Source of the DNA: a virus | Strand: one strand, 5' to 3' | Virus genome (UHGV): UHGV-1407012 | Length of the DNA stretch: 37,288 bases | Shown here: positions 1-37,288 of the stretch, in pieces | How positions within the stretch are numbered: the stretch's first letter is position 1 | How the letters are laid out: each line of letters starts with the position of its first letter | The notes under the pieces: model-generated | Seen by the model: the letters and a program-made list of their open reading frames with translations, nothing else | The model's database searches: none | Told to the model about the DNA's origin: nothing | Position numbers and translations under genes: made by a program

Positions 1-164
1 TCATCAATTTCCATCGCAGCGGGCACAGATACCGGCGCTGGCGGGGAGGCGAGCATGGACATCAACGCGCATATGGTGTCCTCGCTGATTTCAAACATAC
101 CACTGGTGTTCTGCGTCGATGCTTTCATCTCTTCGATAATGCGCTCTTTCGTAAATTCAGCCAT
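1..164 (-). CDS. Hypothetical protein, 3' truncated by window edge (N-terminus MAEFTKERIIEEMKAS...)
   Basis: ATG at 164..162 preceded by GGGGGAG-type RBS; open frame continues to position 1 without stop; not in ORF track because incomplete. Confidence 0.4.
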   Translation of the reverse strand, partial: MAEFTKERIIEEMKASTQNTSGMFEISEDTICALMSMLASPPAPVSVPAAMEID

Positions 165-168
165 ATCC

Positions 169-507
169 CTACTCCCCCTTTATGCTGACATTAACGCCAA
201 CTTTGCGAATCTCATCGGCGCATCTGTTGATAATATTTCTGTGAAAATCACAAAAAATTTTCGCCGACTGTGGCCCTAACGGGTGAACATCTTGCGTACG
301 CGGCAGTACAACCTGCCGCGCCTCCAGCTCGGCAATCCGCTTCTCTGCGGCTTCCAGCTCATCCAGCAGCGCCAGCACAGCATCCGGCGTGGCCGCCTCT
401 TTGAATTCCAGCAGGGCAATCATCGCTTTGGTATAGCGTGAAATGTTTCCCAACTCTTTTGCTTTCTGCGCCGCCTCACCCAGTGCCTGATAATCAATCT
501 TGCTCAC
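169..507 (-). CDS. Hypothetical early-left protein (about 112 aa from GTG 507; ORF track allows GTG at 528)
   Basis: ORF 169..528; AAGGAGG RBS 6 nt upstream of GTG at 507..505; GTGA overlap with upstream small ORF. Confidence 0.5.
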
Positions 508-671
508 TGGTTGCCTCCTTTGCGCCACATCGCATTCAGATATTTGTTTTTATTCACTGAAGGAAAAGAATTTCTCTTAAGCAATTCCTCTCTCGATGGC
601 ATTGGCTTTACGCGTTGGCGAATAATCATTTCTGCCGGAAGAATGCCGGGATTGTATGCAAGTCCTCTCAT
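504..671 (-). CDS. Small hypothetical protein (55 aa, [26 protein letters not shown]...)
   Basis: ATG at 671 overlaps the stop of the upstream gene (ATGA); GGAG 9 nt upstream; ends with TGA overlapping next start; below ORF-track size cutoff. Confidence 0.3.
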
Positions 672-958
672 GATTTACTCTCCACGACCTGGTCAATAGC
701 CATGCTAAGTGACACACCTAAAGTCTCGATATGTTGCTGAATATCCTGTAGCGTCTGCGCCTGAGATAACAGGATTTCACGGTTGCATAATTCTTTAACC
801 AGATGCTCAAACTTGCTGTAATAACCGATACGGCTTAGTGTTTCTTTCCCTGCATTCTCGCCTTCTTTGATAATTCCTCTTTCGCTAAGAATCAGATCGT
901 GTTTGGTTCCGGTAATAACGTATTTTCCGAGGTCGATGTTTAGCTTCATTGTTTTCAT
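668..958 (-). CDS. Hypothetical protein (96 aa, [21 protein letters not shown]...)
   Basis: In-frame ATG at 958 with GAGGAA RBS 5 nt upstream, inside track ORF 668..1111. Confidence 0.55.
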
Positions 959-968
959 TGTTAATTCC

Positions 969-1265
969 TCAGTCATTACTGATAGCGCCATAGCGTGAGC
1001 GGTAATTACGCAGGCGCGGGTCGATATATTCAGGGAAGTGGGTATATGTGGCTTTGCGGAATGGTCGGATTGATGTCTGGTAAATTCGCTCGCGTTCTTC
1101 TTTCTCTGCAAGCCATATACAGTGGCGAAATTCCTTTTCCTCTTTCGTTTCCTGCGGTAGAGACATTATTCGATCGTAGTTTTTTCTGAATTTATCCAGC
1201 ACCTCCGATACGGAATTGCCGGAACAGCGGCGCGGGTCATCCGCACCATACTGAGGCGCTGGCAT
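969..1265 (-). CDS. Hypothetical protein (98 aa)
   Basis: ATG at 1265 with AGGAG RBS 7 nt upstream; tight packing with neighbours. Confidence 0.6.
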   Translation of the reverse strand: MPAPQYGADDPRRCSGNSVSEVLDKFRKNYDRIMSLPQETKEEKEFRHCIWLAEKEERERIYQTSIRPFRKATYTHFPEYIDPRLRNYRSRYGAISND

Positions 1266-1278
1266 GATTTTCTCCTGA

Positions 1279-1758
1279 TTAAATTGCGTGAATAGCGTGA
1301 CGAGGGAAGGGGAGAGTTACTGGTTCCTCGTCTGGGTAGATAGGTTTGTTATGTTTGTGCCACTCGACATGGCATGACTTGCAGAGCCACATCACATCGG
1401 TTGGTTTGCTGTAGTCGCAGTGGTGCGCCTGTGGTTTACATTCTGATCCGCAGCACTCACATTGTGGTGGTCGGATTAGCTTACCGTCGCGCAAAAAATT
1501 ACCCACAATGATGTGGGCTTTTCTTTTCCATGGGTTGCTCTGAATGAACCGCTTTTTGGCTGCGTTACACCGTTCTCTTCCGCGTTCCGATGATTGATAT
1601 TCTCTCCTTGCTGATACTCGATGTGGCAATCCAGCGCGTTCTTTGTCGTATTCAGCCAGGCAAGCCCGGCAAGCGGCAGTTAATCCATCTCTGGATGCTC
1701 TTCTGATTTGAAATTCCCTTTCTTCCTTCTGTTGATGGCATCTTGAGCAGATTTTCAT
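1279..1758 (-). CDS. HNH-family endonuclease with N-terminal Cys-rich (zinc-ribbon-like) segment
   Basis: CxxC...CxxC pairs and C-terminal HHCDY...WLCKSCH...WH motif typical of HNH nucleases; AGGAG RBS. Confidence 0.7.
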   Translation of the reverse strand: MKICSRCHQQKEEREFQIRRASRDGLTAACRACLAEYDKERAGLPHRVSARREYQSSERGRERCNAAKKRFIQSNPWKRKAHIIVGNFLRDGKLIRPPQCECCGSECKPQAHHCDYSKPTDVMWLCKSCHVEWHKHNKPIYPDEEPVTLPFPRHAIHAI

Positions 1759-1767
1759 ATTCAGCTC

Positions 1768-2241
1768 CTAGAACGGAATATCCGAATCGTCGAAGTTCAT
1801 AGGTGGTTCGCTGTGATTCCCCTGCTGCTGAGATTGCTGTCTTTGTTGCTGACCGTTATTTCGCTGAGGTGAAGACTGTTCATTGCCTCCTTGCTTGCCA
1901 CCAAGCATTTGCATGGTTCCACCAACGCCAACGATGACTTCGGTAGTGAACCTATCCTGTCCGCTTTGATCCTGCCATTTTCTTGTCCGCAATTTTCCTT
2001 CAAGATAAACCTCAGAGCCTTTTCGCAGATATTCGCTGGCAATTTCTGCCAGTTTCCCGCTCATTACCACGCGGTGCCACTCCGTCTGCTCCTTTTGCTC
2101 TCCAGTTTGCTTATCACGCCATTGTTCTGACGTAGCAACTGTAAGGTTTGCAAATGCCGTTCCTGATGGTGAATATCTGATTTCTGGATCATGCCCAAGG
2201 CGACCAATAATGATCACCTTATTTACGCCTCTGCTTGCCAT
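1768..2241 (-). CDS. ssb: Single-stranded DNA-binding protein
   Basis: OB-fold SSB signature ([17 protein letters not shown]...), Gln/Gly-rich tail, acidic C-terminus ending DDSDIPF. Confidence 0.9.
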
Positions 2242-2949
2242 TTATGCCGCCTGTTTTAGCTCGTTAACTCTGATGTTCATTACCTGAACGCATTTAGCCT
2301 GCGCATCCTCATTGCCAGCCATTAATTGCCAGTCACGCTGATAACGCTCGATGAGTTTTTTCTTGTCAGTTTCTGTTGACGCATAATCGCTGAAGTCTTT
2401 CAGGATTTGTTCGCAGTCAACCGATGGAGATTTCTGGTTGGTATTTTCTGGTGATGGTTTGTTATCTGATGCTGGTATTGCCCATCCCGGCAGCGATGGA
2501 GGGAGCCAGTAAAATCCTGTTCCATCCTTGAGTTTTGCCCTGTGCCATCCCTGCTTTTTATCGAGAGATGTTTGTGCAAAACCTTCCTCAAGGTTATACA
2601 GATACCGACCGATTCCCCACTGAACGGCAGCGCGCTTCATTGCACCGGAACGACCACCTTTTACGGCTTCTACCTGCGTGTTTTCAGCAGCATCCCATTT
2701 GGTTACCCATTCGGAATCAATCCTGATTGATATGCCGCATTCAACGCCTCCGTTGTTGGGAATATCGCGGTATTCATTGCGCCATCCTGCTTTGCCGCAA
2801 ACATCGTCCAGGCGTTTCATGATTGCCCTGTTCGTGACATAAGCCAGCACCATAGCCCACACCTTTCCATCGCGTGTTTTACCGCTTTGCTGTATTCGCC
2901 ATTCGATATCTTCAGGGCTGAATGGCTCATCGAATTTGTTCAAATCCAT
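2242..2949 (-). CDS. Rad52-like single-strand annealing protein (recombinase)
   Basis: Motif ...MKRAAVQWGIGRYLY... characteristic of Rad52/Sak-type annealing proteins; sits directly upstream of ssb as in phage recombination modules. Confidence 0.7.
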   Translation of the reverse strand: MDLNKFDEPFSPEDIEWRIQQSGKTRDGKVWAMVLAYVTNRAIMKRLDDVCGKAGWRNEYRDIPNNGGVECGISIRIDSEWVTKWDAAENTQVEAVKGGRSGAMKRAAVQWGIGRYLYNLEEGFAQTSLDKKQGWHRAKLKDGTGFYWLPPSLPGWAIPASDNKPSPENTNQKSPSVDCEQILKDFSDYASTETDKKKLIERYQRDWQLMAGNEDAQAKCVQVMNIRVNELKQAA

Positions 2950-2957
2950 AATTCACC

Positions 2958-3128
2958 TCAGAATGGACACGGCCCAAGGAAATAACGCTGATTTAATACT
3001 TCGACTCGGGACAAATTAAGGCATACCCGCATTCCTTCGCGGTCGCCATTATGGCGATACCAGAGAGCTTTCTGCGTGTACATGCGTCTCTGTAACTTGC
3101 TCTCCTTCACTGTGGTTGCAAGTGACAT
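2958..3128 (-). CDS. Small hypothetical protein (56 aa, MSLATTVKESKLQRRMYTQK...)
   Basis: ATG with strong AAGGAGATATTC RBS; overlaps 3049..3207 in another frame, so only one of the two may be real. Confidence 0.3.
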   Translation of the reverse strand: MSLATTVKESKLQRRMYTQKALWYRHNGDREGMRVCLNLSRVEVLNQRYFLGPCPF

Positions 3129-3207
3129 GAATATCTCCTTCGTTACCGATTAAATCTTTCATCTGACGAATGAATTCTTCGTCTGACCAGTTATCTGTAA
3201 AACTCAT
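3049..3207 (-). CDS. Small acidic hypothetical protein (52 aa, MSFTDNWSDEEFIRQMKDL...)
   Basis: ATGA start/stop overlap with the upstream Kil-like ORF (translational coupling). Confidence 0.3.
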   Translation of the reverse strand: MSFTDNWSDEEFIRQMKDLIGNEGDIHVTCNHSEGEQVTETHVHAESSLVSP

Positions 3208-3356
3208 TTCCTGCGATACCACGGAAGGTTGATAGCTGATTTCATCTCTTTATTTGCTTCAAGCCACATTTTGGAATCACCAATAAATCTGGCTATTACT
3301 GCTTTGTTTTGTGCCGCACGAAGCATCTGGTGATTGATGGCTATTTCATTGCGCAT
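3204..3356 (-). CDS. kil: Kil-like small protein (50 aa)
   Basis: Position immediately after cIII, overlapping its 3' end as in lambda; segment ...AVIARFIGDSKMW... resembles lambda Kil as recalled (from memory, unverified). Confidence 0.4.
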   Translation of the reverse strand: MRNEIAINHQMLRAAQNKAVIARFIGDSKMWLEANKEMKSAINLPWYRRK

Positions 3357-3472
3357 AATAAGACCTCAACTCTTTTCCATCCGTCACGTAATTTACGGGT
3401 GATTCGTTCAAGTAAAGATTCATTTAGTTGGAAGGCACCCATGCGAGCGCCTCCCGCGATTGCGTAAATCAT
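3341..3472 (-). CDS. cIII: cIII-like FtsH (HflB) protease inhibitor (43 aa)
   Basis: Core ...ESLLERITRKLRDGWKR... matches the lambda CIII helix as recalled; AAGGAA RBS; position in the pL operon. Confidence 0.6.
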   Translation of the reverse strand: MIYAIAGGARMGAFQLNESLLERITRKLRDGWKRVEVLLCAMK

Positions 3473-3496
3473 GGGTGGTTCCTTATGTTGGTTTTA

Positions 3497-4465
3497 TTAG
3501 TAGGTTATTTTTGTTGCGAATACTTCGCCTTTTACGATGGCTGTTATGATATTTTTAGCAATATCTTCTGATGCGCCAACCTTGATAAGGTCAGCAAGTA
3601 TTTTGTTATTTACTTCTTTCCGGTGAGCTTTATCCTTTGCTCTACGCTCTTCTTCGTCCTTGATTCTTTTTTCTTCTGCTATTCTGGCTTGCTCTTTTGC
3701 TTCAGCCTCGCGACGGATTCGTTCAGCCTCCTCCTGTGCTTTTCTGCGTTCTGCTTCAATTGCTGCCTGCTTTTCTCTTTCAGCTCGTTCTGCTGCCTCT
3801 TTTGCTTCGCGCTGTGCTCGTTGCTCGGCTTCAATGCGTTCACGCTCTGCACGTTCCGCTGCGGCCTTAGCTTCTGCTTCTCGCCTTGCTGCTGCTTCAA
3901 TTTCGGCTTTTGCCTTTGCTTCGGCTTCTGCTCTGGCTTTCTCTTCAGCTTCTCTTTTTAATCGTTCTTCATGCTCTCGCTTTTCCTGCTCCGCTTTGAG
4001 TCTTGCCTCTTCTCTTTGGCGGTCAAATTCGCGATCCATCAAAATCGCTATTTCATGGTCAGACTCAATTTGCTTTGCGAGAGCTTCAGCTGCTGCCTTA
4101 GCTTCTTCTTCGGCTTTAATCCGCGCCTGTTCTTCCTCATAATCAGTAAGAGGCTGGCGCGCCTTGGCTTTCAGTTCATCAAGGCGATCACGCACCGTCT
4201 TGCGGTTGGCATCAATTAGCTTTGGAATTTCCTTCAGTTCAGCAACAAGGTCTTTGCCAAGACCATCGAGATATGTTTTCGTCTGTGCAACTTTAAACGC
4301 CAGAGAAGCGATCTCCTTTCTGCCCTTTGCCGTTGTGATATCAGGCACAAAGGACATAACTTCACGTTCAACCTTTTGGAGAATTTCTTCAATCTGGTCA
4401 GCAGACTGAAATACAATCATTGCATTTGCTTTTTCAATAACAACTAAATCTGTTACTTCACTCAT
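3497..4465 (-). CDS. Coiled-coil protein with long Glu/Ala/Arg/Lys low-complexity repeat (322 aa)
   Basis: ATG 4465 with GGAGG RBS (track ORF extends to TTG at 4519); about 150 aa of EAKA/RREAE heptad-like repeats between structured N- and C-terminal regions. Confidence 0.7.
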   Translation of the reverse strand: MSEVTDLVVIEKANAMIVFQSADQIEEILQKVEREVMSFVPDITTAKGRKEIASLAFKVAQTKTYLDGLGKDLVAELKEIPKLIDANRKTVRDRLDELKAKARQPLTDYEEEQARIKAEEEAKAAAEALAKQIESDHEIAILMDREFDRQREEARLKAEQEKREHEERLKREAEEKARAEAEAKAKAEIEAAARREAEAKAAAERAERERIEAEQRAQREAKEAAERAEREKQAAIEAERRKAQEEAERIRREAEAKEQARIAEEKRIKDEEERRAKDKAHRKEVNNKILADLIKVGASEDIAKNIITAIVKGEVFATKITY

Positions 4466-4599
4466 ATATCCTCCATCAAAAAAATCGCCCTCACATTGGA
4501 GGGCAAAGAAGATTTCCAATAATCAGAACAAGTCGGCTCCTGTTTAGTTACGAGCGACATTGCTCCGTGTATTCACTCGTTGGAATGAATACACAGTGC

Positions 4600-4788
4600 T
4601 TATTCGTCATGCATTTCAGGTAATTCTTCGTATTCGACTCCCCATACGAGTTTACACCAAGTGACTCGCTCATATCTTTTACAAAAATCAGACCACATAA
4701 CTTGTGTTCCATCATGGTTTGTTATTACTTCTGTAATATCACCAACACTAACAAAACTGGTATTAGAAGCAGTTATTTTTACTTTCAT
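4600..4788 (-). CDS. Hypothetical protein (62 aa)
   Basis: TAATG overlap with upstream gene stop; AT-rich. Confidence 0.55.
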   Translation of the reverse strand: MKVKITASNTSFVSVGDITEVITNHDGTQVMWSDFCKRYERVTWCKLVWGVEYEELPEMHDE

Positions 4789-5075
4789 TACTTATCCCCA
4801 AGAGCTTTTCTGATTGCTGCGATACCTTTATTAACAGCTCCATACCATTCTGGATATGTTGTCGTTGTTCTATTTTTGGTTTGCTTAAGTAATAACTGAA
4901 GTGCTTCGAGAAGGTCAGGAGCTGCTGCTATCAGTAGCGCATCCTCCCTTTCATTTCTTGTTGCTGCTTCAATGTATGTGTCACCAATCGTCACACCATG
5001 GAACGTAGTCATCATCTCGTTGACGTTTCTAACCGTGTACTTCCATTTACCAGGCGTACCCTTAAACTCTTTCAT
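4788..5075 (-). CDS. Hypothetical protein (about 95 aa)
   Basis: ATG 5075 with GAGGTG RBS (track start 5081 is GTG). Confidence 0.55.
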   Translation of the reverse strand: MKEFKGTPGKWKYTVRNVNEMMTTFHGVTIGDTYIEAATRNEREDALLIAAAPDLLEALQLLLKQTKNRTTTTYPEWYGAVNKGIAAIRKALGDK

Positions 5076-5095
5076 ATCCACCTCTGTTGTTTATG

Positions 5096-5123
5096 CCAAA
5101 AATAAAGGCCGACTATGCGGCCT
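5096..5123 (-). terminator. Rho-independent terminator (minus strand) after the membrane-protein gene
   Basis: AGGCCG-loop-CGGCCT stem followed by a U-tract on the minus-strand transcript. Confidence 0.5.
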
Positions 5124-5127
5124 GAGA

Positions 5128-5577
5128 TTACTTAACCAATGATGCTGCATATTCGATAAGGTAAAGCTTTGGGGCCAGCCAAATTTTTAACCAAGTCATA
5201 TTGGTTACTACACCAATAATAAAAATCCCCCACAGAGTCAAAACTCCAACCAATGGCATGATAAGAAGGTTAATATCTCCTTTGCTATCCCAAACCATTG
5301 TCGGCCTGTATTTGGGATTTCCCCTCTCCCATGAGTATCCTTCATCACCGATTTTACCTGTCTCAACTCTTTGGCACTGCTTCTTCATAAACCAGAAAAC
5401 CAGTGGGATTGTTAGAATGGCTATTAATGTTTTAATCAGACTGTCAACCATATTCCATAGCAGCAACTGATGAACAACATCAGGAATCTGCGCTTGGCTG
5501 AATGAAACAGCCGCGTCTATTCCATTGCTGGCTTTTTGCAGTAGTTCTACGAGAATCTTGTTTGCTTGTTCTTCCAT
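5128..5577 (-). CDS. Inner-membrane protein with two predicted TM helices (149 aa); possible superinfection-exclusion-type moron
   Basis: Hydrophobic segments IKTLIAILTIPLVFWFM and LLIMPLVGVLTLWGIFIIGVV; intrinsic terminators on both sides; position equivalent to sieB-type genes of lambdoid phages (inference). Confidence 0.65.
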   Translation of the reverse strand: MEEQANKILVELLQKASNGIDAAVSFSQAQIPDVVHQLLLWNMVDSLIKTLIAILTIPLVFWFMKKQCQRVETGKIGDEGYSWERGNPKYRPTMVWDSKGDINLLIMPLVGVLTLWGIFIIGVVTNMTWLKIWLAPKLYLIEYAASLVK

Positions 5578-5618
5578 ATATCCCCTTGATTGTAATAAGC
5601 ATGAAATTATTTACGGCC

Positions 5619-5648
5619 AAAAAATAAAGGCCACCATCAGGCAGCCTT
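5619..5648 (-). terminator. Candidate rho-independent terminator (minus strand)
   Basis: 9-bp stem that pairs only on the minus-strand RNA (two G-U pairs) followed by UAUUUUUUGG; overlaps the stop codon of ORF 5637..5837. Confidence 0.4.
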
Positions 5649-5837
5649 GTTATTCTGTTTACCAAGTTCTCTGGCAATCATTGCCGTCGTTCGTATTGCC
5701 CATTTATCGACATATTTCCCATCATCCATTACAGGAAACATTTCTTCAGGCTTAACCATGTATTCCGATTGCAGCTTGCATCCATTGCATCGCTTGAATT
5801 GTCCACACCATTGATTTGTATCAATAGTCGTAGTCAT
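5637..5837 (-). CDS. Hypothetical Cys-containing small protein (66 aa)
   Basis: ATG 5837; contains CGQFKRCNGC cluster. Confidence 0.5.
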   Translation of the reverse strand: MTTTIDTNQWCGQFKRCNGCKLQSEYMVKPEEMFPVMDDGKYVDKWAIRTTAMIARELGKQNNKAA

Positions 5838-5907
5838 ACGGATAGTCCTGGTATTGTTCCATCACATCCTGAGGATGCTCTTCGAACTCTTCAAATTCTT
5901 CTTCCAT
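5821..5907 (-). CDS. Possible very acidic micro-protein (28 aa, MEEEFEEFEEHPQDVMEQYQDYPYDYDY)
   Basis: ATG with GAGGTG RBS 4 nt upstream; 3' end overlaps the start of the next gene; too short for ORF track. Confidence 0.25.
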   Translation of the reverse strand: MEEEFEEFEEHPQDVMEQYQDYPYDYDY

Positions 5908-5969
5908 ATCTCACCTCAAATAAGTGGTTTGCTGCCAAAACAATGAACCATCCGGAAATTCCAGATAGT

Positions 5970-6194
5970 TCATAATTCACTCTTCAATACTTCCAACTTA
6001 CTAATCGCCGATAGATATCCGCGCTGATAGGGCATCATCATTCCTTCGAGCTTGCCACTTCTTAACTCCTCCCTGAGCAATTGTATTGCTTGATCAATAA
6101 CCTCTGCCTTAGCGTCCTTTATGGCTTGCTTGCGGGGCTTTGCTTTCTGCTTTGGCAGATTTCTCAAGCATGATGGAATGTATGTCTGATTCAT
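5970..6194 (-). CDS. First gene of the pL operon (74 aa); N-like antiterminator only by position
   Basis: ATG 6194 with GAGG RBS; Lys/Arg-rich N-terminal stretch KQKAKPRKQ but no clear arginine-rich N motif. Confidence 0.55.
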   Translation of the reverse strand: MNQTYIPSCLRNLPKQKAKPRKQAIKDAKAEVIDQAIQLLREELRSGKLEGMMMPYQRGYLSAISKLEVLKSEL

Positions 6195-6437
6195 CACTTA
6201 CCTCGCTGTAACCTGCTTACTTGTACGATGACCAGCTGCGAAAAGCGCAACTTCTGGCAGGCAGACAGTACCACTCTTCAAATCAGCCTCCTTTTTCTTT
6301 TTCTATATCAAAAAGCTGCTTTGCTTTTGTGACTAAAAGCAAAAAAGCCTTCTCGCTAATGAGCAGCATTGCCGTTCATCCTGAACCCGCCGCGCTCCCG
6401 ACGCATGGTTTAATGTCGCGCCGTTCGACATGGCTTA

Positions 6438-6466
6438 ACTATATCCAAAGCTATTATTTCTGTAAA
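6438..6466 (-). promoter_or_regulatory. pL-like early-left promoter (-35 TTTACA, 17-bp spacer, -10 TATAGT on minus strand)
   Basis: Read on the reverse complement; overlapped by operator half-sites. Confidence 0.5.
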
Positions 6467-6473
6467 TAGCTAT
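6447..6473. promoter_or_regulatory. OL-type operator: AAAGCTAT-N11-ATAGCTAT inverted repeat
   Basis: Same half-site and spacing recur between cI and cro (7379..7405). Confidence 0.45.
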
Positions 6474-6560
6474 AGTTATAAAATAACTACTTTGGTTATT
6501 TAGTTGTTGATATATAATGTAATTTATTTTTCTTGAGTGTGATGTTTGGTGTGTTTTGGG

Positions 6561-6588
6561 CAATAAAAAACCCGCAAAAAGCGGGTTT
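6561..6588 (-). terminator. Rho-independent terminator downstream of cI
   Basis: AAACCCGC-loop-GCGGGTTT hairpin followed by UUUAUUG on the minus strand. Confidence 0.6.
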
Positions 6589-6605
6589 GTTGTGGTGTGA
6601 TGCGG

Positions 6606-7337
6606 TTAGTAATCAACTACAGACCACCAGAAAATTCTTCCGATGATCTCAATGTCACTTAGATTCTTTTCTTCTTGTGGGTATTCCAGTGAGTTAAAGC
6701 TTCTAATGCTTACCTTGTCAGGCCCTGTTCGAAAGAGAATCTTAATGCGTTTCCAACCGTTCTCGTTAATGGCGTAAATCTTTCCGTCAACTATTTTCTT
6801 ATCGTTGGTGTTAACAGCAACTGTTGTTCCATCAGGAATGTTTGGCTCCATGCTGTTGCCACGAGCCGGAAAACAAACAACCCCGCTTCCATCACTGTTC
6901 GCGCCAACTCTGCGAAGGGTTGATTTGGAAAAGCGCAACATAAAGCCGTTGTGATCTTCATCAATCACCCGACCATCCCCGCATGCAAACTCAATATCTT
7001 TAAGGTAAGGAATTTCAACTTCATCACCTCTTAAAGGCGTTCCTCCATCCCATGGGTCCAAACATCCCCACGTGCTTTCATGAGGAATAGAAGATTTTGG
7101 ATCATAAGGTTCAACTCCCTCATCACGCATTGGCCCAGTTCCATCGGAAAGCCATTCCGTACGAACTCCAAGCACTTTTGATATTTCAAAAAGTTTGCGC
7201 GTATTGCGTGTTTTTCCAGACGTAAGTTTCCAGACGCTTGGCTGAGACATGCCAACAGCATTGCCAAGAGAAGCCTGAGTAAACCCAGCCTGATCCATCG
7301 CGTATGTAAGCCTTTGAGAAAAAGTATCTAGTTTCAT
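6606..7337 (-). CDS. cI: CI-type prophage repressor (HTH N-domain, LexA-like S24 autopeptidase C-domain)
   Basis: HTH segment QASLGNAVGMSQPSVWKL; C-terminal GNSMEP serine motif and downstream Lys; divergent from cro. Confidence 0.9.
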   Translation of the reverse strand: MKLDTFSQRLTYAMDQAGFTQASLGNAVGMSQPSVWKLTSGKTRNTRKLFEISKVLGVRTEWLSDGTGPMRDEGVEPYDPKSSIPHESTWGCLDPWDGGTPLRGDEVEIPYLKDIEFACGDGRVIDEDHNGFMLRFSKSTLRRVGANSDGSGVVCFPARGNSMEPNIPDGTTVAVNTNDKKIVDGKIYAINENGWKRIKILFRTGPDKVSIRSFNSLEYPQEEKNLSDIEIIGRIFWWSVVDY

Positions 7338-7348
7338 TCGGACAACCT

Positions 7349-7405
7349 ATAGCTACAGCTATTATTAGTCAAATATCTAAAGCTATTTACTTTCTGAATA
7401 GCTTT
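7349..7405. promoter_or_regulatory. OR operator region: 14-bp palindrome ATAGCTacAGCTAT (7349..7362) and AAAGCTAT-N11-ATAGCTTT (7379..7405); includes putative pRM (-35 TTGACT on minus strand)
   Basis: Inverted repeats read directly; arrangement between divergent cI and cro. Confidence 0.45.
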
Positions 7406-7414
7406 GGCTATTAT
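7386..7414 (+). promoter_or_regulatory. pR-like promoter (-35 TTTACT, 17-bp spacer, -10 TATTAT)
   Basis: Positioned about 30 nt upstream of the cro start and overlapped by an operator. Confidence 0.45.
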
Positions 7415-7445
7415 TCTTGTTGTGAATTCAGCAGGAGTTATTTTT

Positions 7446-7676
7446 ATGGTCAACAAGGCTATTAAAGCGGCTATTGACTCAGTAGGAAGTCAGCAAAAGT
7501 TAGCTGATGCCTGCGGTGTTAAGCAGCCGTCTGTATGGGCTTGGTTGCATGGGAAGAAAAGGGTATCCGCTAAAAATGCCAAGCGCATTGAAATGGCTAC
7601 CAATGGAAGCATCCCTGCATACCTGATTCGCCCTGATTTATCCGATTTGTTCCCCAATCCGAACAAAGCAGCTTAA
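7446..7676 (+). CDS. cro: Cro-like repressor (76 aa)
   Basis: ATG 7446 with AGGAG RBS inside track ORF 7404..7676; HTH QQKLADACGVKQPSVWAW. Confidence 0.7.
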   Translation: MVNKAIKAAIDSVGSQQKLADACGVKQPSVWAWLHGKKRVSAKNAKRIEMATNGSIPAYLIRPDLSDLFPNPNKAA

Positions 7677-7795
7677 TAAAGCAAATTTTTATACCGAACG
7701 GCCCGGTATACGGTCGGGTGCCCGGCGTGGTCAAGGATGACTGTCAATGGTGCACGATAAAAACCCAAATTATTTACCTATGGAGATAGTAAGAA

Positions 7796-8092
7796 ATGAC
7801 ACAAGCAAGCTACAGCAAGCCAACACAGCGAGAAATTGATCGCGCTGAAACAGATTTACTCATCAACCTGTCAACGCTTACCCAGCGCGGTCTGGCAAAG
7901 ATGATTGGCTGTCATGAATCGAAGATAAGCAGAACGGACTGGAGATTTATTGCTTCGGTTCTGTGTGCTTTTGGAATGGCATCAGACATCAGTCCGATTA
8001 GCAGGGCTTTTAAGTATGCATTGGATGGAATCACAAAGAAAAAATCCCCGGCCGCCACCGAGGATTTTAAGCAAATTGATATGCAATTCTGA
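7796..8092 (+). CDS. cII: CII-like transcriptional activator
   Basis: C-terminal ...TKKKSPAATEDFKQIDMQF resembles lambda CII ...TNKKRPAATERSEQIQMEF (recalled); HTH KMIGCHESKISR. Confidence 0.85.
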   Translation: MTQASYSKPTQREIDRAETDLLINLSTLTQRGLAKMIGCHESKISRTDWRFIASVLCAFGMASDISPISRAFKYALDGITKKKSPAATEDFKQIDMQF

Positions 8093-8124
8093 GGTCATTA
8101 CTGGATCAATCCACAGGAGTAATT

Positions 8125-8286
8125 ATGACAAAACGTCGTAAGAAATACCAGGAAAAAGAAGAGATTCGACACCCTGATTCACCTGAGGGATTAGTGGTAG
8201 CCGCAGCAAATAACAGGGCTTTCGCAGAGCGCCTTGTTGGTGTTTACAGACTAGCCAAAGCAGGAGTGAAACATGGGCGTCGTTAA
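8125..8286 (+). CDS. Small basic hypothetical protein (53 aa, MTKRRKKYQEKEEIRH...)
   Basis: AGGAG RBS 5 nt upstream of ATG; lies between cII and the replication gene. Confidence 0.4.
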   Translation: MTKRRKKYQEKEEIRHPDSPEGLVVAAANNRAFAERLVGVYRLAKAGVKHGRR

Positions 8287-8335
8287 GTTAGCTGATTACA
8301 GGCATAACCCTGTACAACATCAGGAGGCATCCAGT

Positions 8336-9163
8336 ATGGGGTATGTCTCTATACACCGCCAGTTTATGGACAGCAGGCTCTATAAGGACTCTCAGGCAGT
8401 ACATCTTTGGCTTCACTTAATCCTCAAGGCTAATCACGAATCTACTGTCGTCAATACGGATATCGGGCCGATAACTGTTGATCGCGGTCAGATGATAACT
8501 GGACGCCCGTCGCTGGTCAGAGAAACATTCATCCCCGACAACAAAGTTCGGAGCTTATTACGGACTTTTGAGTCGAAAGGGATGCTTAATATTTGCTCGA
8601 TGGGGAAGAAATTTAGCCTGTTTACAATCGTTAAATATGACGATTTTCAGGCAAAAAATTGTCCAACGGTTGTCCAACGGTTGTCCAACGCAAACACCAG
8701 TAATGGCGCGGCTCTCAGCGGAGATTGTCCAACGGTTGTCCAACGGTTGTCCATAAACAATAATATAAATAATATCTCTAATACTGACGTATTAGAGAGT
8801 GCCACAGCAGACAAAAAGTCTGACAAGAAAAAACCTTCCGTTAGCTGTCAGGATGTTGTCGATGCTTACCACGAAATCCTTCCTGAAGCGCCAAAAATCC
8901 GCGCACTGAATGACAAGCGTAAAAACCAGATCCGAACGTTCTGGCGCAAAGCCGGAGTGATAACCCGCCAGCTTGACGGGCATGGGTTCACGATGCAGGA
9001 CTGGAGAAATTATTTGAGCTACGTAGGCGAAAATTGCCGATGGATGTTCGAAGAGCGTCCAAACCATCAACGCGGAACCGTCTGGCACAAAAAGGGATTT
9101 GATTTCCTGCTTAACGATAATACCTACCTGAAAGTTCGTGAGGGTGAACACGATGACCGATAA
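8336..9163 (+). CDS. Replication initiator (lambda O / P22 gp18 functional analogue) carrying the origin iterons
   Basis: ATG 8336 with AGGAGG RBS (track ORF starts 8273); iterons and AT-rich tract inside the gene; followed by the helicase gene. Confidence 0.75.
   Translation: MGYVSIHRQFMDSRLYKDSQAVHLWLHLILKANHESTVVNTDIGPITVDRGQMITGRPSLVRETFIPDNKVRSLLRTFESKGMLNICSMGKKFSLFTIVKYDDFQAKNCPTVVQRLSNANTSNGAALSGDCPTVVQRLSINNNINNISNTDVLESATADKKSDKKKPSVSCQDVVDAYHEILPEAPKIRALNDKRKNQIRTFWRKAGVITRQLDGHGFTMQDWRNYLSYVGENCRWMFEERPNHQRGTVWHKKGFDFLLNDNTYLKVREGEHDDR
8659..8757. repeat. Origin iterons: six 11-bp TTGTCCAACGG-type direct repeats in two triplets, followed by an AT-rich tract
   Basis: Triplets at 8659..8691 and 8725..8757; AT-rich 8757..8790; encode the repeated peptide CPTVVQRLS. 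Confidence 0.7.
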
Positions 9164-10589
9164 TTTTTATGCGCCGCCCCATAGCATCGAGGCAGAGCAG
9201 GCGGTGATTGGTGGATTGCTTCTGGATGATGACAGCAGTGAGCGCGTCCAGAAAGTTCTGGCGATGCTGAAGCCTGATTCATTTTACAGCCGACCACACA
9301 AAATCATTTTCGAAGAAATAACCAGAATGCACCGGGAGCAAAAGCCAGTAGATGGCCTGACGCTTTTCGATGAACTGGAGCGTAAATCGTTAACGGCGTC
9401 TGTTGGCGGTTTTGCTTATATCGCTGAGATCGCAAAGAACACGCCAAGCGCAGCAAACATCGTTGCCTATGCAATGCAGGTTCGTGAAACCGCAATGGAA
9501 CGCTACGCCATCAACCGCATGACTGAAGCGACGGAATTGCTCTATTCCCGCAATGGAATGACTGCAACGCAGAAGTACGAAGCTATTCAGGCGATTTTCA
9601 CGCAACTGACAGACCATGCAAAAACCGGATCGCGTCGCGGCCTTCGCTCATTTGGTGAGGTCATGGAAGGCTGGGTTAGCGACCTTGAGAAGCGATTTGA
9701 CCCGTCAGGCGAACAACGAGGAATGAGCACAGGGATCCCATCGCTGGACAGGATGCTGTCACCGAAAGGTCTGGTGAAAGGCTCTCTGTTTGTCATTGGC
9801 GCTCGCCCTAAGATGGGGAAAACGACGCTATACAGCCAGATGGCAATCAACTGCGCAGTGCATGAGAAAAAGCCCGCTCTGATGTTCAGCCTTGAAATGC
9901 CAGGTGATCAGATACTGGAAAAACTGGTAGGGCAGAAGTCTGGTGTTAACCCGAATATTTTTTACCTTCCGGCGACAAATGACGCTGATGACGGCTATCA
10001 GGGTGATTACGATGGTGACTTCAACAGGGCGATCGAAACAGCCAATCGCTTGAGTGAAATCGACCTGCTTTACATCGACGACACGCCGGGATTATCTCTG
10101 GCTCAAATCGTCAGCGAAAGCCGTCGAATCAAGCGAGAAAAAGGATGTGTTGGCATGATTCTGGTCGATTACCTGACACTAATGACCGCTGAGAAGGCCG
10201 ATCGCAACGACCTTGCTTACGGCATGATCACCAAAGGACTGAAGAACCTTGCCAAAGAGCTTGATTGCGTTGTTGTGCTTCTGACACAACTTAACCGCGC
10301 ACTGGAAAGCCGAACCAATAAACGCCCGTTACCAAGTGACTCACGAGATACAGGGCAGATTGAACAGGATTGCGATTATTGGGTTGGGATCCATCGGGAA
10401 GGTGCTTTTGATGACAGCGTTCCTCCTGGTGAAACCGAACTAATCCTTCGTCTCAATCGTCATGGCAATACCGGCACGGTGTATTGCATTCAGGCAAATG
10501 GAGCTATTTATGACACAGACCAACAGTCTGCTGAAATGCGCCGCCGTGAACGCGAGGAACCGCAGTCCAAGAAGAAAGGAGGATTCTGA
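9153..10589 (+). CDS. DnaB-type replicative helicase
   Basis: N-terminal IEAEQAVIGGLL motif and Walker A GARPKMGKT; ATG 9153 with GAGGG RBS (track start 9138 is GTG). Confidence 0.9.
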   Translation: MTDNFYAPPHSIEAEQAVIGGLLLDDDSSERVQKVLAMLKPDSFYSRPHKIIFEEITRMHREQKPVDGLTLFDELERKSLTASVGGFAYIAEIAKNTPSAANIVAYAMQVRETAMERYAINRMTEATELLYSRNGMTATQKYEAIQAIFTQLTDHAKTGSRRGLRSFGEVMEGWVSDLEKRFDPSGEQRGMSTGIPSLDRMLSPKGLVKGSLFVIGARPKMGKTTLYSQMAINCAVHEKKPALMFSLEMPGDQILEKLVGQKSGVNPNIFYLPATNDADDGYQGDYDGDFNRAIETANRLSEIDLLYIDDTPGLSLAQIVSESRRIKREKGCVGMILVDYLTLMTAEKADRNDLAYGMITKGLKNLAKELDCVVVLLTQLNRALESRTNKRPLPSDSRDTGQIEQDCDYWVGIHREGAFDDSVPPGETELILRLNRHGNTGTVYCIQANGAIYDTDQQSAEMRRREREEPQSKKKGGF

Positions 10590-10672
10590 TGACCATCTAC
10601 ATTACTGAGCTAATAACAGGCCTGCTGGTAATCGCAGGCCTTTTTATTTGGGGGAGGGTGAATCGTGGCTGA
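10589..10672 (+). CDS. Possible 27-aa hydrophobic peptide (MTIYITELITGLLVIAGLFIWGRVNRG)
   Basis: AAGGAGG RBS; ATG overlaps the helicase stop (TGATG); coding region contains the terminator hairpin. Confidence 0.3.
   Translation: MTIYITELITGLLVIAGLFIWGRVNRG
10617..10649 (+). terminator. Rho-independent terminator after the replication operon
   Basis: AGGCCTGC-loop-GCAGGCCT stem followed by TTTTTATTT. Confidence 0.5.
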
Positions 10673-10871
10673 GTTAATTTTCTCTGCATTGAGGATTCTC
10701 GGTGCTATGTGGATGGTGGCGACGTTCATTGTTGTTGCCAGCAGTTTTGTCCGGTTGGTAGGCGAAGGTAAAGACCTGGTGGGTGTGCTTTTCGGTAGCA
10801 TTTTCCTGTGGGTGATTATCGGTGTTATGCCTGTCGCTGTAGCAAAAATGGCGTGGCGTTTTGTGAGTTGA
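10665..10871 (+). CDS. Small membrane protein (68 aa, two hydrophobic helices)
   Basis: GTG start with GGAGG RBS 8 nt upstream; hydrophobic throughout. Confidence 0.5.
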   Translation: MAELIFSALRILGAMWMVATFIVVASSFVRLVGEGKDLVGVLFGSIFLWVIIGVMPVAVAKMAWRFVS

Positions 10872-10888
10872 ACTGAGGGTAAGTATCG

Positions 10889-11152
10889 ATGGACGAATCA
10901 AGAAAGCAGTTTGAAGAATGGTTTGAAAATTACACCGGATGTGATCCTAAAAATAAAATATACGCCAATATGGTTGAGATGTATTGGCAAGCGTGGCAGG
11001 CATCGCGAGCAGCTATCGAGATTGAGCTGCAAAAGCCAAAGAAAGGCCCACTTCCCGGTGATTATCACATTGGCTATGACTCAGGTGCAGAATCGCAATA
11101 CGAAAGCGATGTAGAGGCTATCCGCGCCGCTGGAATCAAAGTGAAGGAGTGA
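10889..11152 (+). CDS. Hypothetical nin-region protein (87 aa)
   Basis: ORF with GAGGG RBS. Confidence 0.6.
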   Translation: MDESRKQFEEWFENYTGCDPKNKIYANMVEMYWQAWQASRAAIEIELQKPKKGPLPGDYHIGYDSGAESQYESDVEAIRAAGIKVKE

Positions 11153-11156
11153 GTAT

Positions 11157-11411
11157 ATGCCATTTATAAAATTAACCATGCAATGCAGCATCTATCAGCC
11201 ACCAAGCACAGGCGTGATAGAAAGCACCAGAAGTGCATATGAGCCCTTGTACGTTAACTCTGACAACATCGAAACCCTATTTGAGGCCGGGATTACGATT
11301 GTAAGAATGGCAAGTGGTGAGCGGTTCGATGTTATTGAGAAACCAGAAGCTATTTTGGCGTTAATTAATCCATGCGTGCAGAAGGTGAGCAATGAGGAAA
11401 CTAACGTTTGA
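11157..11411 (+). CDS. Hypothetical nin-region protein (84 aa)
   Basis: AAGGAG RBS 7 nt upstream of ATG. Confidence 0.55.
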   Translation: MPFIKLTMQCSIYQPPSTGVIESTRSAYEPLYVNSDNIETLFEAGITIVRMASGERFDVIEKPEAILALINPCVQKVSNEETNV

Positions 11412-11808
11412 ACTAAGAAGCCCCATCCATCAGCAGAACGCCATTCAAGCTATCCAGCAAATCCTTCCAGACCCAACCAAACCAATCGTAGTAACCATTC
11501 AGGAACGCAACCGCAGCATTCGGCAAAATGCACGCCTTCACGCGATGCTATCTGAAATAAGTAAGAAGGCTACATATCATGGAAAAGCAAGAAATATTGA
11601 GTTTTGGAAGGGGTTATTCGTTTCTGGTTGGCAGATTGCAACCAACCAGCACCCTGAGATTATATCAGGGTTAGAAGGTGAGCTAATAAACATCAGAGAG
11701 AGTACAGCGACTCTATCTGTAAAAAAAATATCCGAAATAATGGACTACATAGAAGCATATTGTGCCATGAACTCAATTCATCTTAGCGAATGGAGGAATT
11801 ATGATTGA
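11392..11808 (+). CDS. ninB: NinB (Orf family recombination mediator), C-terminally truncated by an HNH insertion
   Basis: N-terminal ~110 aa (MRKLTFELRSPIHQQNAIQAIQQILPDPTKPIVVTIQERNRS...) track lambda NinB as recalled; frame ends ...SEWRNYD. Confidence 0.8.
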   Translation: MRKLTFELRSPIHQQNAIQAIQQILPDPTKPIVVTIQERNRSIRQNARLHAMLSEISKKATYHGKARNIEFWKGLFVSGWQIATNQHPEIISGLEGELINIRESTATLSVKKISEIMDYIEAYCAMNSIHLSEWRNYD

Positions 11809-12403
11809 GGTTTGGGTAGATATCGAAGGGATTCCATTTTATCAGGTTAGCAATAAAGGAAATTTCAGGTCTATTACGAGGGAGGTTACAGTAACATCAA
11901 CCAGACAGAGGCCATATAAGAAAATAATTAATGGCACTAGTGTAAAACCATTCATGTGCAAGTCGACAGGATATCTTCAAATAAAGGTATACGGTAAGAA
12001 ATACAGCGCCCACAGGATAGTTGCGAAAGCATTCTGTACAGGGTTCTGTGATGGCTTGGTAGTTAATCACAAAAATGGGCGAAGAGATGACAATAGGGCT
12101 GATAACCTTGAATGGGTATCACATTCTGAAAACTCAAAACACGGATATAAACAAAATGGAAGAATACCTGTATCGCTAGGTAAATTTAGTGGTGACCATC
12201 CTGCCAGTAAAGCTGTTATTTCTACTGACATGAAAACTGGGGAGGAGGTTTATTATGAAGCAGCTATGGATGCTGTCAGAGAAGGATTTGATAGTTCGTC
12301 AATTAGTCGTTGCTGTAATGGCGAAAGCTCATATCACAAAGGAAGATTCTGGCGATTTGCAAATGAAACAATGAAAGCGCGATGGGGAGACAGGGCTGCA
12401 TGA
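11801..12403 (+). CDS. HNH homing endonuclease (NUMOD4-like N-terminus plus HNH_3-like domain) whose last ~15 codons derive from the ninB 3' end
   Basis: [17 protein letters not shown] and [25 protein letters not shown] motifs; C-terminus ...[10 protein letters not shown] matches the lambda NinB C-terminus; own GGAGG RBS; AT-rich. Confidence 0.8.
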
Positions 12404-12582
12404 GGCGACAGCGACGAAGTATCACCGACATAATCTGTGAAAACTGCAAATACCTTCCAACGAAACGCTCCAGAAATAAACGCAAGCCAATCCCAAAAGA
12501 ATCTGACGTAAAAACCTTCAACTACACGGCTCACCTGTGGGATATCCGGTGGCTTAGAGAACGTGCGAGGAAAACAAGGTGA
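12400..12582 (+). CDS. ninD: NinD-like zinc-ribbon protein
   Basis: [23 protein letters not shown]... with ATGA overlap onto the upstream stop. Confidence 0.7.
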
Positions 12583-12749
12583 TTGACCCAAATCGAAGTT
12601 ACGAACAAGAAAGCGTCGAGCGGGCTTTAACGTGTGCTAACTGCGGTCAGAAGCTGCATGTGCTGGAAGTTCATGTGTGCTCCGATTGCTGCGCAGAACT
12701 GATGAGCGATCCGAATAGCTCAATGTACGAGGAAGAAGACGATGAGTGA
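12579..12749 (+). CDS. NinF-like small Cys-rich protein (56 aa)
   Basis: GTG start overlapping the ninD stop; CANCGQ...CSDCC motif; below ORF-track cutoff. Confidence 0.55.
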
Positions 12750-12954
12750 TTACCTGAAATGGTATCTCTGCCACCGCTGGTTAATTAAGTTTGCTGTAAA
12801 AGACTGGATGACAGCGGATGCCAACAAGCTTAAACAACGAAAGGACTATTACTACGCCAGAATGAAGGAAAACTACTGCTCAATCCGCACTCGCATATTT
12901 ATTAAAAAAGACCTTCAGTCAATTCTTCAATTGCGAGGGAAGGTAAATGGCTAA
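12742..12954 (+). CDS. Hypothetical nin-region protein (70 aa)
   Basis: ORF overlapping neighbours by a few nt. Confidence 0.5.
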   Translation: MSDYLKWYLCHRWLIKFAVKDWMTADANKLKQRKDYYYARMKENYCSIRTRIFIKKDLQSILQLRGKVNG

Positions 12955-13237
12955 TCTACGCAAAGAAGCGCGCGGCAGAGAATGCCAGGTACGTATTTAC
13001 GGCATATGCAATGGCAATCCTGAAACTACAGTTCTGGCACATTACAGGATGGCTGGAATTTGCGGAACGGGAATGAAGCCTGACGACCTGATCGGTGCAT
13101 GGGCTTGTAGTGACTGCCACGCGGAGATCGACCGACGCACCCATAACCTCGACAACAAAGACGCCAGACTTTACCACCTCGAAGGCGTGATCAGGACGCA
13201 GGCGATACTGCTGAAGGAGGGGAAGATTAAGTCATGA
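12947..13237 (+). CDS. DUF1364-like (YbcO-type) Cys/His-rich nin-region protein
   Basis: MANLRKEARGRECQVRIYGICNGNPETTVLAH...WACSDCHAEID; GAGGGAAGG RBS; family assignment from memory. Confidence 0.55.
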   Translation: MANLRKEARGRECQVRIYGICNGNPETTVLAHYRMAGICGTGMKPDDLIGAWACSDCHAEIDRRTHNLDNKDARLYHLEGVIRTQAILLKEGKIKS

Positions 13238-13596
13238 ACGAATATCAGTTTGTGCTTCCTTACCCGCCGTCGGTGAATACCTACTGGCGAAGACGGGGAA
13301 GCCAATACTACATCAGCGATAAAGGCCAGAAATACCGAAAAGACGTTCAGCAAATCATCCGCCAACTCAAGTTAGATATTTTCACCAAATCACGACTCCG
13401 TATCAAAGTCATCGCAGACGTTCCAGACTCCCGCCGCCGCGACCTCGACAACATCCTGAAAGGTTTACTCGACTCACTTATCCACGCCGGATTTGCGGAA
13501 GACGACGAGCAATTCGATGACATTCGCGTAATTCGTGGCGTGAAAGTACCAGGCGGACGGCTTGGAATAAAAATCACCGAACTGGAGAACGCATGA
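13234..13596 (+). CDS. rusA: RusA Holliday-junction resolvase
   Basis: Size and motifs (LPYPPSVNTYW..., DLDNILKGLLDSL, acidic DD cluster); position before ninH and Q. Confidence 0.85.
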   Translation: MNEYQFVLPYPPSVNTYWRRRGSQYYISDKGQKYRKDVQQIIRQLKLDIFTKSRLRIKVIADVPDSRRRDLDNILKGLLDSLIHAGFAEDDEQFDDIRVIRGVKVPGGRLGIKITELENA

Positions 13597-13781
13597 ACGC
13601 CACAATTCAAACGATACCAGAGCTTCTTATCCAGACACGAGGCAATCAGACCGAAGTGGCGAGGATGCTTTCCTGCGCAAGAGGAACAGTGCTCAAGTAC
13701 AACCGAGACAGCAAAGGCGAGCGTCACGTAATAGTTAACGGCGTCCTGATGGTCAAACAGGGCAAGAGGGGAAGACGATGA
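13593..13781 (+). CDS. ninH: NinH-like protein
   Basis: ...GNQTEVARMLSCARGTVLKY...IVNGVLMV resembles lambda NinH as recalled. Confidence 0.65.
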   Translation: MNATIQTIPELLIQTRGNQTEVARMLSCARGTVLKYNRDSKGERHVIVNGVLMVKQGKRGRR

Positions 13782-14401
13782 GACTCGAAAGCGTAGCTAA
13801 ATTTCATTCGCCAAAAAGCCCAATGATGAGCGACTCACCACGGGCTACGGCTTCTGACTCTCTTTCCGGTACTGATGTGATGGCTGCTATGGGGATGGCG
13901 CAATCACAAGCCGGATTCGGTATGGCTGCATTCTGCGGTAAGCACGAACTCAGCCAGAACGACAAACAAAAGGCTATCAACTATCTGATGCAATTTGCAC
14001 ACAAGGTATCGGGGAAATACCGTGGCGTGGCAAAACTCGAAGGAAATACTAAGGCAAAGGTACTGCAAGTGCTCGCAACATTCGCTTATGCGGATTATTG
14101 CCGTAGTGCCGCGACGCCGGGCGCAAGATGCAGAGATTGCCACGGTACAGGCCGTGCGGTTGATATAGCCAAAACAGAGCAGTGGGGGAGAGTTGTTGAG
14201 AAAGAGTGCGGAAGATGCAAAGGTGTCGGCTATTCAAGAATGCCAGCAAGCGCCGCATATCGCGCTGTAACGATGCTAATCCCAAACCTTACTCAACCCA
14301 CCTGGTCACGCACTGTTAAGCCGCTGTATGACGCTCTGGTGGTGCAATGCCACAAAGAAGAGTCAATCGCAGACAACATTTTGAATGCGGTCACACGTTA
14401 G
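13778..14401 (+). CDS. Q: Late-gene antiterminator Q (lambda-type)
   Basis: 207 aa, near-colinear with lambda Q as recalled (MRLESVAKFHSPKSPMMSDS..., zinc motif CRDCHGTG...CGRCKG). Confidence 0.9.
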   Translation: MRLESVAKFHSPKSPMMSDSPRATASDSLSGTDVMAAMGMAQSQAGFGMAAFCGKHELSQNDKQKAINYLMQFAHKVSGKYRGVAKLEGNTKAKVLQVLATFAYADYCRSAATPGARCRDCHGTGRAVDIAKTEQWGRVVEKECGRCKGVGYSRMPASAAYRAVTMLIPNLTQPTWSRTVKPLYDALVVQCHKEESIADNILNAVTR

Positions 14402-14443
14402 CAGCATGATTGCCACGGATGGCAACATATTAACGGCATAATA

Positions 14444-14472
14444 TTGACTTTTTGAATAAAGTTGGGTAAATT
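14444..14472 (+). promoter_or_regulatory. pR' late promoter with overlapping qut site (-35 TTGACT, -10 TAAATT)
   Basis: Sequence matches the lambda pR' region as recalled; immediately downstream of Q. Confidence 0.65.
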
Positions 14473-14478
14473 TGACTC

Positions 14479-14672
14479 AACGATGGGTTAATTCGCTCGT
14501 TGTGGTAGTGAGATGAAAAGAGGCGACTCTTACTACCGATTCCGCCTAGTTGGTCACTTCGACGTATCGTCTGGAACTCCAACCATCGCAGGCTGAGAGG
14601 TCTGCAAAATGCAATCCCGAAACAGTTCGCAGGTAATAGTTAGAGCCTGCATAACGGTTTCGGGATTTTTTA
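14479..14672 (+). ncRNA. 6S-type terminated late leader transcript (pR' to tR')
   Basis: Distance from predicted +1 to the tR' U-tract is about 194 nt, as for lambda 6S RNA; ends approximate. Confidence 0.55.
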
Positions 14673-14673
14673 T
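14613..14673 (+). terminator. tR' rho-independent terminator
   Basis: CCCGAAAC...GTTTCGGG stem enclosing an inner hairpin, followed by ATTTTTTAT. Confidence 0.7.
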
Positions 14674-15088
14674 GTCTGTGCAACAGGTAAGAGTATTTGT
14701 AGAGTTCGACTCTCTACCGTGGGCTTTTTCCCGCGATGCGAGCCATAAATGCTCTTTCCGTTGTGCTGAATTAAGCGAATGCCGGAAGCAGAACCGGATC
14801 ACCAAATGCGTACAGGCGTCATCGCCGCCCAGCAACAGCACAACCCAAACTGAGTCGTAGCCACTGACTATCCTGAATTCATCAGTGATAGTTATGCTGC
14901 GGCCTTCTACACATGACCTTCGTGAAAGTGGGTGGCAAGAGGTTGCGCTAACAACCTCCTGCCGTTTTGCCCGTGCATATCGGTCACGAACAAATCTGAT
15001 TACTAAACACAGTAGCCTGGATTTGTTCTATCAGTAATCGACCTTATTCCTAATTAAATAGAGCAAATCCCCTTATTGGGGGTAAGAC

Positions 15089-15412
15089 ATGAAGATGCCA
15101 GAAAAACATGACCTGTTAGCCGCCATTCTCGCGGCAAAGGAACAAGGCATCGGGGCAATCCTTGCGTTTGCAATGGCGTACCTTCGCGGCAGATATAATG
15201 GCGGTGCGTTTACAAAAACAGTAATCGACGCAACGATGTGCGCCATTATCGCCTGGTTCATTCGTGACCTTCTCGACTTCGCCGGACTAAGTAGCAATCT
15301 CGCTTATATAACGAGCGTGTTCATCGGCTACATCGGTACTGACTCGATTGGTTCGCTTATCAAACGCTTCGCTGCTAAAAAAGCCGGAGTAGAAGATGGT
15401 GGAAATCAATAA
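15089..15412 (+). CDS. S: Holin/antiholin S (class I, dual start Met1-Lys2-Met3)
   Basis: [32 protein letters not shown]..., colinear with lambda S as recalled. Confidence 0.95.
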
Positions 15413-15872
15413 TCAACGTAAGGCGTTCCTCGATATGCTGGCGTGGTCAGAGGGGACTGATAACGGACGACAGAAAACCAGAAATCATGGTTATGACGTC
15501 ATTGTTGGCGGAGAGCTATTCACTGATTACTCCGATCACCCTCGCAAACTTGTCACGCTAAACCCCAAACTCAAATCAACAGCAGCAGGACGTTACCAGC
15601 TTCTTTCCCGTTGGTGGGATGCCTACCGTAAGCAGCTTGGCCTGAAAGACTTCTCTCCGAAAAGCCAGGACGCTGTGGCATTGCAGCAGATTAAAGAGCG
15701 TGGCGCTTTACCGATGATTGATCGCGGTGATATCCGTCAGGCAATCGACCGTTGCAGCAATATCTGGGCTTCACTGCCGGGGGCTGGTTACGGTCAGTTC
15801 GAGCATAAGGCTGACAGCCTGATTGCAAAATTCAAAGAAGCTGGCGGAACGGTCAGAGAGATTGAGGTATGA
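15396..15872 (+). CDS. R: Endolysin R (lytic transglycosylase)
   Basis: [39 protein letters not shown]..., colinear with lambda R as recalled. Confidence 0.95.
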
Positions 15873-16336
15873 GTAGAGTCACCGCGATTATCTCCGCTCT
15901 GGTTATCTGCATCATCGTCTGCCTGTCATGGGCTGTTAATCATTACCGTGATAACGCCATCGCCTACAAAGAACAGCGTGATAAAAAAGTCAGTGAGCTG
16001 AAGCAGGCGACCGCCACCATTACTGACATGCAGCAACGCCAGCGTGCTGCTGATGCACTCGATGCTAAATACACGAAGGAGTTAGCTGATGCGAAAGCTG
16101 AAAATGATGCTCTTCGGCGCAAGCTTGATAATGGTGGCAGGGTGCTCGTCAAAGGAAAATGCCCTGTGCCATCCTCAGCCGAAACCTCCGGCGCCTCCGG
16201 CATGGGCAATGATGCCACCGTCGAACTCTCTCCAGTTGCTGGACGAAACGTTCTCGGTGTCCGGGACGGAATTATCCGCGACCAAACAGCACTGAGAACG
16301 CTTCAGGAATACATCAGGACGCAATGCCTTCGATGA
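15869..16336 (+). CDS. Rz: i-spanin Rz
   Basis: N-terminal TM helix then coiled coil; ATGA overlap with the R stop. Confidence 0.9.
16089..16295 (+). CDS. Rz1: o-spanin Rz1 lipoprotein, embedded in Rz in the +1 frame
   Basis: Lipobox LIMVAGC followed by Pro-rich segment; nested in Rz. Confidence 0.8.
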
Positions 16337-16511
16337 TAGCGATAATTTTACTCATCATCCTTCACATCTGGCTCTGTAGACAGGGTGGTGATCACTTCTG
16401 GAGTGAATCCAGATTAAACATCTCATTGCTGATGCTTGATATTGAGCATCTGGCGCGCGGTAAGGGGCTGCGTTGAGATAAGAGCCAGTTCATTACAAAT
16501 ACCAGGATTTA

Positions 16512-16536
16512 GCCTCGCATTCGCGGGGCTTTTTAT
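16512..16536 (+). terminator. Candidate rho-independent terminator after the lysis cassette
   Basis: GCCTCGC-attc-GCGGGGC stem (one G-U pair) followed by TTTTTATAT. Confidence 0.45.
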
Positions 16537-16678
16537 ATCTGAATTTCACAGCGCATCTCACGCGCATATTAACGAGAGCCTTTCAGTAAGCGAGCCTGAG
16601 AAATGCCGTTATAGGTGGCGACCTCTCTCGGGCGGCTTTTCTGTGAGACAGGCTCACTTTCTAAAAGGTAAAGACGCT

Positions 16679-17197
16679 ATGAATCATCAATTGGCTAATC
16701 TCGATTTCCGGGACATGGTGGTTGTTTCTGGTGATCGCGTGATCACAACCTCCCGCAAGGTAGCAGCTTACTTCGACAAGCAGCATCACCACATCATTCA
16801 GAAAATCGAAAAGCTAGACTGTTCGGATGAATTTCTAACCAGCAACTTTTCGCGGGTTACCTATGAACACAAGGGTAATCAGTATGTTGAATATGAAATT
16901 TCCAAAGACGGCGCGATGTACATCATCATGTCGTTTACCGGCAAAAAAGCTGCCGCCATCAAAGAGGCGTTTATCAAAGCATTTAATTGGATGCGTGACA
17001 GGCTGATGGAGATGGCTCACTCATACCAAAGAGAGCACAACGAGTTAATGCTGGAGTTCATGAAGGAAAAGGATGTTGCCAGTATGTCAGGACGCTTGCT
17101 GAGTCGCTGGGGCAGGATCAAAAAACCGCAACTCATAGCAAGAATCGAAAGGCTTGAGCAGCAGGCGCAAATATCGATCCCCGGACTGCCAAAGTGA
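16679..17197 (+). CDS. rha: Rha-family phage regulatory protein
   Basis: ATG 16679 inside track ORF 16436..17197; N-terminal DMVVVSGDRVITTSRKVAAYFDKQHHHIIQKIEKL is typical of the Rha domain. Confidence 0.7.
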   Translation: MNHQLANLDFRDMVVVSGDRVITTSRKVAAYFDKQHHHIIQKIEKLDCSDEFLTSNFSRVTYEHKGNQYVEYEISKDGAMYIIMSFTGKKAAAIKEAFIKAFNWMRDRLMEMAHSYQREHNELMLEFMKEKDVASMSGRLLSRWGRIKKPQLIARIERLEQQAQISIPGLPK

Positions 17198-17491
17198 CCA
17201 TTCCAAAGCCCATCTACGGGTGGGCTTGATAATGAAACCGGAATTTATTCTGGGCAACCAGTTACGGCAGTACCGCGAAACAACCCAAGCCAGTAAGTGG
17301 GGAAATAACACTGGCAGCCACTGAAAGATGAACCTCCTGCCTGATGGCAAAAAAGATTCTTTGTGGTGGCGGACTGATGGAAAGACATCGGTTATTGCAG
17401 AGACCATTCAATGAGTGGTCTCGACAATGGCTTATACCCTACACGGGATAACTTAACTGATATCCCTTTTAACGGATAAACGGAGCCAACA

Positions 17492-17734
17492 ATGGCAGAG
17501 ATTATTCCCATGACTGAAGAACAGAAATTCCAGTTAGAGATTTACAAGCTGGTCATGAACCAGAACGCAGCCGCAGAGGAAGCATTTCAATTCATTGGCA
17601 CTGACGAGCTGAAGCTTGAGCTATTCAAAATTCACTTCCAGTCAGGCGGCGCTAATTCAGATATCACGATCCGCACATTCGAAGCGGTGCGTAAATCGAA
17701 GGAAGCGTTAGACCTGTTCACCACCGGAGCATAA
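17492..17734 (+). CDS. Hypothetical protein immediately upstream of terminase (80 aa)
   Basis: GGAG RBS 6 nt upstream of ATG. Confidence 0.55.
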   Translation: MAEIIPMTEEQKFQLEIYKLVMNQNAAAEEAFQFIGTDELKLELFKIHFQSGGANSDITIRTFEAVRKSKEALDLFTTGA

Positions 17735-17736
17735 AC

Positions 17737-18174
17737 ATGGCGCGCCCAACAAAGTATCAAGAGGCGTACGCCGAACAGGCACGCAAACTGTGCTTGCTGG
17801 GCTACACCGATGCAGAGCTTGCTGATTTCTTCGAAGTCAGTGAGTCAACTATTAACAAGTGGAAGCTTGATTATCCTAAGTTTTCGGAGTCCATAAAAAA
17901 GGGTAAGGCCGTCGCTGATGCAGAAGTTAGTGATCGTCTTTATCAACGCGCTATGGGCTTCGTGGCTCCAGACATCGATATTCGTGTTATTGAAAACAGA
18001 ATTGTCGAAACTCCGCTTGAGAAGTATTACCCGCCTGATACAACAGCTGCCATCTTCTGGCTTAAGAACCGACAGAAGGATAAATGGCGCGATAAGCAAG
18101 AAGTTGAACACACCGGAGAGGTTAACCTGATTCAGCGCATTCAGGAGGCCAGAAAACGCGCGAGAGGTGAGTAA
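17737..18174 (+). CDS. Terminase small subunit (HTH-containing, Sf6-like type)
   Basis: HTH LGYTDAELADFFEVSESTINKWK; position directly upstream of TerL with TAATG junction. Confidence 0.65.
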   Translation: MARPTKYQEAYAEQARKLCLLGYTDAELADFFEVSESTINKWKLDYPKFSESIKKGKAVADAEVSDRLYQRAMGFVAPDIDIRVIENRIVETPLEKYYPPDTTAAIFWLKNRQKDKWRDKQEVEHTGEVNLIQRIQEARKRARGE

Positions 18175-19634
18175 TGTCGTCAGAATTCGAGGCAATGCTT
18201 GCCGATGATATGGGGCGATTCTTTTACGATCCGCTTGGCTTCGTTATGTATGCGTTTGATTGGGGAACTGGTGAGCTTGAGGGCTTTGACGGACCCGATG
18301 AATGGCAGAAAGAGTTTCTGACAGATTGGGGAGACGCAATCAGGACTAATAACTTCGACGGTGTTAAACCTGTTGAAGCCTATCGTTGCGCTACCAGCTC
18401 TGGTCACGGTATCGGTAAAAGTGCTCTAACTGCCTGGGTCATTCTGTACATCCTCAGCACTCGTCCTTTCTGCAAGGGCGTCGTGACAGCCAATACCTCT
18501 GAACAGCTTCGCACCAAAACATGGGGCGAGCTGGGCAAGTGGAAGAAGCGGTGCATCACCGGTCACTGGTTTGAGTACAACAACGGAAAAGGCAACATGA
18601 ACATCTACCATGTGGATCACATGGAATCATGGCGCTGTGACGGCCAGACGTGTCGGGAAGAGAACAGCGAGTCATTTGCTGGCCTGCATGCAGCTAACTC
18701 AAGCCCGTTCTACATCTTCGATGAAGCCTCAGCGGTTCCTGACAAAATTTGGGAAGTAGCAGAGGGCGGCCTTACTGACGGCGAGCCTTTCTGGTTTGCA
18801 TTTGGGAACCCGACGCGTAACACCGGTCGATTCCGAGAGTGCTTCCGCAAGTTCAAACACCGATGGCGTCGACGTCAAATTGATAGCCGCCTGGCAAAGA
18901 TGACCAACAAAGAGCTCATCGAAGAGTGGCGCAAGGATTACGGTGAAGACAGCGACTTCTTTAAAGTACGTGTTCGCGGTCTATTCCCATCGACATCAGA
19001 AGTCCAGTTCATACCTCAGGCATATGTGGATGAGGCCATGTCTCGCACGCTTGAACCCGGCTCTTACACATTCGCATCCAAAATAATCGGCGTTGACCCT
19101 GCTTACACAGGTAGTGATGAGGCATCAATTTACCTTCGCCAGGGTCTTCATGCGCGCCTGCTTGGCACCTACCCGAAAACAGATGACGACGTTAAGTTCG
19201 CGCAAATCGTCGCAGGATTTGAGGATGAGCATAAGGCAGATGCAGTGTTCATAGACTTCGGGTATGGCACCGGAATTCACTCAATAGGTAGGTCGTGGGG
19301 AAGGAAGTGGCAGCTGGTTAACTTTGGGGGTGAATCCAAAGACCCCGGCATGCTGAACAAGCGCGGTGAGATGTGGAACTCAATGAAGTCATGGCTCAAA
19401 GAAGGGGGAAGTATCGATGATCAGCAAACAGCTGACGAAATCGTTGCTCCTGAGTACAGGGTTAAGCTCGATGGGCGCATCGTCCTTGAGGCCAAAGATG
19501 ACATGAAGCGCCGTGGGGTTCCTTCACCAAACCGCGCTGATGCGTTAGCCCTGACGTTTGCATTCCCGGTAGTCAAAAACAAACCAACTAAGCCATTACC
19601 GGCTCCAATTCGTCCAATTTCCAGAGGTAGATAA
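18174..19634 (+). CDS. Terminase large subunit
   Basis: 486 aa; Walker-A-like [10 protein letters not shown]; acidic nuclease-domain motifs; stop overlaps the portal start. Confidence 0.85.
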
Positions 19635-21454
19635 TGGCCGACCAAGACGACAAATTGCGAACCATTCTCCTTCGGTTTGACAGGGATTGGGCAGCAAGCG
19701 ATGAGGCCAGAACCGAGGCGACAAATGACCTGTATTTTAGCCGAGTGTCGCAATGGGATGACTGGCTATCAAACTACACCACCCTGCAATATCGCGGACA
19801 ATTCGATGTTGTCCGCCCGGTGGTCAGGAAGCTGGTCGCAGAGATGCGCCGGAACCCTATCGACGTTCTCTTCCGACCAAAAGACGGTGCTAATCCTGAT
19901 GCAGCCGATGTATTGATGGGTATGTATCGTACTGATATGCGCCATAACACGGCAAAGATTGCCGTTAACGTTGGCGTTCGTGAGCAGATAGAGTCCGGCG
20001 TTGGTGCATGGCGTCTGGTCACACAGTACGAAGACAACGACCCAACAAGCAACAATCAGGTAATCCGACGCCTTCCAATCCATGAAGCCTGCTCACACGT
20101 CATATGGGACGCAAACAGCAAGCAGATGGATAAGAGCGACGCTAAGCACTGCACGGTGATTAACGCCTTGTCGCGCAATGGCTGGAAAGAGTTCGCAGAG
20201 GATTACGGTATTGATCCTGACACCCTGCCATCTTTCCAGAATCCGAACGATACATGGCTGTTTCCGTGGGTATCGAATGATGTCGTCTACGTCGCTGAGT
20301 ATTACGAGGTCGAAGAGAAGAAGGAGAAAGTCTTCATCTACCGCGACCCGCTGACAGGTGAGCCGGTCAGCTATTACCAGCAGGATATCAAAGACGTCAT
20401 CGACGACCTGGCTAATCGTGGATTCATTAAGGTAGCAGAGCGTAAGGTGAAGCGTCGTCGTGTGTATAAGTCGATCATCACCTGCACGCAGATACTGAAA
20501 GACCGAGAAAAGATAGCCGGAGAGCATATCCCAATCGTTCCAGTGTATGGAGAATGGTCATTCGCTGGTGACAAGGAGTGCTACGAGGGAGTGGTAAGGC
20601 TGACGAAAGACGGGCAGCGACTTCGCAACATGATTATGTCGTTCAACGCCGACATCGTGGCGCGGAACCCTCAGAAGAAACCTTTCTTCTATCCAGAGCA
20701 GATTGCCGGTTATGAGCACATGTACGGTGGCGATGACGCCTATCCGTACTATCTCATCAATCGCACTGATGAAAACGGAGCTGATCTACCGCCAACGCCA
20801 GTTGCGTACATGGAGGAGCCTCAGGTTCCGCAGGCCAACGCCTACATGCTTGAGGCCGCCACCGCTGCAGTGAAGGAAGTCGCTAGCCTTGGCGTTGATG
20901 CTGAGGCTGCAAACGGGCAGGTGGCTTTCGATACCGTCAATCAACTGAACATGCGGGCAGACCTTGAGACATACGTGTTTCAGGATAACCTGGCTACCGC
21001 AATGCGGCGTGATGGCGAGATTTATGCCTCAATGGTCAATGATATTTATGACGTTCCTCGTCATGTAACGCTGACACTTGAAGATGGAAGCGAGAAAGAC
21101 GTTCAACTCTATGCGCAAGTTGTCGATTACCAGTCCGGCAATGTGGTCACACTCAACGACATTCGCGGTCGCTACGAGTGCTACACCGACACCGGCCCAT
21201 CATTCCAGAGCATGAAGGAGCAGAACCGCGCAGAGATTCAGGAGTTGCTCACCAAGGTTCCGCAAGGTACTCCAGAGTTCCAGATGCTGATGCTGCAATA
21301 CTTCACGCTGCTTGACGGTAAAGGCGTCGAGATGATGCGAGAGTACGCGAACAAGCAACTGGTGATGATGGGGCTGAAGAAACCAGAAACACCTGAAGAG
21401 ATGGAGATGGTACAGCAGGCTCAACAGCAGCCGCAGCAGCCATCAGCAGCGTAA
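19634..21454 (+). CDS. Portal protein (P22 gp1-type), ending at the first of three in-frame TAA codons
   Basis: 606-aa ORF closely resembling the P22 portal core as recalled ([26 protein letters not shown]...[13 protein letters not shown]...). Confidence 0.85.
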
Positions 21455-21466
21455 ATTTAAGGGTAA

Positions 21467-21802
21467 GGTATCCTTCTGCAAGGTCAGGCTGAATTGCTCA
21501 AGGCAGAGAACCAACAGGCGCAGATTCAGGTTGAAGCCGCCAAGGTTGAAGCCCAAAACCAACTCAACGCCGCGAAGATTGCGGAAATCTTCAACAATAT
21601 GGACCTCGACAAGCAGGCAGAACTGCGTGAGTACCTCAAGCTCGTAGGTCAATTCCAGCAACAGCGCAGCAAAGATGCTCGTGCTAACGCTGAGCTGCTT
21701 CTTAAAGATGCAGACCAGACTCATTCACAACGCATGGATTTCGCGAATCTTATGCGTCAAGTTCAAATCCCCTCCGGCGGAGTAGCCGAGACACCTCAAT
21801 AA
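21467..21802 (+). other. Portal C-terminal barrel-homologous segment, same frame as the portal, separated from it by TAA-ATT-TAA-GGG-TAA
   Basis: [47 protein letters not shown]...SGGVAETPQ is colinear with the C-terminal helical barrel of P22-type portals; first possible start is TTG at 21494. Confidence 0.6.
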
Positions 21803-21815
21803 GAGAGAGTTAACC

Positions 21816-22727
21816 ATGGACCAAACCACCGACATTCAGGCTTCTGAAGAATTAACCCTGCCCGGCAATCATGCAGCGGCATCTGCTGATGGCTTAGTTG
21901 TCGATAATGCCAACGACAACGCAGGTCAGGAAGAAGGCTTCGAGATTGTCCTGAAAGACGATGAGAAACCAAAACAAGACCCGGCAACTAATGCTGAATT
22001 TGCCCGTCGCCGCATCGAACGCAAACGCCAGCGTGAGCTTGAGCAGCAGATGGAAGCGGTTAAGCGAGGAGAGTTGCCGGAGCACCTGCGGGTGAACCCT
22101 GAGTTACCAAAACAACCAGACCCTAACGATTATCTTTCCGAAGATGCACTGGCTAAGTACGACTATGACCAGAGCCGCGCACTGGCTGCCTTCCAGCAGG
22201 CAAACAGTGAATGGCAGATCAAGGCTATGGACGCACGAAGCCAGGCTGTCGCCGAGCAGGGTCGCAAAACTCAGGAGTTCACCCAGCAATCAGCGCAATA
22301 CGTCGAGGCAGCCCGTAAGCACTACGACGCAGCGGAAAAGCTCAATATCCCTGACTATCAGGAGAAAGAGGATGCATTCATGCAACTGGTGCCGACAGCA
22401 GTCGGTGCCGACATCATGCGCCTCTTCCCGGAGAAATCCGCCGCTCTCATGTATCACCTTGGTGCTAATCCTGAGAAAACACGCCAGTTGCTGGCGATGG
22501 ACGGGCAATCCGCGCTGATTGAGCTCACTCGACTGTCAGAACGTTTAACTCTCAAGCCTCGAGCCAAGCCTGTTTCAGAAGCCCCGTTACCTGATGAACC
22601 CATTCAGGGACACGCTGTTGCTGCAAATATTTCTGCGATTGAAAAGCAGATGGAAGCGGCAGCAAACAAAGGGGATGTAGAGACGTACCGCAAGCTCAAG
22701 GCGCAACTGAATAAAGGAATTCGATAA
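21816..22727 (+). CDS. Scaffolding protein (P22 gp8-type)
   Basis: 303 aa, acidic and helical, colinear with P22 scaffold as recalled; position between portal and coat. Confidence 0.8.
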
Positions 22728-24022
22728 TGGCATTAAATGAAGGTCAACTGGTCACGTATGCTCTGGATGAAATCATCGAAACCGTCCAGAATCTGACGCC
22801 AATGGCGTCCAAAGTGACAAAATACACCCCTCCGGCAGAATCCATGCAGCGTTCAAGCAACACCGTGTGGATGCCTGTTGAGCAGGAAGCGCCAACTCAG
22901 ACTGGCTGGGATTTAACTGGCAACGCTACCGGGATTCTGGAACTCTCCGTGAAATGCAACATGGGCGATCCGGATAACGATTTCTTCGAGCTTCGTGCAG
23001 ATGACCTGCGTGATGAGCGTTCTTACCGTCGCCGCATCCAGGCATCCGCCAAAAAACTGGCGAATAACATTGAGTCAGCAATTGCCAAACAGGCAACCGA
23101 AATGGGCTCACTTGTTGTTCACGATACCCGCGCAATTGGTCCATCTACTGGCCTGTCTGGCTGGGATTTTGTGTCTGATGCAGAGCGCCTGATGTTCTCC
23201 CGTGAGCTAAACCGCGATATGGGCATCAGTTACTTCCTGAACCCTGACGATTACCGCAAAGCAGGCCGCAACCTGGTAGATGGTGACATCTTCGGTCGCG
23301 TTCCTGAAGAAGCGTATCGCAACGGTACTATTCAGCGTCAGATTGCTGGCTTTGATGAAATTCTTCGCTCACCGAAACTTCCGGCAGTTACCAAGTCAAC
23401 CGCTACTGGTGTAACTGTTTCTGGTGCGCAGAAGTTTAAGCCGCAGGCATACACCCTTGATACCGATGGTAACAAAGAGAACGTCGACAACCGTGTTGCA
23501 ACGGTGACCGTATCCTCCACCACCGGATTTAAGCGCGGCGACAAAATCAGTTTCACTGGTGTGAAATTCCTGTCTCAGATGGCGAAGAACGTGCTGACTG
23601 ATGATGCTACTTTCTCAATCACCCGTGTGATCGATGGTACTCACATCGAAATTACGCCGAAACCGATTGCACTGGATGACGCGTCACTGACAAAAGAAGA
23701 GAAGGCTTACGCTAACGTAAACACCTCTCTTGCTGATACCACTCCGGTAAACGTTCTGAACGTGGCAACAACCACCGCTAACGTGTTCTGGGCTGATGAC
23801 TCAATCCGCCTGCTGTCTCAGCCGATTCCGGTAACCCATAAACTGTTTGCTGGCATGAAAACGTCTTCCTTCAGCATTCCTGGTATTGGTGTTAACGGAA
23901 TCTTCGCAACGCAGGGTGATATCAACACTCTGTCTGGTAAGTGCCGTATTGCTGTGTGGTATTCAGCATGTGCTGTACGACCAGAGGCAATTGGTGTTGG
24001 TCTGCCTAACCAGACCGCGTGA
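22727..24022 (+). CDS. Major coat protein (P22 gp5-type, HK97 fold)
   Basis: 431 aa, [22 protein letters not shown]... colinear with P22 coat as recalled. Confidence 0.85.
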
Positions 24023-24028
24023 TAACCA

Positions 24029-24055
24029 GAGGGAGCTTCGGCTCCCTTTTCTATT
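24029..24055 (+). terminator. Rho-independent terminator after the coat gene
   Basis: AGGGAGC-ttcg-GCTCCCT stem followed by TTTTCTATT. Confidence 0.65.
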
Positions 24056-24065
24056 GGAGATACCA

Positions 24066-24671
24066 ATGAGCGTAATGATTTTTCAGGCTGGCGGAGATAC
24101 CAAAATCTGGGGGCGCAAGCTGAAAACGAAAACCGTTGATCCTGATGATGTAGCTGTGCACTTAGCAAATGGCTGGTATAAGCACCCTGACGATGTTCCT
24201 GATGATCCTCTTGTTGGTGATCAAATTGGGAGTGTTGGCGGAGGTGAAACTTCCCCAGTTGATATGGGCGAAGTGTCCGACGGTTATCACACTTTTAACG
24301 AGCTTTACGCTCACCGAGTGCGGCTCTTCTCATCGCTGATGCATGCTTACGCTGAGCTTTCGTGGTGGTCTCGCAAACACAGTGACGGTGAAGAGTGGGA
24401 TGGCTGGATCATTGCTGGTATCACCACTCCAGAAGGCGAAATCACTTATCACCTACCTGTTGAAGAAATCGAGTTCCTTCCTGAAGGTACTGAGCTTGAG
24501 TTCGGGAAAGAGTGGGATGGTCATGAAGCAAATGATGTTCTTGGACGACTCCTGAGTTTGCGTCCGGCTATTGCAGAGCCAGAGCCAGAGCCAGAGCCAG
24601 AAGAAAAACAGCGTAAAAAGCCTGGTCGAAAACCTAAGGCGGCAGCAGATGAACCTGACAACGAAGGGTGA
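24066..24671 (+). CDS. Acidic hypothetical protein with PEPEPEPE linker and basic tail (201 aa); apparent inserted gene between coat and gp4
   Basis: ATG 24066 with GGAG RBS inside track ORF 23886..24671; own terminator upstream; 3' end overlaps the gp4 start by 23 nt. Confidence 0.6.
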
Positions 24672-25149
24672 TTTAGTTCTTGCGGCATTACGTAAGCTCG
24701 GTGTGGCATCAAATGCCACGTTAACCGATGTCGAACCGCAGTCTATGGAAGACGGCGTCAACGATCTTGAAATGATGATGGCGGAATGGCTTGGCGGTGA
24801 TGCGTCACCAGGTATCAACGTTGGCTACATTTTCGCTGATGCCGATGTCGCTCCAGATCCGGGCGATGAGCACGGTTTATCAAATAACGCTATCAATGCT
24901 GTCATTTTCAACCTTGCCTGCCGCATTGCTCCGGATTATGCGCTGGAAGCGCCTGCAAAACTTATAACCACTGCCAGATACGGGAAAGAGCGACTCGTCA
25001 AACTGTCTGCAATGGACAGAGCAAAAGCCGCTAAATGTAAGTCCGGTTATCCAAACCGTATGCCTGTTGGTAGCGGTAACCAGTTGGCGAAGTGGAACGG
25101 TTGGAATTACTTCCACCGAAAGGAACCTTGCGATAACGGGAGCGAATAA
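24649..25149 (+). CDS. Tail accessory factor gp4 homologue
   Basis: [47 protein letters not shown]... resembles P22 gp4 as recalled; ATG 24649 inside track ORF 24571..25149. Confidence 0.75.
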
Positions 25150-26567
25150 TGCCGATTCAGCAACTTCCGCTCATGAAAGGTGTCGGCAAAGACTTTCGAA
25201 ACGCCGACTATATCGACTATCTGCCAGTGAATATGCTGGCTACACCCAAAGAAATCCTGAACAGCAGCGGATATCTTCGCTCATTCCCGGGCATTGCCAA
25301 ACGTTCTGATGTGAACGGTATATCGCGCGGCGTCGAGTACAACATGGCGCAGAATGCTGTGTATCGCGTGTGTGGTGGGAAGCTGTACAAAGGAGAAAGT
25401 GAAGTCGGTGATGTTGCCGGAAGTGGTCGAGTATCAATGGCTCATGGTCGGACATCACAGGCGGTAGGTGTTAATGGTCAACTGGTCGAGTATCGCTATG
25501 ATGGCACGGTTAAAACCGTCTCAAACTGGCCTACTGATAGCGGATTCACTCAGTATGAGTTAGGTTCAGTCCGCGACATTACACGCTTACGTGGGCGTTA
25601 TGCGTGGTCAAAAGACGGCACGGATTCATGGTTTATCACTGACCTCGAAGACGAATCGCATCCTGACCGTTACAGCGCACAATATCGCGCAGAATCGCAG
25701 CCGGACGGTATCCTCGGCATCGGAACATGGCGAGACTTCATCGTCTGCTTTGGTTCATCGACGATTGAATATTTTTCCCTGACTGGGGCAACCACCGTTG
25801 GTGCCGCTTTGTATGTCGCACAGCCATCACTGATGGTGCAGAAAGGCATTGCCGGAACTTACTGCAAAACGCCATTCGCTGATTCGTATGCGTTCATCAG
25901 CAATCCGGCAACAGGTGCGCCGTCTGTGTATATCATCGGCTCCGGTCAGGTATCACCAATCGCCAGCGCGAGCATTGAGAAAATTCTCCGCTCCTACACT
26001 GCTGATGAACTGGCTGAGGGTGTGATGGAGTCTCTGCGATTTGATGCGCATGAGTTGCTGATTATCCACCTTCCTCGCCATGTTCTCGTGTACGACGCAT
26101 CTTCAAGCACCAATGGTCCGCAATGGTGTGTGCTGAAAACAGGTCTGTATGACGATGTGTACCGCGCTATCGACTTCATTTACGAAGGCAATCAGATAAC
26201 GTGCGGCGATAAACTGGAGTCCGTGACCGGGAAATTGCAGTTCGATATCAGCAGCCAGTATGGGCTACAGCAAGAACACCTGTTGTTTACACCACTCTTC
26301 AAAGCTGAGAACGCCAGAGTTTTCGACCTTGAAGTTGAATCTTCAACTGGCGTTGCGCAGTATGCTGACCGCCTGTTCCTCTCTGCAACTACTGACGGCA
26401 TCAATTACGGGCGTGAGCAGATGATTGAGCAGAATGAACCGTTCGTTTACGACAAACGCGTTTTGTGGAAGCGTGTCGGGCGAATCAGGAAAAATGTTGG
26501 CTTCAAATTGCGCGTTATCACGAAGTCACCTGTCACTCTGTCTGGCTGCCAGATAAGGATTGAGTAA
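25149..26567 (+). CDS. Tail accessory factor gp10 homologue
   Basis: 472 aa colinear with P22 gp10 as recalled ([16 protein letters not shown]...). Confidence 0.8.
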
Positions 26568-27268
26568 TGGCGGATTCGAATCTCAATGTGCCGGTAATCA
26601 TCCAAGCTACGCGGCTCGATACATCAATCCTTCCACGCAATATCTTCTCGCAGTCGTATCTGCTTTACGTTATCGCACAGGGTACTGATGTTGGTAACGT
26701 GGCGAACAAGGCCAACGAGGCCGGACAGGGCGCTTATGACGCACAAGTCAGGAACGATGAGCAGGATGTGATTCTGGTCGATCACGAAGAAAGAATTCGT
26801 CAGCTCCGCATTGAAGTAGATGACCATGAAATCCGTATTGCTGCGAATACTGCGGCAATTGCAGCGCTGGATGTCAGACTAACCACTGCTGAAGGAGAAA
26901 TAGTCACTTTACAGGCTGACGTCAGCGCTCTTGATGGCCGGGTTACGACTGCTGAGAGCAACATTTCTGCATTACAGGACGACTATGTATCGAAAACAGC
27001 CACTGCAACACAATCGCTGGCATCTCCCCTCAATGTAACAACATCCTATTCGGTCGGCGGCACCAAGGTTATTGGTGCTCGTCAGACAGGGTGGACAGCG
27101 GCTACAGGTACGGCTCTTCGCGGCTCATTCAACGCTAACCAGACATACACGGTAAGTGCCACATACACACGGTCTGAGGTGTCGGCTATGGCTACAGGAT
27201 TGCAGCAGGCGCGGCAGCGTATCAAAGCTCTGGAAGATGCATTACGGACTCATGGGTTGATTGACTGA
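26567..27268 (+). CDS. Tail needle protein (gp26 homologue, trimeric coiled coil)
   Basis: 233 aa with heptad-rich centre, colinear with P22 gp26 as recalled. Confidence 0.8.
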
Positions 27269-27723
27269 TGATTACATTCAAACCAACGCGAAACATCGAC
27301 CTGATAGAAGCAGTAGGAAATCACCCTGACATTATCGCCGGGAGCAACAACGGTGATGGATACGACTACAAACCTGATTGCCGTTACTTTGAGGTGAACG
27401 TGCACGGGCAGTTCGGCGGCATTGTTTACTATCAGGAGATTCAGCCGCTTACATTCGATTGCCACGCCATGTACCTGCCAGAGGTTCGTGGATTCAGCAA
27501 GGAAATCGGGCTGGCGTTCTGGCGATACATTCTGACTAACACCACCGTTCAGTGCGTCACATCGTTCGCTGCACGCAAATTCCGCCACGGTCAGATGTAC
27601 TGCGCAATGATTGGCCTTAATCGTGTAGGAACCATCAAGAAATACTTCAAAGGCGTGGATGACGTGACGTTTTACAGCGCAACACGCGAAGAACTAATCG
27701 ACTTCCTGAATCACGGGAGATAG
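27268..27723 (+). CDS. gp14 homologue (virion assembly/ejection-associated protein)
   Basis: Synteny after the tail needle gene; 151 aa. Confidence 0.65.
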   Translation: MITFKPTRNIDLIEAVGNHPDIIAGSNNGDGYDYKPDCRYFEVNVHGQFGGIVYYQEIQPLTFDCHAMYLPEVRGFSKEIGLAFWRYILTNTTVQCVTSFAARKFRHGQMYCAMIGLNRVGTIKKYFKGVDDVTFYSATREELIDFLNHGR

Positions 27724-27725
27724 CC

Positions 27726-28418
27726 ATGTTATATGCATTTAAGCTGGGCAGAAAACTGCGCGGCGAGGAACCTTATTGCCCTGAAAAAGGCGGGAAAGGT
27801 GGCAGCTCTGATAAAAGCGCAAAGTATGCAGCAGAAGCTCAGAAGTATGCCGCAGACCTGCAAAATCAGCAGTGGCAGACGATCATGAAAAACCTTGCTC
27901 CGTTCACGCCGCTTGCGGAGCAGTATGTTAACCAGCTTCAGAATCTTTCCAGTTTAGAAGGTCAGGGGCAGGCACTTAATCAGTATTACAACTCTCAGCA
28001 GTATAAAGACCTTGCAGGTCAGGCGCGTTACCAGAGTCTTGCTGCTGCGGAGGCGACGGGGGGACTTGGCTCGACAGCCACAAGCAATCAACTGGCCACG
28101 ATTGCCCCGACTCTCGGTCAGTCGTGGTTGTCGAACCAGATGAGCAACTACAACAATCTGGCAAACGTTGGGCTTGGTGCGCTGCAAGGTCAGGCAAACG
28201 CTGGGCAGACATACGCCAACAACATGAGCAGCATTGCACAGCAAAGCGCATCTCTTGCCGCTGCTAATGCCAACAAACCATCAAGTCTTCAGACAGCAAT
28301 TAGTGGCGGAACGTCCGGTGCGATTGCCGGCGCAGGTCTTGCCAGCCTTTTGGGAACATCAACACCTTGGGGCGCTGGCATTGGTGCTGGTATCGGATTG
28401 CTTGGCTCGTTGTTTTAA
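27726..28418 (+). CDS. Ejection protein (gp7-position homologue)
   Basis: Synteny; Gln/Ala/Ser-rich with Gly-rich hydrophobic C-terminus. Confidence 0.65.
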   Translation: MLYAFKLGRKLRGEEPYCPEKGGKGGSSDKSAKYAAEAQKYAADLQNQQWQTIMKNLAPFTPLAEQYVNQLQNLSSLEGQGQALNQYYNSQQYKDLAGQARYQSLAAAEATGGLGSTATSNQLATIAPTLGQSWLSNQMSNYNNLANVGLGALQGQANAGQTYANNMSSIAQQSASLAAANANKPSSLQTAISGGTSGAIAGAGLASLLGTSTPWGAGIGAGIGLLGSLF

Positions 28419-28427
28419 GGGGTAATC

Positions 28428-29816
28428 ATGGCTACTTGGCAAGGATCAAATGGCGGATTGTTGGCTGGTATCGGTGGCGTCAACTCAAACGCTCCTAGCG
28501 TAAATGACATCGGCAATACGCTTCAGCTCATCAGGCAGAACAATGATATTGAGCGTTCAGGCGCTAACAATGTTGGGCTGACTGCTTTGCAAGGTCTTTC
28601 TGGTATTGCGGGTGTTTTTCAGCAGGAAAAGCAGGCTCAGCGGCAGAAAGAATTTCAGCAGGCATACGCTAATGCCTATTCGTCTGGTGATCGTGGTGCT
28701 TTGCGTCAGTTGGCTACTCAATATCCAGACCAGATTGAATCTGTTCGTAAAGGCATGGGATTCATTGATGAAGACCAGCGCAATTCTATTGGCACCTTAG
28801 CGGCTGGCGCTCGTCTTGCAGCATCGTCTCCAGAAGCAATGCAATCATGGCTGCAAAACAACGCCAAGGAACTGACTCGCGTCGGTGTTGACCCTAATAA
28901 CGTTGCTCAGATGTATCAGCAGAATCCTTCAGGATTTGGTGAGTTTGTTGATCACCTTGGAATGGCTGCTCTTGGTCCAATTGATTACTTCAATGTTCAG
29001 GACAAGATGGCTGGTCGTGAGATTGATCGAGGAAAACTTGCAGAGACAATCCGCAGCAATCAGGCTGGCGAGGCGCTAACAGCACGAGGCCAGAACATCA
29101 CGATGCGCGGTCAGGACTTATCTGCTTCTACTGCGCGACGAGGTCAGGATTTGGCAATGCAGCGAGCGTCAACAAGAGGAATCGCTGGGAATGATGAGCG
29201 TACAGTTCAGTTATCAGATGGCAGAACTGTAACGGTAGGCGGGAAGCTTCATGGCGCTGGGGCTAATGCGTTCTACGAAGGCATCGACAACGAGGGGAAT
29301 ATGGTTCGCGTCCCTGCCAGTTCAATCGCTGCGCCTGCAACATCGTCTGCATCAGCACAAAACTATGCCATGAAGAAGGATATCGACGCGATCGCAAATG
29401 CAGACGCTTCTGCTCTCGATTTCATGACAGGAATGACAGGCGGTGCAGGTAATCCAGCAATTGGTGCTGATGTTCGCAGCCGATTAACGGGAAAAGAGCA
29501 GCGCCAGTTATATAACTCAGCACAACGTATTCAGGGCAGAATGCAGAATCAGGGTGTGGCGGCAGCAAGGGACATGGGTGCCAGTGGTATTAACACCGTT
29601 GCAGAAGCGAAGATGTATTTTCAGGGGATGCCGCAGGTTGACTATTCAAGCCCGGAGGCTATGCAGCAGTCGATTCGTGAAATTCAGGAATACACCAACA
29701 ATTACAACCAACAATATAACGTTAATGTTGGTAAATCTCAGCGTAAGCAATCTCAACCTGCACAGGTATCACAGCCAGCAGCCAGCAGTAACTTTTCTTC
29801 ACTATGGGGTGATTAA
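28428..29816 (+). CDS. Ejection protein (gp20-position homologue)
   Basis: Synteny; 462 aa. Confidence 0.65.
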
Positions 29817-31813
29817 TGGCTAAAGCATGGAAAGATGTTATCGCCTCTCCACAGTATCAGGCGTTAGCACCAGAACAAAAAGCGCAAGCTCAGGAGCAAT
29901 ACTTCAATGAAGTCGTAGCCCCGCAAGCCGGAGAAAATGCAGAGCAGGCTAAGCAAGCTTTCTATGCTGTCTATCCATTGCCATCTGTACAGCCAGTGGA
30001 GACACAGCAACCAGTAGCACAGCAACAACCACAGCAAAGTGGATTTATGTCTGATCTTGGCGAAGCAGTAAAAGAGACTGGTCGCGGACTGGTGCAGGCT
30101 GGCGTGAACGTGGCAAACATACCTGCATCAGTTGCCGATGCTGTAACAAGCGCGGCGGCTTGGGCTGGCGGTAAACTCGGTATTGGCGATGGGACATATC
30201 AACCAGCACCACGAGTAACAACGCAGGGATTAGAGCAGGACTTTGGCCTTCAGCAAGGTGCGCTGACTCCACAAACGACAGAGGGAAGGGTATTTGCTGA
30301 AGCATTGCCTTACCTCACTCCTGCTGGCGTTGAGAGAGCGGCGGCACAGGCACCAACACTTGCTGGTCGAATTGCTCAGGGGGCAACTCGCCTTCTAGCA
30401 GAAAACGCAGTTGGATCACTTGCTGCAAATAGTGCGAAAGATGATGCGGAAGCACTCGCCACCGATTTAGGCGTTGGTGTACTTGCTGGCGGTGCTATTA
30501 ACGCTGCCGGACGTGGATTAGGTGCTGCTTATCGTGGCGTTCGTGGTGCTATCGCGCCAGAAGCTCAGCAGGCTATCAGATTTGCAGAGCGTGAAGGAGT
30601 TCCTCTGCACACCACAGACCTGTTACAACCAACTTCCCGCGTCGGAAAAATGGCGCAGACTACAGCAGAAAATATCCCTCTGGCTGGCACAAGCGGAATG
30701 AGAGCAACGCAACAGGAAGCGAGAAGCCAGTTGGTGCAGAGATTTGCTGATAAATTCGGTGAGTATGATCCAGCGGTTGTTATTGACAGCCTTAAAGCAA
30801 AAACATCAGGAATTCGTCGCGCTGCAGGAAATCGACTGGAGCAGGTTCAGAATGCTATGGCGGGAATAAACATTCAGCCTGCAAGAGCAATTCAGCAGAT
30901 TGATACAGAAATATCTAACCTGCAGAAGCTTGGTAAGGTTGCTGATAACGAGACTATTTCAAAACTTCAGTCCTATCGTGATGAGCTTGTTCGCAATGCT
31001 GGTCCTGATGGTCCGGTAAATCTGGATTTGAAGCAATTAAGCGATCTGCGCAGCCAGTTCAGAATGGACGTGAAGGGTGAGCGACCAGTGTTACCAAACC
31101 GTTCCGATGCTGCCATTCAGCGCGTTTACAAGGCGATGACCGATGATATCAATGGTGCCATTGGTCAGAATCTTGGCAACGATACTCTCCGTAAATATCA
31201 GCAGGCCAATGCCGTCTACGCTGACGAAGCGGCGAAACTAAAGAATACCAGGCTGAAGAATGTTCTCATGAAAGGCGACCTGACGCCGGAAGTTGTCAAC
31301 AACATGCTATTCAGCAAGAACAAATCGGAAATTAAGACGCTGTATAACTCAGTTGGTCGTGTTGGCAGGGCGCAAATGCGCAATGGCATCATTGGAAAGG
31401 CGATGGAGAAATCAGGTGGTTCCCCTGATCAGTTCCTTCGACAGCTTAACATCCTGCAAAACCAGACTGGCATCACATTTAAGGGGCAGGACGCTGCTTA
31501 TCTGAAAGGATTGAAAAACTATCTGCAATCCACGCAGCAGGCTGCAAAATCGGCAGTAACAACACCAACAGGGCAGCAAACCATCCCGTTCATTATCGGG
31601 TATGGGACAGCAATGAACCCGGCGACAACTGGCGCAGCAGTAAGCTACGGACTTCTTACTCGCGCCTATGAGAGCGAGCCATTCAGAAATGCAATGCTCC
31701 GAATGGCAAACACACCACGCGGATCAACAGCGTTTGAGAAAGCCATGCAGCAGGCGCAAAAGGCCATTAACGCCCTGACTCAGGGTGTCAAGTCTGATGC
31801 GTTGTCAGAATAG
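29816..31813 (+). CDS. Ejection protein (gp16-position homologue)
   Basis: Synteny; 665 aa, Ala/Gly-rich. Confidence 0.6.
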   Translation: MAKAWKDVIASPQYQALAPEQKAQAQEQYFNEVVAPQAGENAEQAKQAFYAVYPLPSVQPVETQQPVAQQQPQQSGFMSDLGEAVKETGRGLVQAGVNVANIPASVADAVTSAAAWAGGKLGIGDGTYQPAPRVTTQGLEQDFGLQQGALTPQTTEGRVFAEALPYLTPAGVERAAAQAPTLAGRIAQGATRLLAENAVGSLAANSAKDDAEALATDLGVGVLAGGAINAAGRGLGAAYRGVRGAIAPEAQQAIRFAEREGVPLHTTDLLQPTSRVGKMAQTTAENIPLAGTSGMRATQQEARSQLVQRFADKFGEYDPAVVIDSLKAKTSGIRRAAGNRLEQVQNAMAGINIQPARAIQQIDTEISNLQKLGKVADNETISKLQSYRDELVRNAGPDGPVNLDLKQLSDLRSQFRMDVKGERPVLPNRSDAAIQRVYKAMTDDINGAIGQNLGNDTLRKYQQANAVYADEAAKLKNTRLKNVLMKGDLTPEVVNNMLFSKNKSEIKTLYNSVGRVGRAQMRNGIIGKAMEKSGGSPDQFLRQLNILQNQTGITFKGQDAAYLKGLKNYLQSTQQAAKSAVTTPTGQQTIPFIIGYGTAMNPATTGAAVSYGLLTRAYESEPFRNAMLRMANTPRGSTAFEKAMQQAQKAINALTQGVKSDALSE

Positions 31814-31902
31814 CTTCGCAAACACCAGGAACGTGCAAAAACCAAATATGTAGAACGCAATATTCAGCATATCTCTTTGCATAAATCCTCTGTAACTGAT
31901 GG

Positions 31903-32163
31903 TTAGCTGCTGTCTTTTTTATATAGCTCTTTGAGCGTATCAAAGACAATTTTCTTAACCATATCAGATTGTTGTTCTGCCATACGCTCTGCATCGTCAA
32001 TGTAAACTGATGCAGAGCTTTGTTTAGCCAATGATTCTTCAATCGCTGCAATTATCTCTGAGTTCAGTGACCTGTTATTCATCTTCGCGCTCTGTTTAAT
32101 TTTCGCGTGGAGTTCATGCGGAAGTCTCAAGTGAAACTGCGCCTCGTCGTATTTGCTGTACAT
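31903..32163 (-). CDS. mnt: Mnt-like ribbon-helix-helix repressor
   Basis: C-terminal ...DDAERMAEQQSDMVKKIVFDTLKELYKK resembles P22 Mnt as recalled; ATG 32163 inside track ORF 31903..32196. Confidence 0.7.
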   Translation of the reverse strand: MYSKYDEAQFHLRLPHELHAKIKQSAKMNNRSLNSEIIAAIEESLAKQSSASVYIDDAERMAEQQSDMVKKIVFDTLKELYKKDSS

Positions 32164-32284
32164 CCTTGATGCCTCACCAGTTTGGTGGAATGGCATCGTA
32201 ACCTACTGGATAAATACTCAATAGTACCATTTCGGTATGCAATCACATCATGGTTGCATCATATCATTCGTCTGGAGCAATGAA

Positions 32285-33952
32285 ATGTCAGATATCACCG
32301 CAAATGTTGTGGTAAGCATGCCTTCGCAACTCTTCACTATGGCTCGTTCTTTTAAAGCTGTAGCCAATGGCAAAATTTATATCGGAAAAACTGACACTGA
32401 CCCGGTAAATCCTGAAAACCAGATTCAGGTTTATATGGAGAGCGAAGACGGCTCTCACGTTCCTGTTTCGCAACCAATCATCATTAACGCTGCTGGTTAC
32501 CCTGTATATAATGGACAGATTGCCAAATTCGTTACCGTGCAAGGCCATTCTATGGCTGTTTATGATGCGTACGGTGCGCAGCAGTTTTATTTTCCGAATG
32601 TACTGAAGTACGACCCGGATCAGCTTGAGCAGCGTCTTGCATCATCAATAGGTTCTTCCATGGTTGGCATTACCGATGGAAGGACAGTGCATGATTTTAT
32701 ATCTGTTGATGACTATCAGAGAATTGGTGATATCCGTGGTTACGGGGCGACAAATGAAAACGTAAACCCTGTCAACATTGCCGTTGCCACAGGTGAGGCC
32801 AATGGTCTACTGAAGGTACCTAATGGAGTATGGAGCGGTAATTTTGAGTTAAAAAATAAAACTAGCATAACTGGTGAATCCATAACATCAACAGTTGTTA
32901 ACGTTCCTATAAACACGATCGGAATAAAGCCTGAGGGCTCTGACGTTAGAGGGATTACTATATCAAACATGAATCTCCAAGTTAACGGATCTGTTGCTGG
33001 CGGTCCTCCTGTTGGTAGCGGGGTCGGAATAGACATGTCTTTTTGCGGAAAGGCAGTTAACTGTGAGTTTAACAACCTTTATCTCGATTTCTTTGATATT
33101 GGTTACAACGCTGGATATGCTGATTTTTCAAATATTTATAACAATATGAGGTGCAATAACAACCGAATCGGGATTAACCTATCCAGTAACGGAACAATTA
33201 TTCAAAACGTGTTCAATGGGTGTTATGTTGCAAACTGGACGGCTTATGCCGTGAAAGTTTCTGGCGCTAGCAACCAGATATTCAACGCGCTTAACATGGG
33301 ACATAACGGGTCCGCCAATGCTTATTTCCTGCAGATAGATACGAACTCAAGAGGAATCATATTTAATCAACCTAACTTCGAAATGGACGTTGCAAACGGG
33401 AAAATTACAGCAGGAAGCCAGGCTATCGTGGTCGCCTCTAGTTCTGAGGTTACATTTAACTCCCCGACATTCAACAGGGTTAACGCTGCAGGGGCAAATG
33501 CCTACCTGTTCCGGGTTAGGGGTAACGCTATAGTACGTATAAACGACCCTCAAATCTACAACGACGATGGCACAATAGGTCACCTAATTATCAGTGATGA
33601 AGCTGTTGTTTATCTCAATGATCCAAATCGAATATTCACAGTAATTACTATCCAAGGTAATGGGAGGCTAATACGTGTTGACGAGAAGATATCAAACTCC
33701 CCTAACTATACAAACATTCTTACTTTAAAATCTGGAGACATAATTAACTTTGGATTCTATGCAAGATATGCAATGGCGGTTCCAGATTTTCACTCCAATA
33801 CTATGCCATCACCATTCAAGTACGCAGTGAGCTTTGACACTTACCATAGCAGTGGAACTGCCATTGCTCGAGTGTATGATACAACCACAGGAAATGGAGT
33901 ATCAAACATCAATGTTACATGTTTCGTACAGGCGTGGAGAGAGGATAGATAA
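32285..33952 (+). CDS. Tailspike: P22 gp9-like head-binding N-domain fused to a different beta-helix receptor-binding domain
   Basis: N-terminal ~110 aa ([11 protein letters not shown]...[13 protein letters not shown]...VLKYDPDQ) P22-like; remainder Asn/Gly/Ser/Thr-rich repeats typical of parallel beta-helix; ATG 32285 inside track ORF 32237..33952. Confidence 0.85.
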
Positions 33953-33984
33953 AAATAGGGCGGTTTCCCCGCCCTATTTTTATA
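33953..33984. terminator. Bidirectional rho-independent terminator shared by tailspike (+) and acyltransferase (-)
   Basis: ATAGGGCGG-tttcc-CCGCCCTAT stem flanked by A-run and T-run. Confidence 0.7.
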
Positions 33985-35047
33985 CTGTAACTAAATTGTC
34001 TTCATTTCTATTGGTTTTTCTTTTTAATTTAAGAAAATGTATTTCAAAAAGATAGTATGATGCAATTGATACTATATATGCGATAGCAAACCCACATGCT
34101 ATTATCACAGCATTATTGTTTACTCCAAACAAGGAGGACATTTTGTTTGCAATTGAAAAACACAGCAAATGCCACATATACAAACCATAACTTATCTTTC
34201 CTGTAAATGTTAATGGCTTTAATGATAATGCTTTTGTTATTATTTGTTTTTTCCCTAGCACACTCCACTTGTAAATGAAAAAAATTGCAGATGAAAAAAT
34301 CATCCCAAACGCTGTAAACATATACCAGCATTTCCCAGCCCAATCTACAGGGTTCCAAAAAGCATTAAGACCAACAGAATTTATTCCATTAAGAACCAGC
34401 CCAACACCTGCTATAAAAGTTAAAAATCCTGATTCATATGCGTACTTCTCATCTTTTATCTTTGAAAACAGAGCGCCAAGAACTAACATGTCAATGCAAC
34501 TGATAAGAGTTACATTTACAATGTATGGGTTTCCATCAGTGATTTGAAATATAAAATATCTTGATATACTTGATGTTATTATTAGTATAATAAAAATCAG
34601 ATTCATATTCTTTTTGTTTATGAAAAATATGAATAGAGGCCAAAGCCAGTAAAATTGTTCTTCCACTGCAAGAGACCAGGTGTGCCCCAAAATTCCAGGT
34701 GTTGTAACATTTATTCCTATATAATAGTTTTGTAGATAAGTTATAAACCACAAATAACCATCCGTTGGTTTCCCAGTTGCAATTAGAAGAATAAAGTTAA
34801 CAAGTAGGTAAGCATAAAATAACGGGAATATTCTAAGAGATCTATTTATAAGAAATCGTTTAATATAGTTACTAAAACCAGAGTCTTTATCCTCGATAAG
34901 GATTGAGGTAATTAAGAAACCAGATAAGCAAAAGAACAGCGGAACTCCAGACCAACCAAGAGAAAATCCTGAAACTTTGGCATGAAAAAGCATTACAATG
35001 AGCACCGCAATACCTCTCACACCATCTAAAGATTGTATATGTTTCAT
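33980..35047 (-). CDS. oac: Acyltransferase-3 family integral membrane O-antigen O-acetyltransferase (serotype-conversion type)
   Basis: N-terminal MKHIQSLDGVRGIAVLIVMLFH signature, about 10 TM helices, strongly AT-rich relative to the phage backbone; location between tailspike and int. Confidence 0.85.
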   Translation of the reverse strand: MKHIQSLDGVRGIAVLIVMLFHAKVSGFSLGWSGVPLFFCLSGFLITSILIEDKDSGFSNYIKRFLINRSLRIFPLFYAYLLVNFILLIATGKPTDGYLWFITYLQNYYIGINVTTPGILGHTWSLAVEEQFYWLWPLFIFFINKKNMNLIFIILIITSSISRYFIFQITDGNPYIVNVTLISCIDMLVLGALFSKIKDEKYAYESGFLTFIAGVGLVLNGINSVGLNAFWNPVDWAGKCWYMFTAFGMIFSSAIFFIYKWSVLGKKQIITKALSLKPLTFTGKISYGLYMWHLLCFSIANKMSSLFGVNNNAVIIACGFAIAYIVSIASYYLFEIHFLKLKRKTNRNEDNLVTV

Positions 35048-35237
35048 GCTAAAAATCCATATTCTACGGGAAGCGGGAGTCTATCAGATTTAGTTGATAT
35101 TATCTATATAGACTAACTAGATGTTATCTAGCGATTGACTGTCATTCTATGTATATTTTCACGCCTGTTATCATATAACTTGATCATTTGGTATTTTGAG
35201 AGATTAACTTCTTTTGTTTCCAGTGTGGCTATGCCAA

Positions 35238-36395
35238 TTACTCCACCTTTTCATCAATCCAGTCCGCCCACCACTGCATCATTTCTCTGCGCTTATCGAG
35301 ATACTGAGCATGGTTGTAAATCCCACGCACAGATCCGCCGTTGGCATGTGCCAGTTGCACTTCAATGGCGTCGGCAGGCCATTCGTGCTCGTTCATAATC
35401 GTGCTGAATTCATGCCTGAATCCGTGACCGCTTTCCAGCCCCTCATAGCCGATTTGTTTGATCACAAGCAATACCGCGTTCTCGCAGATTGGCTTCTTCT
35501 TATCGTTGCGTCCGGCAAAAACAAACTCTGATACCGGTTTAGTGATTGAGCTTAGCGTAGTGAGAAGTTCAATAACCTGGTCCGACATAGGAACCACATG
35601 AATCTTGCGTCCCTTCATCACATTGGCGTCGATGGTGATAATCCTGTTTTCAAAATCGACGTTCTTCCATTGCATGGAACGAAGCTCTTTCGTTCTTAGG
35701 GCTGTATAGCGTAAAACCTTGGTCGCAATGAGCGATACGATGCTTCCTGAAAATGTTGCCAGTGCTTTGTTAAATGCCGGGATCTGGTCTGCAGGAAGAA
35801 ACGGGAAGTTTTTCTTGCGGTATCCCTTCATGGCGTCAGCAAGGTCAGGTGCCGGGTTATATTTAGCCCTGCCGGTGACAATAGCGTAACGGAAAACCTC
35901 GCCGCATCTTCTGCGGGCTTTATTTGCTCGCTCCATTGCACCGCGATCTTCAAATCTGCGGATTACTTCCAGCAGTTGCATCGGCTCAATATCCTGAATC
36001 TCAAGACCGCCGATGATGGGTAAAATGTCGTCATCAAACATTTTGGCAAGTTCAGTTGCATAGCCTACTGACCAGACTTGCTTCTTGTGCTCGTACCATT
36101 CCTTGTAAATCGCACTAAAGGAATTGTTGTTAGACGAAGCCTTTTTCGCCTTTACCGGATCGATGCCGACCGAGATGTCTTTCCTCGCAGTCCATGCTTT
36201 ATCCCTTGCCTCTTGCAAAGTCATAAGCGGATATTTTCCGACGGTCAGGATTTTCTCCTTACCGTCAATCTTGTAGCGAAGCTGCCATACCTTTTTCCCG
36301 GATACAGGGACATAAAGGTACAGGCCATTACCATCGAGTAGGCGGTATGGTTTTTCTTTCGGCTTTGCTGCTTCAATCTGCTTAACAGTGAGCAT
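35238..36395 (-). CDS. int: Tyrosine integrase, P4-type with N-terminal arm-binding domain
   Basis: LTVKQIEAAKPKEKPYRLLDGNGLYLYV N-domain; catalytic HGFRH and C-terminal Tyr region; ATG 36395 (track start 36431 is GTG). Confidence 0.85.
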   Translation of the reverse strand: MLTVKQIEAAKPKEKPYRLLDGNGLYLYVPVSGKKVWQLRYKIDGKEKILTVGKYPLMTLQEARDKAWTARKDISVGIDPVKAKKASSNNNSFSAIYKEWYEHKKQVWSVGYATELAKMFDDDILPIIGGLEIQDIEPMQLLEVIRRFEDRGAMERANKARRRCGEVFRYAIVTGRAKYNPAPDLADAMKGYRKKNFPFLPADQIPAFNKALATFSGSIVSLIATKVLRYTALRTKELRSMQWKNVDFENRIITIDANVMKGRKIHVVPMSDQVIELLTTLSSITKPVSEFVFAGRNDKKKPICENAVLLVIKQIGYEGLESGHGFRHEFSTIMNEHEWPADAIEVQLAHANGGSVRGIYNHAQYLDKRREMMQWWADWIDEKVE

Positions 36396-36399
36396 GGGT

Positions 36400-36640
36400 A
36401 AAAATCCGGTGGGTAAAATTATTTTATCCACTTTTTACCCGTCATGGAGTACGGCTGTCAACGATCTGACGCGAACCATTACGAACTGTGAATCTACGGA
36501 AGGCTTGATATTCAGGGGATTTTGCGGACTGGTACGGATGGGAGCGAACTGATAAATGGTGTCCCCTGCAGACATCTACTTGACGCGGCAGGGGATTGAT
36601 TGGAATGATGTTTTTTAGATGTGAGAAATATTTTACCCGC
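36400..36640. repeat. int-xis intergenic region with five copies of TTTTACCC/GGGTAAAA in both orientations (candidate recombinase arm-type or regulatory sites)
   Basis: Copies at about 36406, 36415, 36440, 36620 and 36631, the last two as a tandem TATTTTACCC pair. Confidence 0.3.
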
Positions 36641-36644
36641 TATT

Positions 36645-36845
36645 TTACCCATTGGCGCGGCTTAAAAGCTTATTCTTGAATTCACAATGGTCACGATATA
36701 ACCATCTTGCTCGCCCGTGGATAACTTTGGCTTTAGGCAGGTCTCCGGACTTAATCCGGTCATAGATGAAGGTTTTACCGAAGCCAGTATCGGCCATGAT
36801 GAATTTCAAATCAACCAGTGAATCAGGCTGTAGTTCGTGTTGCAT
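36645..36845 (-). CDS. xis: AlpA-family excisionase/transcriptional regulator
   Basis: 66 aa with HTH ...LVDLKFIMADTGFGKTFIYDRIKSGDLP... and conserved Trp; upstream of int on the same strand. Confidence 0.7.
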   Translation of the reverse strand: MQHELQPDSLVDLKFIMADTGFGKTFIYDRIKSGDLPKAKVIHGRARWLYRDHCEFKNKLLSRANG

Positions 36846-36968
36846 GAGTGCTATCTCCGAATAGGGAATCGAACCTGCAAATCAGGCAATAAAAAACCGC
36901 ATTGATGCGGCGATGGTAGGTCTGGATATCATTGAGCAATGAACAGGCCTCATCGAGTGTGAGGCGGG

Positions 36969-37288
36969 TTAGTCCTTGCGTAGCTCGCTGATTCTTCTGT
37001 AAGTCTCTGGTGCTTTGTTTCCGTGTATCTTCATTTCAGACTTCAACAGAGCAACGAGGGAATCCCATTCGTTGAGGATTCCTTTGAATGCCGGAACGCG
37101 CTTTGCAACCTTGTTGAATGAATCTCTGATTTCTGGAATCTGCTCAACAAGTGCAACGCATCGTCTGAAATCTGCTGCGTCATGTGGAGCGCCGAAGTGA
37201 TGACCATAGATATTCTTTTTCACGTCCCAGGCGCTTGAGGCAAGAGTTGCGCTACTGATGCCGTCATCGCCGGTCGATTGCCATTTCA
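36969..37288 (-). CDS. Hypothetical protein, 5' truncated by window edge (C-terminal about 106 aa present)
   Basis: Frame of track ORF 36969..37223 stays open upstream to the window end; the track start is an internal GTG. Confidence 0.45.
   Translation of the reverse strand, partial: KWQSTGDDGISSATLASSAWDVKKNIYGHHFGAPHDAADFRRCVALVEQIPEIRDSFNKVAKRVPAFKGILNEWDSLVALLKSEMKIHGNKAPETYRRISELRKD

What the first reader, a model, noticed from the sequence alone, without database searches (positions are those of the whole stretch)
3497..4465. Large coiled-coil protein with ~150-residue Glu/Ala/Arg/Lys low-complexity core in the recombination-proximal early region
This 322-aa protein has a structured N-terminal region, a long KAEAEAKAKAE / RREAEAK repeat tract and a short C-terminal domain. 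The repeat makes all six frames open locally, which explains several overlapping track ORFs. Function is unknown.
Basis: seen in the sequence. Interest (0 to 1): 0.4.

Follow-up and report, generated by a model that had tools for sequence, protein, structure and literature searches.

The report
Phage Agt-like long-helix recombination-module protein
This is a real and common early gene of temperate phages, the counterpart of phage phi80 agt and Sf6 gene 33: a small helical head, a 26-32 nm rigid charged helix and a tiny tail domain, nearly always encoded just ahead of the phage recombination genes, wrongly named "TolA" in databases, and still without a known biochemical function.

Summary
The ORF is real: window 3497-4465, minus strand, 322 aa, GGAGG ribosome-binding site, intrinsic terminator just upstream. 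Residues 151-285 are 87% Glu/Ala/Arg/Lys.

- The core is compositional bias, not a DNA tandem repeat.
- It has no heptad signal and about 5% bulky hydrophobic residues, so it looks like an ER/K single alpha-helix, not a canonical coiled coil. Five of six frames are nearly stop-free and the sixth has 12 stops.

It is coding. All 80 closest copies are intact, synonymous changes in the central helix (111-285) outnumber non-synonymous ones 5:1, and length variants are in frame.

It is 51% identical over its full length to phi80 Agt, annotated "anti-toxin for Gam", and 98% to Sf6 gp33. The family has about 4,900 clusters at 50% identity and no Pfam or NCBIfam model. The PGAP name "TolA" is spurious.

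In 50 of 73 diverse loci, recombination genes lie within 2.5 kb downstream on the same strand. The same allele sits with four different annealing-protein families, usually together with Abc2.

Best reading: a non-enzymatic two-ended adaptor or spacer in the anti-nuclease arm of the recombination module. The mechanism is inferred. Verdict: new member of a named but barely characterised family; moderate-low interest.

The parts
3497..4465 (-). Complete CDS (322 codons plus stop) of the Agt-like protein, the orthologue of Sf6 gene 33 and phi80 agt
   Evidence: ORF and translation. PHROG 1376 matched over the full length, E 2e-109. 98% identical to Sf6 gp33. 51% identical to phi80 Agt over all 322 aa.
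4136..4465 (-). N-terminal conserved domain (aa 1-110). Motif FVPDxSTAKGRKEIASxAxKVAxSKTYLDGxGK...PKxIDAxRK..RD.LD...R.PL..WE. Predicted short helices 12-20, 22-38 and 46-76 packing on the start of the long helix.
   Evidence: Invariant and near-invariant columns in 65 diverse homologues. AlphaFold2 pLDDT 79-91 over aa 11-70 and 81-110, 75 for aa 71-80 and 56 for aa 1-10. A 118-aa query finds 4,917 clusters at 50% identity, always at the N-terminus.
3611..4135 (-). Central uninterrupted helix (aa 111-285, about 26 nm; the predicted continuous helix 81-295 is about 32 nm)
   Evidence: AlphaFold2 gives a single helix 81-295, with pLDDT above 90 for aa 91-220, falling to 72-88 towards aa 295. Pro+Gly is below 1% and the length is conserved (median 175 aa, interquartile range 153-193) in 113 representatives.
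3611..4015 (-). Extreme Glu/Ala/Arg/Lys core (aa 151-285), candidate ER/K single alpha-helix. This stretch generates the spurious overlapping ORFs.
   Evidence: E30/A26/R19/K12% and sense-strand T 6%. No heptad periodicity and a high i/i+4 opposite-charge score. Stops per frame 0, 1, 1, 2, 3, 12. In-frame deletions of 13-77 aa and an 11-aa duplication map within aa 120-240, mostly in this core.
3500..3610 (-). C-terminal mini-domain (aa 286-322). The family consensus starts just upstream, in the end of the helix: READxxHxxxINxxAxxxLxxxGxxxxxAKxxxxAIAxGxIxxxxIxY.
   Evidence: Conserved across the family; H281 is invariant and the terminal Tyr nearly so. Present in phi80 Agt. Only sub-threshold hints to HhH, UBA and RuvA domain III. 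AlphaFold2 pLDDT 54-73.
4470..4474 (-). Ribosome-binding site GGAGG, 4 nt before the ATG
   Evidence: Read directly from the sequence.
4475..4506 (-). Intrinsic terminator (8-bp stem including GCCCTC/GAGGGC, then T7) immediately upstream of the gene. It corresponds to the site annotated tL2A in Sf6.
   Evidence: Terminator scan. Sf6 annotates 'terminator tL2A' at the equivalent position.
3341..3472 (-). cIII, the next gene downstream (context)
   Evidence: Pfam Lambda_CIII, E 4e-15.
3204..3356 (-). kil (context)
   Evidence: Pfam Lambda_Kil, E 6e-19.
2242..2949 (-). Rad52/22-family single-strand annealing protein, 548 nt downstream of the gene (context: recombination module)
   Evidence: Pfam Rad52_Rad22, E 7e-26. 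PHROG 1097.
1768..2241 (-). Phage SSB (context)
   Evidence: Pfam SSB, E 2e-38.
969..1265 (-). Abc2 anti-RecBCD protein (context: candidate functional partner)
   Evidence: Pfam Anti-RecBCD_p2, E 3.5e-61. Co-occurs with this allele in 70 of 78 close loci.

Best explanation
The gene encodes an Agt-family protein, the orthologue of phi80 Agt/Mog, Sf6 gp33 and D3 Orf53.

When it is made: it is a delayed-early product of the N-antiterminated leftward operon, expressed together with the phage recombination genes.

What it looks like: it has no enzyme-like domain. A roughly 110-residue helical N-terminal domain with many invariant Lys/Arg residues is joined to a roughly 40-residue helical C-terminal mini-domain by one uninterrupted, highly charged alpha-helix of about 175-215 residues (26-32 nm). 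That helix has the sequence features of an ER/K single alpha-helix.

How I think it works (inferred): it is a two-ended adaptor or spacer. Its two end domains bind partners that do not depend on which annealing protein the phage carries: DNA ends, a host end-processing complex such as RecBCD or SbcCD, or the phage's anti-nuclease protein. It thereby tempers or directs the anti-nuclease arm of the recombination module. In phi80 this appears as neutralising the toxicity of GamL. In this phage the equivalent partner would be Abc2-modified RecBCD. It is accessory, not part of the annealing/exonuclease core.

Shown here: coding status, architecture, orthology and gene-neighbourhood association.
Taken from a database annotation: the antidote role in phi80.
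Inferred: the single-helix state, the adaptor mechanism and the identity of the partners.
For: Coding and under purifying selection:
- 80 of 80 close copies are intact. Synonymous to non-synonymous differences across the central helix (111-285) are 373:74. Length variants are in frame. The gene is present in 530 of 5,426 complete E. coli genomes.

Orthology:
- 51% identity to phi80 Agt across the N-domain, helix and C-domain, at the identical length of 322 aa.
- The phi80 record annotates agt as 'anti-toxin for Gam; Mog (modifier of Gam)' and the adjacent gamL as 'toxic without Mog'. Phage HF4s annotators made the same link.

Architecture:
- AlphaFold2 mean pLDDT is 84.7, with one helix spanning 81-295.
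- In the core, charged residues are about 60%, bulky hydrophobics about 5%, there is no 3.5-residue periodicity, and the i/i+4 opposite-charge score is high.
- The only, weak, PDB sequence hits are proteins with long charged helices: zuotin, the myosin VI single-helix region and drebrin.
- Deletion lengths of 13, 16, 18, 20, 22, 26, 32, 47 and 77 aa ignore heptad phase.
- The three-part plan and a central length of median 175 aa (interquartile range 153-193), with Pro+Gly below 1%, are conserved in 113 mutually divergent representatives.

Link to recombination:
- In 73 species-level loci from Alpha-, Beta- and Gammaproteobacteria, 50 have an annealing protein, YqaJ exonuclease or SSB within 2.5 kb downstream on the same strand. 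Of these, 42 have an annealing protein and 25 are directly adjacent. Only 9 of 67 have one upstream. Others carry DUF3799 or AAA_24 genes.
- D3 orf53 abuts erf-exo. phi80 agt abuts gamL-recT-exo.

The partner is not the annealing protein:
- The same 98-99% identical allele sits with Rad52-like (32 loci), ERF (32), Sak4/AAA_24 (8) and RecT (6) genes. Abc2 is present in 70 of 78 loci.

Accessory, not core:
- D3 erf+exo placed in lambda recombine as well as Red, without orf53 (PMC3945230).
- Natural knock-outs exist in CUS-3 and phiv205-1.
Against: - No experiment exists on this protein. The phi80 paper (PMC3510586) could not be read, so the antidote claim rests on GenBank notes only.
- This phage has no GamL, so the phi80 role cannot transfer literally. 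Most diverse family members (the D3-like agt-erf-exo-ssb layout) have no recognisable Gam or Abc2 nearby.
- A recent systematic survey of lambdoid recombination modules does not list this protein as a module component (PMC12315714).
- Here the gene is separated from the annealing-protein gene by cIII, kil and two small ORFs, and it is a mosaic, optional gene. Adjacency could partly reflect shared early-operon layout.
- Monomeric single helix versus dimeric coiled coil cannot be decided by sequence. Central regions of other family members are more hydrophobic (median 17% bulky residues).
- No structural or profile match identifies what either end domain binds.
Confidence: 0.45

Rival explanations
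1. The protein is itself the end-protecting or anti-nuclease factor, a functional analogue of Mu Gam or lambda Gam. Its basic N-domain would bind dsDNA ends or block a host nuclease directly, rather than modulate another phage protein.
For: - It occupies the slot just upstream of the annealing-protein gene. In Firmicutes phages that slot is filled alternatively by Mu-Gam homologues, DUF2483, DUF1351 or Gp157 (PMC8093625).
- Many D3-like modules (agt-erf-exo-ssb) have no other recognisable anti-nuclease gene.
- Many invariant Lys/Arg residues lie in the N-domain.
- Weak HhH-like hints in the C-terminal mini-domain.
Against: - In E. coli relatives it co-occurs with Abc2 in 70 of 78 loci, and in phi80 with GamL, which would be redundant.
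- The N-domain has net charge -2 and the whole protein -8.
- No similarity to Gam, Ku or any DNA-binding fold.
- HhH hits are far below threshold.
Confidence: 0.15
2. It is an accessory 'moron'-type early gene unrelated to recombination, for example host takeover, exclusion of other phages, or a cell-division or envelope effect like its neighbour kil. Its position next to recombination genes would only reflect conserved early-operon order.
For: - It is optional and mosaic. Only about 35 of 394 related phage records carry this allele, and about 10% of E. coli genomes do.
- Here it abuts cIII and kil rather than the annealing-protein gene, in the region where lambda carries ea10, ral and sieB (own knowledge).
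- Inactivated copies occur in prophages.
- A recombination-module survey ignores it.
Against: - Direct adjacency (100 nt or less) to an annealing protein, exonuclease or SSB in 25 of 73 very diverse loci across three proteobacterial classes, with strong polarity (50 downstream against 9 upstream), is hard to explain by synteny alone.
- phi80 authors tie it functionally to GamL.
- No hit to any PADLOC defence model.
- No transmembrane segment or signal peptide-like segment.
Confidence: 0.2
3. It is a homodimeric coiled-coil scaffold. The biological role would be the same as in the best explanation, but the rod would be a two-stranded Ala-rich coiled coil rather than a single helix.
For: - Ala is 26% of the core and shows a weak 3.67-residue (hendecad-like) periodicity.
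- Residues 126-150 and the central regions of other family members carry more hydrophobic residues.
- PGAP labels some copies 'coiled-coil domain-containing protein'.
Against: - No 3.5- or 7-residue periodicity of hydrophobic residues. About 5% bulky hydrophobics and about 60% charged residues in 151-285.
- Natural in-frame deletions do not respect heptads.
- Compositional matches are to known single-alpha-helix proteins.
Confidence: 0.15
4. It is a TolA-like cell-envelope protein, as named by NCBI PGAP and RAST in most records.
For: The names 'cell envelope biogenesis protein TolA', 'TolA protein' and 'colicin import membrane protein' appear in many records. The composition resembles TolA domain II.
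Against: - TIGR02794 tolA_full scores 9.2 bits against a cut-off of 59.45. No Pfam hit.
- Maximum 19-residue hydropathy is 1.07, so there is no membrane anchor.
- The conserved N- and C-domains are unrelated to TolA domains I and III. The similarity is confined to the low-complexity tract.
Confidence: 0.01
5. The tract is non-coding low-complexity DNA, and the ORF is an artefact of stop-poor composition.
For: Five of six frames are nearly stop-free across the core.
Against: - The ORF extends 330 nt and 111 nt beyond the core into conserved, ordinary-composition domains.
- There is a ribosome-binding site.
- Purifying selection acts on the central helix, and indels are in frame.
- Thousands of homologues share the same architecture.
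Confidence: 0.01

Closest known systems
Phage phi80 (Lula) Agt / Mog, 'anti-toxin for Gam' (JX871397, PHI80_40)
   Same: Full-length homologue: 51% identity, 66% positives, identical length of 322 aa, same N-domain motifs, charged helix and C-terminal ...I-x-Y domain. Both are early-left-operon genes transcribed ahead of the recombination genes.
   Different: In phi80 it directly abuts gamL-recT-exo. Here it is followed by cIII-kil-two small ORFs-Rad52-like annealing protein-SSB-...-Abc2, and there is no GamL. The antidote function is known to me only from the GenBank notes.
Sf6 gene 33, Pseudomonas phage D3 Orf53, PHROG 1376 (unknown function)
   Same: Sf6 gp33 is 98% identical, at the same locus with the same upstream terminator tL2A. 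D3 Orf53 shares the N-domain (54% identity over aa 5-109) and the overall architecture, and lies directly upstream of erf-exo.
   Different: None of substance for Sf6. D3-type members are about 354 aa and have an extra, more hydrophobic segment after the N-domain.
DUF1351 (PF07083) of Firmicutes and Bacteroides phages
   Same: - Similar size (about 280-350 aa).
- Directly adjacent to Erf, RecT, Bet-like or Sak4 annealing-protein genes (PMC8093625); the Bacteroides B40-8 copy has no annotated annealing-protein gene next to it.
- A helical N-terminal part with the same order of predicted helices: 26-41, 50-76 and 83-130, against 22-38, 46-76 and 81 onward.
- One UniRef cluster of this family is even labelled DUF1351.
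   Different: - No Pfam match in 65 members, even at E up to 1 or 10.
- hhalign probability is 0.8-13%.
- Foldseek searches with either model do not retrieve the other family.
- DUF1351 has a mixed alpha/beta C-terminal part and no long ER/K helix.
I treat it as a positional analogue; homology is unproven.
ER/K single alpha-helix domains (myosin VI/X, caldesmon, zuotin, drebrin)
   Same: Composition rich in E/R/K (plus Ala); charge pairs at i/i+4; no hydrophobic seam; a long uninterrupted helix. These proteins give the only, weak, PDB sequence matches.
   Different: This is a shared physical type, not homology. It is unusually Ala-rich (26%). The monomeric state is untested. Such domains are rarely described in phage proteins (own knowledge).
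TolA domain II
   Same: An Ala/Glu/Lys-rich helical tract, which is the source of the database name.
   Different: No membrane anchor, no TolA domain III, and a score far below the TIGR02794 cut-off. Not a TolA.
P22 Arf and Abc1 (accessory recombination functions)
   Same: Non-essential genes of the same operon that assist recombination, with unknown mechanism (PMC12315714).
   Different: Small unrelated proteins. No sequence similarity was tested or expected.

Membership tests
Agt / Sf6 gp33 / D3 Orf53 family (PHROG 1376) | Conserved N-terminal domain with the motif FVPDxSTAKGRKEIAS...SKTYLDGxGK...PKxIDAxRK...RxPLxxWE | tested here: met
   All invariant columns (R49, K63, G70, K78, E110) are present. 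PHROG 1376 E 2e-109. The N-domain query retrieves 4,917 representative clusters.
Agt / Sf6 gp33 / D3 Orf53 family (PHROG 1376) | Long Pro/Gly-free charged central helix of about 150-190 residues | tested here: met
   175 residues here against a family median of 175 (interquartile range 153-193). AlphaFold2 gives a single helix 81-295.
Agt / Sf6 gp33 / D3 Orf53 family (PHROG 1376) | C-terminal mini-domain READxxH...AKxxxxAIAxGxI....IxY | tested here: met
   H281 and Y322 are conserved. It aligns with phi80 Agt to the last residue.
Agt / Sf6 gp33 / D3 Orf53 family (PHROG 1376) | Encoded on the same strand upstream of a phage recombination module | tested here: met
   A Rad52-like annealing protein lies 548 nt downstream, then SSB and Abc2. 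The same is true for 50 of 73 diverse loci.
Agt / Sf6 gp33 / D3 Orf53 family (PHROG 1376) | Neutralises the toxicity of the adjacent GamL (the only function reported, for phi80) | not testable with these tools
   Known only from GenBank notes. No GamL homologue lies downstream here: the downstream ORFs of at least 90 aa are the Rad52-like protein, SSB, an unassigned 159-aa ORF, Abc2 and Ead/Ea22. The paper is not held.
TolA (TIGR02794 / PGAP name) | N-terminal transmembrane anchor | tested here: not met
   Maximum Kyte-Doolittle 19-residue hydropathy is 1.07, against a threshold of about 1.6.
TolA (TIGR02794 / PGAP name) | Match to the full-length TolA model, including C-terminal domain III | tested here: not met
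   9.2 bits against a cut-off of 59.45, and the alignment is confined to the low-complexity tract. No Pfam TolA-related hit.
DUF1351 (PF07083) | Significant match to the PF07083 model | tested here: not met
   No hit for the query or for 64 diverse family members at E up to 1, nor for 5 members at E up to 10.
DUF1351 (PF07083) | Profile-profile or structural similarity to bona fide DUF1351 proteins | tested here: inconclusive
   hhalign probability 0.8% for full-length profiles and 13.5% for N-terminal-only profiles. Helix order is similar in the AlphaFold2 models, but there are no reciprocal Foldseek hits in BFVD.
DUF1351 (PF07083) | Gene adjacent to a phage annealing-protein gene | tested here: met
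   for DUF1351 (the B40-8 copy has no annotated annealing-protein neighbour); for this family.
Canonical coiled coil | Heptad (3.5-residue) periodicity of hydrophobic residues forming a seam | tested here: not met
   Spectral power at period 3.5 is about 0 for LIVMFYW in 111-285. Bulky hydrophobics are about 5%. Natural deletions are not multiples of 7.
ER/K single alpha-helix | High E/R/K content with dense i/i+4 (i/i+3) opposite-charge pairs and no hydrophobic seam | tested here: met
   Charged fraction 0.5-0.7 and charge-pair score 0.25-0.61 across 151-280, against 0.17 or less in aa 1-110.
ER/K single alpha-helix | Monomeric, stable isolated helix in solution | not testable with these tools
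   Needs circular dichroism, ultracentrifugation or SAXS. AlphaFold2 gives a straight single helix, but only as a monomer prediction.

The most novel reading that the evidence does not exclude
Agt-like proteins may be an unrecognised, near-universal extra component of the annealing-protein recombination modules of proteobacterial temperate phages, and the functional counterpart of DUF1351 in Firmicutes phages. In this reading they are a 25-30 nm ER/K 'ruler' whose two end domains bridge a host end-processing machine (RecBCD, SbcCD or the replisome) and DNA or a phage anti-nuclease. The ruler would set how the host nuclease is disarmed without killing the cell. That would be a mechanistically new class of recombination or anti-nuclease modulator, and a rare functional single alpha-helix spacer in a phage protein.
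Probability: 0.25. Interest if true: 0.6.

Novelty: new member of a known kind. Interest (0 to 1): 0.35.

Why it matters
- The family is very large: about 4,900 clusters at 50% identity, and about 10% of complete E. coli genomes carry this allele. It has no Pfam or NCBIfam model and is systematically misnamed 'TolA'. Correcting this removes a recurrent annotation error.
- Its strong, polar association with four unrelated annealing-protein families points to an overlooked accessory function in phage recombination or RecBCD evasion. That process underlies recombineering tools, phage mosaicism and triggering of host defences.
- If the central tract is a true single alpha-helix 'ruler', natural in-frame length variants (245-333 aa) already provide an allelic series for testing it.
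- As it stands, this window holds one more ordinary copy of a known but uncharacterised phage gene.

Tried and rejected
- **Curated family searches.** Pfam, NCBIfam and PADLOC scans of the whole protein, its N- and C-terminal parts and 65 homologues gave no family. Weak hits (curli synthesis inhibitor, TraG, SMC, LmuB, Baculo_PEP_C, DUF5856) are compositional or sub-threshold.
- **PDB sequence searches.** The single sequence, the family profile and the C-terminal profile gave nothing significant.
- **Structure searches.** Foldseek of the AlphaFold2 model against PDB returned only generic helical bundles at E of 0.47 or worse. Against BFVD it returned only members of its own family.
- **DUF1351 homology.** I tested this four ways: Pfam scans, hhalign on full-length profiles, hhalign on N-terminal profiles, and an AlphaFold2 model of a DUF1351 protein searched against BFVD. 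None showed homology, so I report it as a positional analogue only.
- **My first neighbourhood profiles.** The iterated RecT profile drifted and absorbed ERF and Rad52 members. I therefore pooled them as 'annealing protein' and checked the types with Pfam.
- **phi80 genome paper.** PMC3510586 is not held. Literature searches for Agt and GamL found no further functional data.
- **First IMG/VR scan.** It returned only near-identical copies. These were useful for selection and module-swapping analysis but not for diversity, so I used the genome-contig scan with a distant lead sequence instead.
- **Rejected readings.** TolA, non-coding repeat and true DNA tandem repeat are all rejected.
Full report
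**1. The observation**

An ORF runs from the ATG at 4463-4465 to the stop at 3497-3499 on the minus strand and encodes 322 aa. GGAGG lies 4 nt upstream of the ATG. An intrinsic terminator lies immediately before that: an 8-bp stem including GCCCTC/GAGGGC followed by T7, at 4475-4506. It matches the site annotated tL2A in phage Sf6.

Composition is three-part:
- Residues 1-110 are ordinary.
- Residues 151-285 are E 30%, A 26%, R 19% and K 12%.
- Residues 286-322 are ordinary.

The sense strand of the core has 6% T. Every stop codon needs both T and A, so stops are rare on both strands. In the 405-nt core the six frames carry 0, 1, 1, 2, 3 and 12 stops, against 5.8 expected. This explains the overlapping ORFs of 57-160 aa listed.

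The tract is not a DNA tandem repeat. Tandem Repeats Finder reports only a weak 6-bp period at 63% matches.

**2. It is a gene**

- All 80 closest IMG/VR copies are intact at 322 aa, with 72 distinct nucleotide alleles. Codon differences from the window copy are mostly synonymous across the central helix, residues 111-285 (373 synonymous, 74 non-synonymous), and in the N-domain (474 to 156).
- Alleles that are 98% identical but 245-333 aa long differ by in-frame deletions of 13-77 residues, or by an 11-residue duplication, all within residues 120-240 of the central helix. Residues 1-120 and 238-322 stay constant.
- Homologues at 75-79% identity in Enterobacter, Citrobacter, Cronobacter and Salmonella keep exactly 322 aa.
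- Two broken copies were found. CUS-3 has a +1 T at codon 113 and phiv205-1 has Q30*. Neither lesion is in the low-complexity core. They explain the split PHROGs 17211 and 21365 and suggest the gene is dispensable in prophages.
- The allele occurs in 530 of 5,426 complete E. coli genomes.

**3. Where the window comes from and what surrounds the gene**

The window is a P22-like (Lederbergvirus) genome related to Sf6, CUS-3 and IME10. Downstream in the leftward operon lie, in order:
- cIII and kil
- two small HK97 gp42/42.1-like ORFs
- a Rad52/22-family annealing protein
- SSB
- a 159-aa ORF
- Abc2, the anti-RecBCD protein.

**4. Identity**

- The protein is 98% identical to Sf6 gene 33.
- It is 51% identical over its whole length to phi80 Agt, which is also 322 aa. 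The phi80 record annotates agt as 'anti-toxin for Gam; Mog (modifier of Gam)'. It annotates the next gene, gamL, as 'host RecBCD/SbcCD enzymes inhibitor; toxic without Mog'. recT and exo follow.
- Phage HF4s annotators made the same link.
- D3 Orf53 shares the N-domain and sits directly upstream of erf-exo.

There is no Pfam, NCBIfam or PADLOC model. PHROG 1376 is listed as 'unknown function'.

The widespread names 'cell envelope biogenesis protein TolA' and 'colicin import membrane protein' are artefacts of composition:
- TIGR02794 scores 9.2 bits against a cut-off of 59.45.
- There is no hydrophobic segment.

**5. The family**

The first 118 residues alone retrieve 4,917 representatives at 50% identity with E of 1e-3 or better, and 3,359 at 1e-10. 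The match is always at the protein's N-terminus, and lengths are about 280-430 aa.

Alignments show a conserved N-domain motif and a conserved C-terminal mini-domain ending in I-x-Y. In 113 representatives that have both end domains:
- the intervening region has a median of 175 aa (interquartile range 153-193);
- it is 64% E/A/R/K;
- Pro+Gly is below 1%.

So the architecture and the length of the rod are conserved while its sequence is not.

Hosts are mainly Gamma-, Beta- and Alphaproteobacteria and their temperate phages.

**6. Structure**

AlphaFold2 with a 37-sequence alignment gives mean pLDDT 84.7. It predicts helices 12-20, 22-38 and 46-76, one continuous helix 81-295 (about 32 nm), and helix 300-311.

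Foldseek finds no informative match:
- PDB gives generic helical bundles at E of 0.47 or worse.
- BFVD gives only family members.

The core fits an ER/K single alpha-helix better than a canonical coiled coil:
- It has about 5% bulky hydrophobics and 50-70% charged residues.
- It has a high density of i/i+4 opposite-charge pairs.
- Hydrophobic residues show no 3.5- or 7-residue periodicity.
- Natural deletions ignore heptad phase.
- The only weak PDB sequence hits are zuotin, the myosin VI single-helix region and drebrin.

Oligomeric state cannot be decided computationally here. Ala shows a weak 3.67-residue period, and other family members are more hydrophobic.

The C-terminal mini-domain gives only sub-threshold hints to HhH, UBA and RuvA domain III.

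**7. Association with recombination**

I examined 80 species-level genome loci.
- The ORF is intact in 78 of them.
- Of the 73 loci with at least 2.5 kb of downstream sequence, 50 carry an annealing protein, a YqaJ exonuclease or SSB on the same strand within 2.5 kb downstream. Of these, 42 carry an annealing protein and 25 are directly adjacent.
- Only 9 of 67 carry one upstream.
- Several of the remaining loci carry DUF3799 nuclease or AAA_24 (Sak4-like) genes, which my profiles did not cover.

Among the 78 near-identical copies with enough flank, all have an annealing protein downstream, but of four different families:

| Annealing-protein family | Loci |
|---|---|
| Rad52-like | 32 |
| ERF | 32 |
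| Sak4/AAA_24 | 8 |
| RecT | 6 |

Abc2 is present in 70 of the 78. So the protein does not need a particular annealing protein. Its partner is more likely constant: DNA, a host machine, or the anti-RecBCD function.

It is accessory rather than core. D3 erf+exo placed in lambda recombine as efficiently as Red without orf53 (PMC3945230). A recent survey of lambdoid recombination modules does not mention this protein (PMC12315714).

**8. Comparison with DUF1351**

In Firmicutes phages the gene next to erf, sak4 or recT is often Mu-gam, DUF2483, DUF1351 or gp157, which the authors took to imply analogous functions (PMC8093625). I confirmed DUF1351 next to an annealing-protein gene in five phages; the sixth checked, Bacteroides phage B40-8, has no annotated annealing-protein gene beside it.

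| Feature | Result |
|---|---|
| Size and N-terminal helix order | Resemble the Agt family |
| UniRef naming | One cluster of this family is labelled DUF1351 |
| Pfam | No match |
| hhalign | Probability 0.8-13% |
| Reciprocal Foldseek searches | No cross-hits |

I therefore call DUF1351 a positional analogue and leave homology unproven.

**9. Mechanism**

My best-supported reading, at confidence about 0.45, is a non-enzymatic two-ended adaptor or spacer. It is made with the recombination genes under N antitermination. Its two end domains, held 26-32 nm apart by a stiff charged helix, would engage partners that do not depend on the annealing protein, and would modulate the anti-nuclease arm of the module. 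In phi80 this appears as neutralising GamL toxicity. Here the likely counterpart is Abc2-modified RecBCD.

- Shown here: gene status, architecture, orthology and neighbourhood statistics.
- Taken from annotation: the phi80 antidote role.
- Inferred: the single-helix state, the partners and the adaptor mechanism.

Rival readings, with my confidence in each:
- a direct end-protection or anti-nuclease role (0.15);
- an unrelated accessory early gene (0.2);
- a dimeric coiled-coil version of the same role (0.15);
- TolA (0.01) and non-coding DNA (0.01), both effectively excluded.

**10. Verdict**

This is an ordinary extra copy of a named but essentially uncharacterised phage gene family.
- Novelty: new member of a known kind.
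- Interest: 0.35. This reflects the size of the family, the pervasive misannotation, and the untested possibility of a new type of recombination or anti-nuclease modulator built on a single-helix ruler.

Noticed in passing
window 4475-4506 (- strand) and 5106-5123 (- strand): There are two intrinsic-terminator-like hairpins in the leftward operon. One lies directly in front of the gene's ribosome-binding site and matches the site annotated tL2A in Sf6. The other follows the 149-aa membrane-protein ORF at 5128-5577. Expression of the gene should therefore depend on N antitermination.
   Followed up: partly
L177 (phage CUS-3) 741-1710; L176 (phiv205-1) 301-1269: Two natural knock-outs of the gene were found. 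CUS-3 has a single T insertion at codon 113, exactly at the junction between the N-domain and the helix, which splits the gene into 116-aa and 214-aa ORFs. phiv205-1 has a Q30 stop. These explain the split PHROGs 17211 and 21365 and the 116-aa BFVD entry A5VWA2.
   Followed up: yes
homologues P0003-P0020 and P0099-P0114 (alignment A8): A natural allelic series of helix lengths (245, 275, 290, 296, 300, 302, 304, 306, 309, 322 and 333 aa) exists among proteins about 98% identical elsewhere. The 245-aa allele recurs in many E. coli and Salmonella contigs. Yet 322 aa is kept exactly from E. coli to Cronobacter, and also in phi80 Agt at 51% identity.
   Followed up: partly
window 3500-3610 (aa 286-322): Among close alleles, the C-terminal mini-domain shows more non-synonymous than synonymous codon differences (81 to 26), the opposite of the N-domain and the central helix. 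Part of this is the I302V polymorphism shared by most alleles. It was not corrected for shared ancestry.
   Followed up: no
L053 7344-7655, and 4 other IMG/VR loci with the same 103-aa cluster: In copies of this locus that carry RecT instead of ERF or Rad52 and lack Abc2, a 103-aa very acidic ORF (MMILTLKDEREISQ...) sits immediately upstream of recT, and a Sipho_Gp157 gene follows it. The acidic ORF could be a Gam-like DNA mimic. It has no Pfam hit.
   Followed up: partly
window 1279-1758 (- strand): A 159-aa ORF lies between SSB and Abc2. RefSeq names it 'endonuclease' in Sf6 (gp26), but it has no Pfam hit here. It is present in 14 of the close loci.
   Followed up: no
window 4788-5081 and 5128-5577 (- strand): Two ORFs lie upstream, between N and the terminator. 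One is 97 aa (PHROG 1273, unknown function). The other is 149 aa with predicted membrane helices (PHROG 3054, unknown function; called 'TM helix-containing protein' in HF4s). Neither hits PADLOC.
   Followed up: partly
L090, L106, L122, L130, L138, L145 (genome contigs): Family members appear on metagenome-assembled contigs labelled Coriobacteriia, Actinomycetes, Aeromicrobium, Pirellulaceae, Isosphaeraceae and Opitutales. One phage record is a 'Leptolyngbya phage'. Some are 50-68% identical to Pseudomonas or enterobacterial versions, which suggests binning contamination rather than a true host range.
   Followed up: no

What the first reader, a model, noticed from the sequence alone, without database searches (positions are those of the whole stretch)
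5096..5648. Membrane-protein gene bracketed by two intrinsic terminators inside the early-left operon
The 149-aa two-TM protein (5128..5577) has a terminator just upstream (hairpin 5619..5648, pairing only on the minus-strand RNA) and another just downstream (5096..5123). Both share the GCCAAAAA(A)TAAAGGCC core. An insulated transcription unit like this inside the pL operon resembles lysogen-expressed superinfection-exclusion genes such as sieB, but I could not confirm sequence similarity.
Basis: inference. Interest (0 to 1): 0.5.

Follow-up and report, generated by a model that had tools for sequence, protein, structure and literature searches.

The report
Terminator-capped accessory membrane-protein cassette in pL operon
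A small two-helix membrane-protein gene of unknown function sits between two look-alike transcription stop signals because two stop-signal-ended gene modules were joined in tandem in a mosaic lambda-like phage; this is ordinary phage mosaicism, although the protein belongs to a large, unstudied phage family.

Summary
ORF 5128..5577 (-) encodes a 149-aa two-TM protein, flanked on the minus strand by intrinsic-terminator hairpins at 5648..5627 and 5123..5106. Both contain a 13-mer found nowhere else in the window.

The "insulated sieB-like unit" reading is only partly supported:
- The upstream terminator belongs to ral. Lambda, mEp506 and phi296 have it without the gene.
- The two terminators are direct repeats flanking a ~522-bp presence/absence cassette.
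- The 35-nt leader is a relic of an N gene's 3' end. In phage HF4s the gene lies 8 nt after N with no upstream terminator.
- This stretch carries five minus-strand terminators in 2.1 kb, downstream of an HK022-type putL (no N gene), so pL transcripts should read through them.
- No sigma-70 promoter is detectable.
- There is no similarity to SieB, T4 Imm, Pfam, NCBIfam, PADLOC or PDB. The only family match is PHROG 3054 (function unknown).

The family is large (about 2,550 clusters at 50% identity). It has invariant N- and C-termini and a hypervariable loop, and occurs in virulent phages too. It is usually coupled to the upstream gene and often followed by a terminator. Published RNA-seq of a 97.7%-identical prophage copy shows background expression in LB but a local peak in other conditions. 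Function is unknown; I favour an envelope role during lytic growth.

The parts
5128..5577 (-). CDS, 149 aa, two-TM protein of PHROG 3054. N-terminus (aa 1-42) and C-terminus (aa 128-149) are invariant; the TM segments and loop are variable.
5578..5612 (-). Leader with the Shine-Dalgarno AAGGGG. It is a degenerate relic of an N gene's 3' end: it reads GRK*FHAYYNQ against HF4s N ...RGKSIPAYYD*.
5617..5648 (-). Intrinsic terminator of ral (stem 5648..5627, U-tract 5626..5617). It overlaps the ral stop codon and is present in phages that lack the cassette.
5096..5123 (-). Intrinsic terminator that travels with the cassette (stem 5123..5106, U-tract 5105..5096).
5098..5110 (.). Direct-repeat copy 1 of AAAAATAAAGGCC (U-tract plus half of the stem), left edge of the indel.
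5620..5632 (.). Direct-repeat copy 2 of AAAAATAAAGGCC, right edge of the indel.
5637..5837 (-). ral (restriction alleviation), the upstream module.
   Evidence: phrog_1055, E 8e-48
6301..6437 (-). HK022-type putL antiterminator RNA just downstream of pL (6466..6438). No N gene is present.
4485..4506 (-). Homolog of the lambda tL2a terminator, the next terminator downstream.
5944..5972 (-). Terminator-like hairpin after the 75-aa gene, the next terminator upstream.
4788..5081 (-). Downstream gene (97 aa, phrog_1273, function unknown). It starts right after the cassette terminator.

Best explanation
The region is a mobile accessory-gene cassette (about 5083..5612, plus the repeat). It carries one gene for a two-TM inner-membrane protein of the uncharacterised PHROG 3054 family and its own intrinsic terminator, and it sits immediately downstream of the ral module, which ends in a closely related terminator.

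The two terminators are direct repeats of one conserved module-boundary element. In lambda-like phages, either ral or this gene can sit in front of that terminator and its conserved downstream flank. Here the two modules are in tandem, which creates the appearance of a bracketed gene. The cassette was captured from an 'N then X' arrangement, because its leader still carries the last codons of an N gene.

Transcription comes from pL (inferred). RNA polymerase modified by the HK022-type putL RNA should read through all five terminators of this stretch, so the protein would be made with the delayed-early genes after infection or induction. Polymerase that starts downstream of putL without modification would be stopped at the next terminator. 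This keeps stray transcription short and makes the gene the 3' end of any such transcript.

The protein's function is not established (inferred). Its conserved N- and C-terminal segments, about 65 aa in total, are probably cytoplasmic. They appear to be held at the membrane by two poorly conserved helices, with a hypervariable and probably periplasmic loop. I favour an envelope-level role in phage-phage or phage-host conflict during lytic growth, for example blocking entry of secondary phage DNA in the manner of T4 Imm. It is not a lysogen-expressed SieB-type abortive system.
For: Anatomy
- The terminators are real and enriched.
- The 13-mer repeat is unique to the two sites.
- The empty sites of lambda, mEp506 and phi296 align as left flank plus one terminator plus right flank.
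- Megablast boundaries fall at 5083, 5612 and 5616.
- The gene has different upstream partners in HF4s (N), Gally (an 84-aa gene), and Sf6 and this window (ral).
- The N relic is in the leader.

Operon context
- putL is 95.7% identical to HK022 and there is no N ORF.
- Five minus-strand terminators lie in 4485..6587, against five in the other 35 kb.

The gene is real and constrained
- The match to PHROG 3054 has E 2.8e-64.
- 516 close homologs were found, and about 2,552 clusters at 50% identity.
- In the N-terminal 41 codons there are 22 synonymous against 3 nonsynonymous differences; in the C-terminal 21 codons, 12 against 2.

It is normally not autonomous
- In 18 of 30 loci the upstream same-strand ORF ends within 20 nt of the start.
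- No promoter scores above shuffles.

A terminator cap is recurrent
- 11 of 23 family genes have one, against 22 of 312 other ORFs in the same loci (p about 1e-6), and the terminator sequences are unrelated to one another.

In vivo support
- In LF82/Gally, RNA falls at least 4-fold across the downstream terminator in three conditions.

A lytic-phase role
- Homologs occur in virulent Schitoviridae and Justusliebigvirus phages, in early or middle regions, and directly after the spanin genes (late lysis cassette) in Pantoea and Yersinia prophages.
Against: - In LF82/Gally the gene's RNA exceeds that of the upstream N gene 8-fold in condition B6 and about 4-fold in MB6. One antiterminated pL transcript does not predict this. 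It needs either an unrecognised internal promoter or selective stabilisation of the hairpin-bounded segment.
- Gally makes many spontaneous virions, so those samples mix lysogenic and induced cells.
- put-mediated read-through of these particular terminators is inferred from HK022 biology and was not tested.
- No data bear on protein function. The topology call rests on charge counts that are ambiguous for long-loop members. The AF2 model has only a mean pLDDT of 68.
- The cassette terminator hairpin is degraded in HF4s and Sf6, so it is not strictly required.
Confidence: 0.55

Rival explanations
1. The gene is an autonomous, lysogen-expressed superinfection-exclusion or abortive-infection gene like sieB. 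It has its own promoter and is insulated from pL by a terminator on each side.
For: - It occupies the accessory slot near N and ral, where lambda and P22 carry sieB.
- A downstream terminator is a recurrent feature of the family.
- The LF82/Gally copy shows a local RNA peak over both neighbours in conditions B6, MB1 and MB6.
- Several relatives (L009, L012, L013, L019) also have a terminator about 30 nt upstream.
Against: - No promoter scores above shuffles in four phages. Only 39-49 nt separate the upstream terminator from the ATG.
- Expression is at background in LB-grown lysogens, and the authors list no morons for Gally.
- The upstream terminator exists without the gene, and the gene exists without the upstream terminator.
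- 18 of 30 relatives are tightly coupled to an upstream lytic gene.
- The family is present in virulent phages.
- There is no SieB homology.
Confidence: 0.15
2. The protein is an anti-defence or host-takeover factor. As an early membrane protein, it would neutralise a membrane-based host or prophage defence, or a conserved envelope machine. It would be grouped with ral and other counter-defence genes in the pL-proximal accessory region.
For: - It lies next to ral.
- It is found in early or middle regions of virulent N4-like and phi92-like phages.
- It is accessory (present or absent) among close relatives.
- The conserved termini suggest a conserved target across Gamma- and Betaproteobacteria.
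Against: - No homology to any known anti-defence protein was found, and the tools give no partner or target.
- The positions after spanin genes and next to an integrase are not typical for early counter-defence genes.
Confidence: 0.15
3. The protein is a lysis-timing component (an antiholin-like or spanin-associated regulator).
For: - In 7 of 30 genome loci the gene directly follows, and often overlaps, the spanin genes of a holin-endolysin-spanin cassette.
- It is a small two-TM protein.
Against: - Here and in most Escherichia and Salmonella phages it is in the early-left operon. In N4-like phages it sits among the early or middle genes for the phage RNA polymerase and nucleotide and DNA metabolism.
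- It co-occurs with unrelated holin types, yet its conserved parts are invariant.
- The site after Rz/Rz1 is a general site for accessory genes; lambda bor is an example (established knowledge).
Confidence: 0.1
4. The pair of hairpins acts mainly as RNA-stability elements. After processing of the long pL transcript, the segment bounded by the two stem-loops would survive longer, which would raise expression of this gene relative to its neighbours without any promoter.
For: - There is a local RNA peak in LF82/Gally without a detectable promoter.
- Stable hairpins lie at both ends.
Against: - Only gene-level counts are available.
- The same gene works without the upstream hairpin in HF4s and with degraded downstream hairpins in HF4s and Sf6.
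Confidence: 0.15

Closest known systems
Shigella phage Sf6 gene 34 (and GALLYPH_30 of phage Gally, HF4s_0037)
   Same: These are true homologs in the same slot with the same flanks. Sf6 gp34 is 50% identical overall, with the first 39 and the last 20 residues nearly identical. Gally and HF4s carry cassettes that are 97-98% identical.
   Different: The TM segments and loop of Sf6 gp34 are replaced by an unrelated sequence. None of these genes has a known function.
Lambda/P22 SieB (superinfection exclusion B)
   Same: It is a membrane protein encoded in the N-ral part of the early-left region, and it is accessory.
   Different: There is no sequence relationship. SieB has its own mapped promoter, according to Ranade and Poteete 1993 (from memory, not read here). 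No promoter is detectable here, and the family also occurs in virulent phages.
Morons (extra genes in lambdoid phages flanked by a promoter and a terminator, e.g. HK97 gene 15, lambda bor and lom)
   Same: The gene is present or absent between conserved neighbours, has a terminator directly after it, and occurs at known moron sites: after Rz/Rz1, next to int, and near N.
   Different: No promoter was found. GC content is the same as the flanks. The gene is usually translationally coupled to the upstream gene, and it is at background in LB-grown lysogens.
Lambda tL2 terminator cluster and the 'boundary sequences' annotated in Sf6 and HK620
   Same: There is a run of intrinsic terminators between ral and the recombination genes that are read through by antiterminated polymerase. 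The tL2a homolog is at 4506..4485. The Sf6 record annotates tL2A and boundary sequence bsq4 next to gene 34. Zaworski et al. note that such intra-operon terminators are common and of unknown role.
   Different: Here one terminator type is duplicated as a direct repeat around a cassette.
HK022 putL RNA-mediated antitermination
   Same: Window 6301..6437 is 95.7% identical to HK022 putL and there is no N gene.
   Different: No nun gene follows putL here. An N 3' relic sits at 6200..6281.
T4 Imm
   Same: It is a small two-TM protein made early in lytic infection. This is the functional analogy I favour.
   Different: There is no homology (hhalign probability 0.1%). Imm has no conserved soluble termini.

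Membership tests
PHROG 3054 (function unknown) | Full-length match to the family profile | tested here: met
   E 2.8e-64, residues 1-149 against profile positions 1-137 of 137. All 50 distant relatives also match.
SieB (Pfam SieB family; lambda and P22 SieB) | Sequence or profile similarity to SieB | tested here: not met
   No Pfam hit at E <= 1. None in 50 relatives. hhalign against lambda SieB gives probability 0.1%.
SieB (Pfam SieB family; lambda and P22 SieB) | Own promoter active in the repressed prophage | tested here: inconclusive
   No sigma-70-like site above shuffles. The LF82/Gally copy is at background in LB but 4-8x above its neighbours in B6, MB1 and MB6.
SieB (Pfam SieB family; lambda and P22 SieB) | Aborts growth of superinfecting phages | not testable with these tools
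   Needs plating assays.
Moron | Extra gene present or absent between conserved flanks | tested here: met
   Empty sites in lambda, mEp506 and phi296.
Moron | Factor-independent terminator directly downstream | tested here: met
   5123..5106 plus U-tract. Family-wide, 11/23 against 22/312 for other ORFs.
Moron | Own sigma-70 promoter directly upstream | tested here: not met
   Best PWM score 8.1 against a shuffled-best mean of 8.6; pL scores 12.7. In 18 of 30 relatives the gap to the upstream ORF is <= 20 nt.
Moron | Base composition different from the surroundings | tested here: not met
   GC 0.40-0.42 across the cassette and 0.40-0.44 in the flanks.
Moron | Expressed from the repressed prophage | tested here: inconclusive
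   Published RNA-seq of the Gally copy.
T4 Imm-type superinfection immunity | Sequence or profile similarity to Imm | tested here: not met
   hhalign probability 0.1%. No Pfam hit.
Known anti-phage defence systems (PADLOC-DB 2.0) | Match to any defence protein model | tested here: not met
   0 families at E <= 10.
Rho-independent terminator | GC-rich hairpin followed by a U-tract on the transcribed strand | tested here: met
Rho-independent terminator | Stops transcription in vivo | tested here: inconclusive
   A drop of at least 4-fold in gene-level RNA after the cassette in Gally. No 3'-end mapping is available.
HK022-type put antitermination | put RNA sequence downstream of pL and absence of an N gene | tested here: met
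   95.7% identity to HK022, HK75 and O276 putL. No N ORF. Rfam has no matching model.

The most novel reading that the evidence does not exclude
PHROG 3054 is a new, very widespread class of phage-encoded inner-membrane conflict proteins, acting in superinfection exclusion or counter-defence. An invariant cytoplasmic N+C module of about 65 aa would be the effector. The swappable, hypervariable periplasmic loop would set specificity. The family would be used by both temperate and virulent phages and would move as a terminator-capped cassette.
Probability: 0.25. Interest if true: 0.6.

Novelty: new member of a known kind. Interest (0 to 1): 0.3.

Why it matters
For genome annotation, a gene between two terminators in a lambdoid early operon need not be an autonomous unit. 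Here the pair of terminators marks where two terminator-ended modules were joined. It also illustrates terminators serving as the conserved boundary sequences at which lambdoid mosaics are reshuffled.

For phage biology, the more useful by-product is the protein family. It comprises about 2,500 clusters at 50% identity, has no Pfam, NCBIfam or PADLOC model, and has near-invariant termini under strong purifying selection. It is present in about 2-9% of complete E. coli genomes and in N4-like and phi92-like virulent phages, and no function has been assigned. It is a cheap, well-defined target for a plasmid-expression and phage-challenge experiment.

Tried and rejected
- **Family searches.** Pfam, NCBIfam and PADLOC scans of the protein gave nothing. 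A Pfam scan of 50 distant relatives gave only scattered single-member hits to transmembrane families, which I treat as noise.
- **Direct profile tests.** hhalign against lambda SieB and T4 Imm gave probability 0.1% for both.
- **Structure.** The AF2 model (pLDDT 68) searched against BFVD gave no match with E <= 0.001. The afdb50 library was unavailable. The PDB sequence search gave nothing credible.
- **RNA families.** Rfam found nothing on the whole window and only sub-threshold noise on 6190..6610. put RNA was identified by BLAST instead.
- **Promoters.** Consensus and PWM searches in the window, Gally, HF4s and Sf6 found nothing above shuffles.
- **Literature.** Searches for the PHROG number, Sf6 gene 34 and the mEp phages found no functional study. 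The LF82 CRISPRi preprint reports nothing for Gallyph_30.
- **mEpX2.** I first read it as an 'N then X' phage. Its annotation shows N, then the 75-aa gene, then a truncated copy, so I dropped that reading.
- **Topology.** Charge counts are ambiguous for long-loop members. Only short-loop members favour N-in/C-in.
- **Holin.** Rejected, because the gene is expressed in the early operon and a separate holin is present where it follows the lysis genes.

Full report

Yes. The minus strand of 5128..5577 carries a 149-codon ORF with an ATG start preceded by AAGGGG. Hydropathy windows give two hydrophobic segments at about residues 43-65 and 102-127.

The terminator scan reports two minus-strand sites. 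One is at 5648..5627 (9-bp stem, tail TATTTTTTGG). The other is at 5123..5106 (6-bp stem, tail TTATTTTTGG). The 6-kb region holds 15 such sites against 5.5 +/- 2.7 in shuffles.

RNAfold energies on the minus strand are -13.9 and -9.7 kcal/mol. The upstream stem is weaker on the plus strand (-8.5) because of two G-U pairs. The downstream stem pairs on either strand, and only its U-tract is strand-specific.

The shared core is not chance. AAAAATAAAGGCC occurs twice in 37 kb, exactly at the two terminators, against 0 matches in 100 shuffles.

**2. What surrounds it?**

All the following features are on the minus strand, read in the direction of pL transcription:

| Coordinates | Feature |
|---|---|
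| 6606..7337 | cI |
| 6587..6569 | terminator of cI |
| 6466..6438 | pL-like promoter |
| 6301..6437 | 95.7% identical to HK022 putL |
| 6200..6281 | relic of an N 3' end |
| 5970..6197 | 75-aa gene |
| 5972..5944 | hairpin |
| 5824..5907 | 28-aa ORF |
| 5637..5837 | ral |
| 5648..5627 | terminator |
| 5128..5577 | the 149-aa gene |
| 5123..5106 | terminator |
| 4788..5081 and 4600..4788 | 97-aa and 62-aa genes |
| 4506..4485 | homolog of lambda tL2a |
| 3497..4465 | 322-aa gene |
| 3341..3472 | cIII |
| 3204..3356 | kil |

There is no N gene. This phage therefore uses HK022-type, RNA-mediated antitermination. That conclusion rests on the sequence identity and on established HK022 biology, and read-through here is inferred.

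Five minus-strand terminators lie within 2.1 kb, against five in the other 35 kb. Almost every small module in this stretch ends in a terminator, so the 149-aa gene is not singled out. Zaworski et al. (PMC8022706) note that such intra-operon terminators are common in P22-like phages and that their role is unknown.

**3. Where do the two terminators come from?**

Megablast against phage genomes shows that window 5083..5612 moves as a unit. It is found in HF4s, Gally, N7, CUS-3, Oslo and Stx2 phages. The ral module starts at 5616.

Lambda, mEp506 and phi296 have ral followed by a single terminator. Its left flank (CTGTTGTTTATGCCAAAAATAAAGGCC) matches the window's downstream copy. Its right flank (ACCATCAGGCAGCCTTGTT...) matches the window's upstream copy. 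Relative to these empty sites, the window has a ~522-bp insertion flanked by the direct repeat GCCAAAAA(A)TAAAGGCC.

The cassette has different upstream partners:
- In HF4s the gene lies 8 nt after the N stop codon, with no upstream terminator.
- In Gally it follows an unrelated 84-aa gene, which nevertheless ends in the same terminator.
- In mEpX2 a truncated copy follows the 75-aa gene.
- In Sf6 (gene 34) the arrangement equals the window's, and the record annotates tL2A and a 'boundary sequence' next to it.

The 35-nt leader in the window reads GRK*FHAYYNQ in frame. The C-terminus of HF4s N is RGKSIPAYYD*, and lambda N ends GKSIPLI. The cassette was therefore captured from an 'N then X' arrangement.

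The cassette hairpin is degraded in HF4s and Sf6.

I conclude that the bracket results from the tandem joining of two modules that each end in the same boundary terminator. It is not a purpose-built insulator.

**4. Is the gene an autonomous unit?**

The sequence says no. No sigma-70-like site was found by the consensus scan. A PWM search of 330 nt upstream in the window, Gally, HF4s and Sf6 gives a best score of 8.1. The mean best score of shuffles is 8.6, and pL scores 12.7. GC content equals that of the flanks.

Across 30 loci from different genera:
- In 18, the upstream same-strand ORF ends within 20 nt of the start, and often overlaps it.
- A terminator directly after the stop codon is recurrent and uses unrelated sequences. 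It occurs in 11 of 23 family genes, against 22 of 312 other ORFs in the same loci (Fisher p about 1e-6).
- Four loci also have a terminator about 30 nt upstream.

The typical state of the family is therefore the last gene of a co-directional block, capped by a terminator.

**5. Published expression data**

E. coli LF82 carries prophage Gally, which has a 97.7%-identical cassette (GALLYPH_30 = LF82_104). In Misson et al. 2023 (PMC9928086), Gally is reported to have no morons in LB overnight culture. The gene's normalised count is 18.6, against a prophage median of 15.6.

The same supplementary table shows a different picture in three other conditions (log2(fpkm+5), two replicates each):

| Gene | B6 | MB1 | MB6 |
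|---|---|---|---|
| N (upstream) | 3.9/4.1 | 6.7/6.6 | 4.5/5.1 |
| gene 31 | 5.7/6.1 | 7.1/7.6 | 5.9/5.6 |
| GALLYPH_30 | 7.1/7.0 | 7.0/7.0 | 7.0/6.9 |
| gene 29 (downstream) | 4.8/4.9 | 4.5/5.4 | 4.4/4.7 |

MB1 and MB6 are bacteria inside macrophages at 1 h and 6 h. I did not verify the exact definition of the B1 and B6 samples.

Two things follow. RNA drops at least 4-fold across the cassette terminator. In B6 and MB6 the gene's RNA also exceeds that of the upstream N gene. This keeps open either a weak or non-sigma-70 internal promoter, or selective stability of the hairpin-bounded segment. The authors report that Gally is the most actively induced prophage of LF82, so induced cells contribute to these samples.

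**6. The protein**

The only family match is PHROG 3054, function unknown (E 2.8e-64). Pfam, NCBIfam, PADLOC and PDB give nothing. hhalign against lambda SieB and T4 Imm gives probability 0.1% each.

The family is large. There are 516 close homologs, all annotated as hypothetical. A profile search finds 2,552 clusters at 50% identity with E <= 1e-3, and 1,179 with E <= 1e-10.

Alignments show this architecture:
- a near-invariant N-terminus (GIDAAVxFSQAQIPDVVxQLLxW);
- a variable TM1;
- a loop of 8 to about 70 residues that falls into a few unrelated classes;
- a variable TM2;
- a near-invariant C-terminus (WLKIWIAPKLYLIEYAASLVK).

The termini are under purifying selection, not merely recently recombined. 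Against locus L010 there are 22 synonymous and 3 nonsynonymous codon differences in the N-terminal 41 codons. There are 12 and 2 in the C-terminal 21 codons.

Charge counts are ambiguous for long-loop members. In short-loop members the loop is acidic and the termini carry the K/R residues, which favours N-in/C-in with a periplasmic loop (inference).

The AF2 model has a mean pLDDT of 68. It shows helices at 3-25, 32-68, 106-125 and 128-147, and has no structural neighbours in BFVD.

**7. Where else does the family occur?**

In prophages it is found in four kinds of place:
- after N or ral in the early-left operon;
- directly after, and often overlapping, the spanin genes of a Q-holin-endolysin-Rz/Rz1 cassette (7 of 30 loci, including Pantoea and Yersinia);
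- between P2-like tail genes and the integrase;
- near portal and terminase genes.

It is also present in virulent phages. These include N4-like Schitoviridae of Salmonella and Vibrio, where it sits next to RNA polymerase, thymidylate synthase and dUTPase genes. They also include 145-150-kb Justusliebigvirus (phi92-like) phages, and a Ralstonia jumbo phage with three copies.

A protein shared by virulent and temperate phages, and usually co-transcribed with lytic genes, cannot have a lysogen-specific core function.

About 511 of 5,426 complete E. coli genomes have some match to the cassette. In 112 the match covers at least 80% of it.

**8. Interpretation**

*Shown:*
- the gene is real and constrained;
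- the terminators are real;
- the terminators are direct repeats at a module boundary;
- putL is present and N is absent;
- there is no homology to SieB, Imm or any known defence protein;
- no promoter is detectable;
- the family is broad.

*Inferred:*
- transcription comes from pL, with put-dependent read-through;
- the terminators confine polymerases that were not modified by put;
- the protein acts at the inner membrane during lytic growth.

My preferred function is an envelope-level conflict role, either Imm-like exclusion of secondary infection or counter-defence. This rests only on architecture, on the gene's accessory status and on its positions in genomes. The rivals are an autonomous sieB-like unit (0.15), an anti-defence factor (0.15), a lysis-timing factor (0.10) and hairpin-mediated RNA stabilisation as the reason for the RNA peak (0.15).

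**9. Verdict**

The arrangement is an ordinary product of lambdoid mosaicism at terminator boundary sequences, inside a put-antiterminated early-left operon. The gene is a new member of a known kind: an accessory, terminator-capped phage gene.

What remains of interest is the large, entirely uncharacterised PHROG 3054 family, and the unexplained local RNA peak in the LF82 lysogen.

Noticed in passing
window 6301..6437 (-), pL at 6466..6438: The sequence just downstream of pL is 95.7% identical to HK022, HK75 and O276 putL antiterminator RNA. The window has no N gene, so this phage appears to use RNA-mediated antitermination. Rfam has no model that detects it.
   Followed up: partly
window 6200..6281: This stretch is 98.8% identical to the mEpX2 N-gene region (N 3' end), with no intact N ORF. 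It is a recombination scar where putL replaced nutL and the 5' part of N.
   Followed up: partly
window 7664..7674 (+), just after cro (7404..7676): An 11-nt match to the putL sense strand lies at the position where HK022 has putR. It is too short to call.
   Followed up: no
window 5578..5612 (-): The leader of the 149-aa gene reads GRK*FHAYYNQ in frame, a decayed copy of the C-terminus of an N protein (HF4s N ends RGKSIPAYYD*).
   Followed up: yes
window 4485..4506 (-): This is a near-exact homolog of the lambda tL2a terminator (TTGCCCTCCAATGTGAGGGCGATTTTTTT), just upstream of the 322-aa phrog_1376 gene.
   Followed up: partly
window 5566..5586 and 5896..5916: An 86%-identical 21-nt repeat covers the ribosome-binding site and start of two genes, both beginning MEE...: the 149-aa gene and a 28-aa ORF (5824..5907, phrog_16060).
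   Followed up: no
window 8558..8760, inside the replication gene 8273..9163: Repeats spaced 66 bp apart appear as identical promoter-scan hits at 8753..8724 and 8687..8658, and as the repeated peptide CPTVVQRLSN. They are probably origin iterons.
   Followed up: no
window 33955..33977 and 1501..1518: These hairpins have T-runs on both strands (bidirectional terminator-like sites).
   Followed up: no
Ralstonia phage RsoM2USA (MG752970.1), around 264,661: This jumbo phage has three separate matches to the family, suggesting paralog expansion.
   Followed up: no
E. coli LF82 prophage Perceval, LF82_152 (literature, PMC9928086 S1 Table): A different 'transmembrane protein' lies between a homolog of the window's 322-aa gene and kil. 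It is strongly expressed in the lysogen (578 against a background of about 5). The same early-left accessory region therefore does hold true morons in related phages.
   Followed up: no
L011, L022-L025, L028, L033: In 7 of 30 genome loci the family gene directly follows or overlaps the spanin genes of the lysis cassette.
   Followed up: partly

Follow-up and report, generated by a model that had tools for sequence, protein, structure and literature searches.

The analysed window, the whole 37,288-nt stretch of the viral genome UHGV-1407012, carries an immunity region in which the genes for a cI repressor and a Cro protein are divergently oriented, with cII lying downstream of cro (Table 1). 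The cI protein combines a 434-like helix-turn-helix (HTH) N-terminal domain with a self-cleaving C-terminal domain of the S24 type. Its residues 7-68 align without gaps to residues 3-64 of the 434 repressor (phmmer against PDB, chains 1PER/2OR1, E = 5e-8), with the equivalent of Gln28 being retained (Gln32) and those of Gln29 and Gln33 changed (Pro33 and Lys37, respectively). A contact between Gln32 and A1 is assumed. Cro matches the Pfam families YdaS_toxin (1.5e-18) and P22_Cro (6e-8), as well as the Cro protein of Xfaso1 (3BD1, E = 7e-6). The two regulators have the motif GxxQPSVW in common; since QPSVW lies in the recognition helix of both, repressor and Cro very probably read the same half-site, as the original prediction had suggested. 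In NCBIfam, cI and Cro gave only sub-threshold matches of the DicA/DicC type, and neither the 27-aa "N peptide" ORF nor the 75-aa ORF could be assigned to a family.

As in phage HK022, the module is flanked by putL and putR. Positions 6301-6437 of the window are 95.7% identical to the putL region of HK022, HK75 and O276, and the homology to HK022 stops at ~6434. The immunity module is delimited on its left side by putL; its right border lies at ~7690. A scan of positions 5900-8200 against Rfam returned no match and, as Rfam is devoid of a put RNA family, the assignment of putL and putR rests on DNA identity to annotated records. The PL promoter is placed relative to putL as in HK022: in an alignment, its -35 and -10 hexamers occupy the same columns as those annotated for HK022 pL, which lie immediately upstream of putL, and its start is expected near position 6431. 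The immunity module itself, in contrast, is unrelated to that of HK022: the cI proteins are 21% identical, the Cro proteins share no significant similarity, and the operators of HK022 are of the TGAAC-N6-GTTCA type, unlike those of the window. Near-identical modules, with 97-99.8% identity across cI, cro and the operators, are found in Escherichia phage APC_JM3.2, in Wanchaivirus PDP110P2 and in prophages of 31 out of 5426 complete E. coli genomes.

Both hexamers of PR are invariant across the window, the Pseudocitrobacter locus L018 and the locus L021. The promoter for repressor maintenance (PRM) falls below the threshold of the promoter scan and is weak, with three of six matches in its -10. 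Its start would coincide with the A of the cI ATG (7337), so that the cI mRNA would be leaderless. The equivalents of PRM in L018 (TTGATG-N17-TAGGAT) and L021 (TTGATG-N18-TATGAT) stop 6-7 nt before the ATG, and a Shine-Dalgarno sequence is lacking there.

Table 1. Genes, promoters, predicted operators and flanking elements of the immunity region, in window coordinates
Feature	Position	Strand	Description
putL antiterminator RNA, HK022-type	6361..6423	(-)	Downstream of PL; coordinates transferred from the O276 putL annotation
PL promoter	-35 TTTACA 6466..6461; -10 TATAGT 6443..6438	(-)	17-nt spacer; promoter scan, 10/12 matches
OL1 (predicted operator)	6441-6454		ATATCCAAAGCTAT, 2 mismatches vs ATAGCTnnAGCTAT; overlaps PL -10
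OL2 (predicted operator)	6466-6479		ATAGCTATAGTTAT, 1 mismatch; adjoins PL -35; 25 bp from OL1 start
Possible weak OL3 (tentative)	6486-6499		ACTACTTTGGTTAT; likeness to consensus in right half only
Intrinsic terminator after cI	6568..6588	(-)	Terminator scan: 8-bp stem, 5 GC pairs, then T run
cI repressor	6606-7337	(-)	243 aa; Pfam HTH_3 + Peptidase_S24
PRM promoter (inferred)	-35 TTGACT 7372..7367; -10 TAGGTT 7349..7344	(-)	17-nt spacer; read by eye
OR3 (predicted operator)	7349-7362		ATAGCTACAGCTAT, perfect match; centre ~-18.5 from inferred PRM start
OR2 (predicted operator)	7373-7386		ATATCTAAAGCTAT, 1 mismatch; centre ~-42.5 from inferred PRM start
PR promoter	-35 TTTACT 7386-7391; -10 TATTAT 7409-7414	(+)	17-nt spacer; promoter scan, 9/12 matches
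OR1 (predicted operator)	7398-7411		ATAGCTTTGGCTAT, 1 mismatch; over PR spacer and first 3 bases of -10
cro	7446-7676	(+)	76 aa, all-alpha P22-Cro/YdaS type; Shine-Dalgarno AGGAG 7433-7437
putR, HK022-type	7699..7755	(+)	Downstream of cro; identical to annotated O276/HK022 putR stretch
cII	7796-8092		Pfam Phage_CII, downstream

The original prediction had described ATAGCT-type half-sites around cI in two geometries, namely a compact palindrome right of the gene (ATAGCTacAGCTAT, 7349-7362) and half-sites separated by N11 both on the left (AAAGCTAT at 6447-6454 and ATAGCTAT at 6466-6473) and on the right (AAAGCTAT at 7379-7386 and ATAGCTTT at 7398-7405), and had taken these to reflect two binding modes or one geometry for each protein. 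Every string is present where it was reported, the repeats overlap both PL and PR, and the identification of an immunity region, like the shared half-site, stands; the two geometries do not. A repeat search revealed that both N11 elements extend to a 39-bp unit, ATATCyAAAGCTAT-N11-ATAGCTwTrGyTAT, which consists of a pair of partial 14-bp palindromes built like the compact one, their weaker outer halves having previously been missed. A single predicted operator unit, the 14-bp palindrome ATAGCT-nn-AGCTAT, accounts for all five sites: three 14-mers right of cI, between cI and cro, and two on the left, past the cI terminator, the starts of adjacent predicted operators being 24-25 bp apart. All five match ATAkCy-nn-rGyTAT, with most of the conservation in the outer ATA(G)/(C)TAT and a variable centre. 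Even within the window, position 4 of the half-site can be G, T or C, so that OR2 and OL1 have imperfect outer halves, and only OR3 has a G-C pair in its central dinucleotide (AC). OR2 adjoins the -35 of PRM on one flank and that of PR on the other. The N11 stretch is the gap between neighbouring operators, and at both PR and PL it contains the -35 hexamer, which explains its fixed length and the partial conservation of its sequence.

Two clear OL sites are present in the window. The OL3 candidate starts 20 bp from the start of OL2 and has a counterpart in L018 (TTGCTTTTAGCTAT) at the same +20 offset; with mismatches at 5 of 12 positions, it could be due to chance. A perfect 17-bp palindrome of lambda size, TAGTTATAAAATAACTA (6473-6489), overlaps OL2 and is kept in the E. 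coli copies; it was not adopted as an operator because it is missing at the equivalent place in Pseudocitrobacter and has no counterpart in OR.

If AAAGCTAT-N11-ATAGCTwT (27 bp) were a real second geometry, with half-sites 19 bp apart, its ligand would be a protein in extended or tetrameric form, or else just one of the two proteins, with the other taking the 14-bp palindrome. Such a reading is consistent with the inner halves of the PR and PL units being free of mismatches, all of which are confined to the outer halves, and with the exact string AGCTAT-N11-ATAGCT being found at these two places only. However, the gap is occupied by a -35 hexamer and a 434-type HTH dimer spans ~14 bp; furthermore, cI and Cro possess the same recognition helix, which leaves no reason for one geometry per protein.

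The hexamer ATAGCT by itself is not over-represented in the window (20 matches versus 16.7 expected), with 7 of the 20 matches falling in the two short stretches flanking cI. The 14-mer ATAGCTNNAGCTAT was found four times with at most one mismatch (0.08 expected), in all cases flanking cI, and when two mismatches were allowed, five of the six matches in the window were located within the 283 bp of non-coding DNA on either side of the gene. In local dinucleotide shuffles, these 283 bp contained 0.055 sites on average and none of 5000 shuffles reached five; since the consensus was derived from the perfect site of the tested region itself, this test is not fully independent, whereas the cross-species data are. 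The extra match at position 17611 (two mismatches) is within chance expectation (1.4 per window) and was discarded. An unbiased scan of inverted-repeat spacings in 14 related OR regions peaked at 14 bp, with 17 occurrences observed, 1.7 expected and a shuffle maximum of 6. In the same scan, the N11 spacing showed a slight excess (7 occurrences versus 1.6 expected), which counts in favour of a second geometry.

The recognition helix QP[ST][VI]W defines a set of five loci, comprising, in addition to the window, those of Pseudocitrobacter, a contig labelled Martelella, ASU11 and Pantoea, the cI proteins of which are 81%, 63%, 57% and 55% identical to that of the window, respectively. The OR region of each of the five contains exactly three ATA-N8-TAT sites, and an OL pair with 25-bp spacing is present in four of them, the Martelella contig being the exception. 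Altogether, 26 ATA-N8-TAT sites were counted over the five loci (2.1 expected; shuffle maximum 9). ASU11-type phages share the ATAG...CTAT ends of the sites with the window but differ from it in the centre and in the helix (QPTIWR). In a three-way alignment of the OR regions (window, L018 and L021), conservation is seen in the operators and promoter hexamers, and the DNA between operators has diverged. OR1 is identical in L018 and reads ATAGCTAAGACTAT in L021; OR2 has the outer half ATACCT in most E. coli copies and becomes ATAGACTTGCCTAT in L021, where the 14-mer is kept while the inner halves drift; the OR3 position is occupied by ATAGCTCAAGCTAT in L018 and ATAGCCATAGCTAT in L021. On the left, OL1 is identical in the E. 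coli copies and L018, and the L018 counterpart of OL2 is ATAGCCAAAGATAT, likewise with 25-bp spacing. Of all architectural features, the 25-bp distance between the starts of OR2 and OR1, and of OL1 and OL2, is the best conserved among the relatives, which again could be taken in favour of a second geometry. Yet what remains invariant is the outer ATA...TAT, in the five window sites as well as in the 13 further OR and OL-pair sites listed for the four diverged relatives, while the inner halves are degenerate in L021 and ASU11 (GCCTAT, GTCTAT/ATAGGT) with ATA-N8-TAT being retained.

Among the relatives, other helices are paired with other 14-bp palindromes, at spacings of 23-25 bp: QAAIQK and QANIQK with ACAAC-N4-GTTGT, QPAIQK with ATAAC-N4-GTTAT and QQAIQQ with 434-type ACAA-N6-TTGT. 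In the resulting small natural series (QPSVW/ATAG, QPAIQ/ATAA, QAAIQ/ACAA, QQAIQ/434 ACAA), helix and operator covary, and the series may help to explore how 434-type HTH domains achieve their specificity.

The arrangement closely resembles that of phage 434, with which it shares a homologous repressor N-terminal domain (62 residues, no gaps), operators of 14 bp that are conserved at the ends and vary in the centre, three OR sites and recognition-helix residues common to repressor and Cro; close family members, S.Inf 5-2 and RCIP0034, even possess actual ACAA-N6-TTGT sites. It differs from 434 in the operators (ATAG/ATAT...CTAT versus ACAA...TTGT), the helix (QPSVWK versus QQSIEQ), the Cro protein, which in the window belongs to the P22-Cro/YdaS family and is only distantly related to 434 Cro, and the number of clear OL sites (two versus three). 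The different helix residues imply that the phage should be heteroimmune, and predicted operators that do not read ACAA-N6-TTGT, together with Pro and Lys at the equivalents of Gln29 and Gln33, points to a 434 design with a different immunity specificity. The spacing of lambda OR is 24 and 23 bp. With lambda, the window has in common a tripartite OR of similar spacing (24-25 bp), the placement of OR2 (~-42) and OR3 (~-19) relative to a weak PRM, the probable leaderless cI mRNA, the overlap of OR1 and OR2 with PR, and cII downstream. It departs from lambda in the size of the operators (14 versus 17 bp), in the sequence families of the repressor N-terminal domain and Cro, and in the distance between OL and OR (~0.93 versus ~2.4 kb). 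By eye, the OR regions of phi80 and HK225 look different, with sites of roughly 17 bp, and they were left out of the evidence; nothing usable on published phi80 operators was found in our literature search.

Judged from the sequence, the region most probably represents a conventional lambdoid switch of 434 design with 14-bp operators, the "11-bp geometry" being made up of the stronger inner halves of a pair of neighbouring operators. Against this reading count the variation at position 4 of the half-site, the presence of just two clear OL sites and the weakness of PRM. On the model of lambda and 434, binding of cI dimers to OR1/OR2 and OL1/OL2 would block PR and PL, both of which have their -35 within the 11-bp gap and their -10 overlapped by the outer half of OR1 or OL1. 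From OR2, centred near -42 of the weak, presumably leaderless PRM, cI would activate its own transcription, and occupation of OR3, near -19, would switch PRM off. Cro, equipped with the same QPSVW helix, would recognise these sites too, presumably starting with OR3, and thereby shut off PRM during lytic growth, while RecA-stimulated cleavage of the S24 domain would lead to prophage induction.

In the window, L018 and L021, OR3 is the site closest to the consensus, and in ASU11 and Pantoea it forms a perfect 5+5 palindrome; if affinity tracks the match to the consensus, this fits poorly with a lambda-like occupancy in the order OR1, OR2, OR3. In addition, the perfect inner and degraded outer half-sites form 39-bp super-palindromes at both PR and PL. 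Taken together, these two features leave a small chance that the order of occupancy or the cooperativity differs from lambda and 434, possibly through binding that requires a tetramer and is driven by the inner halves or through an affinity hierarchy set by indirect readout of central bases rather than by the contacted ones. We consider it quite unlikely that the 14-bp operators are real but serve a switch logic unlike that of lambda or 434, in which OR3, the sole perfect palindrome, would be the highest-affinity cI site and cI purely negatively autoregulated or, alternatively, the paired sites would be sites for obligate tetramers, with the inner halves dominating. Against it, OR2 at ~-42 of a weak PRM with a good adjoining -35 has the classic geometry for activation, and the central dinucleotide of OR3 contains a G-C pair (AC in the window, CA in L018); in ASU11 and Pantoea the centre is CCTCCG. 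In the 434 operator, central G-C pairs lower repressor affinity. The 434 operators are 14 bp long with conserved outer 4+4 bases and a centre that is read indirectly (PMC1636474), and its non-contacted central bases influence repressor affinity through indirect readout (PMC1636474, PMC3317979); by this analogy only, the site whose contacted bases match perfectly is not necessarily the one bound most tightly. Conversely, the 933W repressor departs from the affinity order and cooperativity of lambda, indicating that lambdoid switches can do so (PMC3317979). Very improbable, in view of the invariant outer bases and the -35 hexamer in the gap, is the second half-site geometry discussed above.

With the conventional 434-type switch as the favoured reading, the region reveals no new regulatory principle; what it provides is a concrete and testable operator map (OR1-3, OL1-2, PR, PL and PRM) for an uncharacterised immunity type of conventional design and previously undescribed specificity. 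Operators are annotated neither in the APC_JM3.2 record nor in the five E. coli loci inspected, PDP110P2 is devoid of any annotation, and the operator strings were not encountered in the literature searched, the APC_JM3.2 genome announcement being set aside. The immunity type is carried by mosaic phages of the P22-like and HK022-like kinds and by ~0.6% of complete E. coli genomes, O111 strains among them.

The ATAGCT repeats and the two overlapping promoters described around cI in the original prediction were borne out by coordinates, promoter scan and gene order, and all of its listed strings were found in place. Taken over the entire window, ATAGCT shows no enrichment (20 copies versus 16.7 expected); 7 of the 20 copies lie inside two short stretches flanking cI. 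A repeat search revealed that the elements read as half-sites eleven bases apart (N11) are the cores of longer 39-bp units, every arm of which is 14 bp long and built like the compact palindrome, ATAGCT-ac-AGCTAT. In all, this gives the window five sites of a single type, OR1-3 on the cro side of cI and OL1-2 to its left, with start-to-start spacings of 24, 25 and 25 bp. With at most one mismatch, ATAGCTNNAGCTAT has 4 matches in 37 kb (0.08 expected), all flanking cI; with up to two mismatches, 5 of 6 matches fall within the 283 non-coding bases flanking cI, versus a mean of 0.055 in local shuffles, 0 of 5000 of which reached five. A third OL site is doubtful. The repeat feature is real and functionally meaningful, and is predicted to be a standard 434/lambda-style operator set of uncharacterised immunity specificity.

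Features of the immunity region
Feature	Position	Strand	Sequence or remark
putL	6361-6423	minus	HK022-type antiterminator RNA sequence
PL	6466..6438	minus	TTTACA-N17-TATAGT
Left 39-bp unit	6441-6479		ATATCCAAAGCTAT-tatttctgtaa-ATAGCTATAGTTAT
OL1	6441-6454		ATATCCAAAGCTAT
Left N11 element	6447-6454, 6466-6473		AAAGCTAT-N11-ATAGCTAT; overlaps PL
OL2	6466-6479		ATAGCTATAGTTAT
Terminator	6568-6588		intrinsic, after cI
cI	6606-7337	minus	repressor, 243 aa, HTH_3 + Peptidase_S24; between PL and PR
PRM (inferred)	7372..7367, 7349..7344	minus	TTGACT-N17-TAGGTT
OR3	7349-7362		ATAGCTACAGCTAT
Compact palindrome	7349-7362		ATAGCTacAGCTAT
Right 39-bp unit	7373-7411		ATATCTAAAGCTAT-ttactttctga-ATAGCTTTGGCTAT
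OR2	7373-7386		ATATCTAAAGCTAT
Right N11 element	7379-7386, 7398-7405		AAAGCTAT-N11-ATAGCTTT; overlaps PR
PR	7386-7414	plus	TTTACT-N17-TATTAT
OR1	7398-7411		ATAGCTTTGGCTAT
Cro	7446-7676		76 aa, YdaS/P22_Cro family; right of cI
putR	7699-7755	plus	HK022-type antiterminator RNA sequence

PL and PR are exactly the two best matches of the promoter scan. The -35 hexamer of PR starts within OR2, at its final base, and takes up the first six bases of the gap, and the final TAT of OR1 starts its -10 hexamer; PL with OL2 and OL1 is the mirror image. This geometry explains the N11 gap. The annotated pL hexamers of HK022, directly upstream of putL, align column for column with those of PL. From the sequence we also infer a PRM, too weak to reach the promoter-scan threshold, whose -35 hexamer abuts OR2. 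The cI ATG lies six bases past TAGGTT and is devoid of a Shine-Dalgarno sequence; were its A the transcription start, the centres of OR2 and OR3 would lie at -42.5 and -18.5. The PRM of lambda has this arrangement, with a leaderless cI message, and it recurs in two diverged relatives, Pseudocitrobacter (TTGATG-N17-TAGGAT, ATG 7 nt further on) and a contig labelled Martelella alba (TTGATG-N18-TATGAT, ATG 6 nt further on).

The two operator geometries originally proposed collapse into one, as both N11 elements sit within paired 14-mers: the 8-bp half-site combines a 6-bp half with the 2-bp centre, N11 is the space between neighbouring operators, and the dual geometry is a parsing artefact. When exact 5-nt inverted repeats were counted without bias at all spacings across 14 OR regions, the N11 spacing exceeded expectation (7 versus 1.6), but the peak lay at 14 bp total length (17 against 1.7 expected and no more than 6 in shuffles), with 11 in each flanking register of the same dyads. 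The Martelella and ASU11 loci separate the two models, since their inner halves have lost their lead over the outer ones and the 14-mers nonetheless persist.

An ungapped alignment (E = 5e-8) pairs residues 7-68 of cI with residues 3-64 of the DNA-binding domain of the phage 434 repressor. Sites of 434 are 14 bp long, with the outer 5+5 bases contacted, the outermost 4+4 conserved and the centre read indirectly (PMC1636474). In this alignment Gln28 of 434 is retained as Gln32, and Pro33 and Lys37 take the places of Gln29 and Gln33. In 434 co-crystals, Gln28 reportedly reads the A of position 1, with positions 2-4 read by Gln29 and Gln33; the helix changes would fit a site keeping A1 and changing CAA to TAG. 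The cI and Cro proteins align through the HTH (E = 4e-8) and have G-x-x-QPSVW in common, so both would be predicted to recognise one and the same half-site, as repressor and Cro do in 434 and lambda. The suggestion of two proteins using one half-site was thus right in the ordinary sense, and these comparisons point to a 434-type mode.

Binding by cI and Cro, affinity order, cooperativity and PRM activation are proposed by analogy with lambda and 434. In every relative OR3 comes closest to the consensus. Among the window sites it alone has a G-C pair in the central dinucleotide, and its centre is also GC-rich in ASU11 and Pantoea. Parts of the 434 literature (PMC1636474, PMC3317979) report that non-contacted central bases affect affinity, and we speculate that the G-C centre may offset the perfect contacted bases of OR3.

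cI homologues were gathered from annotated phages and species-representative genomes, and their flanks read. All loci with a cI helix QP[ST][VI]W carry three ATA-N8-TAT 14-mers in OR: Pseudocitrobacter (81% cI identity; ATAGCTCAAGCTAT, ATATCTAAAGCTAT, ATAGCTTTGGCTAT), the Martelella contig (63%; ATAGCCATAGCTAT, ATAGACTTGCCTAT, ATAGCTAAGACTAT), phage ASU11 (57%) and Pantoea (55%). Over five loci, these four and the window, such sites total 26 (2.1 expected, shuffle maximum 9). Three of the four, the Martelella contig being the exception, also have an OL pair spaced by exactly 25 bp. In relatives with other helices the 14-bp palindromes differ too, and the spacing is still 23-25 bp: ACAACy-nn-rGTTGT in UPF_BP1 (cI QAAIQK, Cro QAAVQK) and phiEt88 (QANIQK, QAAVGK), ATAAC-N4-GTTAT in Symbiopectobacterium (QPAIQK, QPAVHK), and the 434-type ACAA-N6-TTGT in S.Inf 5-2 and RCIP0034 (QQAIQQ, QQTIQQ). 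In a three-way OR alignment the operators, promoter hexamers and cro Shine-Dalgarno sequence are conserved, whereas inter-operator DNA diverges. The Martelella contig (NZ_SZPQ01000041.1) is assigned to an alphaproteobacterium and carries an enterobacterial-style cI/cro pair whose QPSVW helices and ATAG-N6-CTAT operators match those of the window; it may be assembly contamination or mislabelled.

The cassette (~6434 to ~7690) sits between putL and putR, which no Rfam family detects; HK022 homology stops at ~6434 and resumes at ~7690. HK022 itself has an unrelated cI and Cro, so the cassette is a mosaic swap, a clean replacement. In one E. coli copy, homology breaks off a little to the left of ~6431, directly outside PL. 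The cassette recurs at 97-99.8% identity in phage APC_JM3.2, PDP110P2 and 31 of 5426 complete E. coli genomes. None of the inspected records annotates operators (that of PDP110P2 lacks any annotation), nor were the operator sequences found in the literature searched. Operators are nearly invariant among E. coli copies; the main variant lies in the OR2 outer half, where ATACCT replaces ATATCT, at a position that also differs among the window's own sites.

Several minor features were observed. A perfect 17-bp palindrome, TAGTTATAAAATAACTA (6473-6489), overlaps the outer half of OL2; kept in E. coli copies and absent at the equivalent Pseudocitrobacter position, it may be a chance product of AT-rich DNA. 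A 10-nt exact direct repeat, TTTCCAGACG, with two copies 14 bp apart (7213-7236) in the coding sequence of the cI N-terminal domain, is probably incidental. Residues 117-119 of cI (window 7119-7127, within IEFACGDG), where the RecA-stimulated self-cleavage site would be expected, read Ala-Cys-Gly, not Ala-Gly; a Cys-Gly site would resemble UmuD. By eye, the S24 domain has the Ser in GNSMEP and a downstream Lys. The E. coli CDF6 plasmid pCDF6_2 (178.9 kb) carries the same cassette, with cI annotated as frameshifted. Just downstream of putL, a 27-aa ORF (6198-6281, minus strand) with a TTG start and a strong AAGGAGG Shine-Dalgarno sequence ends just before a 75-aa ORF (5970-6197). It had no match in an NCBIfam search; in E. 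coli PEC122 it carries the PGAP annotation 'transcriptional antitermination N peptide', and the 5' part of the mEpX2 N gene matches it at 98.8% DNA identity, an N-gene remnant being odd alongside a put site. To the right of cI lie cII, like cro, and an O-like replication gene (8273-9163), inside which two clusters of three 11-bp TTGTCCAACGG iterons (period 11; 66 bp apart; 8647-8764) look like a lambdoid origin of replication.

Follow-up and report, generated by a model that had tools for sequence, protein, structure and literature searches.

We assign a probability of roughly 0.85 to the reading that the window, by which we mean the whole 37,288-bp stretch of DNA analyzed here, carries a theta-type replication origin inside the linker-coding part of the initiator gene of a P22-like phage. 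This sequence-based reading is favored because an O-like initiator gene followed by a phage DnaB helicase gene lies downstream of cI, cro and cII, and because the elements stand in the same order as in the lambda origin, where O-binding iterons are annotated. It is further supported by a geometry kept in relatives, by constraint at the DNA level and by covariation in the hairpin, as well as by an iteron core that tracks the initiator N-domain and a partner gene that tracks the C-domain. The origin also falls in a predicted linker (pLDDT below 50), the N-domain is homologous to the SPP1 origin binder G38P, and the annotations of phages Sf6, HK620 and L, together with L/P22 region-swap genetics, point the same way. 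A preliminary description of this DNA had placed an origin within the initiator gene, and the O-like initiator with its phage DnaB helicase, the conserved array, the co-variation with the N-domain and prior annotation all support that placement.

The window represents a mosaic P22-like (Lederbergvirus) lambdoid phage. Overall it matches IME10 best, at 97.3% identity over 57% of the first 25 kb, and its replication module is 99.3-99.8% identical to the modules of IME10, HK75 and Sf6 (99.3% for Sf6). The genes in and around the replication module are:

6606-7337, minus strand: cI-type repressor gene, upstream of the initiator gene
7404-7676: Cro/YdaS-type HTH gene, upstream of the initiator gene
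7796-8092: cII, upstream of the initiator gene
8125..8286, plus strand: 53-aa open reading frame that overlaps the initiator start (phrog_1331, E 1.4e-37; homologue of Sf6 gp42 and P22 orf48)
8273..9163, plus strand: replication initiator gene, 296 aa, from the list of open reading frames (phrog_345 'replication initiation O-like', matched over its full length, E 4.8e-85)
9138..10589, plus strand: phage DnaB-family replicative helicase gene (TIGR03600, 583.6 bits against a cutoff of 498.65; Pfam DnaB and DnaB_C)

The initiator is 100% identical to the O proteins of HK75 and IME10, and shares 99.3% of its amino acids with Sf6 gp43 and 82% with L gp18. Among Pfam and NCBIfam families none matches it at cutoff, the sole match being DUF7376, below cutoff. 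The helicase open reading frame overlaps the 3' end of the initiator gene with no gene between, and its true start is likely the ATG at 9153, matching the Sf6 annotation. Counterparts of the 53-aa open reading frame are annotated in Sf6, HK620 and L.

An AlphaFold2 model of the initiator, built from a shallow alignment of 22 sequences (mean pLDDT 67), contains two confident domains, a winged-helix-like one at residues 24-125 and a second at residues 189-293, while residues 130-188 have a pLDDT below 50. The origin, at 8655-8798, encodes residues 128-176, a segment predicted to be a disordered linker joining the two domains. Compared with the PDB by Foldseek, the model gives weak matches (best E 0.033, none at or below 0.001), which are uniformly winged-helix DNA binders; we thus assign a winged-helix fold to the N-domain tentatively. 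A PDB sequence search with the initiator returned nothing meaningful, and with lambda O BLASTP detects no similarity (E 4.5), the 'O-like' of the PHROG name denoting function. Residues 20-127 align with SPP1 G38P at 28% identity over 111 aa (E 8e-13), and a G38P-type relationship is also recovered by tblastn against the phage collection (E 1e-5). RepA_N-type plasmids carry iterons inside the rep gene. Their initiators (RepA of pSK41 and pTZ2162; PDB 4pql and 4pt7) show a weak winged-helix likeness to the N-domain (Foldseek E 0.06), which is an analogy and not membership in that group.

The elements of the origin, all within the initiator gene, are arranged as follows:

8659..8691, plus strand: iteron triplet 1, TTGTCCAACGG, TTGTCCAACGG, TTGTCCAACGC (units 8659-8669, 8670-8680, 8681-8691)
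8692..8724, plus strand: spacer of 33 bp, G+C-rich, conserved in length and free in sequence
8725..8757, plus strand: iteron triplet 2, TTGTCCAACGG, TTGTCCAACGG, TTGTCCATAAA (units 8725-8735, 8736-8746, 8747-8757)
8754..8774, no strand: AT tract TAAACAATAATATAAATAATA, with 1 G/C in 21, the presumed DNA unwinding element
8775..8798, no strand: perfect inverted repeat TCTCTAATAC-tgac-GTATTAGAGA (arms 8775-8784 and 8789-8798)

Reading of positions 8400-9100 and Tandem Repeats Finder both give two tandem arrays of the unit TTGTCCAACGG with an 11-bp period, the program reporting 2.9 copies at 8659-8690 and 2.6 copies at 8725-8753, each with 100% matches. The units are directly repeated, abutting and asymmetric, and the two triplets are offset by 66 bp (6 x 11). 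The third unit of triplet 1, TTGTCCAACGC, has C as its last base, and the last unit of triplet 2, TTGTCCATAAA, is degenerate (7/11 match) and merges into the AT tract. No further copy of TTGTCCAACGG with up to one mismatch occurs outside 8659-8757 in the 37,288-bp window. The 8-mer core TGTCCAAC is found five times (expected 1.05), every copy lying in the array on the plus strand, and 0 of 100 shuffles reach five copies; a search of the 37-kb window with this core found no second array. Folded whole as single-stranded DNA, the array does not rise above shuffles (z -0.98).

The preliminary description had reported six 11-bp iterons in two tandem triplets with a degenerate last copy, an AT-rich stretch after them and a duplicated peptide, CPTVVQRLS, in the initiator. 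All of these are borne out: the iterons by reading and by Tandem Repeats Finder, the AT-rich stretch by 40-nt windows with a GC fraction of 0.225-0.275 and by the single G/C in 8754-8774, and the peptide by the translation of the 296-aa frame at 8273-9163. The span then given, 8655-8790, covers the array; the hairpin went unmentioned, and its right arm extends beyond 8790.

The AT tract has a counterpart in all iteron classes, 13-24 nt long (mostly 21-22) with a GC fraction of 0.05-0.24. We note that 21 nt is short for an unwinding element, a point against the origin reading.

The inverted repeat that follows the tract has 10-bp arms and a 4-nt loop and lies at a fixed 116 nt from the first iteron unit. 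As single-stranded DNA it folds with -7.5 kcal/mol (z -5.3). In an alignment of 30 distinct sequences, 97% of cells are paired, both sides have changed in nine of the ten stem pairs and one-sided changes number zero. The covariation score is 0.709 compared with 0.164 for shuffles, and slid registers are only 29-48% paired. Among relatives the arms measure 9-10 bp and the loop reads TRAM; the distance from the first unit to the start of the hairpin is 116-117 nt for nearly every array listed and 108 or 111 nt for a few Eho59-type loci.

We considered whether the hairpin with its T-rich flank is instead a leftward intrinsic terminator or another RNA-level element, as a scan that gives a terminator-like minus-strand site at the hairpin and the software-predicted minus-strand terminators in the phage L record would have it. 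We judge this quite improbable. Only three of the ten stem pairs are G-C, and the one terminator-like match equals the level in shuffles (mean 1.0). All changes in the stem are double Watson-Crick changes, with no G-U intermediate in the 300 cells of the 30-sequence alignment, and because such wobble intermediates are missing a DNA palindrome is favored over an RNA helix. Moreover, the lambda origin has an equivalent palindrome, an Rfam scan of 7300-9400 gave no match, and the T-run is the conserved AT tract itself.

This putative origin is already known from the Sf6/HK620/L group. For Sf6 (AF547987), a putative rep_origin is recorded at 28385-28480 in gene 43, likened there to the lambda origin and to HK620, and this interval is the counterpart of the array in the window. 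Gene O of HK620 (NC_002730) and gene 18 of phage L (MW013502) carry a putative rep_origin at the equivalent position, and the L genome paper describes six 11-bp repeats. These putative origins, in genes for O proteins of the HK022/VT2-Sakai type, are the same element as that of the window, which has six imprecise 11-bp direct repeats with the core TGTCCAACGG within an initiator gene orthologous to those for Sf6 gp43 and L gp18, followed by a DnaB-type helicase gene (TIGR03600). HK620 shares the layout of the window with units TTACCAGCA, and L differs at the junction base, which is A in L and T in the window, the unit being otherwise as quoted for L. The literature searched, which left the original HK620, Sf6, HK022 and P22 18/12 papers outside, held no binding, footprinting or replication assays for this iteron class and no paper with the exact 11-mer. 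The published Sf6, HK620 and L annotations do not include the hairpin, the fixed 33-bp spacer or the strict mapping between N-domain and iteron; the incremental points of the present analysis are this spacer, the strict correspondence of N-domain cluster and core, the covarying palindrome, which matches lambda in layout, and variants with one, two or three modules.

A P22 gene 18 origin was also considered, ST160 and SE1 labeling the homologue Gp18, and was dropped; according to the L genome paper, the true P22 gp18 is of another type, sharing only 25% identity with the L protein, and its four repeats measure about 20 bp each.

The preliminary description had further stated that the arrangement mirrors the origin within the lambda O gene. 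The likeness holds for layout: like the lambda origin, that of the window lies inside the initiator gene in the inter-domain region, as a direct-repeat array beside an AT-rich tract, and the order of iterons, A/T-rich tract and inverted repeat with a 4-nt loop is the same (12-bp arms in lambda, 10-bp arms in the window). It does not extend to homology, given the BLASTP result with lambda O, the other type of iteron and a helicase that is not the lambda P loader. Lambda has four iterons of 18-20 bp with internal dyad symmetry, spaced 20-24 bp, whereas the window has six abutting asymmetric 11-bp units and no set of four dyad-symmetric iterons of about 19 bp. In lambda, O brings in host DnaB by way of lambda P, whereas in the window the gene after the initiator codes for a phage DnaB-family helicase. 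Both initiators are modular: the N-domain serves the origin and the C-domain the partner. Binding as a dimer in the lambda manner, suggested by the partial dyad GTTG-tc-CAAC, was rejected as a general model; the dyad is absent in the other three iteron classes.

SPP1 offers a further parallel. G38P has nanomolar affinity for the direct repeats of oriL, an origin located in gene 38 beside an AT-rich unwinding element, and theta replication has been reconstituted on a 356-bp oriL fragment; G38P also binds a second site, oriR, where it is proposed to stall forks (PMC5737612, PMC6316719). SPP1 shares with the window a homologous N-terminal domain, an initiator gene that contains the origin, and a DnaB-family helicase of the phage. 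The two differ in repeat sequence and layout, and the C-terminal parts of the initiators are unrelated. SPP1 has a separate loader, G39P, encoded by gene 39 between genes 38 and 40, and a second binding region in oriR, whereas the window has neither such a gene nor a second array.

The behavior of G38P at oriR bears on the possibility that the initiator-bound repeats serve mainly in something other than initiation, be it autoregulation, a roadblock in the pR operon, or fork arrest and a late-replication switch, with the true origin elsewhere. The array does sit in a transcribed gene, and promoter-like matches derived from the iterons occur. This explanation is nevertheless very improbable: with TGTCCAAC confined to this array within the 37-kb window, a second array that might be the real origin is absent, and without exception an AT tract and a palindrome adjoin the array in the order of the lambda origin. 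Genetics also speak against it: those cited in the L genome paper place the L origin within the 18-12 region. The same paper, citing Hilliker (1981), states that the L replication region can replace that of P22 as a whole and not gene by gene.

The preliminary description had proposed comparing the iterons among relatives, and this comparison finds the geometry conserved and the unit sequence co-varying with the initiator N-domain. We collected 329 loci, 272 of them with the N-domain type of the window, and analyzed the unit plan in 266. Graded by tblastn identity, the relatives run from L, SE1 and ST160 (82%) through the VT2-Sakai/HK620 type (66%), Klebsiella ST512 phi13.1 (47%) and CobraSix (42%) to Erwinia Eho59 (41%, N-domain only), and in all of them the element sits at the same place and consists of a triplet of 11-bp units, the 33-bp spacer, a second triplet, an AT tract and a hairpin. 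Across the 266 loci this plan is conserved while the unit sequences vary: 265 have a CCA core in all six units, and the offset between blocks is exactly 66 bp in 268 of the 272 loci. The 68 distinct arrays fall on four cores, TGTCCAAC, TGTCCAGC, GTACCAGC and GTGCCAAC, so that one geometry is kept by four different unit sequences across 41-100% protein identity. Distant N-domains of about 29% identity (loci L270, L289 and L299) are accompanied by the same plan with 12-bp units and a 69-bp offset. Since the offset is 66 bp with 11-bp units and 69 bp with 12-bp units, the 33-bp length of the spacer is the constant.

For the analysis of specificity we used 151 non-redundant loci and clustered N-domains at about 70% identity. 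Iteron divergence correlates with N-domain divergence (Mantel r = 0.79) and continues to do so when C-domain divergence is controlled for (partial r = 0.73), whereas the partial correlation with the C-domain given the N-domain is -0.07. Every one of the seven N-domain clusters goes with a single iteron core; C-cluster 3 is seen with all four cores, and N-cluster 6 with three different C-clusters. Physical linkage on the DNA could account for part of the co-variation between N-domain and iterons, yet the C-domain is equally near the array and shows no association with them. Residues 40, 43, 100 and 112 separate the CCAAC from the CCAGC iteron classes, and residues 100 and 112 fall, in the predicted model, at the end of the putative recognition helix and in the beta-hairpin wing. 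We predict these four residues as candidate specificity determinants.

This one-to-one mapping weighs against binding of the repeats by some other protein, such as host DnaA or the protein encoded by the small upstream open reading frame. The idea draws on TGTCCA, which resembles part of a DnaA box, on a last unit that ends in CCACA in three of the four classes, and on the presence of a small open reading frame upstream of the initiator in many relatives. We consider it highly improbable, as the unit class tracks the N-domain cluster without exception, a host factor would not predict four classes among enterobacterial phages, and Eho59 keeps the array without the small upstream frame.

The C-domain type, in turn, perfectly predicts the downstream gene. 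C-clusters 2-4 are followed by a DnaB-type helicase gene in 143/143 loci. In 8/8 loci of C-cluster 1, whose domain shares 63-67% identity with the C-terminal part of lambda O, the next gene is a lambda P homologue; these are natural chimeras in which the N-domain type and iterons of the window are joined to a lambda-O-type C-domain. Hairpin sequences tend to go with the C-side, and locus L270 has a lambda-type palindrome beside a lambda-type C-domain. The association of N-domain with iterons and the travelling of the hairpin with the C-side therefore place recombination joints between the iterons and the hairpin.

Constraint on the element was measured as the number of polymorphic positions among 70 distinct sequences of the window's own class, after misaligned chimeric loci had been filtered out. 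The iteron cores (unit positions 2-8) are polymorphic at 1 of 42 positions and at 0 of 14 third codon positions, the AT tract at 0 of 21 and the hairpin arms at 0 of 20. Changes are found at 9 of 16 junction bases, at 16 of 33 spacer positions, and at 98 of 308 positions of the N-domain coding sequence (63 of 102 third codon positions). Polymorphism on the C-side is inflated by one divergent sequence, so the N-domain is the safer comparator. A Fisher test of the cores against flanking third codon positions gives p = 1.4e-7. With an 11-nt period the identical core falls in all three reading frames, and the constraint tracks this 11-nt register and not codon phase. The comparisons show a spacer that is constrained in length but not in sequence.

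Variation in copy number is also informative. Protein variants of 274, 296 and 318 aa occur in the database, in steps of exactly one 22-aa (66-bp) module; locus L129, of the Klebsiella type, is a one-module variant, and in P0041 the array is read in another frame, which is then restored. Such copy-number and frame variants show that the encoded peptide is dispensable and that the array recombines. Of the earlier statement that DNA and protein constraints coincide in the repeats, the DNA part stands, in the form of the 11-nt register, and the protein part was overstated, in view of the predicted disordered linker and the variants with one, two or three modules. It is scarcely credible that the repeats arose incidentally, through a protein-level repeat or replication slippage in a tolerant linker, and have no role in cis: the peptide CPTVVQRLS is duplicated and the variation between one, two and three modules implies unequal recombination, but a period of 11 nt is not a multiple of 3 and so yields no peptide repeat within a triplet, the cores are invariant at synonymous positions while junction bases change, also non-synonymously, and four unit sequences share one geometry across 41-100% protein identity in a segment predicted to be disordered.

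Under the origin reading, binding, unwinding, helicase loading and stoichiometry are all inferred, and initiation might proceed as follows. The N-terminal winged-helix-like domain would bind the six 11-bp units, probably in head-to-tail fashion with a single domain on each. The units would lie on roughly one face of the DNA because they share an orientation and are spaced by about one helical turn, and the 33-bp spacer of fixed length would hold the two triplets in register. The resulting nucleoprotein complex may destabilize the adjacent 21-nt AT tract and AT-rich palindrome, after which the C-terminal domain would recruit to the opened DNA the phage's own DnaB-family helicase, which the next gene encodes. 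Once the helicase is loaded, primase and polymerase of the host would take over.

A more elaborate and rather doubtful version of the origin reading treats the element as a two-part device, with a specificity module on the left, a separate palindrome site on the right and the AT tract as a recombination joint. The left part would comprise three units, the 33-bp spacer and three further units with an 11- or 12-bp period, and would co-evolve with the N-domain. The palindrome would be, for example, a helicase entry or loading site, or a signal in the form of a cruciform or single-stranded DNA hairpin; it would travel with the C-domain and partner side and be common to the lambda origin in chimeric phages. 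If this were so, the joint in the AT tract would let phages shuffle the modules for origin specificity and helicase recruitment independently. The strongly covarying palindrome is present also at the lambda origin.

For the window itself these results mainly confirm annotation, fixing the origin, initiator and helicase of a P22-like prophage or phage. The comparison adds four natural specificity classes of one origin architecture, of modest value for phage replication biology. It also bears on whether the initiators of L/ST64T and Sf6, which are 82% identical, share target specificity, as the epsilon34 genome paper had asked. The iteron cores of the two types are identical and the junction base is their sole difference; this common core suggests that the two initiators do share their target specificity.

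Three distant relatives among the collected loci (L270, L289 and L299), whose N-domains are about 29% identical, carry their array at about 1550-1800 of each locus, with units of 12 bp (e.g. CCGATGAACCAT) and a block offset of 69 bp. In all three, the initiator has a lambda-O-type C-domain and is followed downstream by a lambda P homologue, and L270 and L289 also have a lambda-type palindrome. These loci are chimeras that join the origin family of the window to the right half of lambda. Lambda ori has a counterpart of a perfect palindrome with 10-bp arms that we find at 8775-8798 of the window, directly right of the AT tract (8754-8774), and that shows strong covariation among relatives. This palindrome was missing from the preliminary description and extends past the end of the origin element as delimited there (8655-8790).

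The spacer between the iteron triplets of the window (8692-8724) has a motif, CAGTAATG(G/A)CGCGG, in common with the spacers of L270 and L299, where the iterons are unrelated and the N-domains only about 29% identical. Within the window's own class the spacer sequence is freely polymorphic, despite the recurrence of the motif in L270 and L299. Recent recombination may account for this recurrence.

The 66-bp module of iteron triplet plus spacer, present in two copies in the window type, is found in three copies in one natural initiator variant (P0002, 318 aa) and in a single copy in others (P0036/P0040, 274 aa, and L129:1201-2031). In a further variant, P0041 (292 aa, from a single 5.5-kb contig), the whole iteron array is translated in another frame (IVQRLSNGCPTQTPVMARLSAE), with the original frame regained afterwards. 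Deletion of 1 nt from the A-run ahead of the array, together with loss of one 11-nt unit, would fit this pattern, and P0041 may come from a defective prophage or contain a sequencing error.

One small ORF lies at the 5' side of the initiator:

8125-8286: 53-aa ORF (phrog_1331), homologue of Sf6 gp42, HK97 gp53 and P22 orf48

This ORF shares 14 nt with the start of the initiator gene and is kept 5' of window-type initiators in many phages; it is absent upstream of the initiator in Eho59. At the other end (9138-9163), the mechanical ORF of the helicase gene begins with GTG at position 9138. By the annotation of Sf6, the start would be an ATG at 9153 (MTDNFYAPP...), so that the gene overlaps the initiator's end by 11 nt.

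The window is a mosaic. Over its first 25 kb (1-25000), the best-matching phage, IME10, reaches a coverage of only 57%, with 97.3% identity; for Sf6 the coverage is 40%, with 98% identity. The immunity region (cI 6606-7337, cro 7404-7676) is unlike the 434-type operators of Sf6.

The last, degenerate iteron, unit 6, is TTGTCCATAAA in the window. In the three other classes (CobraSix, HK620 and the Klebsiella ST512 class, Kp) and in loci L084-L087 it ends in CCACA (e.g. GTGTCCACAGA), resembling a DnaA-box core; host DnaA could be involved. Sigma-70-like promoter matches (9/12) also arise from the iterons, at 8736-8764 (+), 8753-8724 (-) and 8687-8658 (-), with four such matches observed in the region versus 1.4 expected from shuffles. 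They are probably a side effect of the similarity of TTGTCC/TGGACA to TTGACA.

Follow-up and report, generated by a model that had tools for sequence, protein, structure and literature searches.

The window, the whole stretch of 37,288 nt analysed here from UHGV virus genome UHGV-1407012 (a P22-like phage), carries an HNH gene at the 3′ end of ninB/orf, and comparison of sequences indicates that this gene most likely functions as a free-standing homing endonuclease targeting ninB. We place a probability of roughly 0.65 on the fuller reading, in which the I-HmuI-type enzyme belongs to a lineage specialised on the ninB/orf 3′ end and would travel as a cassette made up of an immune ninB body and the nuclease gene. 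All coordinates are window positions, and the features of the locus are collected in Table 1.

Table 1. Features of the ninB-HNH-ninE locus in the window.
Feature	Position	Strand	Description
ninB/orf	11392..11808	+	138 aa; complete NinB domain; short non-canonical C-terminus ...HLSEWRNYD*
HK022/lambda-type 5′ ninB segment, codons 1-42	11392..11517	+	left homology arm and left mosaic boundary
Low-GC replacement cassette, 855 nt	11518..12372	+	diverged ninB body (codons 43-138) and HNH gene minus its last 10 codons
GGAGG RBS of HNH gene	11792..11796	+	within the final ninB codons; read directly from the sequence
HNH endonuclease ORF, I-HmuI-like	11801..12403	+	200 aa; predicted fold to residue 186 (window 12358), tail 187-200
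HNH start/ninB stop overlap ATGATTGA	11801..11808	+	8 nt; translational coupling
Residual 3′ end of displaced lambda/HK022-type ninB	12373..12403	+	codons 138-146 and stop, now the 3′ end of the HNH ORF (9 codons)
ninE	12400..12582	+	Pfam NinE, E=3.2e-43; ATG overlaps the HNH/ninB stop as ATGA

Organization of the locus

The preliminary description had reported a 200-codon HNH ORF in the +1 frame, with its own GGAGG, a lower GC content than its surroundings and a stop codon overlapping the start of ninD. The ORF was present in the +1 frame relative to ninB, started 8 nt before the ninB stop, was preceded by GGAGG at 11792-11796, and matched NUMOD4 and HNH_3 in Pfam. Its stop (12401-12403) overlapped the ATG at 12400 to give ATGA as described, but the gene coupled in this way was ninE and not ninD. 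The 8-nt overlap of HNH start and ninB stop was also found in Salmonella phage SEN22, in Yersinia, and in loci L009, L010-L012, L020, and L024, and relatives carried purine-rich leaders equivalent to GGAGG (GATGGAGGTAGATATGA and GACTGGAGAAAATATGA).

The GC content of the HNH body was 39.2%, compared with 47-48% in the flanks. The low GC was thus real, but it was not confined to the HNH gene: the tract ran from 11518 to 12372 and included the 3′ two-thirds of ninB (39.5%), with 39.2% for the cassette overall, 47.6-48% for its flanks, and 61% for the ninB-derived tail at 12373-12403. Promoter and terminator predictions for the HNH gene were no more numerous than in shuffled sequences and gave no sites flanking it. 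No terminal inverted or direct repeats were found bracketing the insert, and a transposon-like element was rejected on that ground.

The upstream NinB protein

The window NinB was matched by Pfam NinB with E=2.5e-40, covering positions 2-129 of the 131 in the model, and by PHROG 72 with E=3.7e-42, and by both matches the core domain of the NinB/Orf mediator (PF05772) was complete. The gene had been taken to be disrupted by the HNH ORF; instead the whole Pfam domain was intact, and the C-terminal alpha5 region alone was missing or replaced, the protein ending about 12 residues before lambda and HK022 NinB in the alignment. The abrupt ending ...SEWRNYD was as first described, whereas the lambda-type resemblance described over about 130 residues held at high identity for residues 1-42 alone, which were identical to HK022 NinB (42/42); from residue 43 to the end the identity was 25%. 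The alpha5 helix (R132, W137, R140, and W141 in lambda) contributes to DNA binding by NinB/Orf (PMC4118853), and the last nine residues of this region are now carried by the HNH ORF. The window NinB is probably functional despite the missing helix.

Family and fold of the HNH protein

In Pfam, the HNH ORF matched NUMOD4 (4.9e-13) and HNH_3 (2.3e-11), together with a weak match to I-HmuI NUMOD-like (9e-4) that fell under the Pfam cutoff. The sole significant sequence match in phmmer was I-HmuI (1U3E, E=2.9e-14), with residues 55-186 aligned on residues 36-170 of 174, and this alignment put N89-H90 of the window protein on the DH of the I-HmuI motif. Residues H71, H90, N98, N102, and N111 were invariant in 43 homologues, and the HNH_3 match combined with invariant H90, N98, N102, and N111 identified a catalytic HNH motif of the beta-beta-alpha-metal type, with its conserved His general base and Asn ligands.

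The AlphaFold2 model of the protein had a pLDDT of 92.9 with its last strand at residues 182-186, followed by a tail helix (189-199) with a pLDDT of about 69. When the model was searched with Foldseek, it matched 1u3e with E=1.1e-12, a probability of 1.00 and TM scores of 0.56/0.62, and there was no other match at E ≤0.001. Taken together, the sequence matches and the model show a predicted I-HmuI-like fold of elongated, DNA-binding architecture with an intact catalytic motif, and the earlier assignment to the homing-endonuclease type was borne out by I-HmuI being the sole significant match both by sequence and by fold.

A ninB-derived tail on the HNH ORF

Window positions 12373-12403 differed from the final 31 nt of lambda ninB at a single position (30/31 identical; pairwise E=1e-9) and encode KARWGDRAA followed by the stop, so that the HNH ORF does end in frame with the NinB C-terminus, as had been proposed. 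From 12373 to 12749 the window was continuous with HK022 through ninE and ninF at 96.3% identity, and the score of the tail peptide against lambda NinB was reached by 0/2000 shuffles. These alignments show the tail to be derived from ninB.

Similar tails recurred in relatives. At least 10 distinct HNH tails aligned to lambda NinB residues 118-146 with scores that 0/500 shuffles reached. One locus (L138) had a NinB-like tail on the HNH ORF and no NinB upstream (0/2000 shuffles), and a weaker NinB-like tail was seen where the HNH gene lay downstream of a DUF1367 gene (L134, 31/2000 shuffles). HNH-free members of the window's NinB clade kept a lambda-like tail on NinB itself (P0021, ...KKWSARWGA; P0026, ...SERWAA). 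The length of the tail varied freely: many relatives were without nearly all of it, as in 193-aa forms ending ...ERMAA, and SEN22 retained just AA and the stop of the ninB tail. The short tails of SEN22 (ADERMAA), L010, and L013 showed no statistical likeness to NinB in the shuffle test, and with such tails in the family it is not proven that every HNH tail is a NinB remnant. A proposal that 'ANETM' and the short tails (ADERMAA and others) are decayed forms of NinB SDEAR found no statistical support and is speculative. One locus, L019, resembled a pristine insertion (NinB ...INLS, HNH ...RF-SDASRLEIEWATRWGKS), with a 10-N scaffold gap just upstream that makes its NinB frame uncertain.

Empty alleles and the replacement cassette

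HK022 represents the empty allele. It matched the window up to 11517 (97.8% identity over 11380-11517) and again from 12373, and between these points HK022 has 284 nt (ninB codons 43-137) where the window has 855 nt, giving boundaries at 11517/11518 and 12372/12373. The left flank was 87% identical to lambda, a long stretch of it being conserved, and here too the similarity stopped at 11517. Between the flanks, the cassette showed no nucleotide similarity to lambda or HK022. The left junction fell in the highly conserved VTIQERNRS box and the right junction nine codons before the ninB stop. The HNH gene was also absent from lambda, HK542, and P22, and HK542 and HK022 have the window's ninB-ninE junction with no HNH gene. 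The window and HK022 are therefore occupied and empty at one defined site in otherwise homologous genomes.

The preliminary description had envisaged a simple insertion into ninB, with endpoints that could be defined on insertion-free alleles. Such alleles exist in HK022, lambda, and HK542, and the endpoints set against HK022 reveal a replacement of HK022-type ninB sequence by the cassette in place of an insertion. A clean insertion between W134 and K (lambda W137/K138), placed by eye, was likewise discarded, as the alignments set window ...HLSEW opposite lambda ...KWSDE; the W of ...HLSEW belongs to the GGAGG leader.

Splicing had been raised in the same description as an option, and I-HmuI is itself encoded by an intron. 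If the insert were a group I intron or an intein with its endonuclease, intact NinB would be restored at the RNA or protein level. However, an Rfam search of 11000-13000 that included group I and group II introns gave no intron match at E up to 10 and returned two chance matches, to microRNA and lncRNA families, and no Hint or intein domain was present in Pfam. The ORF takes up essentially the whole insert, and the ninB body and the ninB remnant differ in frame as well as in allelic origin, with no continuous ninB on the two sides. We regard a spliced NinB as extremely improbable.

We also searched for an empty allele of the diverged ninB type, using a synthetic junction query in which the ninB body was joined directly to the tail. 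Neither the 50,697 phage records nor the 5,426 E. coli genomes searched contained one, and every match to the ninB part (65 phage records, 77 E. coli genomes) ended at the HNH junction. Because no empty allele of that type was found, recent homing into the diverged ninB type is not visible. The diverged ninB body was always linked to the HNH gene, both had a GC content of 39%, and the left edge lay in the conserved box, an arrangement that fits co-conversion and ordinary module exchange alike. The double crossover relative to HK022 could alternatively have arisen by ordinary mosaic recombination, with no break made by a nuclease.

Distribution of the NinB-HNH pair

The NinB-HNH pair was found in more than 60 phage records and in 76 of 5426 complete E. 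coli genomes, in which the HNH gene is already annotated. The element is of a known kind, and the pair is old and widespread, being neither recent nor local in its occurrence. NinB and HNH have diverged together in Salmonella, Yersinia, Pantoea, and other genera. In each genome pair the two genes had similar dN, and dN/dS lay far below 1 for either of them, which is co-divergence under purifying selection.

The association of this HNH subfamily with NinB was near-exclusive. All close HNH relatives in the first locus sets were directly 3′ of a NinB gene, as were 42 of the 49 close relatives from IMG/VR, and the NinB partners spanned at least four NinB lineages. A contig search added four close loci and otherwise yielded mostly distant NUMOD4-HNH genes, which were used as a negative control; HNH homologues at about 30% identity never had NinB upstream. 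In L009, the slot 3′ of NinB held a different HNH architecture (HNH_3 and AP2), likewise with a NinB-like tail. Decayed HNH copies were also seen: some were frameshifted (P0124 and P0127), one was truncated by IS5 (L121), and one was interrupted (L025). All NinB proteins at least 59% identical to the window NinB proved to be HNH-linked when their context or C-terminus was inspected. What followed the tail differed between loci (dam, ninC-like, ninE, or ninD).

Long co-divergence under purifying selection fits a domesticated, useful gene as well as it fits persistent homing. As a domesticated partner, the HNH protein would be a working, non-selfish subunit of a recombination module encoded by two genes: nicks or ends would come from the nuclease, and NinB would load RecA or Beta onto SSB-coated ssDNA. 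The conservation of the 8-nt overlap and the HNH linkage of all examined NinB at 59% identity or more would agree with this, and fusions of NinB/Orf with an HNH domain (DUF968) in Gram-positive lambdoid phages have been taken to indicate functional collaboration (PMC2034487; PMC4118853). Those fusions and the window pair have in common an Orf-family recombination mediator physically linked to an HNH-fold nuclease. However, DUF968 is a single polypeptide with a zinc-finger HNH domain, whereas the window has two ORFs in different frames with an I-HmuI-type HNH_3, and neither the window NinB nor the HNH protein matched DUF968 in Pfam; the linkage in the window looks like invasion and not domain fusion. 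Many ninB genes (lambda, P22, HK022, and HK542) work without HNH, the 76 E. coli genomes with HNH are a small part of the 5426, and there are HNH-free members in the same NinB clade. The unrelated HNH architecture in the same slot, the occurrence of the same HNH subfamily with a NinB fossil tail behind DUF1367 or other genes, the frameshifted, IS-cut, and interrupted copies, and the homing activity of I-HmuI as the nearest characterised relative all point away from a domesticated subunit, which we consider unlikely.

The cassette might also be ordinary nin-region cargo, exchanged horizontally where boundary sequences are conserved, through general recombination or through Red/RecA, with a nuclease that is inactive or has another use, for example cutting competing phages, and a tail that is the scar of an illegitimate crossover. 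The position of the left boundary in a long conserved stretch that lambda and HK022 share with the window, the variable gene after the tail, as modular exchange predicts, and the lack of a dedicated promoter and of terminal repeats are all compatible with such mosaicism. It would leave unexplained, however, why the HNH subfamily is almost confined to the 3′ end of NinB genes, these belonging to four or more divergent lineages, why that slot has also been taken by a second HNH family, and why NinB remnants, in many lengths, turn up repeatedly at 3′ ORF ends, and the catalytic motif is intact and conserved. This explanation was given a low probability.

A proposed homing model for the cassette

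In this P22-like phage the cassette has replaced codons 43-137 of an HK022-type ninB. Having no stop of its own, the HNH ORF reads through the nine surviving ninB codons onto the ninB stop, and because it ends there, the ATGA coupling to ninE is kept. At the other end, the RBS and start of the HNH gene are buried in the new end of ninB (ATGATTGA). On the preferred reading of a homing endonuclease specialised on ninB, the enzyme is expected to nick or cut ninB alleles that are without the HNH gene, of the lambda/HK022 type. A candidate cut site lies near the codons for ...GVKW/SDEA... (GGCGTTAAGTGG/TCAGACGAAGC, codons about 124-131), a position that is a guess. Recombinational repair would then co-convert the nuclease gene and the diverged ninB next to it, and such cutting and co-conversion would account for the constant inheritance of the cassette as a unit and for the position of its left edge in conserved sequence. 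The occupied and empty (HK022) alleles, and the fidelity of the lineage to its site, lend homing indirect support.

A further suggestion is that the captured alpha5 segment docks the nuclease onto the truncated NinB ring, or onto a DNA or SSB partner, giving a split-protein machine that cuts and loads. If this were true, a site-specific nick would be handed to a recombination mediator, and the pair would be the counterpart, split over two ORFs, of the Orf-HNH fusions in Gram-positive phages. The tail has been nearly lost in many relatives, its length is free, and its helix is modelled with low confidence, and we judge docking to be very unlikely.

Comparison with known systems

I-HmuI (PDB 1U3E, from Bacillus phage SPO1) and the window HNH are about 30% identical and share the N-terminal beta DNA-binding region, the HNH_3 motif and a C-terminal NUMOD-like helix-turn-helix. 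The window protein has in addition an N-terminal NUMOD4 segment and a 14-residue tail, part of it captured ninB sequence. I-HmuI is encoded by a group I intron that interrupts a DNA polymerase gene, whereas the window HNH is free-standing. I-HmuI is a nicking enzyme and also cuts intron-containing DNA, so the classic model of immunity by target disruption may not apply.

A homing endonuclease that splits its host gene has been reported in mobE, found in nrdA of Aeromonas phage Aeh1. The seg and mob genes of T4, such as mobE, are free-standing phage homing endonucleases that undergo intronless homing (PMC2790892). Like these, the window HNH is a stand-alone nuclease gene lodged in or next to a conserved gene of the phage, and related phages differ in whether they have it; its linkage to flanking diverged sequence is compatible with co-conversion. 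Unlike them, it is translationally coupled at both ends, with a stop codon borrowed from ninB, and its lineage appears to be dedicated to ninB alone in many genera of bacteria.

The same pair occurs in Stx2-converting phage 86 (gp71/gp72), Lahn2 (ORF138/ORF200), and Salmonella phage SEN22 (gp44/gp45), and the proteins of the Stx phage copies are 97-100% identical to those of the window. The nuclease is annotated in known phages as 'HNH endonuclease', 'HNH homing endonuclease' or 'NUMOD4 domain-containing protein', and the downstream neighbour there is dam, ninC-like or ninD, compared with ninE in the window. Neither the ninB-derived tail nor the replacement structure is mentioned in the annotations of the pair that we examined or in the literature found, and a search of the literature on ninB with HNH or homing endonucleases gave no description of such an arrangement.

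Significance

The NinB-HNH locus does not reveal a new mechanism. It is a clean and datable example of a homing-type nuclease settling inside an operon at low cost, in that the ninB stop and the ATGA restart are borrowed, the NinB domain is spared, and the element brings along a presumably uncut version of its target gene. One consequence for annotation is that the 'HNH endonuclease' of such phages ends in 9 residues of NinB sequence, and the 138-aa NinB is a natural variant without alpha5 that can be used to probe the role of this helix. The HNH lineage appears to be dedicated to ninB/orf in the lambdoid prophages of many Proteobacteria and, if the enzyme is active, would be a concrete driver of the well-known mosaicism in the nin region, including that of Shiga-toxin phages.

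Organization of the ninB-HNH locus

The ninB gene was directly followed by an HNH ORF, ninE and a NinF gene. The NinB Pfam match (E=2.5e-40) covered model positions 2-129 of 131, and the HNH ORF matched NUMOD4 (4.9e-13), HNH_3 (2.3e-11) and, weakly, an I-HmuI NUMOD-like family. The HNH ATG lay inside the last ninB codons (ATGATTGA), giving an 8-nt overlap. The preliminary description had the HNH ORF ending on the NinB C-terminus with its stop overlapping the next start, and both points were borne out: window 12373-12403 and the final 31 nt of lambda ninB were identical at 30/31 DNA positions, and the stop common to the HNH ORF and the residual ninB overlapped the following ATG as ATGA. The gene entered there is ninE, however, and not ninD as had been proposed. 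Since no promoter, terminator or bracketing repeat stood out around the HNH gene, its expression appears to come with that of the nin operon, via coupling at both ends.

Features of the ninB-HNH region (window coordinates)
Feature	Position	Strand	Description
Hairpin	10618-10641	+	Strong, terminator-like; between DnaB-like helicase gene and nin genes
84-aa ORF	11157-11411	+	Directly upstream of ninB; stop region overlaps ninB start
ninB	11392-11808	+	138 aa, ends ...HLSEWRNYD*; ORF listing and direct reading
GGAGG	11792-11796	+	Upstream of HNH ATG; direct reading
HNH ORF	11801-12403	+	+1 frame relative to ninB, 200 codons; ORF listing and direct reading
ninE	12400-12582	+	Pfam NinE E=3e-43
NinF gene	3' of ninE		Pfam match

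The 84-aa ORF matched Pfam FlbD, a flagellar/swarming protein family that is odd in a phage nin region, at E=9.7e-6 and 25.5 bits, barely over the 24.7-bit cutoff. The hairpin stem is 8 bp long, 6 of its pairs being GC, and TTTTATTT comes next; lambdoid phages have a tR2-type terminator at this position.

Replacement of an HK022-type ninB

Similarity to lambda within ninB ended at 11517 and restarted only at 12373. The matching empty allele, a ninB without the HNH gene, was that of HK022, which was 97.8% identical over window 11380-11517 and 96.3% identical over 12373-12749 (ninB tail, ninE, ninF). The stretch between them is 284 nt long in HK022 (ninB codons 43-137) and 855 nt in the window; the proposed insertion into ninB therefore held for the residual 3' end but not as a plain insertion. 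NinB residues 1-42 were identical to those of HK022 (42/42), while the remaining residues were 25% identical. GC content was 39.5% in the ninB segment 11518-11793, 39.2% in the HNH body, 47.6-48% in the flanks and 61% in the 31-nt tail. This composition fits the HK022 boundaries, and the foreign unit thus comprises a diverged ninB body together with the HNH gene. The nine terminal HNH codons come from the displaced resident ninB. Matches to this cassette's ninB portion were seen in 65 phage records and in 77 complete E. coli genomes out of 5,426, and all of them ended at the HNH junction. A synthetic empty junction of the cassette ninB type was never found in 50,697 phage records or the 5,426 genomes.

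Fold of the HNH protein and origin of its tail

I-HmuI (1U3E) was the sole phmmer match among all PDB sequences (E=2.9e-14), with HNH residues 55-186 aligned on residues 36-170 of 174, and again the sole Foldseek match against the PDB (E=1.1e-12). An AlphaFold2 model from 43 homologues (pLDDT 92.9) placed the last core strand at residues 182-186 and a helix of lower confidence at 189-199. As the alignment and the last core strand both end at residue 186, the conserved fold finishes at ...FWRF, with a 14-residue tail outside it. The HNH residues H90, N98, N102 and N111 were invariant in the family alignment. To check for a group I intron, Rfam was scanned with E-values of up to 10 allowed; no intron family matched, and an intron or intein was excluded.

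C-terminal extensions past the conserved ...WRF motif aligned specifically to lambda NinB residues 118-146, among them GTEHGVKWADEAKAA, SDASRLEIEWATRWGKS, AHAFGTQRGVEWSPTSLGRAA, GDRHGVRWSDEARA and, in the window, KARWGDRAA. The observed score was reached by 0/500 shuffles for at least 10 distinct tails; some short tails had no statistical NinB likeness in the shuffle test. We read the tails, though not all of them, as NinB fossils. HNH-free members of the same NinB clade carried such a tail on NinB itself (...KKWSARWGA* and ...SERWAA*). The longest remnants had about 27 codons and the shortest 2, and SEN22 was left with GCCGCATGA only. Two cases stood out. The HNH relative at L138:1423-2130, a fetched locus, ended in AERGVVWSDRARQEIVDDWESA, which strongly matched residues 122-139 of lambda NinB (0/2000 shuffles), behind an ORF of 112 aa that is not NinB and had no Pfam match; here a NinB fossil persists without any NinB. 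A weaker likeness (31/2000 shuffles) was seen in the tail HGVRWSE... at locus L134, behind a DUF1367 gene. Remnants thus outlast exchange of the NinB body.

Distribution, selection and decay

Stx phages, for example Stx2-86 (gp71/gp72; Lahn2 ORF138/ORF200 by a note in that record), carried the same two genes with 97-100% protein identity, as did APC_JM3.2 and others, under the annotation HNH endonuclease. The E. coli RefSeq name of the protein, which 76 genomes carry, is 'NUMOD4 domain-containing protein', and the SEN22 label is 'homing endonuclease'. Gene and HNH identity are therefore in public annotation, and Curtis et al. marked HNH boxes in ninR maps without discussion. Within the literature searched, neither the ninB-derived tail nor the replacement structure nor the lineage's ninB specificity was described; the gene is known, and its structure is well resolved here.

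Diverged pairs with the same layout, usually keeping the 8-nt overlap, occurred in Salmonella SEN22, Yersinia, a Pantoea MAG, Serratia, Trabulsiella, Camelimonas, Mixta and metagenomic contigs. Synonymous sites were saturated and dN was 0.09-0.40, similar for ninB and the HNH gene in each genome pair, a sign that the two have long been inherited together under purifying selection. Such co-divergence, like the tight coupling of the two genes and the Gram-positive Orf-HNH fusions (PMC2034487, PMC4118853), favours the rival reading of an HNH protein domesticated as a partner of NinB.

In a Pantoea-type branch (L013:2501-2941; P0012, P0013, P0015, P0019, P0020) NinB lacked the usual stop, which in other loci lies a few nt into the HNH gene, and ran 32 nt into that gene in another frame, giving 146-aa proteins with unrelated tails (...YAGDMERIRF). 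The NinB sequence past ...IKL seems to be a leader under no constraint.

Decay was occasional. Two E. coli copies (P0124 and P0127, 190-191 aa) diverged after ...STDMKTG/L through a frameshift at the G-rich run GGGGAGGAGG (window ~12238-12247) and lost the C-terminal DNA-binding part, which looks like HNH decay in some E. coli prophages. In Mixta sp. (L025:2372-3090) the ninB-linked HNH gene was split after ...FRELGKR by ~720 bp of unrelated sequence and resumed at ...GKRGNCLGKFSS.... In an E. coli-type viral contig (L121:326-1351) a transposase ORF, by eye presumably IS5/InsH-like, removed the N-terminal 46 HNH residues and ninB.

Fidelity to ninB and proposed mechanism

Fetched loci were scanned with profile HMMs. 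Among the first 101 loci, all close HNH relatives (E <=1e-52) with upstream DNA present lay directly 3' of a NinB gene, and none of the ~30%-identity homologues did. In IMG/VR, NinB preceded 42/49 close relatives. The NinB partners formed at least four divergent lineages, one picked up by PHROG 72 alone. Ordinary mosaic exchange, with the nuclease not involved, accounts for the boundaries of the replaced segment but leaves both this site fidelity and the recurrent remnants unexplained.

At L009:3410-3958 the slot after a same-clade NinB held another endonuclease (HNH_3 plus weak AP2; PHROG 99, against PHROG 59 for the window HNH), with the same 8-nt overlap and a tail, ...AIDWARRFGETKRAA*, like the NinB C-terminus (51/2000 shuffles). 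This second HNH family in the slot argues against a domesticated partner, as do the many ninB genes without an HNH gene (lambda, P22, HK022, HK542), the HNH-free members of the same NinB clade, the decayed copies and the HNH subfamily beside DUF1367.

That subfamily lay 3' of DUF1367, not NinB, in several IMG/VR contigs (L122:1035-1493, L124:1044-1493, L134:1031-1504; DUF1367 Pfam E=1e-20 to 4e-29). This suggests that DUF1367 can take NinB's nin-region position, and it may be a functional analogue. On another contig with a ninB-HNH pair, the DnaB-like helicase gene (L017:5041-5567) had a weak Hom_end_hint (intein) Pfam match, which would add a second homing-type element to the same phage replication/recombination region.

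The best reading of the locus is a free-standing homing endonuclease lineage targeting ninB. HEG-less ninB would be cleaved near the ...GVKW/SDEA... codons and the flanking ninB body co-converted; ending on the ninB stop would be selected, so that the downstream gene keeps its ATGA restart. The NinB core is whole and helix alpha5 is missing. Because the alpha5 mutations R132A, W137A, R140A and W141F only modestly lowered DNA binding by lambda Orf (PMC4118853), the cost of the arrangement is probably small. On the best reading, the lineage spreads as a cassette of immune ninB and nuclease.

Follow-up and report, generated by a model that had tools for sequence, protein, structure and literature searches.

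The portal protein of the Salmonella phage P22 (gp1) consists of a core (residues 1-602) and a C-terminal barrel (residues 603-725), and the core has been crystallised bound to gp4 (PMC5290284). For the barrel, contacts with the ejection proteins and with the last-packaged DNA have been proposed (PMC4992974; PMC5290284), the proposed binding sites for the ejection proteins being N-terminal to residue 676 (PMC4992974). The P22 dif1 allele, in which gp1 lacks residues 676-725, is viable and the ejection proteins are still incorporated (PMC4992974). The P22 portal-602 products (4v4k/3LJ4 with gp4, and 5jj1) were made from plasmid expression constructs of gp1; the 4v4k construct has 602 aa and the 5jj1 construct 610 aa, with 12 identical portal chains per entry in 5jj1. 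Cutting a P22-type portal short at the crown/barrel boundary is established practice in the laboratory, and no new natural mechanism is indicated by the allele described here.

Two other kinds of system have in-frame stops at glutamine positions. Classical amber and ochre mutants, as well as engineered stop knock-ins, resemble the present locus in that in-frame stops replace Gln codons in an essential structural gene. Stop-codon reassignment is found in phages, for example TAG to Gln in some crAss-like and Lak phages, where many genes across the genome are affected and suppressor tRNAs accompany the change.

The window analysed here is the whole stretch of 37,288 nt, and apart from the lesion its genome is that of a natural temperate, argW-integrating P22-like (Lederbergvirus-type) coliphage. 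The portal gene is situated between the large terminase and the scaffold in a P22-like morphogenesis operon, with the gene order TerL, portal, scaffold and coat. The features of the locus are as follows:

18174..19634, plus strand: large terminase TerL, 486 aa, directly 5' of the portal gene
19634..21454, plus strand: portal core ORF, 606 codons and the first TAA, ending ...QQPSAA
21452..21454, plus strand: ochre stop 1, in place of CAA (Gln607), aligned with P22 M608
21458..21460, plus strand: ochre stop 2, in place of CAG (Gln) by two hits, aligned with P22 Q610
21464..21466, plus strand: ochre stop 3, in place of CAG (Gln) by two hits, aligned with P22 Q612
21467..21802, plus strand: remainder of the portal gene (C-terminal helical barrel), 111 codons and the native TAA, now untranslated
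21816..22727, plus strand: scaffolding protein, 303 aa, PF09306, directly 3' of the portal gene
22727..24022, plus strand: coat protein

The product of the portal ORF corresponded to P22 gp1 residues 1-607 (wing, stem, stalk and crown). It matched PF16510 (P22_portal) with an E-value of 1.2e-159 and 533 bits, residues 13-604 lying on model positions 2-573 of 594, and residues 1-601 aligned with residues 1-601 of the P22 portal structures 3lj5, 4v4k and 5jj1. In the portal frame, positions 21449-21469 read GCG TAA ATT TAA GGG TAA GGT, which confirmed the in-frame TAA codons at 21452, 21458 and 21464 and the ORF end reported in the initial annotation. The annotated continuation of the open frame to 21802 as the barrel was also upheld, since the segment aligned with residues 613-725 of 3lj5 and ended ...SGGVAETPQ before the native TAA at 21800-21802. 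The cut had been described as lying exactly at the core/barrel junction, which is approximately right; the last portal residue (Ala606) aligns with P22 gp1 A607, and the truncation therefore maps to P22 A607/M608, five residues past the end of the 1-602 core and not exactly on it. Judged from the reading frame, portal translation must end after Ala606. The single chain of 721-725 aa with a core and a C-terminal barrel of about 120 residues, present in all relatives, is absent here. The scaffold gene has its own start 14 nt past the native portal stop, so the early portal stops are unlikely to affect its translation.

The truncated product is similar to P22 portal-602 in that no more than 5 residues separate its end from the same crown/barrel boundary. 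It differs in that the truncation is carried in a whole E. coli phage genome and not in a plasmid construct of Salmonella phage P22 gp1, and in that three stop codons are used with the barrel DNA left in place. P22 dif1 is similar in being a C-terminal portal truncation carried in a phage genome; it drops the last 50 residues, whereas the present allele drops about 116, including the proposed ejection-protein-binding part, and its viability is doubtful.

The lesion had been described as three C-to-T changes at first codon positions. Comparison with relatives revised this to seven substitutions in 17 nt:

21450..21466, plus strand: patch (putatively edited), GAG CAA ATT CAG GCG CAG to GCG TAA ATT TAA GGG TAA
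21450: A>C, codon position 2
21452: C>T, codon position 1
21458: C>T, codon position 1
21460: G>A, codon position 3
21462: C>G, codon position 2
21464: C>T, codon position 1
21466: G>A, codon position 3

At the codon level, the patch contained 3 nonsense changes, 2 missense changes (GAG>GCG, E>A; GCG>GGG, A>G) and 0 synonymous changes. The wild-type peptide is A-E-Q-I-Q-A-Q-G and not the AAQIQGQG reconstructed earlier, and all three of its Gln codons have become TAA. The expectation that homologues carry CAA at the three codons held for the first one only, the other two being CAG; both CAG codons took the two-hit path to TAA and not the one-hit path to TAG. A proportion of the changes (5/7) were C:G>T:A transitions alternating between the strands, while the other two were transversions. 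The sequence bearing the patch is GCGTAAATTTAAGGGTAA, and the 27-mer marking it is CAGCGTAAATTTAAGGGTAAGGTATCC.

The closest phages (HZ41, IME10 and Bas106) and 219 E. coli genomes showed 97-98% identity at the locus, and all read GCA GAG CAA ATT CAG GCG CAG GGT at the patch. Among 123 IMG/VR contigs chosen by exact 13-nt and 17-nt flanks, AGCAAATTCAGGCGCAG was present in 117 and one-base variants of it in the remaining 6, and none of the 123 had a stop codon at the site. Lineages at 77-79% DNA identity also read through the patch site. The portal protein family was uniformly 721-723 aa, with about 97 aligned portal genes reading straight through, and the exact TerL protein was recorded in 309 blocks, in every one of which a 722-aa portal came next. 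Relatives that naturally end the portal at this point would have spoken against a lesion; the relatives compared, NODE_92 (see below) included, all continue to 721-723 aa.

A look-up of the exact coat, gp16 and DnaB proteins of the window led to a near-isogenic natural prophage, a metagenome contig of 42,456 bp (ENA ERZ1745512, NODE_92_length_42456, hereafter NODE_92), in which the portal was called as 722 aa. Window positions 1-20589 were 100.000% identical to NODE_92 with 0 mismatches, and positions 12727-34022 had exactly 7 mismatches, every one inside the patch. Over the whole comparison, which covered positions 1-36571 of the 37,288 nt, there were 12 differing bases (7 in the patch and 5 in the integrase). 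The five integrase differences were synonymous and fell in codons 186, 187, 320 and 321 (35469-72 and 35871-74); both integrase alleles were frequent in natural contigs, in every combination. As standing polymorphism, these differences provide an internal control for natural variation here. They were also considered as engineered silent marks, which was rejected because both alleles are common in nature. The remaining genes of the window were intact and identical to those of the natural prophage. Past window position 36571, NODE_92 continues into tRNA-Arg(CCT) and then an FNT-family host gene, as expected of the integrated form, while the window runs on into phage DNA and therefore represents the excised (attP) form. 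Between its end and its start, the window lacks about 1.4 kb of the early-left region; further edits may lie there or in the last 717 nt of the window (36572-37288).

The patch was the only stretch of 12727-36571 with 21-mers unshared by any of 313 natural loci. It was absent from the RefSeq complete E. coli genomes, IMG/VR, the GTDB representative genomes and the JGI metagenome contigs, and its bare 20-mer had no occurrence in IMG/VR. The 606-aa product was not recorded among 153 billion public gene positions, and no description of a triple-TAA portal allele was found in records or literature. No match to the window above 98% identity was present in the INPHARED phages, the RefSeq E. coli complete genomes or IMG/VR. 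The exact protein of the 571-aa tailspike ORF of the window was likewise not on record.

With the background set by the five integrase differences from NODE_92, seven differences in one 17-nt window have a probability of about 7e-23, or about 3e-18 when corrected for all windows. By chance, the six frames of a shuffled window contain about 10 triple stops in alternate codons; the portal triple stop was the sole one flanked on each side by a long open frame (607 codons upstream and 111 downstream) and the only one composed entirely of TAA.

A second cluster of 6 private bases was observed in the portal gene at 21184-21220, comprising 5 synonymous changes and a conservative V520T. It was considered as a second engineered mark and rejected, being mostly synonymous and having its exact 30-mer in two distant natural contigs.

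This natural cluster, together with the nearest relative being an integrated prophage and prophages often decaying, gives some ground for reading the patch as a natural, very recent multi-nucleotide mutation of a resident prophage portal and a first step of prophage decay, arising by an error-prone repair patch, templated mutation or micro gene conversion; the predominance of C:G>T:A transitions also points this way. The rest of the evidence makes such an origin very unlikely. Seven hits fell within 17 nt, whereas a total of about 36.5 kb showed 0 non-polymorphic differences outside them, all three Gln codons went to TAA (two by double hits), and the strand-alternating transitions are unlike deaminase clusters, with DGR-type mutagenesis also a poor fit. 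The cluster at 21184-21220 shows the opposite signature and occurs in other lineages, whereas the patch was never found in nature and had no donor in the window or the viral collection. Templated mutation and gene conversion were rejected on the negative donor search, in which no donor copy was found in the window with 15-mers and 20-mers allowing up to 2-3 mismatches.

Decay would also be expected to leave scattered lesions and relaxed constraint downstream of the stops, neither of which was observed. The barrel had 0 differences from natural relatives; its 333-nt segment was nucleotide-identical to at least 8 of them and to NODE_92, and amino-acid-identical to 81/96 relatives. As far as the nucleotides can tell, no time has elapsed under relaxed selection downstream of the stops. 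It is extremely unlikely that a natural templated or targeted mutagenic process, of the host or of a competing element, rewrote six codons at once, as a precise 'stop-writing' mechanism that inactivates or domesticates the phage; such a process may have left the portal without its barrel, or split into core and barrel.

The allele occurs in one sequence only and outside the patch the window matches a natural contig, as would also be seen if a sequencing, assembly or data-handling artefact (consensus error, chimeric read or file corruption) had altered wild-type codons. This is improbable to a high degree, given that the changes are substitutions only, with no indel, and lie outside any homopolymer or known methylation motif, and that seven codon-aware changes in six codons yield three identical in-frame stops while random corruption is blind to the reading frame.

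The initial annotation had listed recoding or readthrough producing two portal isoforms, and a suppressor-dependent conditional mutant, among its options. Programmed readthrough, suppression or reassignment of TAA (for example to Gln), giving a core-only and a full-length portal, would agree with the position of all three stops at Gln codons of the relatives and with the intact downstream frame. As in phage stop reassignment, the stops stand at Gln positions of homologues; unlike it, the stops are confined to a single locus, in a window that uses TAA as its main genuine terminator and encodes no tRNA. TAA ends 20/37 checked genes in the window, the native portal end included, and is the commonest genuine terminator of the genome, which does not have the feature of an alternative code. 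No relative has a stop at the site, so conservation of the stops was not observed, and three consecutive ochres would multiply an already low readthrough. No Rfam recoding element and no tRNA or suppressor tRNA gene was found in the window. The probability of a recoding arrangement is practically nil. Three ochres in a row, in a window without a tRNA gene, make a suppressor-dependent conditional mutant implausible. In classical nonsense mutants, a single base change creates one stop and the phenotype is conditional on a suppressor, in contrast to the three stops and two missense changes in 17 nt seen here, which are not practically suppressible.

A functional split was also considered, in which translation of the barrel would restart at TTG 21494, or at a near-cognate codon close to it, and the barrel would act in trans. 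The mechanical ORF concerned is:

21494..21802, plus strand: 102-aa ORF inside the barrel segment, beginning with an in-frame TTG

The TTG lies 40 nt past the first stop and in frame, and the mutated patch holds AAGGG and AAGG, which are Shine-Dalgarno-like. An AGG lies 5 nt upstream of this TTG, for which the initial annotation had seen no obvious RBS. No start or RBS was created or evolved there, because the sequence from 21467 on is unchanged relative to the relatives, none of which has such a split. On its own in solution, the P22 barrel (residues 602-725) is a monomer with only partial helicity (PMC5290284); it is thus unlikely that a barrel lacking its tether would assemble on the portal. 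TTG 21494 could only be a weak, accidental re-initiation site at most, and a working split is hardly to be expected.

Three features of an engineered allele were found. The changes are tightly clustered and frame-respecting, with redundant stops, they are absent from natural populations, and a wild type (NODE_92) exists that differs at the lesion and, over 36,571 nt, otherwise only at the five natural integrase polymorphisms. The barrel-less portal allele looks like a human edit and not a natural mutation or a new recoding, because the changes are codon-aware, there is no template, the remainder is wild type and the cut is at a boundary used by structural biologists. The patch is very probably a deliberately designed triple-ochre block that truncates the portal, made at the bench or in a sequence file, and of the options first listed, a deliberately built or selected triple-nonsense, barrel-less allele is the one that the evidence supports with high confidence.

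Some observations count against a designed edit. Literature searches found no construct description, oligo or strain record that documents its provenance, the cut lies five residues past the classical P22 602 boundary, the closest relative is a wild metagenome prophage rather than a known laboratory phage, and the two extra missense changes (GAG>GCG and GCG>GGG) have no demonstrable purpose. On the other side, changes in two non-Gln codons make a designed block replacement more likely. The creation of a diagnostic restriction site was rejected as their purpose, since no 6-cutter site was created by the patch and only 4-5-base cutters were gained or lost. It is conjecture that they helped to evade mismatch repair or a Cas9 guide. 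Cytidine base editing of the CRISPR-STOP style is in use (bioRxiv 10.64898/2026.05.19.726188); editing of one strand by this means was rejected for the present patch, which includes opposite-strand G>A changes as well as A>C and C>G.

Under the designed-edit reading, the six-codon block 21449-21466 would have been deliberately replaced, with three Gln codons turned into TAA and two non-Gln codons altered. Oligo recombineering, CRISPR-selected editing or a synthetic genome are possible bench routes, and an edit of the sequence file is another. The product would be a portal core without the C-terminal helical barrel of about 116 residues, the barrel DNA being in frame, undamaged and silent. Both RF1 and RF2 recognise every ochre codon. 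With three of them in a row, the block would be practically closed to leakage and to reversion, the latter probably needing at least 3 independent hits. The truncated portal is expected to form a ring and to bind the gp4 homologue, because it matches the crystallised P22 portal-602 almost residue for residue. The functions of the barrel would presumably be lost, namely contact with the ejection proteins and the last-packaged DNA, and a part in retaining or delivering the genome. Full removal of the barrel is likely deleterious, because the proposed ejection-protein sites are N-terminal to residue 676.

The locus illustrates how sequence alone can reveal an engineered lesion, as a codon-aware substitution cluster in a genome that otherwise matches a wild relative, and this signature helps to spot manipulated sequences in public or screening data. 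Should the phage exist physically, it would be a ready-made, non-revertible reagent for studying portal-barrel function in vivo in a coliphage, including headful sensing, retention of the last-packaged DNA, docking of the ejection proteins and genome delivery, which have so far mostly been addressed by structure. For annotation, positions 21494-21802 are not a separate gene, and the 606-aa ORF is not a natural short portal.

Past the attP core, the near-isogenic natural prophage contig NODE_92 runs into tRNA-Arg(CCT) (argW), adjoining an FNT-family gene; the window therefore represents an excised prophage of the argW-integrating, IntS type. The sites used in this comparison are as follows, with L140 and L319 denoting comparison loci.

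36553-36571: attP core (…GGTGTCCCCTGCAG); 16742-16816 in L140
35469-35472 (codons 320/321) and 35871-35874 (codons 186/187), minus strand: integrase differences from NODE_92, five synonymous bases
1-164: window start, with position 1 inside a DUF551 gene (350-1012 in L319, minus strand)

Besides the triple-TAA patch in the portal gene, the five integrase bases, lying in two pairs of adjacent codons, were the only other differences from this prophage. Both integrase alleles were frequent in natural contigs, where they recombine freely. The window's final 717 nt (36572-37288) showed no match to the 848 nt that precede the window-start point in NODE_92. Between its end and its start the window is estimated to lack ~1.4 kb of early-left 'ea' sequence; it was either cut out of a longer circular genome or broken at this gap.

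The features of the late and lysogeny genes were as follows.

21184-21220: cluster of six private bases in the portal gene, comprising five synonymous third-position changes and V520T
24066-24671: WDGH-domain (PF25311) gene, 201 aa, an insertion separating coat from gp4
32237-33952: tailspike ORF, 571 aa, with the P22 head-binding domain at residues 17-129
33980-35047, minus strand: Acyl_transf_3 gene, 355 aa, between the tailspike and integrase genes

The six portal bases were not found in any of 97 close relatives, and they were also present in NODE_92. This cluster appears to have arisen naturally, as a mosaic segment or by gene conversion, because its exact 30-mer occurs in two distant IMG/VR portal genes (77-79% identical). 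The WDGH-domain protein has a basic, Pro/Glu-rich tail. Since the relatives hold either a ~80-aa gene or a WDGH gene between coat and gp4, the position is a variable moron slot. The Acyl_transf_3 gene, with a very low GC content (~32% vs ~50% in the flanks), probably encodes an O-antigen acetyltransferase for lysogenic conversion. The exact 571-aa tailspike product had no database record because the NODE_92 gene call starts later (555 aa); the DNA of the two is identical.

The early-left, replication and nin regions contained the following features.

3497-4519, minus strand: repeat-built ORF, 340 aa (322 aa as called in the relatives)
8647-8753: tandem 11-bp iterons (TTGTCCAACGG), six copies in total in two groups
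11801-12403: NUMOD4/HNH homing-endonuclease-like gene, 200 aa, nin region; Pfam assignment taken from the gene calls of NODE_92

The 340-aa ORF gave no Pfam match. It is built up from degenerate repeats that are rich in GCTTC (families D1 and D3), a make-up that suggests an Ala/Glu/Lys-rich early-left protein, probably a coiled-coil. The iterons are located within the 296-aa replication-initiator gene and mark a presumptive replication origin. In the relatives, HNH genes were found at various other positions, including sites adjoining the portal and scaffold genes.

What the first reader, a model, noticed from the sequence alone, without database searches (positions are those of the whole stretch)
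24029..24671. Inserted acidic gene between coat and gp4 with its own upstream terminator
P22-type genomes normally run from coat directly into the gp4 gene. Here a strong terminator (24029..24055) is followed by a 201-aa ORF with a good RBS. The protein is highly acidic, has Trp-rich motifs ([23 protein letters not shown]), a PEPEPEPE linker and a short basic tail, and its 3' end overlaps the gp4 start. I could not assign a family. Accessory genes of this kind are frequent carriers of host-interaction or anti-defence functions.
Basis: partly seen in the sequence, partly recalled or inferred. Interest (0 to 1): 0.55.

Follow-up and report, generated by a model that had tools for sequence, protein, structure and literature searches.

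The report
Known P22-like accessory gene, WDGH domain
The 201-residue gene is the long form of a small gene that all examined P22-like phages carry between coat and gene 4; its extra WDGH domain has no known function but is repeatedly fused to phage proteins that block bacterial immune signals.

Summary
The sequence features are real. There is a UUCG-loop hairpin plus U-tract at 24028-24055, a GGAG ribosome-binding site, a 201-aa acidic ORF (24066-24671), a (PE)n linker, a basic tail, and a 23-nt overlap with gene 4.

The framing is wrong. P22 has orf69 and a stem-loop at this spot. Sf6 has gene 6 and a 't coat' terminator. Phages L, ST64T and epsilon34 carry orf186, a 62% identical homologue of this ORF.

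The hairpin belongs to the conserved coat 3' end, and no promoter follows it. So this is not a self-contained insert.

The ORF is an orf69-type frame (N-domain, then basic tail) with a Pfam WDGH domain (PF25311, E 1e-39) between the two. Among 74 viral contigs with near-identical gene 4, 67 carry the short form and 7 the long form. None is frameshifted. RefSeq already annotates 99% identical E. coli copies as 'WDGH domain-containing protein'.

No function is known and no solved structure resembles it. The one lead is domain fusion: WDGH is fused to Sequestin (a verified 3'cADPR sponge), Tad2-like and Lar domains, and lies next to Tad2-like genes. A counter-defence role, binding or cleaving a nucleotide signal, is my best guess (about 0.35). 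It rests on association only.

The gene is already known; interest is moderate to low.

The parts
22727..24022 (+). Coat (P22 gp5-type major capsid) gene; upstream neighbour
   Evidence: 431-aa ORF. 98% identical DNA to the IME10, Louie and other coat genes.
24028..24055 (+). Conserved coat terminator-like hairpin ('t coat'): 9-bp stem with a UUCG loop (24028-24049), running into a U-rich tract to 24055
   Evidence: Fold dG -19.2, z -2.75. Same hairpin in IME10, Louie, epsilon34 and P22: 91% of cells paired, 2 pairs with compensatory changes. Annotated as stem_loop in P22 and as terminator in Sf6.
24056..24059 (+). Shine-Dalgarno GGAG, 6 nt before the start codon
   Evidence: Read directly from the sequence.
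24066..24671 (+). 201-aa ORF: long (WDGH-containing) allele of the orf69/orf186 gene of P22-like phages
   Evidence: phrog_3769 E 2.7e-100. 62% identical to L Orf186, epsilon34 gp6 and ST104 orf54 at the same locus. 99% identical E. coli prophage copies are annotated 'WDGH domain-containing protein'.
24066..24206 (+). N-terminal orf69-type domain (aa 1-47): beta-hairpin plus helix
   Evidence: phrog_1175 E 2e-14 on aa 1-44. Homologous to the N-terminal part of P22 orf69 and the IME10 short form at 26-39% identity. AF2 pLDDT about 80-90.
24207..24266 (+). Disordered Gly/Asp-rich linker (aa 48-67)
   Evidence: pLDDT below 50 for residues 48-63. Length and sequence vary among homologues.
24267..24560 (+). 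WDGH domain (aa 68-165), Pfam PF25311
   Evidence: E 1.4e-39, 134.7 bits against a cutoff of 27, full profile 1-97. pLDDT about 95. 76.5% identical to the epsilon34 domain. The near-invariant residues of the family are all present.
24574..24601 (+). Hexanucleotide repeat (CAGAGC x4.7) encoding the (EP)n acidic linker; right-hand junction of the variable cassette
   Evidence: TRF. The repeat number ranges from 1 to about 16 units among 74 related contigs and is always in frame. Identity with IME10 resumes here.
24606..24641 (+). Basic tail [12 protein letters not shown] (aa 181-192)
   Evidence: Present in P22 orf69 (PRKGRKPKA), epsilon34 gp6 (KKPGPKPKA), Sf6 gp6 (KRGRKA) and every short form. 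The GRK codons differ synonymously between P22 and the window. Its 3' part, CCTAAGG, contains an AAGG that could serve as a Shine-Dalgarno for gene 4.
24649..25149 (+). Gene 4 (head completion / DNA stabilisation protein, 166 aa); its first 23 nt overlap the ORF
   Evidence: Translation [10 protein letters not shown].... Annotated gp4 in IME10 and in E. coli prophages.
24061..24573 (+). Allelic cassette (N-domain, linker and WDGH) that differs from the nearest relatives; the flanks on both sides are about 98% identical
   Evidence: Alignment with IME10, Louie and epsilon34. megablast covers only 79% of the coat-to-gene 4 stretch, in two pieces.

Best explanation
Identity (shown, about 0.95). 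This is the long allele of the small gene that P22-like phages carry between the coat terminator and gene 4. That gene is orf69 in P22, gene 6 in Sf6, and orf186 in L, ST64T and epsilon34. The protein is modular: an orf69-type N-domain (aa 1-47), a disordered linker, a mobile WDGH domain (aa 68-165), a length-polymorphic (PE)n linker, and a conserved basic tail.

Expression (inferred). No promoter-like site lies between the hairpin and the ORF. It therefore probably belongs to the late operon and is transcribed by antiterminated read-through of the conserved coat hairpin. It is translated from its own GGAG, and its stop lies 23 nt inside gene 4, so gene 4 translation is probably coupled to it.

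Function (inferred by association, about 0.35). The WDGH domain is probably a counter-defence module that binds, and either sequesters or cleaves, a nucleotide-derived immune signal of the Thoeris/CBASS type. The pocket would be built from its near-invariant His, Arg, Trp, Tyr and Asp residues. It would be made at the time when late structural proteins may trigger such systems. The stated confidence is for identity and function together.
For: Identity and position:
- Pfam WDGH E 1.4e-39, phrog_3769 E 2.7e-100, and phrog_1175 on aa 1-44.
- Homologues sit at the same coat-to-gene 4 position in about 40 phage records.
- P22 orf69 and Sf6 gene 6 share the N-domain and/or the tail.
- All 74 IMG/VR contigs examined with near-identical gene 4 have an intact ORF here: 67 short and 7 long.
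- 42 of 217 E. coli genomes with this junction carry the long form.

Expression:
- The hairpin is conserved, with compensatory changes.
- No promoter-like site is nearby.
- The gene 4 overlap is read directly from the sequence.

Function:
- Of 70 WDGH cluster representatives of about 200 aa or more, taken from the 150 best hits, 8 carry Sequestin (PF21825), 1 a Tad2-like domain, 1 Lar and 1 MazG.
- A Tad2-WDGH-Sequestin protein lies in the late region of a P22-like Serratia prophage.
- WDGH-Sequestin genes lie directly downstream of a Tad2-like gene.
- Sequestin was itself found through its fusions to sponges and then verified as a 3'cADPR sponge (bioRxiv 10.1101/2025.07.12.664507).
- The standalone forms I inspected sit among runs of small accessory genes in virulent phages: A511 gp21, and Bacillus phage Nate beside a NADAR gene.
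- 28 positions are at least 95% conserved across 250 domains. They include 5 His, 3 Asp, 2 Arg, 2 Trp and 2 Tyr.
Against: - The functional part rests on guilt by association only. Most WDGH proteins carry no known anti-defence partner.
- There is no PADLOC or NCBIfam hit.
- The domain is acidic in every member (median net charge -7). I could not examine oligomeric state or pocket charge.
- Five near-invariant His and three Asp fit a metal-dependent enzyme as well as a sponge.
- Known sponge genes are usually early genes (my own knowledge); this one is late.
- No experiment on orf186, orf69 or WDGH was found in the literature held.
Confidence: 0.35

Rival explanations
1. Morphogenetic helper. 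The conserved part of the gene (N-domain plus basic tail) serves head completion. It might chaperone gp4, bind DNA or the portal through the basic tail, or simply act as a translational coupling leader that sets gp4 dosage after the coat hairpin. On this view the WDGH domain is a passenger with an unrelated or minor role.
For: - The position between the coat terminator and gene 4 is fixed in P22, Sf6, epsilon34, IME10 and all 74 related contigs examined, always with an overlap of the gene 4 start.
- The tail is conserved at the protein level despite synonymous differences.
- The short form is never disrupted.
Against: - orf69 and orf186 are not among the known P22 virion components listed in the phage L paper (PMC8022706).
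- To my knowledge they were never identified as essential P22 late genes.
- The N-domain diverges fast (26-47% identity), whereas WDGH is 76% identical between the E. coli and Salmonella forms. This suggests WDGH is the more constrained part.
- WDGH occurs mostly outside structural modules in other phages.
Confidence: 0.2
2. WDGH is a small metal-dependent enzyme that acts on ordinary nucleotides or nucleic acids for host takeover or metabolism. Examples would be a phosphohydrolase or a modifying enzyme. It would not act on immune signals.
For: - The density of near-invariant His, Asp, Glu and Arg residues is unusual for a domain of about 100 aa.
- There is about 45% identity between enterobacterial and Listeria/Bacillus phage members.
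- One representative is fused to MazG/PRA-PH.
- One standalone copy lies beside a NADAR gene and near a nucleotidyltransferase.
Against: - It matches no known hydrolase fold or motif.
- By inspection it lacks the H-x-T/S pairs of 2H phosphoesterases, and it has no HD or HxHxDH motif.
- Its commonest identifiable partner is a signal sponge, not a metabolic enzyme.
Confidence: 0.15
3. One reading: an independent moron-type cassette inserted between coat and gene 4, insulated by its own terminator and possibly expressed in the lysogen for host interaction.
For: - The nearest DNA relatives lack the WDGH segment.
- A real hairpin precedes the ORF.
Against: - The hairpin predates the cassette and is present with short alleles too.
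- No promoter-like site was found.
- The ORF shares its start region and its tail with the ancestral small gene.
- There is no GC anomaly.
Confidence: 0.05
4. The protein has no function; the WDGH segment is neutral mosaic baggage.
For: - Most relatives do without the WDGH segment.
- To my knowledge no phenotype has been reported for orf69 or orf186.
Against: - All 7 long alleles in related contigs are intact, and the E. coli copies are 98-99% identical.
- The family has about 4,500 cluster representatives with strongly conserved residues.
Confidence: 0.03

Closest known systems
Orf186 of Salmonella phages L and ST64T (also epsilon34 gene 6, ST104 orf54, SE1 orf56 and the BTP1 homologue)
   Same: Same gene at the same locus, between coat and gene 4, with the same architecture: N-domain, WDGH, short linker, basic tail, and an overlap with gene 4. 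Identity is 62% over aa 1-165 and 76.5% in WDGH. The phage L genome paper describes it as 'detailed function unknown' (PMC8022706).
   Different: This is the E. coli lineage. Its N-domain is only 47% identical, and it has a (PE)n microsatellite linker that the Salmonella forms lack.
P22 orf69, the unannotated 74-104-aa ORF of IME10, Louie and Bas106, and Sf6 gene 6 / HK620 HkbT
   Same: Same locus, preceded by the same hairpin, with the same basic tail and the same overlap with gene 4. P22 orf69 and the IME10-type short ORF also share the N-domain family phrog_1175.
   Different: They lack the linker and the WDGH domain (about 120 aa). Their N-domains are only 26-39% identical to this one. The Sf6 N-terminal part is not recognisably similar by eye.
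Pfam PF25311 WDGH domain family (for example Listeria phage A511 gp21, Bacillus Tsamsa-like phages, S. pneumoniae phage IPP39, Klebsiella SopranoGao gp65)
   Same: The same domain with all near-invariant residues.
   Different: The members I inspected are standalone or carry other N-terminal extensions, and most lie in accessory gene runs rather than in the head gene cluster. No member has been characterised.
Sequestin (PF21825) and Tad2 (PF11195) immune-signal sponges
   Same: They are fused to, or adjacent to, WDGH domains in several prophages. This is the same kind of evidence that led to the discovery of Sequestin.
   Different: There is no homology. The window protein contains neither domain, and its model resembles no solved structure.
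[quoted passage not shown]
   Same: It is a possible mechanistic analogue: a small phage domain with essential His, Arg and Trp residues that acts on a cyclic nucleotide.
   Different: No relationship was detected. The phage distribution differs: Acb5 is mostly in Streptomyces and Mycobacterium phages, while WDGH is in Listeria, Bacillus, Salmonella and Streptococcus phages.

Membership tests
Pfam PF25311 WDGH domain | HMM score above the gathering threshold over the whole profile | tested here: met
   134.7 bits against a cutoff of 27; profile positions 1-97 of 97; E 1.4e-39.
Pfam PF25311 WDGH domain | Family-invariant residues present (SDGxHTF, Y-x-HR, W-x-S, H-x-DG, YH, WDGH, R161) | tested here: met
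   All 28 positions that are at least 95% conserved in 250 domains carry the consensus residue in the window protein.
orf186 / phrog_3769 (long allele of the coat-gene 4 gene in P22-like phages) | Full-length similarity | tested here: met
   phrog_3769 E 2.7e-100, covering aa 1-199 against profile 1-186. tblastn gives 62% identity to L, ST64T and epsilon34.
orf186 / phrog_3769 (long allele of the coat-gene 4 gene in P22-like phages) | Synteny: after the coat hairpin, overlapping the gene 4 start | tested here: met
orf69 / phrog_1175 (short allele) | N-domain followed directly by the basic tail | tested here: not met
   The N-domain (E 2e-14) and the tail are both present, but about 120 residues (linker plus WDGH) separate them. 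It is a derived, domain-inserted relative rather than a plain member.
Sequestin (PF21825) sponge | PF21825 domain present | tested here: not met
   The Pfam scan at E <= 1 returns only WDGH.
Tad2 (PF11195) sponge | PF11195 domain present | tested here: not met
Viral immune-signal sponge or cleaver (functional class, traits from Tal et al. 2025) | Homo-oligomer with enclosed, positively charged, nucleotide-sized pockets | not testable with these tools
   Only monomer prediction without coordinates is available. The domain has a net charge of -14 in this protein and a median of -7 in the family.
Viral immune-signal sponge or cleaver (functional class, traits from Tal et al. 2025) | Binds or cleaves a signalling nucleotide; relieves Thoeris or CBASS defence | not testable with these tools
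   This needs biochemistry and plaque assays.
Viral immune-signal sponge or cleaver (functional class, traits from Tal et al. 2025) | Fusion to, or adjacency with, known sponge domains | tested here: met
   8 of 70 long representatives carry Sequestin and 1 carries a Tad2-like domain; a Tad2-like gene is the neighbour in two loci.
Moron (autonomous promoter-gene-terminator cassette) | Own promoter upstream and own terminator downstream | tested here: not met
   No promoter-like site lies near 24022-24066. No terminator follows, because the ORF overlaps gene 4. The upstream hairpin is the conserved coat terminator.
Intrinsic terminator-like element ('t coat') | G+C-rich hairpin followed by a U-tract, conserved with compensatory changes | tested here: met
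   dG -19.2 and z -2.75. 91% of cells paired and 2 pairs changed on both sides across 5 phages. Termination efficiency is not testable here.
P22 virion structural protein | Detected in purified virions or required for assembly | not testable with these tools
   It is not among the listed P22 virion components. The 9 extra proteins in phage L virion preparations are not all named, and the supplement is not held.

The most novel reading that the evidence does not exclude
WDGH (PF25311) may be an unrecognised, very widespread family of phage domains that neutralise nucleotide immune signalling, either as a sponge or as a small His/Arg-based cleaving enzyme. It has about 4,500 clusters at 50% identity. 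P22-like phages would have grafted it into the conserved late gene next to gene 4. That would make it available when capsid proteins trigger defence, or it might be packaged through the basic tail and delivered with the DNA.
Probability: 0.3. Interest if true: 0.7.

Novelty: already known. Interest (0 to 1): 0.33.

Why it matters
The gene itself is ordinary. It has been annotated in P22-like phages under names such as orf-186 and Orf186, and RefSeq names identical E. coli copies.

Two small things are new here.
- orf186 is orf69 with a WDGH domain spliced between the N-domain and the tail. Both alleles are always intact in the relatives examined.
- WDGH is recurrently fused or adjacent to verified immune-signal sponges (Sequestin, Tad2-like). 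The same kind of clue led to the discovery of Sequestin.

If WDGH proves to be a signal binder or cleaver, it would add a large family to the phage counter-defence repertoire. It would also give a function to a long-unexplained gene of the P22 group. P22 (short form) and L or BTP1 (long form) offer ready isogenic test systems.

Tried and rejected
Searches that gave nothing:
- PDB sequence search with the protein and with a 46-sequence profile: no hits.
- Foldseek against PDB: nothing at E <= 0.001, best E 1.1.
- BFVD: only other uncharacterised WDGH proteins, one of them annotated as DUF551 domain-containing.
- The afdb50 library was not available.
- NCBIfam and PADLOC: nothing.
- Pfam on the N-domain and the short forms: nothing except a low-complexity match of the PE repeat.
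- Pfam on 52 neighbours of WDGH genes in 6 loci: only NADAR, Tad2-like, HTH and DUF families.

Literature:
- No paper held mentions the WDGH domain or PF25311, or gives a function for P22 orf69.
- Gilcrease et al. 2005 and Casjens & Thuman-Commike 2011 are not held.
- The phage L supplement is not held.

Ideas considered and rejected:
- Lockin: it is mostly beta-sheet and absent from INPHARED phage genomes.
- Acb5: different phage distribution and no detected similarity.
- TadIV-1: a T4 protein whose structure was analysed; no similarity to any solved chain was found.
- 2H phosphoesterase: by inspection there is no H-x-T/S motif.
- Foreign-DNA signature: GC is 0.49-0.52 throughout.
- Autonomous moron: no promoter.

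Tool note: the consensus terminator scan missed the hairpin, so I checked it by folding and by covariation instead.

Full report
**1. Observation**

The coat gene ends at 24022. Six bases later a hairpin, AGAGGGAGC-UUCG-GCUCCCUUU (24028-24049), runs into a U-rich tract that ends at 24055. Its dG is -19.2 kcal/mol and z is -2.75; 3 of 200 shuffles fold as well.

The pattern-based terminator scan missed it. My reading is that greedy stem extension uses up the T-tract.

GGAG at 24056-24059 lies 6 nt before ATG 24066. The ORF 24066-24671 encodes 201 aa with pI 4.6, 41 acidic against 20 basic residues, and 7 Trp.

The quoted Trp-rich motif is present. So is the EPEPEPEPE linker, encoded by a perfect CAGAGC x4.7 repeat at 24574-24601, and the basic tail [12 protein letters not shown].

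Gene 4 ([10 protein letters not shown]..., 166 aa) starts at 24649, so the overlap is 23 nt.

**2. What it is**

The protein has a full-length, high-scoring Pfam WDGH domain (PF25311) at aa 68-165: E 1.4e-39, 134.7 bits against a cutoff of 27. It matches phrog_3769 end to end (E 2.7e-100). Its first 44 residues also match phrog_1175.

tblastn against phage genomes finds 62% identical homologues in L (Orf186), ST64T (orf-186), epsilon34 (gene 6), ST104 (orf54), SE1, g341c, BTP1 and others. In epsilon34 the homologue lies exactly between coat and gene 4. The phage L genome paper describes orf186 as interrupting the L/P22 synteny, 'detailed function unknown' (PMC8022706).

P22 is not empty at this site either. 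GenBank BK000583 annotates a stem-loop after gene 5 and then orf69, which overlaps gene 4. The orf69 product is MKIAIYKPGGSIMVWGVMAQMKVIDSSELPEYVKDGWLDHPSKLLPVEADDVKPRKGRKPKAVSDADKD. It aligns with the N-domain and the tail of the window protein and lacks only the middle.

Sf6 has a 't coat' terminator and a 61-aa gene 6 with a KRGRKA tail at the same place.

The closest DNA relatives are IME10, APC_JM3.2, HZ41, Louie, Dewey and Bas106, with coat and gene 4 about 98% identical. They carry an unannotated 82-88-aa ORF made of an N-domain, (PE)n and the same tail.

The premise that P22-type genomes run from coat directly into gene 4 is therefore wrong. The gene is the long, domain-inserted allele of a conserved small gene.

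**3. Population picture**

I examined 74 IMG/VR contigs whose gene 4 is 98-100% identical and that have enough upstream sequence. Every one has an intact ORF between the hairpin and gene 4. Sixty-seven are short (74-104 aa) and 7 are long with WDGH (195-199 aa). None is frameshifted.

Length differences within each class come almost entirely from the (PE)n hexanucleotide repeat, which ranges from 1 to about 16 units and is always in frame.

In complete E. coli genomes, 217 of 5,426 carry this junction and 42 of them have the long form. Copies 99% identical to the window are annotated 'WDGH domain-containing protein'.

The long allele is not a simple insertion into the local short allele, because its N-domain is only 39% identical to that of IME10. 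The whole cassette 24061-24573 is exchanged between conserved flanks. The left flank is the hairpin and ribosome-binding site; the right flank is the PE repeat, tail and gene 4. There is no GC anomaly.

**4. The hairpin**

The hairpin is conserved in the window, IME10, Louie, epsilon34 and P22. In the alignment 91% of cells are paired, and two pairs change on both sides, for example A-U to G-C. The sample is small: five sequences from two lineages.

The hairpin precedes short and long alleles alike. It is the coat gene's 3' element, not the cassette's own terminator. No sigma-70-like site lies between it and the ORF.

By inference the gene belongs to the late operon and is reached by antiterminated read-through. 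The overlap suggests translational coupling to gene 4.

**5. Structure and family**

An AF2 model built with 46 sequences gives a confident N-domain (beta-hairpin plus helix) and a very confident WDGH domain (pLDDT about 95; helix 77-94, three strands, two short helices). The linker at residues 48-63 and most of the tail from 179 are disordered, with pLDDT below 50.

No solved structure resembles the model:
- Foldseek against PDB finds nothing at E <= 0.001; the best E is 1.1.
- PDB sequence and profile searches find nothing.
- BFVD returns only other uncharacterised WDGH proteins.

A profile search of 1.84 billion cluster representatives finds 4,498 proteins at E <= 1e-3. In 250 domains, 28 positions are at least 95% conserved. 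They are S71, D72, G73, H75, T76, F77, E79, L80, Y81, H83, R84, L87, F88, W100, S102, H105, D107, G108, G118, G124, Y128, H129, W150, D151, G152, H153, V158 and R161.

The domain is always acidic, and it usually follows a variable N-terminal extension.

In phage genomes it occurs in Listeria (A511 gp21), Bacillus, Salmonella, Streptococcus, Lactococcus and Klebsiella phages, in cyanophages and in actinophages. In the loci I inspected it usually sits among runs of small unknown genes. In one it lies beside a NADAR gene, and in one it lies between the portal and a minor capsid protein gene.

**6. Functional lead**

I scanned 70 representatives of about 200 aa or more, taken from the 150 best hits. 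Eight carry PF21825, one a Tad2-like domain, one Lar, one MazG and one DUF551.

PF21825 is labelled 'crAss001_48' in the Pfam copy used here and 'Sequestin' in the contig annotation. Tal et al. (bioRxiv 10.1101/2025.07.12.664507) found this family because it is fused to Tad2 and Acb4. They then showed that it sequesters 3'cADPR and blocks type I Thoeris. WDGH is not mentioned in that paper.

A Tad2-WDGH-Sequestin protein lies between the lysis and terminase genes of a P22-like Serratia prophage. WDGH-Sequestin genes lie immediately downstream of a Tad2-like gene in two metagenomic prophages.

By the same logic, WDGH is a candidate signal-manipulating domain. Its conserved His, Arg, Trp and Tyr residues would suit nucleotide binding, or metal-independent cleavage as described for Acb5.

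This is association only, and I rate it about 0.35. The same residue pattern fits an unrelated small metalloenzyme. The conserved frame (N-domain plus tail) may instead serve head completion or gene 4 expression.

**7. Verdict**

The sequence features are confirmed. The 'inserted gene with its own terminator' framing is not. The family is assignable and the gene is already annotated in public records, so as a feature it is already known. The function remains unknown.

The WDGH-Sequestin/Tad2 association and the orf69/orf186 domain-insertion relationship are the useful by-products. Both can be tested directly with P22, L and BTP1.

Noticed in passing
window 21452-21466 (portal gene 19634-21802): The portal reading frame carries three in-frame TAA stops within five codons. 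The window reads GCAGCGTAAATTTAAGGGTAAGG where IME10 reads GCAGAGCAAATTCAGGCGCAGGG, so AEQIQAQG becomes AA*I*G*G. That is 7 substitutions within about 18 nt. The portal would be truncated at residue 606, roughly where I recall the P22 portal C-terminal barrel beginning. In 219 E. coli genomes with this segment, the best listed full-length matches are 97.8% identical, which equals those 7 mismatches, so the stop cluster was not seen among them. It looks engineered, or like a defective prophage.
   Followed up: partly
window 24574-24601; loci L014-L093: The (CAGAGC)n repeat that encodes the (EP)n linker is a hypervariable in-frame microsatellite. It has 1 to about 16 units among 74 otherwise near-identical contigs and never breaks the frame. 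The window's 201-aa long allele is longer than the seven long alleles seen in IMG/VR, which are 195-199 aa.
   Followed up: yes
L001 (IME10) 2841-3107; L002 (Louie) from 2832: The 82-88-aa orf69-type ORF is not annotated in IME10 or Louie. IME10's gene 4 is instead annotated 201 aa long, starting inside this ORF's region. Louie annotates a different small overlapping ORF.
   Followed up: partly
L002 (Louie) 903-1430, minus strand: Louie carries an HNH endonuclease gene between the scaffold and coat genes. This is another accessory insertion in the head gene cluster of this phage group.
   Followed up: no
L009 6001-6798; L010 4057-5786; L012 4071-5870: There are multi-domain or adjacent arrangements of Tad2-like, WDGH and Sequestin. 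One is a triple fusion in a P22-like Serratia prophage, between the lysis and terminase genes. Two are pairs in which a 293-297-aa Tad2-like gene is followed by a WDGH-Sequestin gene, in the early region of prophages.
   Followed up: partly
L006 (S. pneumoniae phage IPP39) 3408-3803: A standalone WDGH gene sits inside the head morphogenesis module, between the genes annotated 'minor capsid protein' and 'minor capsid protein 2' (probably portal and MuF-like, my reading). This is a second case of the domain lodged in a structural gene cluster.
   Followed up: no
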